Shown here one piece after another: positions 1 through 51,861 of a DNA stretch of 51,861 nucleotides (positions are counted from its first letter, which is position 1; each line of letters opens with the position of its first letter). Source of the stretch: Reclinomonas americana ATCC 50394 (lineage: Eukaryota); assembly GCA_048213135.1 (NCBI GenBank), contig PS015130.1, positions 3,584 to 55,444 on the forward strand. Direction: 5' to 3'. The notes below the pieces were generated by a model. The model did no database searches, had not been told where the DNA came from, and worked only from the letters and a program-made list of their open reading frames with translations. A program made the translations under genes and the position numbers.

Positions 1-67
1 AAACAAAAGAGAATGCGTGCATTATTCGCATTATGTCGCGTGCATCTCTTTGTTTCTTGTGTGTGCA

Positions 68-100
<33 letters not shown>

Positions 101-324
101 CTGTGTGTGCATGCGTGATGATGCGGAGAGACACACACATGCATTCAGTTTTTCATCATGCGCATGCTCTCTCTCTCTCACGCTCTCGCCATTCATGTGC
201 ACGCAAGGAGAAAAGACACGCATGTGCATGTGTGTCTTTACATGCGTGAGATTTATCAGTTAGACTCTCCCTTTTTTTCTGATTATTTCCTCGACTCTCC
301 TCTCAACTTCTTCGTGCACAACAG

Positions 325-1906
325 TGCGGACTGGACACGGTGACGCTGCCGCACCTCGATGCGGAGCTGCAGGCTCTGGACGGCGACAAGGATGGCCTCA
401 TTGACATGACTGCGTTGCGTTTTATATTTCTTCCCATCTCAAAGTCTCTCTCTTTTTCTCACTCTCTTTTGCTTGCAAACAGGTTCTCCAAGTTGATGGC
501 CGGTCAGGCGACGCTGCTGCAGCGCGCGCTCTCGCACAATCTGTCGGTGGAGAACTTCCCCGAGTTCTGCGAGGATGTCGTGCGCATCTTCAACCAGTGT
601 GCTTGTGCGTCGCCATGCTCGTTACTCTTTTTATCTCTCTCCTTTGCTCATCCCCCGCCGCGCAGCCATCAGCGAGGGCACGCTGCCGAACTACATCCCG
701 GCGCTCACCGAGATCGACCCCGAGCTCTTCTCGGTGGCCATCACCACGGTCGACGGGCAGATGTTCTTCCACGGCGACGAGGTCGAGTTCCCGCTGGAGG
801 CCAGCGTGCTGCCGTTTGTGTACTGCCTGGTGCGTGTGTGACTAACAACCAACAACCAGCAAGAAGAAGAAGAAGGTGTGCTGAAGAGTGAGTGCGTGCA
901 GCTGTGCGAGGACGTGGGCATTGATGTCGTGGACACACGCATCGGTCGCGAGCCGTCAGGCCAGGCCTTCAACGCGTTCGCGTTGAACGCCAACGACCTG
1001 CCGCACAACCCGCTGCTCAACACGGGCGGCATTGTGATGGCCTCCATGATCCGACCGGACAGCAAGCCGGGCGATCGCTTCTCGTTTGTGCAGTCGGCGC
1101 TCTCTCGAGTGGCCGGCAACTCGCCGATCCACTTCAACCAGCCCGTGTACCTGTCGGAGCACGCCAACTGCGACCGCAACTGTGCGCTGGCCCACTTTAT
1201 GCGCCGCGCTGGCGTGAAGGGTTTGGAGGACTCCAAGCTCGGCGACTGCGTTGATTTCTACCTGCAGGTGTGTATACGTGAGGGAGGAGTGAGGGATGAG
1301 GACTGGGTTGTGTGTGTCTTTTGTAATTCGACAGTGCTTGATCTCGCATGATTTCCCCGCACCCACACTTGCACCATTTCGCAGATGTGCGCCATGCAGT
1401 GCGACACCCCCGCCCTCTCCATCATGTCCGCCACGCTGGCCAACGGCGGCGTGTGCCCGACGACTCAGGAGCGCGTCTTCAACCCGCGCACTGTCAAGGA
1501 CACGCTGGCCATCATGTACAACTGCGGCATGTACGACTTTAGCGGCGAGTGGGCCTTCACAGTCGGTGTGCCGGCCAAGAGCGGCATTGCTGGCAGCCTG
1601 GTCGTTGCGTCTCTCCCGCACCCGCCCCACACACATGTCCTTGTCGTGGAATGGTTTTTTCATTCCGTAATTCCAGGCTGTGATCCCGAACCGCATGGGC
1701 ATTGCGATCTACTCGCCGCTCATCGACAGCCAGGGCAACAGCGTGCGCTGCACCGAGTTCTGCGTCAAGTTGGTGAAGCAGTTCAGCCTCAGCGTGTTCG
1801 ACGATCTCGGTGCGTGCTGCTGCTTCGTGTGGCTTTCTCCGATGTGTCACTCTCTCATCCTTTGCGCGCAGCCTCGATGTACAGCAGTGTGCTGCACCCG
1901 AACTGA
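325..1906 (+). CDS. Glutaminase-family protein with EF-hand-like segment (multi-exon, 5' truncated; catalytic motif degenerate)
   Basis: Spliced exons give GTLPNYIPAL, FSVAITTVDGQ, GREPSGQAFN, PHNPLLNTGGI, LSIMSATLANGGVCP, CGMYDFSGEWAFTVGVPAKSGIAG and SPLIDSQGNSVR, all typical glutaminase motifs. ALDGDKDGLIDM looks like an EF-hand. Stop TGA ends at 1906. Confidence 0.92.
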
Positions 1907-2115
1907 GCTCGGTGCTCGGTTGTATGGCGACGGTCGGTGTGTGTGTGGTGGTTTGTCTTTTCATCGTGGACAGCGTGCATTAAAAATCAAAAAGTACACG
2001 AAAATCGTCTCCTCCCTCCGCGTCACACTTCACTTACAGGTATAACAGTTGTGTATTTAAAATGATTATTATCCTCCTCCCTTGTGGCCTCTCTCTCTCT
2101 CTCTCACTCCTCATT

Positions 2116-5100
2116 CTATTTGGCGACACTTGCCAGCCGCGTCGCCCGCGGATTCGGACGAGCGTGGCCAGCGAGCGGCTTGCTGGGCGGACTCGGCATG
2201 GGTGACGTGGTTACAGATCGGCGAGCTGCAGCTGGCGACTGCGGCGCCGACGATGTCGCACTGCTTCGTGCCGACGACAGTGGCGTCATGCGCCGTGGCG
2301 ACGGCGGTGGAATTGAGAGGCGAGGGATGGTGACCGACGACGAGCGTGTTGGCACCGGTGGCAATTGCACACCCATGGGCTCGCCGTCGATTGGCTTGGC
2401 CACCACCGGCCCTTGCGCCAGCAGCACTGTCCCTGCGCCTCGCGTGTCATCGTCATCACTGGTGTTGGTGGTCGTGGTGACCGAGCTGGCACTGGCGCGC
2501 GGAGTGCCCGGCGCCATGGGTGGCAAGCGCGCACTGCCGCCCACTCGCGCCGACGAATGCCGTGGACGTGCGGAGGTGGCGGCCGTCGCTGGCGCACTGC
2601 CTCCTCCAGTTCGTGCACTCTGCGACGACAAATGTCCGCGTCGGCCTGCGGACGTAGACCGTGTGGCGTCGACTTGGGGACTGATCAGTGTCTTGGTGCC
2701 GTCAATCTGCTGCCTGACCAGCGTCGACTTGATGCGATACCGCCGGTGCACTGAACAAAACAAGAAAGGTCGGTCAGCCACCACCACCACCACACGCAAT
2801 TCTTGTTGTCTCTTCCCGCACACCTTTGTTGCGCACGAGCTCCACCGCAGACACGAGATCAAACGTGGAGGTGGGTCGCGCCACATCGTGCGGATCAGAC
2901 TTGGTGCTCGTGAAATCGGGGTCGAAACGGAAGACGGCCACATTCGGCTCCACGACTGGCTTGCGCGGCATGTACTCTGGCGGCGACGTGAACACTGGAC
3001 CACCGTATGCCTTCTCCACATCGCTACCGCGTGGAACGCCGGCGGGTGCCGACGACAACTTCTTCCGGCGTCGGTGCAGTCGACGAGGTGACACGGGCTT
3101 CAGCGCATCGTTTGCGCCACGCGTCGGCAGCGACATGGACATGAGATTGTGCTTGATCTCCGCCAGCTGGCGCGAGGCAAGTTCCAACTCACGGATGCGC
3201 TGCTGCTGCACGGCCGGTGAGTGCAACGCACACTGGTACAGGCTGTTCAAGTGACCCAAGAACGCGGGACTGCGCAAGCATCGGTGTGAGTCAAAGCATT
3301 AATATTGAACAGTAGACACACGGTGTAGTTGTGCGTGCGCACGCAACTCCAGCATCACTTGCGTGGGGAATCTTTCGCCTTGCTTCAGAGGACCCCACGC
3401 CAGCAGACGCCGCCCACGACGCAGATTGCGCGGCGAGGAGGCCACTGTAGGCGACAGCGCAGATCGGATATTACTGGCCGCCGCCGTCCACCGCGACAGC
3501 ACCTCGTGCGCCATTCCCGTCTCCTCGGCCGTCTGCAGGTCATGCAACCACAACACGACAGTCAGGGAAACACACACAGAAAGAGTGAGGGAGACGGTGG
3601 CAAACACGCACATCGAGTCTGGTCAGTGCGAGCACATTGACGGCAGTCTCTTGCAACTGGCGCTCGAGCTCCTCGTCCGCGGCACTTGGCACATTCGCTT
3701 CGGAAGACTGCGGGCGGAAGTGCGAGGCGTGATCATCGTTCTCGCTCAGCGCGTTGCCATCCGCGCCCACCACACTGCCAGCATGCGGATTCTCCAGCGG
3801 CGGCGACTGCAACAGCAGCGGTCGATGGGCGAGGAGGCGTTTGGCGCCAGCAATGGCCTCCTCTTCCGAGGTGACGGGCGAGCCCTTCTGCCACGAGCCT
3901 CGTCTCTTATTGGCCGAGTGAGAACGGCTGTTGGACGTTGATTGCGGCTGAACAATCGCGCCGTCGCCATCCGCCTCATGGGCGTCACTGCTGTCGCCAA
4001 ACACTTCCGCACTCCCGGCCTCTCCCTCCACCTTGGCCTCCTCCCGCTCCTGCAGCGCATCGCGCAACAGTTGCTGATCCTCCTCATCACCACTTTCAGC
4101 GTCATCACGGATCAGCGGCGGCTGTGGCGACTCCTCGCCGTCCACACTCGCCGCGGCGCCGACTGCCGATTCGGGTCTCTCCACCGTCGGCTGCTGCGAT
4201 TCACCATCCTCGTCCTCCTCCTCCTCCTCGAACTGATCCTCCCCGTCTTCGTAACCGCCATCAGCTCCAGCGTCGTCGTCGCCGGCGAGTCTGTCGCGGT
4301 CACCGACACCACCGTTGACGTGCTCCGTGTGCAGCTCGTCATGCTCGTCAGGGCCACCGCTGTTGTGCTCCTGCTCCTCCTGCCCCTCCTCCTCTTCCTC
4401 CTCAAAATCGTCATCATGATCATCATCCTCATCTTCCTCGAAATCGTCATCGTCCCACTGATCGTCTTCTCGTCGACCCAGCGCAGTTCCACATCGCGGC
4501 GTCGACGGGCGGCCTTGGTAATCATCGTCGTCGCCCTTCTGTGGCCCACCAGCATCGCCACCACCACCGCCAACACCGTTGCCATCGTCGTCGTCGTCTT
4601 CGAACTCGTCGTCATCATAGTGACGCTCGCGTTCAAGCAGAGCCAGCTCTGCCGGGCCCCGCGTCTCCGCCAACGCCGGCCGAATGGCCGGCAGAGGAGG
4701 TCGCTCTCCACGCGGCGAGTACTTGGCCAGCACACGCTGCAGCGCAGCCGCAGTATTCGGTCGCGGTGGCGCCAACTCTGTCGGCACAGAAGACGGCTCG
4801 GCGTTGGCCTTGACCGGGCCCTTGGCGGAGTGCGTTCGACGCCTTCGCTTTCTCACACCAGACGTCGCCGATGATGCACGGGCCGAGTCCGGCACCGGCA
4901 CCGACTTGACGTGTGGCCTCCACAGCGGCACCCACTGGATCTCGAACTTCTTCTGATCCACATGTGGACGGAAGCGTGGCGATGTGATTGGACTGCGCGA
5001 CCGACTGTTCGGCGATCGACTCTGCCGAGTGCGGCCAGTGCCGACACCTGCCGCGGTGTTCGCGTTGAGCCGCGGTGTGGCAGCCTCCGACCGAGAGCCA

Positions 5101-5670
5101 CGCGTGTTGGGCGAGCGAGATGAGCGCGATCGCGGTCGACCTACACCGTCACGTGGAGACAATGCACCAGTCTCCGCACGTCCACGCCGACGAGGGGTGG
5201 TCGACGCCGAACGCGATAACCGACTGCCACTCCTCTTTCCGTCGACACCACCTCCCAGCGACGCCACCGCAGAGAAGCTGAGATCGGCGGCGGTCTCCCG
5301 ACCTTCACCGTCGACGCCATCCAATCCTTCGTGCAGCTCCGGCTGTGGCGATCGGGTCGGTCTGCTGTGGAGGTGCTGCTTGCGGATGCGCTCCATTGCA
5401 CGGTACAGTTCTTGTCGCTGGCGCTCAGCCGCCATCTGTGAGCACACTTATCAGTCAACATCCAGCACATTTTTGCATGCCAAGTGACAAGTCAGGAAAC
5501 GACACAATACCTTCATCTCGAACTCGATGTCGCGCAGTTTGTGATTCAACACATCACCGCGCCGCTGTCGAAACGGACTGCCGTTTCCCAGACCAGCGGC
5601 CTGCACAAGGTCTCGCTCGCGCTGCAGTTCCGCTCGAGTCATGCGCGGCAGCATGCGTGCCTGCACCATG
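2116..5670 (-). CDS. Low-complexity acidic / Ser-Pro-Arg-rich coding exons, probably the 3' part of the ankyrin gene
   Basis: Long ORFs (3540-5447 with a D/E tract, 2774-3277, 2116-3021) are separated by GT-AG intron-like segments. No recognisable domain. The link to the upstream ankyrin exons is inferred. Confidence 0.5.
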
Positions 5671-6059
5671 ATGAGACAGTGAGATGGCGAGCCATACAAC
5701 ACAATTACATGCACAAAAGACGCACCACAGAATCCTCCACAGGTGATCTCGAGGAGAAACGAAGGGCTTGTGGTGCCTGTGCAGGTGTTGCTGGATCCGG
5801 CGACGTCACTTGTGGAAGCCGAGCGCTGAGGAAGTACACAACGCAATGAGGAAAGCAGACACAAAGTGACAGACGGCAGCAACAGTGGACGCAACACGTC
5901 TATTTGTCGGTTGCGACTGAGCAACGTCACATTCAGTCGAACAGTGGGAGTCGACACCGCCTCTGACGAAGGAGTCGAGACGTGCGCTGGCTCGAACGCT
6001 GCCAAACAGACGCCCCTTTCGTGAGCCCAACACCCACTGCTCACACTAACGGAACAAAT

Positions 6060-9000
6060 GACACGCAACTTGCGGTCTTATTGTGTGTGGTCGCCGACGA
6101 TAGCGGTTCTGGCCGTCCTCGATTCAGCGCCGATGGTGGTTGTGATAATCTCTCCCTCGCGGACGGAAGCTGGTCATCACGCAGGGGTTCTGCGACACAC
6201 ACAGTGCACTCAGCTTCCAGTCTCCGCATGGTCAACCTCACAACACGAACCGTCCATGATTGTGTCAATCGCCGACTGCAACTGCTGCTTCTCCATCTCC
6301 GCCACGTCATCCACTGCAATGTCGGCAACAGGCGGGGCTGCAGGCACAAATGAGCACTTCAAAAGCTGCGGCATTACAGTCTGAGTGGAGCACGTCGGGC
6401 AAACCATGAGTGCCACCGCCCTCTGCCAGATGCTCCATCCAGTCAACTCTATTCTGCAGGCGCGCGTGATTGCCGGTAGTGGCCGAAAGCCACGAAGCCG
6501 AGTGCGTCGACTCTGGCACGTGTTCCGCGGGCGGTATTCTGTCGTGGCCTTTCGCCGAGCCCTGTCTCCTTGCTCTCCGACTGCCGTCGGCCGACTGTGT
6601 CAACACTTCACGCACAAAGCTCTCCGTCGACTCATTCGAAGCCTCGGCAGCGAGTTCCTTGCGCGCCGTCTCGATTACTTCTTCCGACATGGTGGTGGCG
6701 AGAGCAGTGGCCGGTGTCACCAACGGCGCAGGCATCGGCTCACTCGCCGCCTCGTCAGCGAGCTCCTGTCGCGCCGCTTGCATCGCCTCCTCCGACATGG
6801 TGGTGGCCAAGGCAGTGGCCGGCGTTACCAACGGTGCGGGCATGGGTTCGCTCGCCGCCTCGTCGGCAAGCTCCTGTCGCGCTGCCTTCATTGCCTCCTC
6901 CGACATGGTGGTGGCGAGAGCAGTGGCGGGTGTCACCAATGGTGCGGGCATCGGCTCACTCGCCGCCTCATCGGCAAGTTCCTGCCGCGCCGCCTTCATC
7001 GCCTCCTCCGACATGGTGGTGGCCAAGGCAGTGGCCGGCGTTACAAGTGGTGCGGGTATGGGCTCACTTGCCGCCTCGTCGGCAAGCTCCTGTCGCGCCG
7101 CCTTCATCGCCTCCTCCGACATGGTGGTGGCGAGAGCAGTGGCGGGTGTCACCAACGGCGCAGGCATCGGCTCCCTCGCCGCCTCGTCGGCAAGCTCCTG
7201 TCGTGCCACTCTCATTGCCTCCTCCGACATGGTGGTGGCCAAGGCAGTGACGGGTGTCACCAGCGGTGCTGGTATGGGCTCACTTGCCGCCTCGTCGGCA
7301 AGCTCCTGTCGCGCCGCCTTCATCGCCTCCTCCGACATGGTGGTGGCCAGGGCAGTGGCGGGTGTCACCAACGGTGCTGGTATGGGCTCACTTGCCGCCT
7401 CGTCGGCAAGCTCCTGTCGCGCCGCCTTCATCGCCTCCTCCGACATGGTGGTGGCGAGAGCAGTGGCGGGTGTCACCAGCGGTGCGGGCATCGGCTCACT
7501 CGCCGCCTCGTCGGCAAGCTCCTGCCGCGCCGTCCTCATTGCCTCCTCTGATATGGTGGTGGCCAGGGCGGTTGTCGGGGTCACCAGCGGCTCATCTGCT
7601 GCCTGTGCCTCGTCTTCGTCTGCCAACTGCTGGCGAGCCGCTTGAATAGCCCCTTCTGAAAGTGTCGTGGCAAGGGCGGTGGTAGGCGAAACCATGGCTG
7701 CATCCTCACCAGTCGCCTCCCCTCGCACAGTCTCCAGCGTGCCGTCTGCGGCCACTGGCTCATCGTCAGCATCCACAGCAATGTGGCGCACGGCATTGGT
7801 CACCACCGATCTGGCGACCTCGCCTGCCAGATCCTCGCAATGATCGATATGCGACGCTTCCGCGTCGGGCGGTGAAGCAGCGCGCAACGCTGCGTCAACC
7901 ACACGCAGTGCGACGTCGTCAGCTTCGGTCTTTGGCGACGACACTTGCCGATCGTGACGGACGCTGCTGCCATCAGTCGACAACCGTTCCTTTCCCTCCT
8001 CGTCCTCTTCCTCTCCCTCAGCCGCCTCGATTGCAGCCGCTGCAGCCGCTGCCGATGCTGACGCGTCTGGATCTTCTGAACCGGCAAACTGCACGCGTCG
8101 TCGCGACCGTTTTCCCTTGTGTCCACTCGTTGGCGACACAGAGGTGGGGATGGGCGACGCAGATGCACGACCGTCGCCTGATGGAGGAGAGAGCGCACGC
8201 GTAACAGCGTCGTGCATGGCTCGCACCACCGTATCATGAGCGACTTCGGGTGACATGACTGCCACCGCAGTCATGGCGCGCCATGCCACTCGACGCACCA
8301 GGGCCGATGCCGTCTCCGCCAGCACGGCTTCACTGGCGGCCTCCTGCTCCGCCAGCTGCAAAGCCCCCTGATACAGCATGCCAATCAAGTCGGTGAACCC
8401 AGCTCCACTCCCACTGTCGTTCAGTGAGCCCCCGCCGGAGGCAGCGGCAGCAGCAATGGACGCGTCCATCTCCTCTTGATTGTCTGCGATCAGTTCGACG
8501 CTGTTTCTCCGTGACTCGGTGACCATTTCTGCAAAGCAGTAAGCGATCCTGGAAGTAATTCGTGTGACACGCCATGCACACTCACCAGCCACATCGCACG
8601 GGGTGCAACCGTCCACGGTCTGGTGGAGAGGATTGGCACCGTATGCGAGCAGCACACGCACAACATCGTCGTTCCCTGTGTACACGGATGAGGCACTTAC
8701 TCACGCGCACACACCGAGACACACAGACACACCTTCGCGTGTGGCCAAAAACAGCGGGGTGATGCCGAGTGCCGTGGCCTCGTCAATGTTCAACCCGTGA
8801 TCGCGATAGTAGATGGCCAGGTACTCCACCACTGCCGCGTGCCCATTCTGTGCGGCCACCAGCAGCGGCGAGGCTTCGGGCTCCCCTGACGGATTGAGCA
8901 GCGCACCGGCAGCCAATAGGTACTGCACAATCTCCAGATGGCCCTGCTGCACCGCCACATACAACGCCGTGGCCGTCGATGTGCCCGGTGTGTCACCCTC

Positions 9001-9590
9001 GCCTGTGGCAATCTGTGCATCCACAAAAGCAGCCAGACGATTGGGGTATCGCTCTCGCACATGTTTCAGCAGCACGGGGACCACATCGGCAGAGCCTGCA
9101 GGCACAAAAGAGTGAGGGAACAGGAGAAGGAGAGGAAACGTGGGCGCAGAGAGAGAGAGAGAGAGCAAACCATTCTGCGCGGCCGCAAAGAGAACCGTGG
9201 CGCCACCACGCGCCTCGGCAAACACATTCGCGCCGGCCTCCAACAAAATCGAGGTGACATCCACAAAGTTGCCGACGGCCGCAAAGAAGAGCGGAGTGAG
9301 ACCATCGTCGTCGGCCTCGTCAATCGACACCTGGTCCTTGCTGCATTTCAGCAGCACCTGCACGTGCTCCGTGAGGCCGGCAAACGCCACAAACATGAGC
9401 GGCGTACGACCGTGTCGCCCGCGCAGTGACGGGTCCAGCGATCCATCGTGCAAGCCCGCACGCAGTGTGTCGGGTGAGCAGCCACGCAGATCGCGAATGT
9501 CGGCTGATGAGCGGTCCGACACGCTGCTCCCTGCTCGCTGTTGCAGCAGCTGTTGTTGTTGCGCTGCGGCTGCTGCGGCGGCTGCTGAGT
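6060..9590 (-). CDS. Ankyrin-repeat protein followed by a 36-aa tandem-repeat region
   Basis: Ankyrin motifs GRTPLMFVAFAG, GLTPLFFAAVGN, TALYVAVQQGHLEIVQYLL, SPLLVAAQNGH, GITPLFLATREG and GCTPCDVA. Continues into the 792-aa ORF 6307-8685. The 5' end is lost at the gap at 9778. Confidence 0.85.
6640..7700 (-). repeat. 108-bp (36-aa) coding tandem repeat, about 9 copies plus a degenerate one
   Basis: The motif gacatggtggtggc recurs every 108 bp from about 6686 to 7550. Unit: TPATALATTMSEEAMKAARQELADEAASEP(I/M)PAPLV. Confidence 0.95.
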
Positions 9591-9677
9591 GAGAAAGAGA
9601 GAGAGAGAAAGAGACAGTGAGAGTGCGTGAGAGAGACAGAACGACGACTGTTCTTTCGTCAGCGTCTTTCTCTCTCT

Positions 9678-9777
<100 letters not shown>

Positions 9778-9862
9778 NNNNNNNNNNNNNNNNNNNNGTT
9801 TTGAGAGTCCTCTCCCTGTCTCCCTCTCATTAACCGTCTCTCTCTCCTTCTTGTTCCCCCAG

Positions 9863-10627
9863 CAAATCAAGTCGTTTGTGGTCGACGGCGTGCAGTACGT
9901 CAACGACGCCTACAACAAGAACAAGTCGATTCTGATTGAGGGCGCCAACGCCACCATGCTGGACATTGACTTTGGCACGTACCCCTACGTCACCTCCTCC
10001 AACCCGTCCATGGGCGGCGCTGTCACCGGCACTGGTCTGGCCCCGTCGACCATTGGCTGCACGATTGGCGTGATGAAGGCGTACACCACCCGTGTGGGTC
10101 ACGGCCCGTTCCCGACCGAGTTGGTGGATGCGGTGGGCGAGACGCTGCGCAAGATTGGCCACGAGTTCGGCACCACCACTGGCCGCCCGCGTCGCTGCGG
10201 CTGGGCCGACGTGCCGATGATGCGCTACGTGCAGCAGATCAACCGCTTCGACTACGTCAACCTCACAAAGCTCGACGTGCTGTCGACTCTCGACGAGATC
10301 AAGGTGGCCACGGCCTACGTGCTCCCCGACGGCAGCAAGCTGGCTCCGGGTGCCTACCCGGCCGTGCTCGAGGACCTCGCCAAGGTCAAGGTCGAGTACG
10401 TGACCGTGCCGGGCTGGAAGAGCGACATTAGCAAGGCCCGCAACATGAAGGATCTGCCGCAGCAGTTGCGTCTGCGTCCGTTGCTGAGTGCAGGTGGGGA
10501 GATGTGATCTGATCTTCCGTGTCGCAGAGCGCGCAAGTACATTGAGCTGCTGGAGGACTCTGTCGGCGTGCCGTTCCGCTGGATTGGTGTCGGCCCCGAC
10601 CGTGTCGACATGATTGTGCGCGCTTGA
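9863..10627 (+). CDS. ADSS: Adenylosuccinate synthetase, C-terminal exons (9863-10464, 10528-10627)
   Basis: ILIEGANATMLDIDFGTYPYVTSS, KAYTTRVGHGPFPTE, EFGTTTGRPRRCGW, LTKLDVL, PGWKSDIS, WIGVGPDR. TGA at 10625-10627. Confidence 0.95.
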
Positions 10628-11780
10628 AGCCATACCAAGCTGCATCTGCACTCACACTCACTCACTCCCACGCACGACCTCTCGACAAACAACCGAGAAG
10701 CACCATTTGCTCGTGCGCAGTGAGTAGTGAACCGCGTGGTGGCTAATAAACAAAAAACAGAACCCACTCGCACACTCAGACAGCGTCCACATGATCGCTC
10801 TCCCGATGCTGCTGCTGCTGCTGCTGCTGCTGCAACTCAACGCCGTCCTCGGGAGGTCCATGACTTCGCACTTGTCCCTCCGGCATGTCACAGCAGCTGG
10901 AGATCGCGCGAGTGAGCAACTGGAGAATAGGCAGACAGACAGACAGGGGGTGAGTCAAACCAGCAATCAGTGCACTCGGGATCGCAACAACAGCAGCAGT
11001 GCTCACGAAACCAAATGCAACAAGCTGCGAGAGAGTGAGATCACTGTGCTTTTCACTGCTTCTCTGTGCGTAGTGCCAACAAGTACCTGGTGGAAAGCAA
11101 CAACACATGCCCTGCAGACAATATGAATGAGCAAACAAAATAACAGAGAGATAGAGANNNNNNNNNNNNNNNNNNNNNNNNNNNNNNNNNNNNNNNNNNN
11201 NNNNNNNNNNNNNNNNNNNNNNNNNNNNNNNNNNNNNNNNNNNNNNNNNNNNNNNNNNNNNNNNNNNNNNNNNNNNNNNNNNNNNNNNNNNNNNNNNNNN
11301 NNNNNNNNNNNNNNNNNNNNNNNNNNNNNNNNNNNNNNNNNNNNNNNNNNNNNNNNNNNNNNNNNNNNNNNNNNNNNNNNNNNNNNNNNNNNNNNNNNNN
11401 NNNNNNNNNNNNNNNNNNNNNNNNNNNNNNNNNNNNNNNNNNNNNNNNNNNNNNNNNNNNNNNNNNNNNNNNNNNNNNNNNNNNNNNNNNNNNNNNNNNN
11501 NNNNNNNNNNNNNNNNNNNNNNNNNNNNNNNNNNNNNNNNNNNNNNNNNNNNNNNNNNNNNNNNNNNNNNNNNNNNNNNNNNNNNNNNNNNNNNNNNNNN
11601 NNNNNNNNNNNNNNNNNNNNNNNNNNNNNNNNNNNNNNNNNNNNNNNNNNNNNNNNNNNNNNNNNNNNNNNNNNNNNNNNNNNNNNNNNNNNNNNNNNNN
11701 NNNNNNNNNNNNNNNNNNNNNNNNNNNNNNNCGGGTTTTGTTGCATAAATATAGATTGATTGACGAATGCACACACTCAC

Positions 11781-12024
11781 CTGCATTGGCGCCTCCGCCG
11801 CAGCGCGCGGTAATGTCAAAGTCCTTGGCAATAAGGTCCACCAACTTGCCCTTGCCCTCGTCACCCCAGTTGGCGCCCATCACGCACGTGACTTGCGCGG
11901 GAAAACTGCGCGAGGCAAAGAGGCGACGCGAGGCTGTGCATGCGTTCAGTGAGACACACTCAATGAGAGAGTGAGAGAGAGAGAGCAAGAGTGATGAGAA
12001 ACCTGTGGTGCACGCTTGCATCAT
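11781..12024 (-). CDS. ADSS: Adenylosuccinate synthetase, N-terminal exons (12003-12024, 11781-11933)
   Basis: [19 protein letters not shown]...[10 protein letters not shown], the P-loop signature of this enzyme, followed by a GTGAGT donor and then an N gap. Confidence 0.9.
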
Positions 12025-12046
12025 GTTTGAAAGGCGTGTGTGTGTC

Positions 12047-14511
12047 GGGGGTGTTCGAGCATCAGTCACCCTTAAATTTTTCGAAAGTGAACCCTTAAGT
12101 TTTCCTGGGCCTCTTCATGACCCCTTAACTTTTTGGCATCCTTGTACGTCATGGATCCCGGGCAGCTGCAGCCTCACCGCGGTTCCGTCGAGTGCCGTCT
12201 TGTGTCCAAGGATGTGGAGGAATGCATCGTCAACCGTACCTACAACCTCACTGGCCGCGCGCAGCGCGCGCTCCGTTTTGCTGAGCTATCGACAACGACA
12301 CTGTTCAACACTCACGTGCTAGAGCAGCTGGCCTTGCCCGACTGTGGAGATCGCGCAAGTCTCACTGTTCTCCAAGCAGACGAGGAGTGGAGTGTGCATC
12401 TTCTCTCCTGCGGAGATGTTGCGTTTGCGCCAAACTTGCTCAGTAACCACTGCAACTGCACGCACGCACACACACACACATGCACTCAAGCACACAAGCA
12501 CATGCACAGCTGGCACAGTGTTAATTCTCCGCACATTTTGTGGCTCACTGCATTCCTCGTCTCCAGCCTCTCATGCAGGGCGGAGCATGCAGACCAACCG
12601 TATGACTATGACCTTGTACCGTGGCGACCTACCTGGCAAAGTGACCTCCTACAGCAGGCACAGAGATCGGTGCTGTTCCTTATCGGTGAGTGACGGCTCA
12701 TTTGCGTCTGTGGTTCCGCTGTCGCACTCAAATCACAACAGTGGTCTGCACTGCTGTTCCACGCGAGCGCAATGTCAACATCGTACTGTCTTACCGTGGT
12801 GGAGCTGGTGGTGGCTCCATTGGCAAGCGCGTTCGCGAAAGAGACTGCGATGAAGATGGGCAGCAGGAGAAACGCAACTTCGTCGCAGTCGAACTCCTCC
12901 GGGTCCGCCTCTGGCTCTGGTTCCTCTTCGTCCTCCAGGGTCGATGCGGCTGCCGCAGCTATCGCAGAGAGACAATCGAATTCCGAAATCGCAGCAGCAA
13001 CGAGAGCTTGCTCGTCTGATCTCAGATTTCAGCAACTCTCCGCAGGTCCGATCGACGGGAAGTAAGTACCGTCTGCATCCAAGGGCACCATCTGGCGGTT
13101 TGTCATCGGCAAGACAATGGCACCTTTCAACCAACTATCTCAGCGGACCGCAGTCGTCGGGTGCGCCTGCTGCGCCCGTTGCACATCCCCGGTTGGCTGC
13201 CAATCGGGACACACGGACTGCCGCTGCCGCGGCGCTCGCCGCTGCGCCGGCCGCACAAGCATCTGCGTCGGGATCGGCGCCTCCGCCCTTGCTGGCAACG
13301 CAGCTGCAGCGCCCTTTGGCGGCGGTCGCAGCTTCTCTGCCAAATGCAATGACTTTCACCGTCGGCCGGTCGCAACGCCCTGTGCTCATTCCTGCGGGCC
13401 TAGGTGGAAGGGGTGCAGCGCTTCGGAATGTCGTGAGTAGCCAGACAGTTCTGGTTCCCGTCCGCCACCCTAGCCCTGTCGGCTCTCATGTCAAGCAGGC
13501 GGCACCGTTGTCGGTATTGGTTCGCAGTATCGATGTCGATCGGTCGAGTCCAGGGCTGGCAGCACCAGTGCCACCGCTGGAACTGCAGCCGGTGCCTGCA
13601 CCTCCATCTTGTGCACCGTTCGTGCCACGGCCACCACCGCCATCGCCGCCACCACCGCCACCACCAGCACTGCCGCTATCACCGCCACCACCGCCACCAC
13701 CAGCGCCGCCACTGGATGCCACTCGCAGTGCAGGTGCAGGTGCAGCTGCAACCGAGACGCCGGAACCTAGCTATAGGCCTCGCCTTCCCCTCGGCCTGCC
13801 ACCACCGCTTCCGCTGCTGCTGCAAGCAGTCACACCCGGTGGCTAAGGGGCAGCTGGAAGTGCAGGGGCGCTTGCTGCTGCTGCGAGGCTGACGCATCTC
13901 CCTCCGACACCGGCATACGGTGTTGCAGGCGTCGAACCGCGGCCGGCGGCGGTGTACCACAGCGAGGACAGCTGCAGCGGCGAAGAGCCAGACTTGTCAA
14001 TGGAGAATTTCACCTCCGGATATCCGCGAAGCGAAATTTTTTACATCAGCAAGAGCAGATGATGCTTGTCGATGATGAGTAAAATGGCCTCGTGGCTGTT
14101 GAATGTGCAGTTGAATTGATACAGAACCGTACCGATACGAATAGAATGAATGATCATGATCGATCGGTCGACTGGAATGCTGGATAAGTTGAGTCTTCTG
14201 TAGATTGGCTCCTGTTTGCAAACCATCACAGCCAACCATCAGCAACGCTATGAGTGATTGCTGTGAGTTAAATGCAAGGCATGGGCATTCTCGCCGGGAA
14301 GATTTCATCGAAATACAAGCTTGAAACGGACCGTTTCCACCAGAACTGGGCGAATTTGGCAGCCGAAACGGCCTGCCTGGCTGGTGTGGATTCGTTAGTT
14401 ACCCCTAGACTATTTTGCCGAAGGCACCGCTAACTTTGTTGAACCCGGGCTCCAATGGGCCTCAGTTACCCCCAAAGAAAATGTGAACCAGGGACACGCT
14501 CGAACACCCCC
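12047..14511. mobile_element. Putative non-autonomous DNA transposon with 14-bp TIRs and a 6-bp TSD
   Basis: GGGGGTGTTCGAGC (12047-12060) is the exact reverse complement of GCTCGAACACCCCC (14498-14511). TGTGTC flanks both ends (12041-12046, 14512-14517). Subterminal ACCC(C)TTAA-like repeats are present. No transposase recognised. Confidence 0.75.
12151..13065 (+). CDS. Hypothetical spliced ORF inside the TIR element
   Basis: Open frames with plausible introns (donors at 12418 GTTGCGT and about 12686 GTGAGT). Exon phases are not resolved and no known domain is seen. Confidence 0.3.
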
Positions 14512-14607
14512 TGTGTCGGTGTGCGGGGGATATCGACATGCAGGACAACTTCACTCTTTTCGCGTTGCTTCGTTGCTTCGTTGCTTGCTCATTCCACGCC
14601 CGCTGTC

Positions 14608-16779
14608 TCATTTGGAGAGATGCTCGGTGCAAAAGAGGCGGTCCTTGATGACCTCTGTCATGAGGCCGAGCACTTGTTCGGTGCCGAGTCTGGCACAGTC
14701 GCGACTCAACTTGACCAGCGCCGAGTCCTTCTTGCGACTGCCTGAGCCGCTGCCGCCACCACCACCGCCACCACCACCCATGCCGGCGCTGCCGCTGCCG
14801 GCGGTGAAGTGGAGAGAAGATTGGCGGCTGCCGTAGCGAGAGCCGCCGTCGACTTCGGCCTTTTCAATCTTGCTGGTAATGTCGACGACTTGGTCCGCAA
14901 TGTGGTTGCGATTCTGCGCAGCGGGAGAGTGAGGGACACCCCCTGACGAGATAGAGAGAGGGAGAGAGGAGCGCTGCCGTACCGACAGCAGCGATGAGGA
15001 GGCCAGTGTGGAGACCCAGTACTTGTTCCACAACACCTCCAGCAGCCTGGCGTCGGAGGAGCTCTTAAAGTACGACACCTCCAGCGGGTAGTACCGGTTG
15101 GCATGCACACCAAAGTCCTCGATCTTGCTCAGCGGGATGCTCTGGTAGTCGTCGTCGGCGGCATCTGGTGGCTTGTAGTCTTCGGGGTATGTGCGGAACG
15201 CGCCCAGCTCCACCTTGCCAGCCGCGGAGGTCTTGACCGGGTCAATCTGGGGGAGAAGGAGGAGTGGTTGAGAAGGAGGAGGAGGAGGGGGAGAGGTGGA
15301 GGAGGAGGAGAAGGAGGGAAAAAGGCCAAGAAGAAGAAGAAGGAGAAGAAGGAGAAGAAAAGAAGGAGAATGAAGGAGGAGCAGCCAAACAAGAGGAGAA
15401 GGAGAAAGAGGAGGAGAAGAAGAAGGAGAAGAAAACGAAGAAGGAGGAGAAGAAGAAGAAGAAGAAGAAGAAGAAAAGAAAAGATGAAGAAGAAGATTTA
15501 CAAGGAGAAGAAGAAGAAGGAGAAGAAGAAGAAAAAGAAAAAAAGAAGAAGAAGATTTACAAGGAGAAGAAGAAGAACAAGAAGAGGAACAAGAAGAAGG
15601 AGAAGAAGAAGGTGAAGAAGAAGAAGAAGAAGAAGAAAAAGAAGAAGAAGAAGGTGAAGAAGAAGAAGAAGAAGAAGAAGAAGAAGAAGAAGAAGAAGAA
15701 GAAGGAGAAGAAAAAGAAGAAGAAGAAGAAGAAGAAGAAAAGAAAGAAGTAGAGACGGAGAGAGGGGGGAAGGAGAAGAAGAAGGAGAAGAAGAAGAAGA
15801 ACAAGAACAAGAACAAGAAGATTTACAAGGTGAAGAAGAAGAAGGAGAAGGAGAAGAAGGGGAAGAAGAAGAAGAATACCGAGAGACCAGCGAGGGAAAA
15901 GACCAAGAAGAAGAGGGGCAAGCGGAATGATCCAGCTCAGCTTGACGGGACATCGACCTGCTCCTTCTGCCCCCTTCCACGCAACGACCACGGCCAAGTA
16001 CGGATCCGTGTGCTCCTGATTGCTCATCTGCGTCGACACATCAATGCCCGACAGCCAGCACCCGTAGCCCGGATGCGAGTGATACCAGCCGACGACATAC
16101 TCGCGCCTTCCGGCCTCCTGCGCCATGCACGAGTACGTGACCATGTACTCATTGGCCGAGTCGGCCGCACTCACTCGCGTCTCGGTGCCCTCCACCGGCA
16201 ACGCAAACGAGTCCATAATCACAAAAGTCTCGCCCTCAATCTTGCCCTGCAACAGGCCCATCACCTCCAGAGGCACGCCACTGCGTGCGTGCATGACCAT
16301 CTTCAGCAGTGCAAGTGCGCTGATGCGGACGCGCTTGAAGTAGCCCACACTGTGTGTGCAAGGAGTGAGGTTGTTGTTGTCCACACTTTGATGAAAGTGT
16401 GGGGGAAAAAAGAAGCGGAACTCTTTCGCCCATGGCTTGGCCTGCATCAGAGCAGCGTCGGGTCGATGCCTGTACACTGCGTCGAGGTCCTCCACGCCCT
16501 CTGTAAGAGCAAGAGAGTGTGAGAGCGGAAATGGCGAACTTGTCTTGTGCGCTCACACACACACAGACACACGCGCGCGATTGCGATCAACACACACAGA
16601 CAGTATGCACACACGCAAGAGTGCGAGAGAGAGAGACACGAGCGCGCATTGTGTAAACAAGTGCTATTCTCATCTCTTGTCTGACCACGCATTCTCTCTC
16701 TCTTTCTCTTTCTCTCCAAGCAGGCACGCTCACCGATCTGGTTCTCCAGCTCAAACTGCCGTAACGCGTTGCCAGCCAT
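14608..16779 (-). CDS. CSN5: COP9 signalosome subunit 5 (JAMM/MPN+ deneddylase)
   Basis: [58 protein letters not shown], the intact JAMM motif [17 protein letters not shown], and [17 protein letters not shown]. Confidence 0.96.
15250..15920. repeat. GAA/GGA polypurine low-complexity tract within a CSN5 intron (15247-15985)
   Basis: Almost pure purine on the + strand, with gaagatttacaagg repeated three times. Confidence 0.9.
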
Positions 16780-16930
16780 CGCGATTGAAGCACACACGAA
16801 TGGATCGTCAACCAACCAAAAGTCACTTTTGCCGACTTTTACTCTTCTTGCGCGCCTGCACCACGCACTCTCCTCACTCAGCAGACCTCTTCTCTCTGTC
16901 TGCCTGTCTCCCTCTCTCTCTTTTCACACC

Positions 16931-17532
16931 ATGAGACAACCTCTTCTCCTTGTCGTCCTCCTTCCTNNNNNNNNNNNNNNNNNNNNGAGAGAGAGAGCAG
17001 AGAGTAGAGAGAGAGAGAGTCGGAACTTTCTCTCCTTTCCTCTCTTTCTGTCTGCTTTTCGCTTTTCACAGCCGTCTTTGTACACCTCGAGGGACGCTCG
17101 TGCTTCTCTGACTCTCCGTCTCTCGTATTGCGCGCAAGAGAAGTTCCCGTGTGAAAAGCGGACATCATTCCTCACTTGCCTTTTGTCGCTCTCTCATCCT
17201 CTCTCTGTCTCTCCTCCTCCCTCCCTCTCTCCCTCTCTGCTCCTCTCCCACTCAGCAAGTGGGGTGGAGTTTGCCTGCTCATTGTTACATTTGGCAATGA
17301 TTCTCACTTGTCTCCCGCGCGCAGAACACTGGTCTTGACACTTGGGCAACCGCCGGCTTCAACAACATGCTGTTCTCGCAGTCAATCGGCTCCTTTGATG
17401 CCAAGGTGCGTGTTCCCGTGCACGTTGTAGGCGAGTGCGCGTCTCCTCACCACGCGGCGTCACAGAATCGCATTTTCTACACGGTCGTTCAGTCCAATGG
17501 AAATGTTGCGTGGCGTGTGGCCTCCATGCCGT

Positions 17533-17570
<38 letters not shown>

Positions 17571-18699
17571 GCACGTGCAGATGATTACGGCCATTGTGGG
17601 TATTGATGCAGCGAGTGGCAGCGTGGTGCGACGCGTGGAGATGCCATTTCTTCCATTCCAGGTGCTCATCCACATTTTTTCTTCTCACCTTTTTGACTAG
17701 TCGTTCTCACTGCTTCATTCCTGTTTCTGCAGATTGCCGGGTACGGCCACTACGTGCAGTATGCGGCCGACACGTTTCGTCGTTTCCTTTCCCGCCCACG
17801 CGATCGTGAGCTCGCATTGCAGCTGACACGCTCTCTCGGAACATGTTTTTCGCAGTGGTGTCGTGTATGCCACAGGTCGCGCCACAAAGCCCGATCTGTA
17901 CCAGCAGCACCAGATCTGGTCCATTAACTCCAACAGCACACTGTCGCTGATCGCCAACCTCGGTGACATGAACATGACTGGCGAGCCGCTGCCGGGTGGT
18001 TCTGCCTGTTGCGTCGGCCTCGCTGCTTGCTCTTCGCGACGACACCTCCTCATTCATTCACTTCTCACCTCAGACGACCCCGTGCATGGCCTCTTCTGGA
18101 TGCTGGCGGGCCTCGACATTGACGATAACATTTACATTTACGCGTTCGACATCAAGACCGGTGCGCGTCGGCATCGAGTCAACGACGGACCCAACTCGTT
18201 TGTGTCGTTTGGCTATGATGTTGCGCCCACGCTTCCTCCCTTTCTCCTGTCCTCCCTCCTCCGCTCACACTCGCCTCCACAGGCCAAGACGGGTGACATT
18301 TTCGGTGTGGGCATGCGCGACGACCCCGTGCGTCGCTTCATCTTTTCGTGGGTGCGCCTGCAGACTGCCACCGGCAACATGGTGCACGTTGTCGACCTGC
18401 CGCAGTTTTACGATATGATTCTCGGCGAGATGGCCGTGGAGAGCGCCTCACGCAAGGCGTATCTCATTCTCAACAGCACGCCACTGAGCACCAGCGGCAA
18501 GAATCCGCGCTCGGCCTCCCACTATCACGCCAAGCGCCACGGATACACGTGGTCGCAGCAGCAGCAGTCGGCGGAGGAGCACCCGCTCGGCGATCCGTTT
18601 GGCATTGTGCAGATCAACCTCGACACGGGCGCTGTCATCAGCACCGGCTCACCGTGCGGCGACGACTGCCCCGTCATTATTCAGGCCACGCATCCATGA
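16931..18699 (+). CDS. Hypothetical secreted protein (multi-exon, possibly beta-rich)
   Basis: Signal-peptide-like start MRQPLLLVVLLP and several GT-AG-bounded exons ending ...CGDDCPVIIQATHP*. Head-to-head with CSN5. Confidence 0.6.
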
Positions 18700-19215
18700 A
18701 ACAGGTCTCATGCATGGGCTGTACATACGAAGAGCGACATTAAAAAAAACTGGTGATGATGCGAGATTGGTTCACAAAATGTTCAGTATTTTACACCGCG
18801 CGGTTTGTGTACAAAAAGTAAAGGACTGGGATTCAAAAAGAGACGGTCCAGGTGGGGGAGGGNNNNNNNNNNNNNNNNNNNNNNNNNNNNNNNNATGATG
18901 ATGATGATGATGATGACTCGTTGACAGTGCCTGTGTATGTGTGTGTCAGAGAGAGCGATGAGTGGTGAGTTGGCGGCATTGTGAGTGGCGTGCGTGACTT
19001 AACAATGCGCGTCAATGAGCTCGTCGGCGATGTGTTCTGATGATGATAGCATGGCGTTTGTGCGTGTGTGCGAGAAGAAGGAGGAGGAGGAGTGGTGAAA
19101 GCTCAGCGAAGAAACGAACAAGAAACCAAAATGCGATGCGCATAATCGCACTTTCGCCGACTGATGCAATGCTCGGGGGTTTTTTTAATGCGAGTCGCAC
19201 CTTCCCCCTGGGGTC

Positions 19216-22200
19216 TTACTCCAACGACGCCGAGATATCGGAGGCGTGTGTGGTCATGCCGGCGGGCGTCATCATGGAGTGCACTTGATTCGGGCTTCGC
19301 AGGTTGCCCGGAGTTGAGAGCACCTTGAGTTCCATGTCGCCCGGTGCCATCGGTGAAAAGATGTCGTTGTGGCGATCGTTCAGCGTCTGGTGTGTGTATG
19401 TGGCTGCGTTAGTGGCAGGCGGTTTGTGCACGTGGATCGCAGCGGGTGACAGACCTTGTGTAGGGAGGCTCGGGAGAGCCACAAACCGAACTCGGCGCTC
19501 AGCAGCGGGTTGGCGTACGACTCTGGCACCGACCACTCGCACCCGTCCTTGTAGAATTCGCTCTCTGGCGTGCCCGGCAGCATCATCAACTGCGTGCGCG
19601 AGACGTGAGGGATATGGTGGGCGCAGGCGGCGCGAAACGAAATCGCATGACGAGCGCACCACAAAGGCGGTAAGCGCGCCGCCGACCACGGAGATGCCAA
19701 TAGTGACACCCATGGTGGCCAGCTGGTACAGTGGCTGGTGCTTGCCGTTGCGGAACAGCTCCTGGTACTGGTCGCCCGGGTAGAGGGTGGGTGTGGCGAC
19801 GGCGGTGGCCACCACCGCAGCAAAGCCACCCAGCAGACCCGGCATGCAGTGCAGATTGGCGACGCCGCACGTGTCTTGCAAGTGGAACCGGTGCAGCAGC
19901 CACGGAGACACGTAGGTGAAGCCGACGGTCGACAGCACACCAGCAATCGAGCCAATTGTCAGTGCCGACTGCCGCGGCAGACACAAGCGTCAGCCAAGAG
20001 CACCACTGAAGCAGGTGAGCGTTTACAAGACTCACCCCCGGGCTGATTGTGAGATCGGCACAGGCACCCATCGCCACACCACCGGCAATGGTGGCGTTCT
20101 GCACGTGCACCATATTGAAGTGCCCGCACAGGTAGCGCGTGGTGCAAAACGTCATGACAATGGCGCCGAGCAGCGACAGCACAGTGTTGATAATGGCGCG
20201 ATACTGATTGTTGCCAGCAGGGTCGCAGTTGAACGACGGCCAGCTGAGGGAGGAGGAGGAGAAGATAGAGAAACAGTGAGAGGCCTGCATGCAGGATGAA
20301 AACCGCTGCGTGCTGAACGCAACAAACTGCGGCACAGAAACAATGTGAGAACGATGCTGTGTGAATCGGAGAAGACGAGAGCGAGACGCAACATCCACAA
20401 AAAGATGGTGCCGATCATGGACGACAGATCCGAATGATACACCGACGACATGTCCGCGGGTGGAGTGAGACCGGCAAAATGACGCACGCCGAGGACGGCC
20501 GACATGGAGAGGCCGAAGAATGCGCCAAACATGTGAATGTACATGCTGGCGATGCGATGCGATGCGTTGAGCGCCGTGAATTAAGCTGCGCGCTCTTCTT
20601 CATCACACTCACCTTCCTCCGGCATCCGTGGCATGGAAATGGTAGTGCCCAATGTAAAAGTTGACGGCGTACATCATCACCTCGAGGATCGTCATGTACA
20701 GCAGTTGCACCGACGACACACGGCCAATGACCACTCCAAACGTGATGAGCACGGTGGCGGCGGCAAAGCAGCCCTCGATGGGGTACCGCACATCGATCTG
20801 CAGAGTGGACCACACGCCGGTGGCGGCGCGCTCGGCGACCTTGTCGAAGAAGCCAATGTTCAACACGCCCCACTGAATGCACATGGCCGTGATGAAAAAC
20901 GTCATGCCCAGCGACATGAAGCCGGCGCGGCGCAGGAATGTCATCAGGTAGCCAAAGCCGATGAGCATCATAATCACGATGCCGAGGTACAGGCTGTTCG
21001 GAGCAGGGGAGAAGGAGGAGATGAGAAGAAAAAGGAGAGAGGGAGAGGGAGAGACAAGAGACAACAGAGAACGATGGCGGAAACAAGAACTCTGACGAGT
21101 GTAGAGAACGTGAGAGAAAGGCGCCTTGTCGCAGACGCGGCGACGACAGAGTGAGAGAGAGGAGTCAACAGAGAACGGCGGTGGAAAGAGAACGTGAAGT
21201 GAGAAAGAGAGACGTCGACGAGAGACTAGTGAGCAAGTACCAGAGCAGATGGGTGCGACTGCACGGGCACAGAGGAATGGAGAAGATCGCTTCTGCTCGA
21301 TCATCTATCATCTCCCTTTCCCTCCCTTCCTCTCTTTCTCCTCTTGCCACGCAACACATAATGATCCTCGACGCGGAAGTGCGCGCCCAGCTGCAGCTCC
21401 TCGTTGTGCCCGTCGGCGTAGTCGGTGGTGCGCCAGAAGAGCACAATCATCGCAATCTGAAACAACACCGCTGGCACCACAAATGCCATGCGACCAGGTG
21501 CCAGAGACGATGAAGGCGAAGGTGAAGGTGAAGAAGAAGAAGCAGGCTTGGTGATAGCAGTCCCTTCCTCGCGATGCACACATCCAGTGGCGAACTGGAG
21601 CAACGTCACCAGCTGCGGAGACGAGAAGCGTGAGTCAACAGCCCGTGCGTTGAAGGTGTGTGCGAGGAGTGGCGGAACTCGGTCGCGGCGCTCGCGAATG
21701 TCAGTGAGCTCGTCCTCTGCCATGCGAATGCGACTGCCATCGCGTCCCTTTTGCCCGAGAAGCGCTGATGTGAAGGATATCGAAGGAAGGAATGTCAGGA
21801 AACTCTTGCCATTTGCGGACTGAAAACTCCACACACACACTTCGACTGTGCGACTCACCCGACAAGTGCTCCGCGGCCGACACCTCTGCCGCGTTCAGCC
21901 ACTGCGAACAATAGAGAACGCAAGAACATAGAGAGAGAGAGCAAGTGAGTTCGAGATCGTGGCCATCTCGCGCACCATCTTGGCCAGCGCACACCACCAA
22001 CGCAACGTCAATGTGTGTCGCCAGCTTCTCCCGCACCCTGCGCTCCACGCGCACACACACACACAAAGGCGACAGAGAAAGAAGGAGGAAGTGAGCGGGC
22101 ACGCACACGCGCATCTGATCGAATCTACACGAAAAACTTCTCACACAGTCTCCCTCTCTCATTCCTCTCTCGCGCGCACACACGCAAGCGCACCGTTGCG

Positions 22201-22414
22201 CGGTCTCCACATTGTCAGGCCGGTGAAGCCACGGAGTCGCTGGCGATTGCTGCACCTTGGCGGCTGGCATTGCTTCCCGTTGTTCGGTAAGAGTTTGGTC
22301 CTCCCCCTCGCGTGGTTCGGCGCGCGCACCAACTGCAACAACAGGCATGCCAGTTATGGCTGCAGTGGCCACGGGCACGGCTGCATCACGAGGCTGCGGC
22401 GGTGGGGCACTCAT
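19216..22414 (-). CDS. Rhesus (Rh)-type ammonium transporter with a probable N-terminal extension
   Basis: [70 protein letters not shown] and [13 protein letters not shown]. Both twin-His residues are present. The start codon is uncertain. Confidence 0.92.
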
Positions 22415-22646
22415 GAAAATATTTAGCGCAACAACAAACACGCGCTGACGCACTCTCCTTTTGGAAAGCGGCGACGTCGCGTGTCCCGCACTCACTATTT
22501 GCATTCCACCTTCCTCGTTGCGTCTCCCTCGCGTGCTCTCTTTCCCCTCGTGCATGCACGTGTGTGCACCGCCGCTCCCCCCTACTCCCCACTCTTTCTC
22601 GGCCAAGTGAACTCACAAAATAATTTCTCCGCTCGCATGCAGAGAA

Positions 22647-23591
22647 ATGGGCTCGTATCAATCCGCTCCCGCCAAGCCCGCTGTGGCCGTGTACCCTGCG
22701 ACGTCGCAGTCGGGCTATGCCTTCCTGGAGGCCATGGTGCCACACGCGGACAAGTTCCAGATTGTGGCCATTGTGCGTTCAGAAGAGCGCGCAGCTGAGA
22801 TCCGCGCGCGCTTTTCGAACACTGACCCGCGCGCCATCGAGTGCCGCGTGTGCGACGACGCCGAGGACGAGGGCAAGATCGCACAGGCACTGGCGTGTGT
22901 GCAGGGCGCGTTCCTGGTGACCCCGCATCACCCCGACCGCGGTCGCATGACCGAGTGCATGATCCGTGCCGCGCGCGTGGCGAAGGTCATCGACATTGTG
23001 GTGGCGGGGTCGTGGACGGCCGCGCACCCGCACCCACGGTTCGACCTGGACTTTGGGTCGGTGGAACGCACGGCGGCGGAGGTGTTCCCGCACCACGCGG
23101 CGGTGTTGCGCTCCGGCTTTTTCATGTCGAACTTCCTCGCGGCCGCCAACAGCGTCAAGGCTCGCAGCACGATCTACACGCCCATGCGTGACAAGCGCAT
23201 GGCGGTGGTCGACCCCGACGATATTGGCCACACGGCGGCGGCGCTGTTGCGCAACCCGCCGCCGGTCAGCACCGGCTACGAGGACGAGCTGCACCTGGTG
23301 CATGTGTCGGGCCCCGAGAGCTTCTCGTACGCGGACTTTGGCGCGCTGCTGGCCGCGACCCTGGGCAAGCCGATCGAGGTGGTGCAGGTGCCGTTTGAGC
23401 AGGCGGCGCAGGGCATGAAGGGCGCGGGCGTGCCGGACTACGAAATCGAGTTTGTGGAGGCGCTGTTGCCGCACGTTCTCGACGGCACTGCGCGCATCGA
23501 GACGCCGTACCCCGATGTGGAGGCGCTCACCGGTCGCCGCTCGACGCTGCACAGTTGGCTGCAGCGCAACAAGACCGCGTTCATGGCGTAA
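22647..23591 (+). CDS. NmrA-like / atypical SDR NAD(P)-binding protein, intronless
   Basis: 314-aa ORF with VAIVRS, GAFLVTP, VLRSGFFMSNF, VVDPDDIG, VSGPESFSYAD, LGKPIEVVQVP and DVEALTGR. Confidence 0.88.
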   Translation: MGSYQSAPAKPAVAVYPATSQSGYAFLEAMVPHADKFQIVAIVRSEERAAEIRARFSNTDPRAIECRVCDDAEDEGKIAQALACVQGAFLVTPHHPDRGRMTECMIRAARVAKVIDIVVAGSWTAAHPHPRFDLDFGSVERTAAEVFPHHAAVLRSGFFMSNFLAAANSVKARSTIYTPMRDKRMAVVDPDDIGHTAAALLRNPPPVSTGYEDELHLVHVSGPESFSYADFGALLAATLGKPIEVVQVPFEQAAQGMKGAGVPDYEIEFVEALLPHVLDGTARIETPYPDVEALTGRRSTLHSWLQRNKTAFMA

Positions 23592-24356
23592 AGTGCGAAG
23601 GGGGGAGACGAGAGAGAGGGGACAGCAATCGCAATCGATGATTAATGAAGAAATCCAGATGATGAGCTGCAAGAAGGAGAAGGAAGTGATGTGAGCGTGC
23701 ACTGCAGAGAGCGGTGAAGTGCTCTGCTCCTGACCATGATATTGCGATACAGGTGCACGGCTGCGGGTTAAATTGGCGGCGCAGCACGAGGCGAGTGCAC
23801 AGAGCGATGAGTGTTGCCGTCACGTGCCTCAGCGCAGCAGTGGGCACACCTCGTGTCCGTGCATGATGACGCCGACAACCGACTGGAGACACAGCTGAAA
23901 ATGGAAGCGAGGCCCCGAATATCGACCACGGGAAGACTCAGTGTCTTCACCCCGTGCGTGTGGGTGACACGACGCCACGCGTACAGAGTTAGTGATGAGA
24001 AGGCGACAAGCAAGTGCCTTTTCACGCCTCGGGAAACTCTCACAAACGACGAACAAATCTTGCGACTGGTGCACTGGTCTTCCCCGCAGGAAAGAGACGG
24101 AGGAGAGGAGAGGTTATGGCAGAAGAGCGTGTACGTCCATATACATACGCAGTCGCCCTGCGCTGAGAGATCTGTACACATGTACAGCTGCAGTACAAGA
24201 GGAGATCTGTCACTGTGACTGGTGCAAGGTTTCCTTTGTTCTCCGAGCTGCTATACATTGCTCCAGCTCACGCCTACTACCTCCTCCACCTCCCTCTCCC
24301 TCTCCCCCTCCACTCCACCACTTCTCGCAACGAGGTGTCCGGATTCACGCCCTGAA

Positions 24357-24773
24357 TCACAGCGCATCACAAATGTCCTTGGTGGCCTGCACACCGGCAT
24401 TCAGCGTCTCCTCGTACACGTGCACACCAGTGTTGACCGCCTGCTGATCGTGAGAAGCAACGAAAGAAGAAAACGCGCACTCAGAAATAACACAAAAACG
24501 AAACAGCGACAGGCCCGAGAGGACCAAGCGGACCAAGCTCGCCTGCAAGCACACACACATTATAAGCAACAGCATATGCACACACGTACACTGACAGGCC
24601 GGGTGTCTCATACCAAGCGGTCCCAGTGGACCTTTTGCAAGCAAGTGAGACAAAAGGAAGAATGCAAAATGAAAAAGCAAGCTGCGATCTCCCTCACCAA
24701 GCGGGCCCAGCTGTCCCAGCGGACCGAGTGGACCCATAGGTCCATACGCAGCCGGATCGTTCATCTCCTCCAT
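24357..24773 (-). CDS. 70-aa peptide with 11 consecutive Gly-X-Y triplets (exons 24698-24773, 24614-24631, 24511-24542, 24357-24443)
   Basis: Manual splicing at GT-AG sites gives MEEMNDPAAY-GPMGPLGPLGQLGPLGPLGPLGELGPLGPLGPQ-AVNTGVHVYEETLNAGVQATKDICDAL*, 213 nt in frame. Confidence 0.6.
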   Translation of the reverse strand: MEEMNDPAAYGPMGPLGPLGQLGPLGEGDRSLLFHFAFFLLSHLLAKGPLGPLGMRHPACQCTCVHMLLLIMCVCLQASLVRLVLSGLSLFRFCVISECAFSSFVASHDQQAVNTGVHVYEETLNAGVQATKDICDAL

Positions 24774-24837
24774 TCTCCTCTCGCAACAACACACAAAAAG
24801 CAAGAGAGGACGACAACTTGTCCCACACAATACATTA

Positions 24838-26914
24838 ATGCGGCTTGTGACCGCCCTCCTCGTCGCCCTCGCCACGCTGCTGGTGGTGGTGGTGGTATGC
24901 GCCAACAGCCACGCCACCACGCGCTGGGTCGACAAAGACCGCGACGTCGAGGAAATGTGGAAGTCGCAGGCAGTGGCCGCCGACCTCGTCGATGCTGTGC
25001 ACATTCCGTTGCTCCGACTCGGCGATGACGGAGGAGCCACACTTCCTCTCATGGGCCGCAGTGCAACGGAAGCAGGTGCGCTTACACACACACACACAAA
25101 GAGAAAGAGGGAGCGCGCGACTCTCAAAACTTCGCGTTGCATGTATGCAGCGACGCACATGTGGAACGAGCACGCTGTGCTGCAGGAGCACTACACAGTG
25201 GACGAGGTCATTGACAAGACCGCACGCAGTGTAATGGAGAAAGCGCGCGAGGTGTGCATGCAGCGACTGCAAGTTCGTTTTTTCCTTCCTCACTCTTCGT
25301 CTCTCTGTGTGTGTGTGCTGCATTGCAGGCGAGTGAGAGCTGCCTGAGATCAGTGCCGAGGCCTGCACGCGTGCCACTTCCCGCGGGAATCGATGAGTGG
25401 ACACTGGCAGAGGTTCCGGAGAGTGTGGCGGGTGCGGTGCGGCAACAGCAGCGGGTGCTGCGGTGGAAGCACACGCTGAGCGATTGGTTCTACACCAACG
25501 CTGTGTCATGTTTGCGGTACAACTCGCCGACGAGTCCGTACGGACCGCCGTTGAAGACGCTGCATGCGAAGCTGGGTCGAGTGTGGCGGCGGTTGCGCGA
25601 GGATGCGTCGTTGGAGCTGTCGCAGGAGCAGCGTGAGCAGTTTACACCACCGATCATTGTCGACGTGGGTGCGTCTTCCACCACCACCACCACCACCCCC
25701 CTTCCGAATCCCCTGCGCTTCTTCTCATCTCACACAACACGCACGCGCAGGCGCCGGTGACTCGGCGGCCGGCATCAAGGCCAAGGAGACGGCGGCCGAT
25801 CGCTCCGATGCTGTGTTCTTTGCGCGTGCCTTTGGCAAACACGACGTGCGTGTGTTTGCGTTTGAGCCGTTTCAGCCGCAGTACGAGACGCTGGTTGCTG
25901 AGGCGGCCGAGTTGCCACCTGGGCGACTGACTCCGTTGCTGACCGCTCTTGGCGACAAGGAGAGCGATGCGCAGCCAATGTACAGCACAGTTGGCACGGT
26001 GCGTGGTCGTTGTTGGTTGTCGTTGCTGTCTCATCGATTTCTCACGTCTGTGCGCAGTACGGCAACGTGGACCCCAACAACCCCGGCATGCTCATGTGAG
26101 TTTCTCGGCAAGAGCCTCCGTTGGTGCCATGCTGACTCTATCCACCGGTGCAGGATGCGGCAGCCGACGCCACTCGACCAGTCGTTTGGTATTACCGACA
26201 GACCGACAATGTGGACTCCGGTGGTCTCGTTGGATCACTTTGCGGAGAGTGACGATCGCGCCGTGGCGTTGCTTGCCGGCGACACGAAGCTGTTCTACAT
26301 CAAGGTGAATCCAGCGCCGTCTCGGCCAGGCCACCCTGGCAGAACTCCTCACTCATTTTTTTTTTTTGCTGCGCAGATCGACGTGGAAGGATGGGATTCG
26401 TATGTGATCAAGGGCATGGAGCGACTGATCCGTCGCAACAAGGTCGACATGTTCTCCTTCGAGTATGGCATCTACTGGAACGACGAATTCACAGGAATCG
26501 CGTACACCGAGGGCCGATCGTGGGCATCCGATCCGGCGCACTCACGCTCAGTGGGCGCGCTGCGGACGCCGAAGCTGCGAGATCTCGTCGACTGGCTCCA
26601 CGAACGCGACTTTGACGTGTTTATAATCGGTGCCGGTGTGTGCATGCCCATTGGTGGTCTCTGGTGGCAGGTGTGTCGACTCTGTTTGCTTCTTGCCTTT
26701 TTTCCATCCCCCGTGTCTCACTCGTGTGTCCACGCAGGACGTCTTCGAGGCCTGTGCAATGCACAATCGGCCGCTCGACATGGGAGACGACTTTAAGAAA
26801 TTCTGCACGCAAGACTTGCTGGCGATCCGCCGCGGCAGCCCGCTCTGGCGACCGGTGCTGGACGAGTGCAATTTTGGTCCACTCAAGTGGCATGCCGACG
26901 ACGACGACGAATAG
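24838..26914 (+). CDS. FkbM-family SAM-dependent methyltransferase with signal anchor
   Basis: Hydrophobic N-terminus, then IIVDVGA, VFAFEP, TALGD, YIKIDVEGWDSYVIKG and FSFEY. Confidence 0.85.
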
Positions 26915-26948
26915 ATAATCGCAATAGTAGATCTTCTAGTCTTTTTAT

Positions 26949-28800
26949 TTACAGCACCTCCTGCAACCACGTTCGCTCCTCCAGGTGGCGGCCAAACATA
27001 CCGATGCGGCACGGCACGACACCACGCACCACCTCGTGCTGGCAGTGCGCCTCCACGCCGAGGTCAGGCACCAGGACGGTGACAAACTCGAGGTCGAGTG
27101 CCGGTTGATCGAGCCACGCCACCATGTACTCTCGATACACGTCCGTCAGGAGGCCGGATCCAGTGCTGTTCAGCACACAGCTCTCGAACTCGATCTCCGC
27201 CGCCACCTCCACCTCGGTCTTCATTCGCTCCATCATGCGGCGCAACGCATAAAAGGGGAATCGGTGGCCGGCGGTGGCGCCAAACGCGTAGTTGCCGATT
27301 CGCGTGTCGTCACGTGCCTCAACACCTTGCTGCAGCAACTCGGTGTCGCTCAGCACACGTTCGCACGGGAAAAACGCCGTCACGTACGACGGCAGCTCGT
27401 TGAATGAGCGCTCCAGCTCCACATCCACGTCCAGGTACACACCGCCGTAGAGCCCCACAATCGCCAACCGGAACATGTCGTACCGCTGAATGGAGTAGCG
27501 GAGGCTGCGGAACAGCGTCAACCACTCAGGCGGCGCGTGCGCCTCCATCACCGACAGCATGAGTTCGTCGGTCCACACCAGAATCTCCCAGTCGGCGCCA
27601 TGCAGATCACGGAACCGCTGCAGGAAGTTGACCAGACGCGTCGACTCGGGCGATTCGTTCCAGATGACGTGCAGACGGCGAGGAATGGGCGATGGCTCCC
27701 TCGTCGTGTCGTTGACCGGCGCCACCGGCCACGGAGGCGGCGGCAGTGAGTGCACAAGGCCCGGGCAAGTAAACTGCGGTTGAATTGCATCACGCCACCA
27801 GCTGCCTTCGAACAGGTGCACGGCGTAGGCGCCGTAGGTGATGGCGGCGAAGCGCGCAAGATCGTTTGTCGCACACAGTCGGTCAATGTGTTCGTAGTAC
27901 ATCGGCATCATGTACGCCGCATGCAGCAGCTGGACACCACTGTCGTCCTCCTCAATAACACTGCCGAGGAGGAAGGGACCAGTGGTCTCCAAGATGAATG
28001 TCCAGCTGGCAAACTGTACCGGCAACCCTTTTTGCAGCTTCGCAATGGCACCGTGGATCAGACGCTCCAGCAGCGGATGGCCGGGCGGCGACGCCATCAG
28101 TGCATTCGACACAATCACCCCGCGCGTGTGCTTCTCAGCAGAGCGTCCCGGCTCCGTTGGCAGGTACACCTTGGTGGAGCCAACTAGGAACTCCAGTGAT
28201 CGGTACGGCAGCATATCCATGTCCACGTACACCCCACCAAGCGTATGCAGCACGTGCAAGCGACAAATGTCGACCAGCTGAATGGGATACGCCGATAGCT
28301 GCATGTACACGGACACCAGCGCAGGGTAGTGCTCTGCCAAGAGTTGCGCACACTCCTGCACGCCCCACAGCGTGTATGACCACCCCGGATGCAGTTGCTT
28401 CCAGCGCGCAGTCAGCTCGACCGCGTGCGCGGGCATCTCCCCGGTCTCTGTCTGCAGTGCACTGGCGTGCGGCCGCCAGATTTGGTGCAGGTGGCGGGGA
28501 ATGCCTTGCATGAGAGGTGGTGCATCGGCATCAATGAGCTGAGTGGTGGAGGCCTGTGAGAGAGAGTGTGTGTGAGTGAGAGAGAGAGAGGAGGGAGGGA
28601 GGAGAATGCGCGCGTGTGTGCTCTCCTCACCGAGCTGAGCAGCACACTGTCGGAGGCGCCAATGGCGTTTTCCGCTGCGTAAGCTTTTGTGTGAGTGTGT
28701 GTGAGTGTTCAAAGGACAAGCGTCCACGCAGTTGCTCACCAAGAGCGCACGTGGAGAGCACCAGGAACACCAACACGAGCACACTGCATACTCGCGACAT
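26949..28800 (-). CDS. Secreted/Golgi glycosyltransferase with two tandem DXD (GT32-like) domains
   Basis: Domain 1: IPRHLHQIW...VDICRLHVLHTLGGVYVDMD...TGP. Domain 2: IPRRLHVIW...YDMFRLAIVGLYGGVYLDVD...TGSG. Signal-like start MSRVCSVLVLVFLVLSTCALG. Confidence 0.88.
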
Positions 28801-28961
28801 GCGCGAAATCGGAAAGGGTGAGGCGCAGGACAAGCGACTCTGCCGCCGCACAACAAACAAACAAACGACTTCATTCCCCTTCATCAAGCATCATCACTCA
28901 CAGCAACGATCAGGAGTTGCTAGTGTGGCTTTCTGGTTTTTTCCTCTCTCGAAGTTATGAA

Positions 28962-31610
28962 TTACAGCGGGTCGGCAAAGATGAGCGTGCGGCCAGTGTA
29001 GCGCGCGTGCGGCTTGTCGACCAGGTCGGGATCGAAGGCGTAGGGGGCGCAGACCACCAGGTCGGCGCGACCCGAGCCGTCCACGTCGGCCACGGTGGCG
29101 AACTTGCCAAAGCGTCCGCCCTACAGACAGCCAGCAAGTGTCAACACAGCAGTGCAATATAAGGCATGAACAATCATGCGCCAACACGCAACTCGCACGT
29201 CGTCCTCCACTCGCAAGTCGGCCGTAAGCGACAGCGCGCCATTGGTGCCGGAGCTCAGCGCCAAGTTCGTTGAGCGCCACACGTAAATGGCACCCTCGTC
29301 GGCACCCTCTGGGCTCGACAGACGCAAGGGTGCGCTGACGGCCAGATCCGAGTTGCCAGTGCCCTCAAAATCGGCAAACTGCAGCTGCCAGCCGAAGCGC
29401 GCAAACGGCTGCAAGCCGAACAGTGTCGCGCGCACGCCCGAGAAAACGCGACCGCCCGCAATCAGAATCTGCGGCGACACGGAGGATGAGTCACACAGCA
29501 TGCAGTGCTCTTCCCAAACGGTGGCGCACACCTGATCTCCTCGCAGACCGTTCAGGCGGACGACAAAGGCCGCACCCGACTGGATCACATTGGCGCGTGT
29601 GTACGACGGCGCGCCGACGGCCAGCACCGGCTCCTTGTTGCTGCCGAGACGGCCAAAGGACACCGACTGGCCGACCATGATTTGCGGATCACCACCCGAG
29701 AGAGTGAACGCTGTGCAGAGAGTGGAAGCGTGAGGCTCACTCGTTGGTGTGCGCGCAAGTGTTGATGCATTCTCACGTACCGGCAGTTGTCGAGCTGCCG
29801 TATGCAAAGCCGTACACGCGACCGGCGGCTTGCATGTGCGTGTCATTGGCCGGTCGGGCGCCAGGAGCGCCAATAATGACGTAGCTGACGTCAAAAGCAA
29901 GTCAGCCATGGAGAGAGAGGAGACACACACACACGCGCGCGCGTGCTGGAGACATCCTCCTCACCGAGTACCGCTGTCATCCTCGGCCACAGTCATGTCG
30001 TTGCCGAACCACTCGTGATCGACGCTGCCGGTGGCAGACCAGTCGCTCTGTGTAGCCAGAGTGATGGTGCCGGCGGTGCGCTTTGCCGACGACAGCAAAA
30101 TCTGACAGGTGACAGTGCACGAAGTACGGTGAGAGCGCTTCTTAGTTTGCGGTTGCGTGCACATCACGCAACATTAACGCGACCACGGCGATCGCCGCCG
30201 ACTTGAGAGTAGGGCGAACCAATCAGCAGGTCGTCATGCTTGTCGCCGTCAACGTCGCCGGCCACCAGCCGGATGCCGAGGTTGGTGGCAGTCTCCGTCG
30301 AGAAGCCGCCGTCAATCACAATGTCAGGCTGATCAACGAGACCCTTGCCACGTCGTCCGAGGTACACAAACACGCGACCTGGTGGGTGGGCGGTGAGCGT
30401 CAGCTGCGGGAAAGTGAAGGAGAGAGAGAAAGACACACACACACCAATGTACTGCTTCGGGTACTGGTCGTCGAGATTGGTGGGGCCACCGGGGCCCGTG
30501 GACGGCGCAGACACCACCAAATCGGTGATGCCGTCGAGGTTGAAGTCGAGAGCGGCCATGGAGGCGCCGAAGCGAGCCGATGTCACATTGCCACCGGTGA
30601 GAGTGGGGGTGGCGAGGTCGATCGCCTGACGGCCCTGGATCTTGCCAGTGGACATGATGAACACGCCGCCGACATTCGGTTGGTCGCGTCCGCTGATGCC
30701 CGGGGCGCCGATAGCCATTTCCAGCTGTGAAGAGCAGAGGTGTGACGACAACAAAGGGGGTAAAAAAAGGGAGGAACTGTGTCGTCTCAGACTCACCACT
30801 CCATCGCCGTTGAAGTCACCCGTCACAACCGACGTGCCCACGTAGGCGTACGGCAAATCGGTTGTCAGTGTGAGCACATCGGGGTAGTCCTTGGCGCGCT
30901 GATTGTTCTCCTCCAGCAGCGAATCCACAACCATTTTCTAGCGAGTGCGAGAGTGCGCGCGTGAGTGTGTGTGTGTGTGTGTTAGAGGCAGCGCACAGGT
31001 CGACAGGAAGAGAAGAGCGTACGAAACAGCCCACTCCTTGATCATCTCTTCCACATCGGGCGGAGTAAACTTGCCGACAGAGTGGCCGGGCGTGGACACA
31101 CGGGTGCCAGCGGCGGCACGCAGCGCCGCCTGCCTGGCAATCTGCTGCGCCTTCAGCAGCGCCTCGCCCTCCGGCATGGCCGACGAGAGGTGCACACCGC
31201 GCTCCGTGTGCGTCACCTCCACCTTCATGTGCTTCGCCAGCTCGTCGTACTCGTCGTCGGTGAGCTCCAGCGCCTTGCGCACGTGGTGCGCACCGTACTG
31301 GCGCTCCTTGCGCTCTTGCATCAGCGCACCGGCCAAACTATTCTCGTTGTTGGCAAGCAGTGAANNNNNNNNNNNNNNNNNNNNNNNNNNNNNNNNNNNN
31401 NNNNNNNNNNNNNNNNNNNNNNNNNNNNNNNNNNNNNNNNNNNNNNNNNNNNNNNNNNNNNNNNNNNNNNNNNNNNNNNNNNNNNNNNNNNNNNNNNNNN
31501 NNNNNNNNNNNNNNNNNNNNNNNNNNNNNNNNNNNNNNNNNNNNNNNNNNNNNNNNNNNNNNNNNNNNNNNNNNNNNNNNNNNNNNNNNNNNNNNNNNNN
31601 NNNNNNNNNC

Positions 31611-31684
<74 letters not shown>

Positions 31685-32554
31685 AGTCATTCAGCTGCTC
31701 GGTGAGGAAAGCCGCGTGCCACGAGTAGTAGCTGCGATACGGACGAGTGAGACAACAAATGGAGCGCGGAGTGGCGAGAGGTCGACAACGCAACGGGAAC
31801 ACGTAGCCAGCGGCCAGGCGCTCCGCACGCTCGCCGATAAACATAATGGCAGTGCAGGCCTCGATTTCGGCCGCCGGCACCGACATGTTCATGCGCGTGT
31901 AGATTTGCGAGAGGTCATGAGTGGGAATGTACCTGGCGAGTGGCATAGTTGAGCACAGAGGAGGGAGAGAGAGAAAAAGAGATGGGAAACTCGGCTCACC
32001 ACTTGTTGTTGGCCCAGTCGAGCCAGTTGAGCTGACCGCGGAACGAGAAGAAAATGTCGCCGCCAGTGTCGCCAAGAGTGTGGCAAATGGGCTCATTGCC
32101 CGAGTCCCACGTGTCGTTGCACCACGACGCAGCGTGCGACATGGCGTGCAGGTAGCCCTGNNNNNNNNNNNNNNNNNNNNNNNNNNNNNNNNNNNNNNNN
32201 NNNNNNNNNNNNNNNCGGAGAAAGAGAGCGAGAGCGAGAGTGCGTGTGATTGTTAGACGACAATCAATAATCAATGCACACACACAAACACACACACAAC
32301 ATTGTATGCGGGATACTCGGAGAAGAACGCCGACTGCTGCGCGCGCACTGTGATTTCCTGAGAGAGAGAGAGAGTGAGTGACAGAGAGTGAGTGAAAGAG
32401 AGAGACTGGCTGACGGAGACACAACAGTGTGCGTGAGCATTCCACATGCATCGACCAGCGAGGCCACTGCCAGTGCACAGACGAGCAAGGCCACAAGAAG
32501 CACAGTCAGACGACCCCGAGGAGGGGTCGCTGATGCAGCAACGTGAGTGCGCAT
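28962..32554 (-). CDS. GPLD1: GPI-specific phospholipase D-like protein (Zn-dependent N-terminal domain plus FG-GAP repeats)
   Basis: Signal peptide followed by CGMLTHTV, HTLGDTGGD and W..P..DLSQIY. FG-GAP repeats GDFNGDG..MAIGAP, DFNLDGITDLVVSAP, GDVDGDKHDDLLIGSP and DFEGTGNSDLAVSAP. Two gaps hide part of the gene. Confidence 0.85.
31611..31682. repeat. (CA)n microsatellite in an intron beside a gap
   Basis: Seen directly. Confidence 0.95.
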
Positions 32555-33025
32555 TCCCGAGAGATAAGAAGAGGGAAGTGCGGGACGAGAGAATCGCGTG
32601 CCGGTCATGATGAGGGAGAACGAAGGCTGGCATGGTGGTGCGGATCCGAGTAAGGTCTGCCTGGTAGTCGGGGTGTGAACTACGTAACGGTGCAAGTGGT
32701 GAGCGACGTCGTGCATGTGCAGCTGTGATATCATGAAGTCGAAGTCTCGCTGCGATCGACGTCGTTGCTTGTTGTGTGGTGCGCGAGTCTCGTATACCGG
32801 CACTGGCTGGACATGGACCTGTGCGCGTACATAGTGTACGATCCCACGCGATCGCACTGCATGCATGCGCACGTGCGTTCTCGCGCGCGCGCGCGCTAGC
32901 GCTGCGGTCGAGCCGCAGCCATCGGCTGCAGCGCTGTGCTTGCGTGCGTCCTGCAACCATGGCCTTCAGATGTGCACTCTTGAGTATCGAGCACCGTGCG
33001 CTAGACCAAGGCATGTCGGTTCTTA

Positions 33026-33110
33026 GCTTTGGGTGCCCGAGGCGGGGGTTCGATTCCCTCCCAGCGCCCTCCCCTCACGGAAGGCGCTGTAGTGTAGTGG
33101 TAGCATTCGG
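33026..33110 (+). tRNA. Candidate circularly permuted tRNA-Pro(UGG): 3' part (nt 30-73) at 33026-33069, 13-nt spacer at 33070-33082, 5' part (nt 1-29) at 33083-33110
   Basis: Acceptor stem GGCGCTG/CAGCGCC plus discriminator C. D arm GTGT-AGTGGTA-GCAT. Anticodon stem CGG|GC / GCCCG around loop TTTGGGT. T arm GGGGG-TTCGATT-CCC(T)CC. The B box precedes the A box. Confidence 0.85.
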
Positions 33111-33150
33111 TATATTCTGACGGCCGCTCTGCTGGAGCACGGTGCTCAAC

Positions 33151-33159
33151 TTTCTTTTT
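33151..33159 (+). terminator. Putative RNA polymerase III oligo-T terminator
   Basis: TTTCTTTTT immediately after the 3' arm of the inverted repeat that encloses the tRNA. Confidence 0.55.
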
Positions 33160-33522
33160 GATTTCTTTGTGAGGGGCCGGGGGAGTGGTGCAAGCAAGCA
33201 ATGTTTTCGCAACTATTTTTACCCGAACAACAGAATGCGTGCATGCGCATGGCTCCCTGCACGCCACGCTCGGCAGCAGCGCAGCACAACGCACACTTCT
33301 ACTATGGTGGCTGCATCTCGATCAGGCAGGAGCACATGCAATGAATCAACGTCGACGTCGACTTCGCGATCTCTGTCGCTCTCTCCGGAACTGCGCCCGC
33401 AGCGCGTTCACAAAGCAGTTGCATGTGTCACACTGTATGCTGTAGCACTCCGTCACTGCAGACTTCACCAGAGGAAGAGAGAAAGAGAGAGCGGGACAGT
33501 CGTATGTTCGGATTTCTATTCC

Positions 33523-36286
33523 ATGCACTCCTTCGCGCGCTCCTCTCTCTTTCTCCTCCTCCCCCTGCTGCTCCTACTCCTCAGTGTCACACAGTGCGCC
33601 ACTGCACAACAACACGCAGACGCACTCGTGCGACCATGGACACTGGCCAATGTGCAGTCGACATTTGTCAGCGTGAAGAGCGACATTGCAGGAGAGCCCG
33701 ACACTCCCATCTATGTGGTGTTCCACAACCATCACGTCACACTGATGGAAGCAGGTGAGTGAGAGACAAAGAAAAAAACGAAGAAAGAGAAACAGGTGCA
33801 TGCATGTGTGATTGATTGATTTTTTGACTTGTCTCTCGTGTGATCAGTGGAGGAGGCGCTGCATCCGTACCCGCATCTGCAGCACTATCGCGATGAGATA
33901 TGGGCCTACTCACTGAATCTGCTCGCCGAGCATCATCTCACCATCTCGGTGGCCGATCAGGCGTATCACGTAACTCACCCGCGAACGCTGTCGCATCGTG
34001 CACCGCGTCAGGCGACGCAGCACACGCTGTCGATGCGTGGACAGATGTACAGTGTGGCGATGTCGACGGAGCGATCCACCCGCGAGCAAGGTCCGGGGAG
34101 GGGAATGGACGGGAGGGGAGACTGAAGACTTGGAACTTTGCAAACTCTCTTCATCTTTCCCTTCTCCTCCTCCTCCTCCTCCTCCTCCTCCTCCTCCTCC
34201 TCCTCCTCCTCCTCTTCCTCCTCCTCATCCCTCGCTCTTCTCTTCCCCTTCTCCTCCTCCTCCTCATTTTCTTCCTTCTCCTTCACCTTCTCCCCAGTGG
34301 AGGACTGGCTTCTCCAAGTGTCGGAGGGCAACGTGGAATTCGTGCAGGAGAACCTGCAGGAGGCGTTGGCGGCGATCACGCTGGTGGACACGCTGGTGGC
34401 CGAGGAGAGTCTGCATTCGTCTGACTTTTTCACCTCGTACATGAGAGTGCGTACTGCGGCCTCCATGTTGTCGTGCCCGCCGCGTCTTACTTTTTTCATT
34501 CCACCTTGCAGCACCTCGATGCGCACCCGGCCGACATGCACCGACTCGTGCCACCGCTGCCGTCGTACTACACGCAGCCGTTTGCGCCAATCGCGTCGAC
34601 CAGACGACGGGCGCCGCTGGCCGAATGGGCGCACAGTCGCGCGCTGGTCACCGACCTCGTCAATATCGACCCTTCCGTCAGTGCGTGCACGGCTCTGTGT
34701 GTCGATCATGGATATGCCGCGGGTGCGTGTGCATGTATTTGTCAAGACATTGTTCCTGCGTCATCTCGATCGCTTAGCTGTGTGTGTGTGTTGGTGTCGC
34801 AGCCTTCCCACCAGTGTCGCAGTGCGAGTGCTCGACGCTGGGCGTCGATTTCCTCGAGCGCGGCCATCTCATGGCGCCGCCCGCGCTGCCGAGTTTTTTG
34901 CATGCCGACGACAGCGGTGGTGCCGATTGGTCGCTCTTTCGCAGCGAGCCAGTTGGCGCCTCGGCGTGTGAGGGTCTGGAGCGGTATCTGTGGCGCGCGC
35001 TGACCGAGAAGAACGCAGCGACGGCGGCCCTCAGGGCCGTCGGCGACGAAAAGGCACCGCAGCCCATTGCTCTGTTCCCGCACAGCGGGTTCCGTGAAAG
35101 TCGCTCCAGCGCGCTCAAGCAACTCGGTCGCCACTTGCAGTCTGCGGTGTCATCGTTTGCACTTCCGGGTCTTGCGCAAAAGACGGTGGTCTACACGGTG
35201 CTGCAGCTGGTCGGTTCCGACGCGGCCACCTCCAAGTGGTTGTCGCTGTTGGAGAACTGGTTGCAGCTGTTTTGGCGTGCACACGGGCCAGCCGTGCAGC
35301 CACTGATTGTGTGCCTCGACAAGGCGACACTGGAGTTGGTGCAGTCGGTGCTCCCGACAGAGCACAAGTCGGCTGCGTTTCTCGACCGCGCGAAATGGTA
35401 CGTTTTCCTGGTACCTCGTCTCCGTCTTCCACGTGCCATCACTCATCCTCCGCTGCACGCAGGTGGGAGAAGAAGCGCAACCTGCCGATGAACTACTCGG
35501 CCTCCATCAACGTCAAGTGGCTGTATGCGTACCTCTTGGTGCGCCTCGGCTACCAATCTCTGTACATGGACGTCGACATGCTGGCGATGCGCGATCTGGC
35601 CACGCTGCCGCAGCTGCGAGCCGACAGTGCCCCAGTCGCCGACATTCTCGGCCTCTCCGAGTGCAGCAGTACATTGTGTGATCCCTTTGAGTTCACACTG
35701 TTGAGCGCCGAAGCACGCATGCGTGAGCCGTGGACCGTGGCGCCGCGCGGCTGCACCATGCCTACTGGAGACTGGGTGAGCCCACCGTCCTCATTCACTC
35801 TACTACTGCTGCTGCACTTGATATCCTGATCGCTCCCGCCCGCAGCGGTACGCCGTGTGCCCGGAGCATCCACGCCACTTTTGCGTCAACAGCGGAGCCT
35901 TCTTCTTCCGCCCCACCGTGTACACCTTGCGTTTCCTGGCGCACATGGTGGACGCGTTGGAGTCGCACTGGGCGACATGGAACGAGCAGGATGCGGCCAA
36001 TCTGCTGCTCGACTACCACACTCGTCTCGGTCGTCTGCGTTTCGACTGGTTCGATCCGCGCCAAGTCAACACCGTCATGGGCTTTGCCAAACTGCGTGCG
36101 ACCCGCCTCATGCCTCCGCCACTCGAGGCTGGAATGGCGGCGGTCAGTCGTCTCTCGGGAAAGACTCCCGCCACTACGTACGATGAACTCTCTCACTCTG
36201 TTGTCTGCATGCAGGTCCACTTTGTCGGCGATGTGGATCGGAAGATTCGTTCGATGAAGGCATGCGATCTGTGGAAGCTGCCGTAG
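33523..36286 (+). CDS. Secreted protein with a C-terminal nucleotide-diphospho-sugar transferase (GT77-like) domain
   Basis: Signal peptide [25 protein letters not shown], then LLENW, LIVCLD, LGYQSLYMDVDML, VNSGAFFFRPT, WNEQDAAN and VHFVG. It may be two genes. Confidence 0.75.
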
Positions 36287-37101
36287 GAGAAACTGGCACA
36301 GTGTGTCAGCAGGGTCTAGAAGAGCACTGCAAGTTGACGAGTCGACGACAGGCGACCACGAGTGCTGCAGCAAACGCAGCGCGTCTCACCGGAGCTACGT
36401 ACGCGCTGTCGATATCTGTCGACGCCAACAATGCATCACCACCGCGGAATGAATGAGTCACTGAAGCTCACTCCAACATGGTCTACCTGTTGCCACACCT
36501 ACAGTGTGCGCCGCTGTGTCTCAAACGGTGCGACAACATCGGAAATGACCCGAAGCGGACATGCCCATTACCGGATGACGAGACGCAATAAATGTATACA
36601 GCGCGTGTTGATCGACACCTCTCTCTCCTCCTCCTCTCTCCTGCTTCCCTTCCCCCCTCTTCGTGTGCATGAGGTCTTGCACACTGGTGCCGCAGATTCT
36701 CTCAGACAACAGCCTGCGATTCGGCGGCTGTGGTGTCGATTGAGTGAGTGTCCATCCACACACGCGCCCATTTTTCTTCATTCATTGCACGCACGTGCAC
36801 GCTCATTCACAGAGTGAGAGAGACATTGTTCCTCTTGGTAAAAGGGCGAGGGAGAAAAAGGTCTGTTTTGCCGCTCGCATTCACTGTTGTGTAAGTGCGT
36901 GAGCGACTTGTGTGATGTGAAGAGTGTGTTTCGCCGAAGTGTGCACCGATTCTTCCCTCGCTTTTACATTGTCAGACGTGTGTGCCAGTGAGAGAGCAAA
37001 GACCACCTTCCTCCCCTTCTCTCTTTCCTTCTCTCTCTACGTGTGTGCGTGTGCGTGATTCCTTCTCTGTGTGTGTGTCTCATTTGTGTGCGTTCCACAC
37101 C

Positions 37102-40100
37102 ATGATGGATCAAGACGTGCATTCTCATCCTCATCATCACCGCTCGACCTCTTCAGCGTCCTCTTCGTCCATTGAAAGCGATCGCCCGTCGTCGCCGACC
37201 TCATCCTCCTCAGCCTCCTCTGCGGGTGGAGTGACCACACTGACCACTGCTGCCATGAATGGAGGTGGAGCAGCGGCAGCAGCTGGGAGGAAGGCATTGA
37301 TGCAACAACAACAACAACAGCAGCAGCAGCGCAGTGGTGCAGGTGGATTGCCGCACTTCCCTGCTGAGCTGTGGATCGAGGTGTGCCGGCACCTGACGCT
37401 GGCCGAGTTCTCACAGCTGTGGCGCGTCAGGTCGGTGTTGTGTCTTTCCGCGTGGGTGATAATCACTCGTTGTTGACCTTCTCTCCTCCTCTCCCCNNNN
37501 NNNNNNNNNNNNNNNNNNNNNNNNNNNNNNNNNNNNNNNNNNNNNNNNNNNNNNNNNNNNNNNNNNNNNNNNNNNNNNNNNNNNNNNNNNNNNNNNNNNN
37601 NNNNNNNNNNNNNNNNATCTTGATGCAGTCGCTCGTTCTGCTCGTATGCAGAGGCGGGGCTGGTGGAGGCCACGGGCGTGCCGCTGGACCGAGCGCATCG
37701 GCTGTCGCACTGCTTTCCGCATCTCCGCTTGGCACAGTTGACAGCTCCCACACCGCCGCCACCACCGGTGCCGCAGGGTGCTACGGCGGCCGCGGCCGCT
37801 GCTGCAGCTGCGGCGGTGGCTGCAGCGGCTGCGACCACTGGCACGCAGGAGGTGGAGATGGAGGCGGTGCCACTGGAGGGCGCGAGAAGTGTCACTGCTG
37901 CTGCTGCCTCTGCTTCCGACGACCTTGGCACGCCGGATGAGGACGTGGAGGCCGATGCGAGTATGGTGGAGGCTGTGCGAGATGATGCTGGCACTGCAGC
38001 AGCAGTGGCGGCTGCAGCAGCGGCTGCTGCGGCGGCTGTGGCTGGGCGCGGAGAGGGTGTGGACATGGCGAGTGTGGACGCGGCCGAGGCACATCGCCTG
38101 CGCCGACAAAGGCGGCGTGAACTGGCTGAGCAGGCTCGCACCCTTCGTCGCACGGTGTTGGACGCCTCACGGCTACCCCGCCGGCTCCACTCGCTGGATG
38201 CTTCCAAGGCCAGCACGCTGACACGAGTGGTGCGTATTGCTTTTTCTTGCTCTCCCTCACACCCGCGATTTCCATTTTTAGTGAGCTCAACTATTATTCA
38301 TCACGTGTGTAGGTCGGCGACCTCCCATCAGGCATCGTCACGCTCAACCTGTCGTCGACGCTACTGGCGCGCCTGCCCAACCTGCGACCATGTTTGCAGT
38401 CGCTCAAGAATCTGTACATGAGCAACACGCCGCTGGCCCGAACCGAAGACATTCTGCTGGCGCTCATTGCTGGCGAATGGGAGCCGCGCAACCGGCAGCC
38501 GACGCGGGCCGTCAGCAGCGCAGGCGACGTGAGCCCCGCCATCATGGAGGCGGCCAGTGCGACTTCGAGCACAGCGATGAGCATGGTGCCTTTGAGACAG
38601 ACTCCAGTACCGACGGCACTTCGAGTGGCGGCCCTGCGTGCACTCCCACGGCGACAGCGTCCTGCTTTTGAACAGGTGCGTTCTCACGTTTCTTTTTCGG
38701 TGTTTTCCTGTGTGTTGGTGTGCACATGTCCGTGCTCACACCGTGTCGGCGGTCAGGTGCTGCATGTGTTGGAGGCGCAACCGGCGGAGCCAGCAGAAGT
38801 TGTCGGTGCAGCTCTGGAGGTAGCAGAGGAGATCTTGCGCTTGGGTGGGTGCTGATTGCGTGTGGTCGACTGTGTGTGTGCTTGTGTTTGTTCACCGCCT
38901 GCTCGTTTCACAGATACGACCTCATGTCGCCAGTTTGGTGGTCAACGGGGTGTGGAGTTGTGCATGGGAGTTCTCGAGCGGTATGCGTCGGACGCGGAAG
39001 TGTGTGGTCTGGCAGCTGCTTGCCTGGCCAATGCCATGCGTATCGACGGTGAATCTCACGAAAACCGTGTGCGTGAAATGTGTCACACTGTGTTCTCACG
39101 TACTTGTCGACAGAGAATCGTCGGCGGTTTGCTGACGTGGACGGCATGGTACGGTGTTGTCACTGTCACTGCTGCGGATGATTGTGTTGTCTCATGCGGC
39201 CGCTTGTGTATGTGCAGCCCTCGCTGACAGCATTCATCTCCCGCCATTGCAACTGCGAGACGAAGGCCATGTTCTATGCCTGCATGGCGGTGGCGAACGC
39301 TCTCATTGACACGGATACGCCGAATCGGCTGCGTTTTGTCAATGTCAACGGCCTTGACCAATTGCAGCGGGTGATGAAGAAGCATATTGGCGACGCGGTG
39401 AGTGTGTGTGTTCGGTCTGGTGCATCTCGTCGTTGAGAAAGTGGCTTTCACGCTCATCTCGCTCGTGTCTGTTGCGTGTACACAGGACACAATGTTCGAG
39501 GCCTGCCGAGCCACTCTGAATGCCCTCGCAGGTACATTGTATGATGTCAGCAGAGTGGTGGACACCGACATGTGTGTGCTCACACGCATCACTGCAGGCA
39601 ATGCGGACAATCAGAGGCAGTGGGGTGAACTCGGTGGCATCAAAACGCTCATCGAGGTCATGGAGCGGCTTCCCGACTCGGCCGCCGTCGCACGCGAGGC
39701 TGCGTGGGTGCTCACGTATGCCATGTACGCCTCCAAGGACAACCGTGAGCGCCTCTCCAAGGCCGACGGTATTCCCACACTCGTTCGCGCAATGGTGAGT
39801 CGAGAAGCTGCCTGTCCTTCTTTTTGCGTCCCCCCGTTTTGGACCAATCTCTCACCCGCACTTGCCTTTTTTGCCCATCGGACTCTTGCAGGCACGGCAC
39901 TTGCGAGATGCGACAGTGGAACGCTACGTCTGCTGGTCGGTGGCCACCGCCATGCACGGTACGGCTCCGCATCTGGTGCACACTGCACGTGTTTTCGGTG
40001 TTGTTGCTGATCCAGTGTTGTGCAGAATTCCCGCGAAATCAAGTGGAGTTCCGACAGAGCGATGGCCTGCGGGCACTCGTCGATGTGCTCCACGAGCACT

Positions 40101-41371
40101 ACCTGAACCACGAAGTGATGCGATATGCCTGCGATGCGGCGTTTTGTGCCATGGCTGTTGCGCTCGCTCACTCTCTCTCCACTTTTGTATGCCGATTCAC
40201 TCACTGATGTACGTACCTTGTACTGCTTTGTTCCTCAGGCGTGCCCCGAGAACCAAGCAATGTTTGGCGAGGTGTGATTGGTGTCTGTTTCTTCTGTGCG
40301 TTTTTGTGCTGGTTGACTCAAATACCCGATTTTTCTCGTGCAGTTGGGCGGCGTCGCAGCCCTCGTTCCCGTATTCCAGCAGCACACCGGCAACGTGTTG
40401 ACCATGCAGCACGCGTGTTTGGCAGCATCGGCTGCTCTCGACTGTTGCGTCTCACGCACTGTTGTGATTCCATTTTTGGGGGTGGTCATGTTCACCATTA
40501 TCTAATTCGCACCCCAAACAGGCAACCTGGCCAACGGAACACGCATGTGTGAATCGCGGGGACTGCGTATGCTGGTCCTTGTGCTTCACTACCAGATTGG
40601 CAGTGCTGAAGTCATGCGCTTCGCCTGTGCTGCGATCGCCAACGTCACTGGAGGTGCTGTCGTTTTTTTGCGCGTGTCTCAATATTCACTCCGTCTCTCA
40701 CTCATATATCTCCGCGCACGTGCAGATTCACCTACCGCGCGCGCGCTCTTGCGTGACGCTGGAGGCATGGGTGCTCTTGTCAATGTTATGCGAAACCACC
40801 CCGACAGTGTTCACGTGGCGGCGCAGGCGTGCCGTGCGGCTTGGAATGCAATGCATGATGGTGCGTCAGCTAGTGCTCTGTATCGCCATTCGCACTCTCC
40901 TCTCCTCCTGGCTCACCCAGAAGCTTGTCCGTCCGTGTGACAGATCCCGCAAACCAGGCACTCTTTGGTGATGCTGGCGGCATGACTGTTGCGTGCACAC
41001 TCGTGCCTTGTCCTTGGAAAATGGCAGCTGCTGACTTGTTTTTATTCGTATACAGGCGCTGGTTGACATTGTGAGGAAGCATTACGATCAGGCGCCACTG
41101 ATTTGCGAGGCCATGTGGGCTGCCTACTATGCCATGGATGGTATGTGTGTGTGTGTGTGTCCGCCTGTTGGGTGTGCCAAAAAGAAACGAAACGGCTTGC
41201 TCAATACGGTGGTGTCTCGCAGGCAACGAGTCGAACCGCAAATCTCTGGTCAGCTGCGATGGCTTGGCGGTGCTGGCTGAGGTGCTCACCCGCTACTCCA
41301 CGCGCGACCACGTGCATCGACCTGCCAGTATGGCGGCGGAGTTGGCGTCGAAGCGTTGCGTCTCGGTCTGA
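37102..41371 (+). CDS. F-box / LRR / Armadillo-repeat protein
   Basis: F-box LPHFPAELWIEVCRHL. LRR-like LHSLDAS, IVTLNLS, LKNLYMSNT. Several ARM repeats, e.g. GGIKTLIEVMERLPDSAAVAREAAWVL and GGMGALVNVMRNHPDSVHVAAQACRAAWN. Confidence 0.85.
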
Positions 41372-41512
41372 AGATGCGCAGTACAGGGGCGGTTTGAACT
41401 CACCTGCTATATTATTACCCATGACGCAGACTGCCCCGAGACCTGGGCTGCGATTCGACCGCCCCACATGCTGCCGAGACCATGAGTGCGCCTTCTCCAC
41501 CCTTGTTAGCTA

Positions 41513-41543
<31 letters not shown>

Positions 41544-41829
41544 GCGTTTGCGTTAGATGCCCGTTTTGCGAGCGTGTGTACGTGTGCCATCTGTATCTGT
41601 GCGCCGTGCACCGCTGTCACCCACCACCACCGCCACCGGTAACCCTCCCCCCCACGTTGTTTGCTGTTTTTGCTTTGTACATGAGACGAGACAAGACTTC
41701 AAGTGAATCCATCCTTGATGCACACAAGAGAGAGAATAGACGGGAACTGGCTGCCGCAACGCCTCGGGAAAGCAGCATCGACGCTTGTCCCTTGTCCACA
41801 CACTTTGTCTTCTCCTATCATCGGAGGAA

Positions 41830-44800
41830 ATGCGTCTCCTCCTCCTCCTCCTTCTCCTCTCGTCCGCGCTGGGCACTGCACTGGCCTCGCACACCACTGC
41901 ACTCCCGCCTGTGCGCGTCTTCACACAGAACAACCAAGTGGTGCTGGAGAACGGCTTTGTGCATGTGGCCTTTTGCCTGCAGACTCCCGGCATTTGCAAT
42001 GTCGTCGCCGATGTGAATGGCACGGGCCACTTTGATGCGCGCCCGTCTCTGACACTGAGCTCGCCCACATTGGATCCGCTCGGCCTCAATCGTGTGGGCG
42101 TCTCGCTCGAGCGCATTGTCGCAAAATCATGGTCAATCATCAGAGTCAGTCAGCTGTGTTTTTTTCCGCCGAGCATTCACACTCACTGCTGTTCACAGGC
42201 TGGACTACCAGACGCGTGCCTCGTCTCGTGCGGCATCGCCCTCCCTGAAGTACACGATCGAATCCAACACCGACGCACTGGGACGGTCAGTTGTCGTTGT
42301 TTGTTGCGTTGCCTCGCAGGTGCTCATCCACGCTGCATGCATGCAGAGTGCACTTTACCGGCGTGGTAGACGACGCCACACAGCCGACCATCACCTCCGA
42401 GTGGGTTCTGTCGCTGGGTGCCGGGCAGCGGTTCTTTGAGCTCAAGGTCAGCGCCAGTGCGCTGGTAGCGCAGGAGACGGTGGCGGTGTACGTGTCGGTC
42501 TACTCGCCCAATCCGTCGGTGTACGGCCTCTTTGATCGCGGTCCGGTGCAGAGCATGTCGAGTCCGGCGCCGTTCTTTGCGTCGCGCGATGCTCTGCAGC
42601 GTGTGTACTCGATCGACTCCAACGTGCAGCAGAGCGGGTGCCCGGAGATTGTGGAGCCCAGCGGGCACTCGACCACCGTTCTGCTGAACAAGGTCTTGTG
42701 TGCGTCGCCTCTTTTGTGTGTGTGTGCGCGCGCGCGTGCCGCACTCATTCGATCGTCATCCCGAATGACAGCCGCCGACCACCAAGTGGTTCGGCAGCGG
42801 CGTGCAGCTGGTGTTGCTCGGCAACTACGGAGAGGGTTTCGACGACTGGTCCACTGGCTGGGTCAGTTGGCACGCGAAAGAAACCTACTGCCTTGCCCCG
42901 TTAGTGCTCTCACTGCTTTCTGCTCGCTGCAGAACGGCTCCTCGAACTCCACCATCCATGTCGGCGACTCGTGGAGTGTGTCGTTCAAGTATTACGCCTC
43001 GGATCGCCCGCTGCCGGCTTCGCGCCTGCCAGACACGAGTGACCCGCAGCAGAGTGGCGCGCTAAGCGACGAAATGCAGGCGCTCTACACCGGCATCTAC
43101 GCGTCGCCGGTCGGAGCGCTCGTCTCATACGTGCTGCCGCCGGCACGTGTGTCGCCCACCATCGCCACACCGAACCACGCGTACGGCGGACTGTACAACT
43201 TCTTTGTTGAGTGCACACTACTCTAGATCTTTCATACGTTTGCTCCGTGCTCGTGTGATTTACAGTGTCTCTCGGTGGCGCGCAGGACCCGGACTCGTTC
43301 TTCACCATCTCAGCGCTGCTGTATGCCGACGACCCGTACCTGGCTGACCAGTCGCAGCAGGTGCTCGAGACCAGTATCGCTCGTATCCTGCCCACCGGTC
43401 AGCTTCCGCACGTTGCGTCTTTGCCGATTGCAGCCGATTGCAGCTGTGGTGTGAGGGGGCTCATCGCGATGTATGTTGGTCGTGTTCTCGCCTCTCAGCA
43501 CTTCCACGACAAGGAACCCGTTTATGTTGCCATCTCGGGCGCGACACAGACCGGGCCGAACATGTTTTGGGCCTCAGCTGCACTGCTGTACGTGCGCGAG
43601 ACCGGCGACGTGTCGTGGCTGCGCTTGCGTATCAACCTGATTGACCGTGCCACCGACTTTGTCATGAACAACCTCGACAAGACGTTGGGACTGGTGAGGC
43701 TGGAGCAGTTGTCGTGGTGGTGCTTGGCGGTGGCCCGATGCAGAAACCTATTTGTGTCTGCTGTGTGTAGATCAGTGCCCCGGGACCACTGTGGATCGAT
43801 ACTTTCCGCCGCGAGCAGTTCACCTCCGACACCAACGCCTTTGCCGTTCGTCTGGCGCACGAACTTGCCGAGGCTCACGATTATCTCGGCAACACGGCAC
43901 GCGCGGCATCGTTGCGCGCCAATGCCACTCTTATTGCCACCTCCATGAATCAGCATCTGTGGGCCGGAGACCATTACATTACACAGCTCAACAAGGACGG
44001 ATCGACTCGCGACTTTGTCGACTACGACAGCAATCTGCTGGCCGTCGGGATCGGTGTGGCCACTCCAGATCGTGCCACTGCCATTTTGCACCGCATCGAC
44101 AACAGCACCTGCGGTCCCGCGTGGCCGACCTACGTCTCGGAGAAGTTCTACGGTCCGAAAGACTGCTACCTCGACAACATTGGTGACAGTGCGGTGACGA
44201 TGGCCCGCATAGCCTGGGCGGTGCGTGTCATTTTTTTCTGCGCGTCGCTTCCCCCCGGAACTGTGATGCTCACGGGCTATTTGTAGGAGGGAATCGCGCG
44301 ACGAGTCATGGGCGACATGAATACACTGCAGACGCGCATTCTCGATCGCTTCAGCAGCACCATCGTGCAGCAGACGTTGCGTTTCCTCGGCCGTTAATGT
44401 GTGATCGGCAGACGTCTCACCACATATATTTTGCCGTGCACAGGTGGCTGTATGAACGCTACACGTGCGACAACAAGCCGGCGCACAATCCGGTATGTGC
44501 ATGTGTGCGTCTTGTGTTGCAATCGTCGTGACTCACACGTGGACGGGTGTACAGTTCTTTATCGAGTATCCGGAGGTTCGCACACTGTCAATGGCAATGA
44601 TGCTTTGCAGATGTAGTTGACGATTCGTACTTGCTTGCAGGCCTATGCGATGCTTCTCCGTGAGGCCAAGTACGGCATTCGGCTCGATTTTGGTGGCATC
44701 ACCGTGGCACCGCTCTTCGACAGCGATTCGTGGAGCTACGACATGGGCACTCTGCATGTGTACCATTATCGCAAAGATCGCATCTGCATCACCACGGGCG

Positions 44801-44967
44801 TGCAGGGTTACGCACAGGCGCGCTACGTGCTGACCAGTGCGGTGCCGAATGCGCGATACCGCGTCGACGCCACCAACCAGGTGGTAGTGGCCGACGCCAG
44901 TGGGAGACTCAACTTCGTGGCTCCCATGTTGCCGCAGACAGCAGTGTGTGCCGTCTTCCAGGCGTAA
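41830..44967 (+). CDS. Secreted glycosidase-like protein (probable (alpha/alpha)6 six-hairpin fold)
   Basis: Signal peptide [15 protein letters not shown], then YNFFDPDSF, FWASAALLYVRETGDVSWL, GPLWIDTFRR, SDTNA, MNQHLW and DFVDYDSNLLAV. Family not determined. Confidence 0.65.
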
Positions 44968-45033
44968 AGTGAGTGGCCAGCACCGGCGAGTAAACAGTCG
45001 CATTCACTTTTTTCTTTATTCCTCCCACACCCA

Positions 45034-48000
45034 TTATAGTATTCCCGGATGAGCACAACTAACTGCCTTGTTTAAAGCCTCTACAATGTCCATTGCCTGC
45101 CACAACCGAACAGAGTGAGTAGTATTCTCCAGCAACCAACTTATGCAGGCAGGTGACAGACAGCAGCACAGACCTCCCTCTCCGACGGCGCGAAAAATAC
45201 ACACGAATAGTCGGGTTTCCGCCGTTCCACCATGAACCCGCTGCCCTGCAAGATGCCTGCACTCACACAATGAGCGACAGATGTGACGTGCACGCTGTCC
45301 CACACTAGCTCCCACGGACCAGCACGCATGTCGTCTGGAATCACTCGCGATGCCGCCAAAGGCACACCGTTGAGCATGAGTGGAACGACATCGTTCTTGC
45401 GACGAGAGCCAATGCTGAAACGCCTAAAATCGCGGCTCACCACCAGCACTGCAAGTTGAACGTACGCACACGCGTTTCACGTCATGGACAGTAGAGGGAC
45501 AGCAACAAATGAAAAAATACGTGCACCAACCGTCGCTAAAGAGAATCAGTGTGGCTGGCTTGGTCTGCGTCTGCACATTGGCCTTTTGCCGTGCAGCCAC
45601 TTTCTCCACTGTGAACTGGTGGAGCAGGCGGCGAGATGGTACATCGGCCGTCATACCCAGCTGCTCCTGCATCTCCTGCACCTTCAGTCGGTTGTCGAAC
45701 TCGCTGCGCACGAGGGGGGAGTCAGAAGAGAGACAAGCACTCCGTCGCACAGCAGCAGTAACGCACTCTTTCCTCTGGTCGACATTGTGTGCAATGGTGC
45801 GCAGCACATCGAGTGCCGACGTGATCATTTCCACTTCGTCGTCCTCCTGCAACACCTCGGCCGAACCGCCGCCAAACTGCGCCACCGGTCTGTACGTACG
45901 CAGTCCTCGTGGAGTGTAATCCAGAACCGTCTGGGACACGGCATGCATGTCATCCAAATGAGACGAGAGAGAGAGACAGAAGCAAGGTACAAACCTGCAC
46001 GAGCAACGTGTATCGCGCGATGCGCTGAATCGGCTTGATCAGCTGCGTGCACGCCGTCCGTGTGAGTCTTGCACAAGGGAGACAAACGAGTGCACTTGAA
46101 TGGTGAGAGCCCACAAACCTGCGCCTCAATATCGAGGCCCTTGCTCAGCGGATGTCGACGCGCCGCATCCAGAATCTCCGAGAACCCAGGTCGCTCCTTG
46201 GCCAGCTTGAGGAACAACGATACAATGTTGGCATGATGCTGCGCGTAGGTCACATACAGCCTGTGCACCAACACAGTTAAGGAACACGGAGAGAAGAGAG
46301 AAGGGAATGCGTGGACGTCAGGCACACCTCAGCGGCTGCACGTGCTGCAACAGAATGTAGCCGAGCGGGAGCTCGCGGTTGACCTCCCACCAGTCGTCTG
46401 GCTGCATGGTCGCCGACTCGGTTCGCGCGCGATCGAGTGCTGGATTGAGTACAGCCTGCAGTGCCTCCAGCAGCGACAACTGGCGCGGATTCGATATGGA
46501 AGTCGACGCGCTCGGAGGACTGCCAGTCGGCGAACCGACGCTTGACGATGGCGACGATGTGTGTCGCGACGACGACGACGGTGAGCCGAGAGAGCGAGGC
46601 GGGGACGAGGGAGATGCACCACCATCGGCAATACTTCGCAGAATGCTGCAGAGACCAGTCAAGCAGCTATAAGAGGCGACAGCGCAACGACATGCGCACA
46701 GACCTCGAGGTGATGGAAGGAGGTGCCGGGTGCAAGCGACGAATGAGCTGCATAATAATACCCCATACAGCACAAATCAGACACTTCGACAAATCACATG
46801 GTTTCCCCGGCACAATCGCAACGTTGATCTCGTTGAAGAGTGACGCCAGGACGCGGTCGGGGATGCGCAAAGATGCCTGTTGTTCGCGAATCGGCTGCTC
46901 GTACAACGCGTGGATCTGTGGGAACGCACAATCGCGCAGTCGGTCTCCGGTCACTGCCTAAGTACGCACACTGACGGGTACAAACCACTTCCAGTGCGGT
47001 CACATACTCGGCCTCCGTTGTCACAATCTCGCGAATGATCTGCGGGTGTGACAGCATTTTTCAGCGATGCACATGATCAGAGAGGATCGAGGACACGCAC
47101 ACGCACGCACCTTGGTTCGTCTCTCCAACTTGGGCACCAGTGCTGCCACAGCGTCGGCCGCAATGTCGCGTTCATTGGCCCGCGTGAAGGCCTCGACATC
47201 GGAAATGGTGTAAAACATGGCACTCGCATGTTGCACCCTGTCACGAGACATGGACGCACAGTCAGTCTGACAGATGGACGACGGTCACCATAAGATGTTC
47301 AGCCGCACCACTGCATCATGTTGTTGAACAGACGGTCGGCGGTGACGTCGGCCAAGTGGTGTGCGTGGTCTAGAATGAGTTGGCGCAGCTGCAGAACTGC
47401 GTCCGCAAAGTCTGGATTCGGCACTTGGCGAGTGGAGGCACCGGCCATTGGTCGCGCGACGCTGTCCAGGGACGACTCCGACACCGTGGCCTGCATGCCA
47501 AAGGACGAATGAGAAACGAGATGCACGATGGCCAATTAGGCACAGAGATGGCGCACCGGTGGCACGAGAACCAGCGTGTTCTGGTCGATGCGCAGGAACT
47601 CGTCTAGGTTGTCAAACTGCTGTTCGTGAGCAGAGGCCGTCAACAGGCCTTGCATTCGACTGCGCCAGCGAAGCACCGTCGCTTCCTCGTCAGGAGACGG
47701 CACGTCGCGCAACACAAAGATGATGCGTGGCGGCTCCGCCCGCATGCGAGTCTGTGCGCTCAAAACAATGAGACACCTTCCAACCTGAGCTGCACACCCG
47801 TATCAGCGCGTACCTGATTAACAGCAAACACACATGCGTCGCAGAGTCCTTGCAGCGAGGCGCGTTCTCGACCATTGAACAGCACGACGTTGGAGCACGA
47901 CAACGACAGAATGGTTAGTCGCTGATCAAAGGCCGACATGCTGCAGTAGAATTCACTAAGATGAGCCACAAACTATGCAGCAGGTACCTGCGCGCACGCA

Positions 48001-51000
48001 ATCACACACCTCAAACCGGGCACGCCAGATGCACTAATGTTAGTGTCGCCCACTCGCAAACCCTCCGTGTCAATCAACAAAATATCGGTAGCGCCCGGCG
48101 TAGGACCTCGCTTGTACGACAAGAAGATGCCGCGTGTTTGGCGATCTGCGTGGCAACTGATGAGTATCATCCACGGTGTCATCTTGCGCCGACAAAAGAG
48201 CACACACTCACGAGTGGAGACGCGGAACTCGGAGCCAAACAGCGCATTCAAGAGCGTCGATCTGCGGTCGCACATGAGGGTAAGTCGGAAGACGGCAACA
48301 GTAAAAGTCAACGCTCCGCACGCAACTTGCCGGACTGCCGCGGACCCACCACCGTGACGACCAGCAGCTTACCAGCGTTCTGCTGACTGCCCGACAGATG
48401 CTCCAACGCACGACCGACAAACTGCACAAACCGTGTGAGCGGGGAGTGCGTAACTTGAGTAAAGCGTGCAACTTGCCACGCCGCCTCACCTCACGATCCA
48501 GCTGCAGAAACTCCTCGTTGACCAATTGCATTGGTGCGCCTCCGGCGATCCACTGGCTGTACCGATCGACGAGGACGTCAGACTGCGGACGCAGTGTGAG
48601 TACCACGCAGAATTATAGACTGGCCAGTGAAAGTCGCGCGCGTACCGAAAGCAGCGTGCCAATAGAGGGAACACGGCCGCGCCGCATGGCGTCCATGGCT
48701 ATCAACTCCGCAAAGAAGTGGTCCACAGTAATGTCGATTTCATCGCGCCGATATCTCCATCTCACAAGCATGTCGCGCGCAGCTTGCAACTGCTGGGCGA
48801 TATCGGTCTGGGAACTACGGCGACGGGCCTGTCGATCCATCAACGAAGCGACTGAGCTGGGTAGAAAGGGAACGCACACACAATTTACAAGCACATTCAC
48901 GCACCTGTAGCTGTGCCTCCAGAGCCATTTCGTGTCGCGCAATGTGCCCGTCCACATCCTTCAACTTGGTACCCTTCCACTCCTCTAGCTTGCGTTCAAA
49001 CTCACGCACCGCATCGAGGTCCTGTGATGACGACAGTCACACATGAGCAACCGCAATCAGGGGGGCAAACACAACGACACACACCCCTGCCGTCAACAGC
49101 TCGGAGAACAGTCGGACAATGGCGGTGGGCCCGGACGGAATGACCATGGGCTCAGCCGACGATGCTGACGCGTGCGCCACATCGTACACCGACTCCACAG
49201 AGTCAGCCGCCGGTCCATCTACTCGCGACTTGTTCTGATCGCAAAAAAAAATGAGTTGCCAAACGCGTCCCGACGCACAATACATACACACAACAGCTTA
49301 CCTGCATGACCCATTTGCTGTGCACCTTGATGTGCGGGAACAGGTTAGATCGGAAGAGGCCGTCGGCGATGCGCACCTGCGCCAGCAGCTCCGGTGTCCG
49401 ACTGCTGGCGGTGAAAAATGCTGGCGTCGGCAGCGATAATGCGTACGGACCCTCCCGCTGCAGCGGTTCCAGATCCGACACCTGCACACAATCGGTCTGT
49501 GAGCAGCGCGTACGCAGAGAGAACGTGAGAGAGTGAAACGTGTGGCACACCAGACGAGCAAATGACGCGAGCGGATGAAGTGAGCGTGAGCCCGCAGCCG
49601 CACTGCCGGAAACATGCAAACTCTCGTCCAGTGCCTCGAAGAAAGTGCGCGCGAGCGGGGCCATCTCTGCCTGTCGCTCGGTACCTCGCAAAGCTCGGAG
49701 CGACGCCGACACCGTAATGGCGTGCAGTCGACGCCGCAACGGAGCCGCCAACACCCGCAGCACCGAGTCAACAGTCTGCTGGTGCACAGCGTCGTCGTAA
49801 TCGTGCCAGATGAAAAAGACACGCACGCGTCGCGGCAACGCCTGCAGCAGCTGCTGCAGCTCCTTGTCGGCCATTTGTGCCGCAGATGTAAAGTCGTTGG
49901 CGGTCACGTGCACCAGCACACCGGCAGCCAATCTGCCGAGTCGGTACGCCAACGCCTCCAATCCTATCAGCCGGACAACAAAAAAACAAGACGCAAACGT
50001 GAGCGACAATGTGCGTGATGATCATGGGAGGGCGGGTGGGCGGACAAGCACACCTCCGTGAACAGAACCGTGAAAGTCGGCCATATGGAGAGTCTGCGTG
50101 CCGGAGGAGCCGAGTGACAGTTGCACGCTGCGAAACAGCATTCGCTCAGCAACAAATGCATTGAAGAACAGGGGAGGCGACATGAATGAATACCTTGGCG
50201 CATGAAGCGCCGAGTTGATATTGGTGTCGAATGCAGTGCACGGTCCCAGGTTGAGCAGGCTGTTCAGGAACGCCGACTTTCCGATGCCAGTCGTGCTGTC
50301 CGAGCCGAAGGACACAAACAGAGGCAGACCGGCGCGGAGTGGCATAGACAATGCACCATGCAGTGAACGCAGCGGCACACGGACCGATGGCGGCTGCAGG
50401 CCTGTACCAAGCATTAGCTGCACGCACAGAGAGGACTTTCGCGCAATGCCATGCGGAGCTGCGAACGAACCCGGTGAATCCTCAGTGGTGACCGAGAGTG
50501 CGGGGAACGCAAGTGGCAGCGGCATGCGCAACCGCGCCATCAGCGAATACACGCGTCCGTGATCTGACTGCGACGCCGATGTGAGGATGCCGACAGCGAC
50601 CTCCAGAAGCGAGATCTCGCGCGGCATAAGTGTCTGCGCGTTCTCCACGGCGAAGCGATCGAGCTCGGCATGCAGCGTGGCCATCACCTCGGTCCACGGC
50701 ACCGATCGCTGCAGCGTGTGCACGAGCACCGGCGTGAGAGCACGAATGAGACCGCATCCCATCGGCTTGCCGCTCTTGTAGGCGGCAGCCACCTGCATTT
50801 GGAGGTGTCAGAAACACTGCACAACACACACACATGAAAAAGCCGCGCGCACACGCAACAATGTCACTGGTGAGAACTGGCGGGTCAATGTCGAGGAACA
50901 TGAGCGGCGACAATGGTTCCACGCGCTGCACGCCTTGAACGCCGTTGAGAATCAACTGGAGAACCTCCAGCTGCTCGGCTGTGGGAGTGAGCAAACAGCG

Positions 51001-51861
51001 GTTGTGAGTTGCTGAACATAACTAGGTAGTACAAGGACCACGACGGCAACACGTACTCTTGCTGCGATCTGCCTCCCAAATCTGGTGCACACGACGCGGC
51101 AGGTACTTGTCGCCATCCTCAAAGGCCGCCGACCACGTTGTCATGGCTGGCGACGATGACTGCCCGTTGGAATCGTCGGGCGCAAACAGCATGTCGGCGA
51201 TGCGCGCACGCACATCGTCGGACGCCTGCGGATCCCACGGACTCATTTCGGGCGAGGTGCGCGACAAGTCTCCCTGATTCTGGATCGAAACATTCGACAG
51301 GTCCACACTTCGACCGACATGCTCGAGAGCGGCATGATGCGGTCGAACAGCCGGACCGTGCGAGACCGCAGGCGAAGCGGCAGACGGCGGCGATGGCGGC
51401 ACCACAAGTGCCGGCTTGAGCGCCTGCGATGGTGGCTCGGGCGAGTACGGTGGCGGCGGTGATTGTGGCACCAACAACATGGGTGTCTCAATCATGTGCC
51501 GCATCGGCGCCGCACCGTCGACGCTGGAGCGTGGATTGGTGATTGTTCCAGCAGCAGCAGATGGCGCAAGATTCGAGGCCCGTGGAGGTGGAATTGCAGA
51601 CGATTGCGCGGTAGGTAGTCGTACCCCCGCGGCATTGACAACGGGAGCCGAAATGGCACGTGCGGGCGGATTGCCGCCTGGCACACTGAGAGTAGACTCG
51701 GAGGACGCAATCGCGCCGCCGGGCGGAACCATCTGCGGTGCCGACCGGCAGTGAGGAACGTAATGGTGGCGGCAGAGACAATCACACGGAATGCGCACAC
51801 CTGCACAGTGGATCCTGAACGGAAAGAGCGAAACATGGATGGACGATTTGCCGCCGATGGC
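45034..51861 (-). CDS. Large protein with VLIG/URGCP-like GTPase region(s) and a C-terminal DH-PH RhoGEF module (5' end outside the window)
   Basis: P-loops FGSDSTTGIGKSAFLNSLL and VVTVVGPRQSGK|STLLNALFG, plus TRGIFL and LLIDTEGL. DH motifs IIREIVTTEAEYVTALE and LIKPIQRIARY, followed by a PH-like segment RRLLHQ...LILFSD. Confidence 0.8.

Follow-up and report, generated by a model that had tools for sequence, protein, structure and literature searches.

A circularly permuted tRNA-Pro(UGG) architecture with an anticodon-stem junction in Reclinomonas americana

Only a handful of lineages are known to carry permuted tRNA genes, whose maturation has been explained entirely by a splicing endonuclease acting on a bulge–helix–bulge motif. 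Table 1 of Soma 2014 (PMC3978253) lists 34 of them, with junctions at 15/16, 20/21, 37/38, 50/51 and 59/60; the same article places the junctions of published permuted genes in a bulge–helix–bulge motif cut by the tRNA-splicing endonuclease and gives a spacer range of 1–74 nt. As compiled there, the Cyanidioschyzon merolae genes (Soma et al. 2007) carry the 3′ part before the 5′ part on the same strand, with an acceptor-joining spacer of 7–74 nt, no encoded CCA and a T stretch downstream; their junctions vary (20/21, 37/38, 50/51 and 59/60), the in-stem 50/51 among them, and none of the 11 permuted genes is a tRNA-Pro. The genes of the Mamiellales (Ostreococcus and Micromonas) and of the Bigelowiella nucleomorph (Maruyama et al. 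2010, again via PMC3978253) are eukaryotic, in nuclear or nucleomorph genomes, with spacers of 5–64 nt. Twenty of these 21 genes have the canonical 37/38 junction in an hBH motif that suits the ordinary eukaryotic endonuclease, the exception being O. tauri Ser(CGA) at 15/16, which is flagged as atypical; tRNA-Pro is absent from the 21 in that compilation. In the archaeon Thermofilum pendens, tRNA-iMet and tRNA-Tyr (Chan et al. 2011, PMC3218864) are permuted behind a single promoter, with spacers of 7 and 1 nt, a 59/60 junction with a bulge–helix–bulge motif and an encoded CCA. Finally, permuted tRNA genes were reported in 2025 from Auxenochlorella, a GC-rich trebouxiophyte green alga outside the prasinophytes, where they were found because the tRNAscan-SE set was incomplete (PMC12633428). 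An earlier note on the DNA described here had listed the carrier lineages; Auxenochlorella was missing from its list.

The locus that we compare with these systems lies on the plus strand, in an intergenic region of about 1 kb between an FG-GAP (GPLD1-like) gene on the minus strand and a PF03407 (GT77-type) gene on the plus strand. The tRNA-Pro 3′ part (positions 30–73, 44 nt) comes first, at 33026–33069. It opens with GC, the last two nucleotides of the 5′ strand of the anticodon stem, and continues through the loop TTTGGGT with the anticodon TGG, the anticodon-stem 3′ strand GCCCG, a 4-nt variable region (AGGC) and the T arm (GGGGG, TTCGATT, CCCTCC) with the B box GGTTCGATTCC, to CAGCGCC, the 3′ strand of the acceptor stem, and the discriminator base C (33069). 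The run CCCTCCC, where the T arm meets the acceptor strand, holds one surplus base. The discriminator is followed by TCC, so that CCA is not encoded, as is the eukaryotic type. A 13-nt spacer, TCCCCTCACGGAA (33070–33082), then closes the 7-bp acceptor stem as a loop, and the minimum free energy (MFE) structure of 32978–33152 (RNAfold) predicts a small TCC/GGA hairpin inside it. The 5′ part (positions 1–29, 28 nt) follows on the same strand at 33083–33110 and consists of the acceptor 5′ strand GGCGCTG, T8 and A9, the D arm (GTGT, AGTGGTA, GCAT) with the A box TAGTGTAGTGGTA, T26 and CGG, the first three nucleotides of the anticodon stem. The B box thus precedes the A box.

When 33110 is joined to 33026, the predicted product reads CATTCGG followed directly by GCTTTGGG, and the two halves are exactly complementary, with neither gap nor overlap. 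The invariant bases U8, A14, G18, G19, A21, U33 and G37, and G15 with C48, can be read from the sequence, as can T54, T55, C56, R57, A58 and the G53–C61 pair. The earlier note had described a permuted tRNA-Pro(UGG) gene at this place, with a hairpin-forming spacer, one extra nucleotide and these two neighbouring genes, and the sequence bears out each of these points; the extra nucleotide is the surplus base of CCCTCCC, lying between T stem and acceptor stem.

In its order on one strand, its acceptor-joining spacer (13 nt, within the published range), its lack of an encoded CCA, the T stretch downstream and its in-stem junction, the locus resembles the genes of C. merolae. It differs from them in the position of that junction, 29/30 in the anticodon stem, and in its isoacceptor; unlike them, as described in Soma 2014, it has no fitting bulge–helix–bulge motif, no TATA-like box and a much longer helix between leader and trailer, and its host genome is intron-bearing rather than compact. 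With the T. pendens genes it shares the permuted order and a short spacer, and like them it would be read from a single promoter. The earlier note had suggested a new junction class, and neither a 29/30 junction nor a tRNA-Pro occurs among the 34 genes of Table 1 in Soma 2014. Nor does a 29/30 junction appear in the available text of PMC13578239, of the PlantRNA 2.0 preprint or of the O. tauri T2T preprint, or in the main text of PMC12633428. Judged from that table and this later literature, the class is apparently new; the Auxenochlorella junction types lie in Figure S1 of PMC12633428, and since junction types and isoacceptors are absent from its main text, an overlap with a 29/30 tRNA-Pro is possible there.

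Other genes in the window, by which we mean the whole 51.9-kb stretch of DNA analysed, give some idea of the host genome. The window is about 58% G+C, and its introns are short; one in the CSN5 (JAB/MPN) gene, whose exon spans 15560–16552 on the minus strand, is 71 nt long and in-frame-looking, starting with GTTCCG and ending with CACAG. No protein in the collection searched exceeds 73% identity to the CSN5 exon. Among the best 120 of its 4650 matches, which are spread over plants, fungi and protists, there is no Chlorellales protein, and the two top-scoring ones are internally duplicated proteins. The exon is followed by several hundred bases of an almost pure T/C tract. A protein search found no homologues of a 739-aa open reading frame. 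An intronless gene at 26949–28874 (minus strand) encodes a glycosyltransferase of 641 aa that has two DXD regions of PF04488 and also matches PF12919 (TcdA/TcdB glycosyltransferase domain); its best relatives, mostly metagenome proteins, are 35–40% identical, its sole organism-named match is bacterial (Aquibium, 30%), and the gene may have been acquired from bacteria. With relatives this distant, the new lineage that the earlier note had suggested is plausible.

Several lines of evidence support the permuted reading as more than a chance resemblance. ARAGORN called no tRNA gene in the native window and Rfam gave no match there at gathering scores, so standard scanners miss the locus, as had been expected of it. 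Once the two parts were joined by coordinates, ARAGORN called tRNA-Pro(tgg) and RNAfold retained the 7-bp acceptor stem, the anticodon arm and the 5-bp T arm, in line with the reordering that the earlier note had proposed. Likewise, the native 85-nt unit was called as tRNA-Pro(UGG) by ARAGORN when read as a circle, with no call when read as a line.

ARAGORN is, however, lenient around a strong core of acceptor, T and D elements: at default thresholds it accepted 929 different circularisations around the locus, with many anticodons. Detection alone is therefore weak, and we ranked circularisations by the ARAGORN threshold that they survive, using 110 starts and 67 lengths around the locus (7,370 segments). 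The number of wrap-around tRNAs fell from 180 at 105% of the thresholds to 17 at 110%, 3 at 113% and 2 at 115%, and at 117, 118 and 119% the sole survivor of the 7,370 was the segment with start 33026 and length 85. It is this ranking, and only this ranking, that singles out the 29/30 junction, which the earlier note had placed at the same position and which is the unique optimum.

Next to this local ranking stands a window-wide scan in which every segment of 73–110 nt was read as a circle by ARAGORN, with the reversed sequence as control. At default thresholds the native sequence yielded 4 loci and the control 5, at 105% the counts were 2 and 1, and at 110% this locus alone remained in the native sequence, against none in the control. 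No other permuted locus with the B box before the A box, which the earlier note had suggested looking for, was thus found in the window at 110%, and neither ARAGORN nor Rfam found any other tRNA there. A weak wrap-around call of tRNA-Phe (gaa) at 25454–25485, obtained at default thresholds, gave one hit at 105% and was lost at 110%, and we take it as a false positive of the circular scan. A second B box and A box, at 13928 and 14400 on the minus strand, are separated by 460 nt that contain no tRNA, and we attribute the pair to chance.

As a yardstick we took the 1237 tRNAs that ARAGORN called at default in 120 metagenomic loci (at least 120 loci matched the search pattern described below). The permuted unit survives 115–119% of the thresholds; 672 of the 1237 controls survived at 115%, 187 at 120% and 5 at 125%. 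By this measure the quality of the unit is that of a typical real tRNA.

The flanks, moreover, carry no significant continuation of a tRNA. In an alignment of the leader with the 5′ part, 1197 of 2000 shuffles reached the observed score, and the trailer aligned with the 3′ part no better than shuffles did (957 of 2000 reached the score). The 5′ part itself occurs once in the window, even when up to 3 mismatches are allowed. Together, the threshold ranking, the window-wide scan, the unrelated flanks and the single copy confirm the observation, including the exact 29/30 junction: the permuted tRNA-Pro(UGG) architecture is real and statistically robust.

What the earlier note had left unremarked is that the flanks pair with each other almost end to end. 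Leader (32982–33019) and trailer (33117–33152) form an interrupted helix of 28 bp, seen in the MFE structure, as an inverted repeat and in the duplex energy. From its outer end inwards, 32982–32985 pairs with 33149–33152, 32989–32999 with 33137–33147 (11 perfect pairs) and 33001–33004 with 33132–33135; nearest the junction, 33010–33012 pairs with 33123–33125 and 33014–33019 with 33117–33122. The duplex energy of −43.2 kcal/mol was reached by none of 2000 shuffles and by 19 of 1338 genomic controls, these being pairs of 50-nt segments taken with equal spacing from elsewhere in the window, and the whole precursor folds with a z score of −3.9.

On either side, 6 nt separate the end of the helix from the junction. 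On the leader side the A/T-rich linker TTCTTA (33020–33025) runs unpaired from the helix to tRNA position 30, up to the predicted upstream cut between 33025 and 33026. On the trailer side the A/T-only linker TATATT (33111–33116) follows position 29 and the predicted downstream cut between 33110 and 33111; it is unpaired in the leader–trailer duplex, but paired with the D-arm region 33091–33096 in the full-length MFE structure. Between them the two linkers have one G or C in 12 bases, against about 65% G+C for the locus. Three nucleotides past the helix end comes a run of five Ts (33155–33159, within CTTTCTTTTTG), a candidate RNA polymerase III terminator judged from general knowledge of that polymerase and from the account in Soma 2014 (PMC3978253); the spacer contains no T run. 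As modelled, the flank helix looks purpose-built to bring positions 29 and 30 together, which is unexpected of a decaying fragment, and it is the strongest additional argument for a designed precursor.

Two smaller features of the flanks deserve mention. The pentanucleotide TCGGT occurs as a direct repeat bracketing the unit, at 33016–33020 and 33107–33111, and the leader segment 32998–33019 (GCGCT...GCAT-G-TCGG) faintly resembles the 5′ part, a likeness that is not significant and would fit an origin by tandem duplication. Spliceosomal back-splice signals can also be read at the trailer start (G/GTATAT...CTGAC) and the leader end (TTCTTAG/), and we set them aside since their use would remove positions 29 and 30 from the joined product.

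The known route of maturation, through a circular intermediate, had been assumed for this locus by the earlier note. That route needs a bulge–helix–bulge motif at the junction, and here the assumption is unsupported: no such motif, strict or relaxed, fits with cuts at 33110/33111 and 33025/33026. When we enumerated arrangements that combine a central helix of 4 bp with bulges of 2–4 nt and outer helices of 2 bp or more, 31 motif-like pairings emerged, none of which had its cuts at the junction. In the strict geometry at 29/30, worked out by hand, positions 24–27 would have to pair with bases −6 to −3 of the leader, and only a single pair out of four forms; the upstream cut site lies at the right distance from the leader–trailer helix, and the downstream one on the wrong side of the loop. 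Ectopic tRNA introns in the Guillardia nucleomorph often have no defined motif either (Soma 2014, PMC3978253), so that the missing motif weakens the case while leaving function possible. There is also no TATA-like box in the 50 nt upstream, by a criterion in the sense of Soma 2007/2014 that may not be that of this host.

The surplus base is the other blemish. CCCTCCC has one base beyond the needs of a 5-bp T stem and a 7-bp acceptor stem, and it is real in this assembly. ARAGORN accommodates it by shifting the acceptor stem by one base, at the cost of the U8 spacing, and RNAfold leaves a 1-nt bulge; deleting one base anywhere in the run in silico lifts the threshold that the unit survives from 115% to 125%. 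Possible explanations are a homopolymer error in the draft, a tolerated bulge or a disabling insertion that would mark a pseudogene. The window is a draft scaffold with 7 runs of N (31365–31609, 32161–32215 and five others), several of which adjoin long (GT)n/(CA)n tracts, and none lies within 800 nt of the locus.

These features bear on how the architecture is to be understood. The reading that we favour, and hold to be somewhat better than an even bet from the sequence, is that of a genuine circularly permuted nuclear tRNA-Pro(UGG) gene, predicted to be probably working. Its main rival is that the locus is a young, unprocessed and non-functional relic, left when a tRNA-Pro gene was rearranged, either by a tandem duplication whose outer halves were then lost or by some other local event. 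The surplus base, the junction without a bulge–helix–bulge motif and the absence of an upstream TATA-like box would all suit such a relic, as would the TCGGT repeat with the faint, non-significant leader likeness. It would nevertheless require two independent truncations at exactly complementary positions, in a sequence whose invariant bases and stems are all intact and whose flanks retain no detectable tRNA remnant, and it would leave the 28-bp leader–trailer helix without a reason; we consider this explanation unlikely, though not negligible.

A different possibility is that the locus encodes a structured non-coding RNA that is tRNA-like and does not decode, with a terminal stem made of its 5′ and 3′ ends and a tRNA-like module of T arm, loop-closed acceptor stem and D arm, in the manner of bacterial YrlA Y RNAs. 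With tRNA-like local matches aside, Rfam gave no self-cleaving ribozyme or other family, either in 32900–33250 (351 nt) with E allowed up to 10 or window-wide with E allowed up to 1. The best local match in 32900–33250 was to the cyanobacterial tmRNA (cyano_tmRNA, RF01851; 21 bits, E = 5.8e-4, gathering score 70), followed by YrlA (RF02553; 16.2 bits, E = 1, gathering score 69), aligned over 33037–33113. Both are models with a permuted or closed-acceptor topology, in which a T arm and a loop-closed acceptor stem precede the 5′ acceptor strand, as they do here, and both matches, which also speak for the permuted gene, are far below gathering scores. The long terminal stem, directly followed by a T run, also recalls a Y RNA. 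Neither model, in contrast to this locus, has an anticodon arm completed by joining the ends, and a complete canonical anticodon loop on a 5-bp stem that forms only after positions 29 and 30 are joined would be unneeded in a Y RNA. To our knowledge YrlA has not been reported in eukaryotes, which further counts against a reading that we regard as improbable.

Elements of this general shape are nonetheless common among the metagenome loci considered, which lends the Y-like reading some weight. A metagenome scan with a pattern of B box, gap and A box matched at least 120 loci, and in 23 of the 120 taken, some of them tandem tRNAs, the strand after the T arm pairs 7/7 with the strand before the TAGTGTAGTGGTA D arm across a loop of 2–20 nt. 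Loci of this kind include L012, L021/L069/L108, L036/L075, L027 and L033; others among the 23 resemble closed-acceptor tRNA-like elements within extended tRNA arrays. As relatives of the present locus we rejected all 120, each being either tandem tRNAs or such closed-acceptor elements. Going by their sequences and by the tRNA arrays in 10 loci, the matches look like bacterial or phage tRNA arrays, and at Rfam gathering scores the 10 loci tested contained ordinary tRNAs and one GOLLD RNA and nothing else. The GOLLD RNA (211 bits; L036, 6346–6809, minus strand) is surrounded by densely arrayed tRNAs on its metagenomic contig. An exact 32-nt stretch of the 3′ part had no match in prokaryote genomes and none in viral contigs.

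That the architecture is an artefact of assembly, for instance from the collapse or mis-joining of ordinary tRNA-Pro genes arrayed in tandem, is conceivable in a draft window with its 7 N runs and a surplus base in a homopolymer-rich stretch; we rate it as very improbable, because an array of whole genes would start and end in spacer or flank and not at positions 30 and 29, because unique and mutually complementary flanks abut both ends, and because the 800 nt around the locus are free of N runs. Most remote of all is the idea that a tRNA-derived mobile element (SINE or MITE) left a copy here, with the 16-nt inverted arms 32989–33004 and 33132–33147 read as terminal inverted repeats: the 5′ part is single in the window at up to 3 mismatches, a search with the 16-nt arm finds the two arms alone at a chance level of about one match, no target-site duplication is visible outside the arms, and tRNA-derived SINEs have the A box before the B box.

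If the locus is, as we favour, a working permuted gene, how would it mature? The anatomy is what we observe, and from it we infer each step of the following route. A single transcript would run from at or before 32982 to the T run at 33155–33159. Leader and trailer would pair into the interrupted 28-bp helix, docking position 29 (33110) beside position 30 (33026), and the docked halves would stack as a nicked anticodon stem, with CGG (27–29) and GC (30–31) opposite GCCCG (39–43). With no bulge–helix–bulge motif at the junction, leader and trailer would probably be removed without the splicing endonuclease in its known mode, being cut at the two 6-nt A/U-rich single-stranded linkers or trimmed to the stem. 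Ligation of the ends across the stem would give a circle that retains the 13-nt spacer, which RNase P and tRNase Z would then excise at the acceptor stem before CCA is added. We put this forward tentatively: that the gene is functional and matures without a bulge–helix–bulge motif, through helix docking, linker trimming and a nick-sealing RNA ligase that closes 29 to 30, is a model that we ourselves hold doubtful.

Were this route true, it would be a second and mechanistically distinct way of expressing a permuted tRNA gene, in a eukaryotic lineage lacking close relatives among sequenced organisms, and neither a permuted tRNA-Pro nor an anticodon-stem junction would have a precedent, as measured against Table 1 of Soma 2014 and the later literature considered here. 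A working gene with an anticodon-stem junction, no motif and a long docking helix would point to another tRNA cut-and-join route in a eukaryote. It would also widen the space in which ‘missing’ tRNAs are sought in genome annotation and would bear on the origin of permuted genes. Even if the locus is merely a relic, it would still be a rare snapshot of such a rearrangement.
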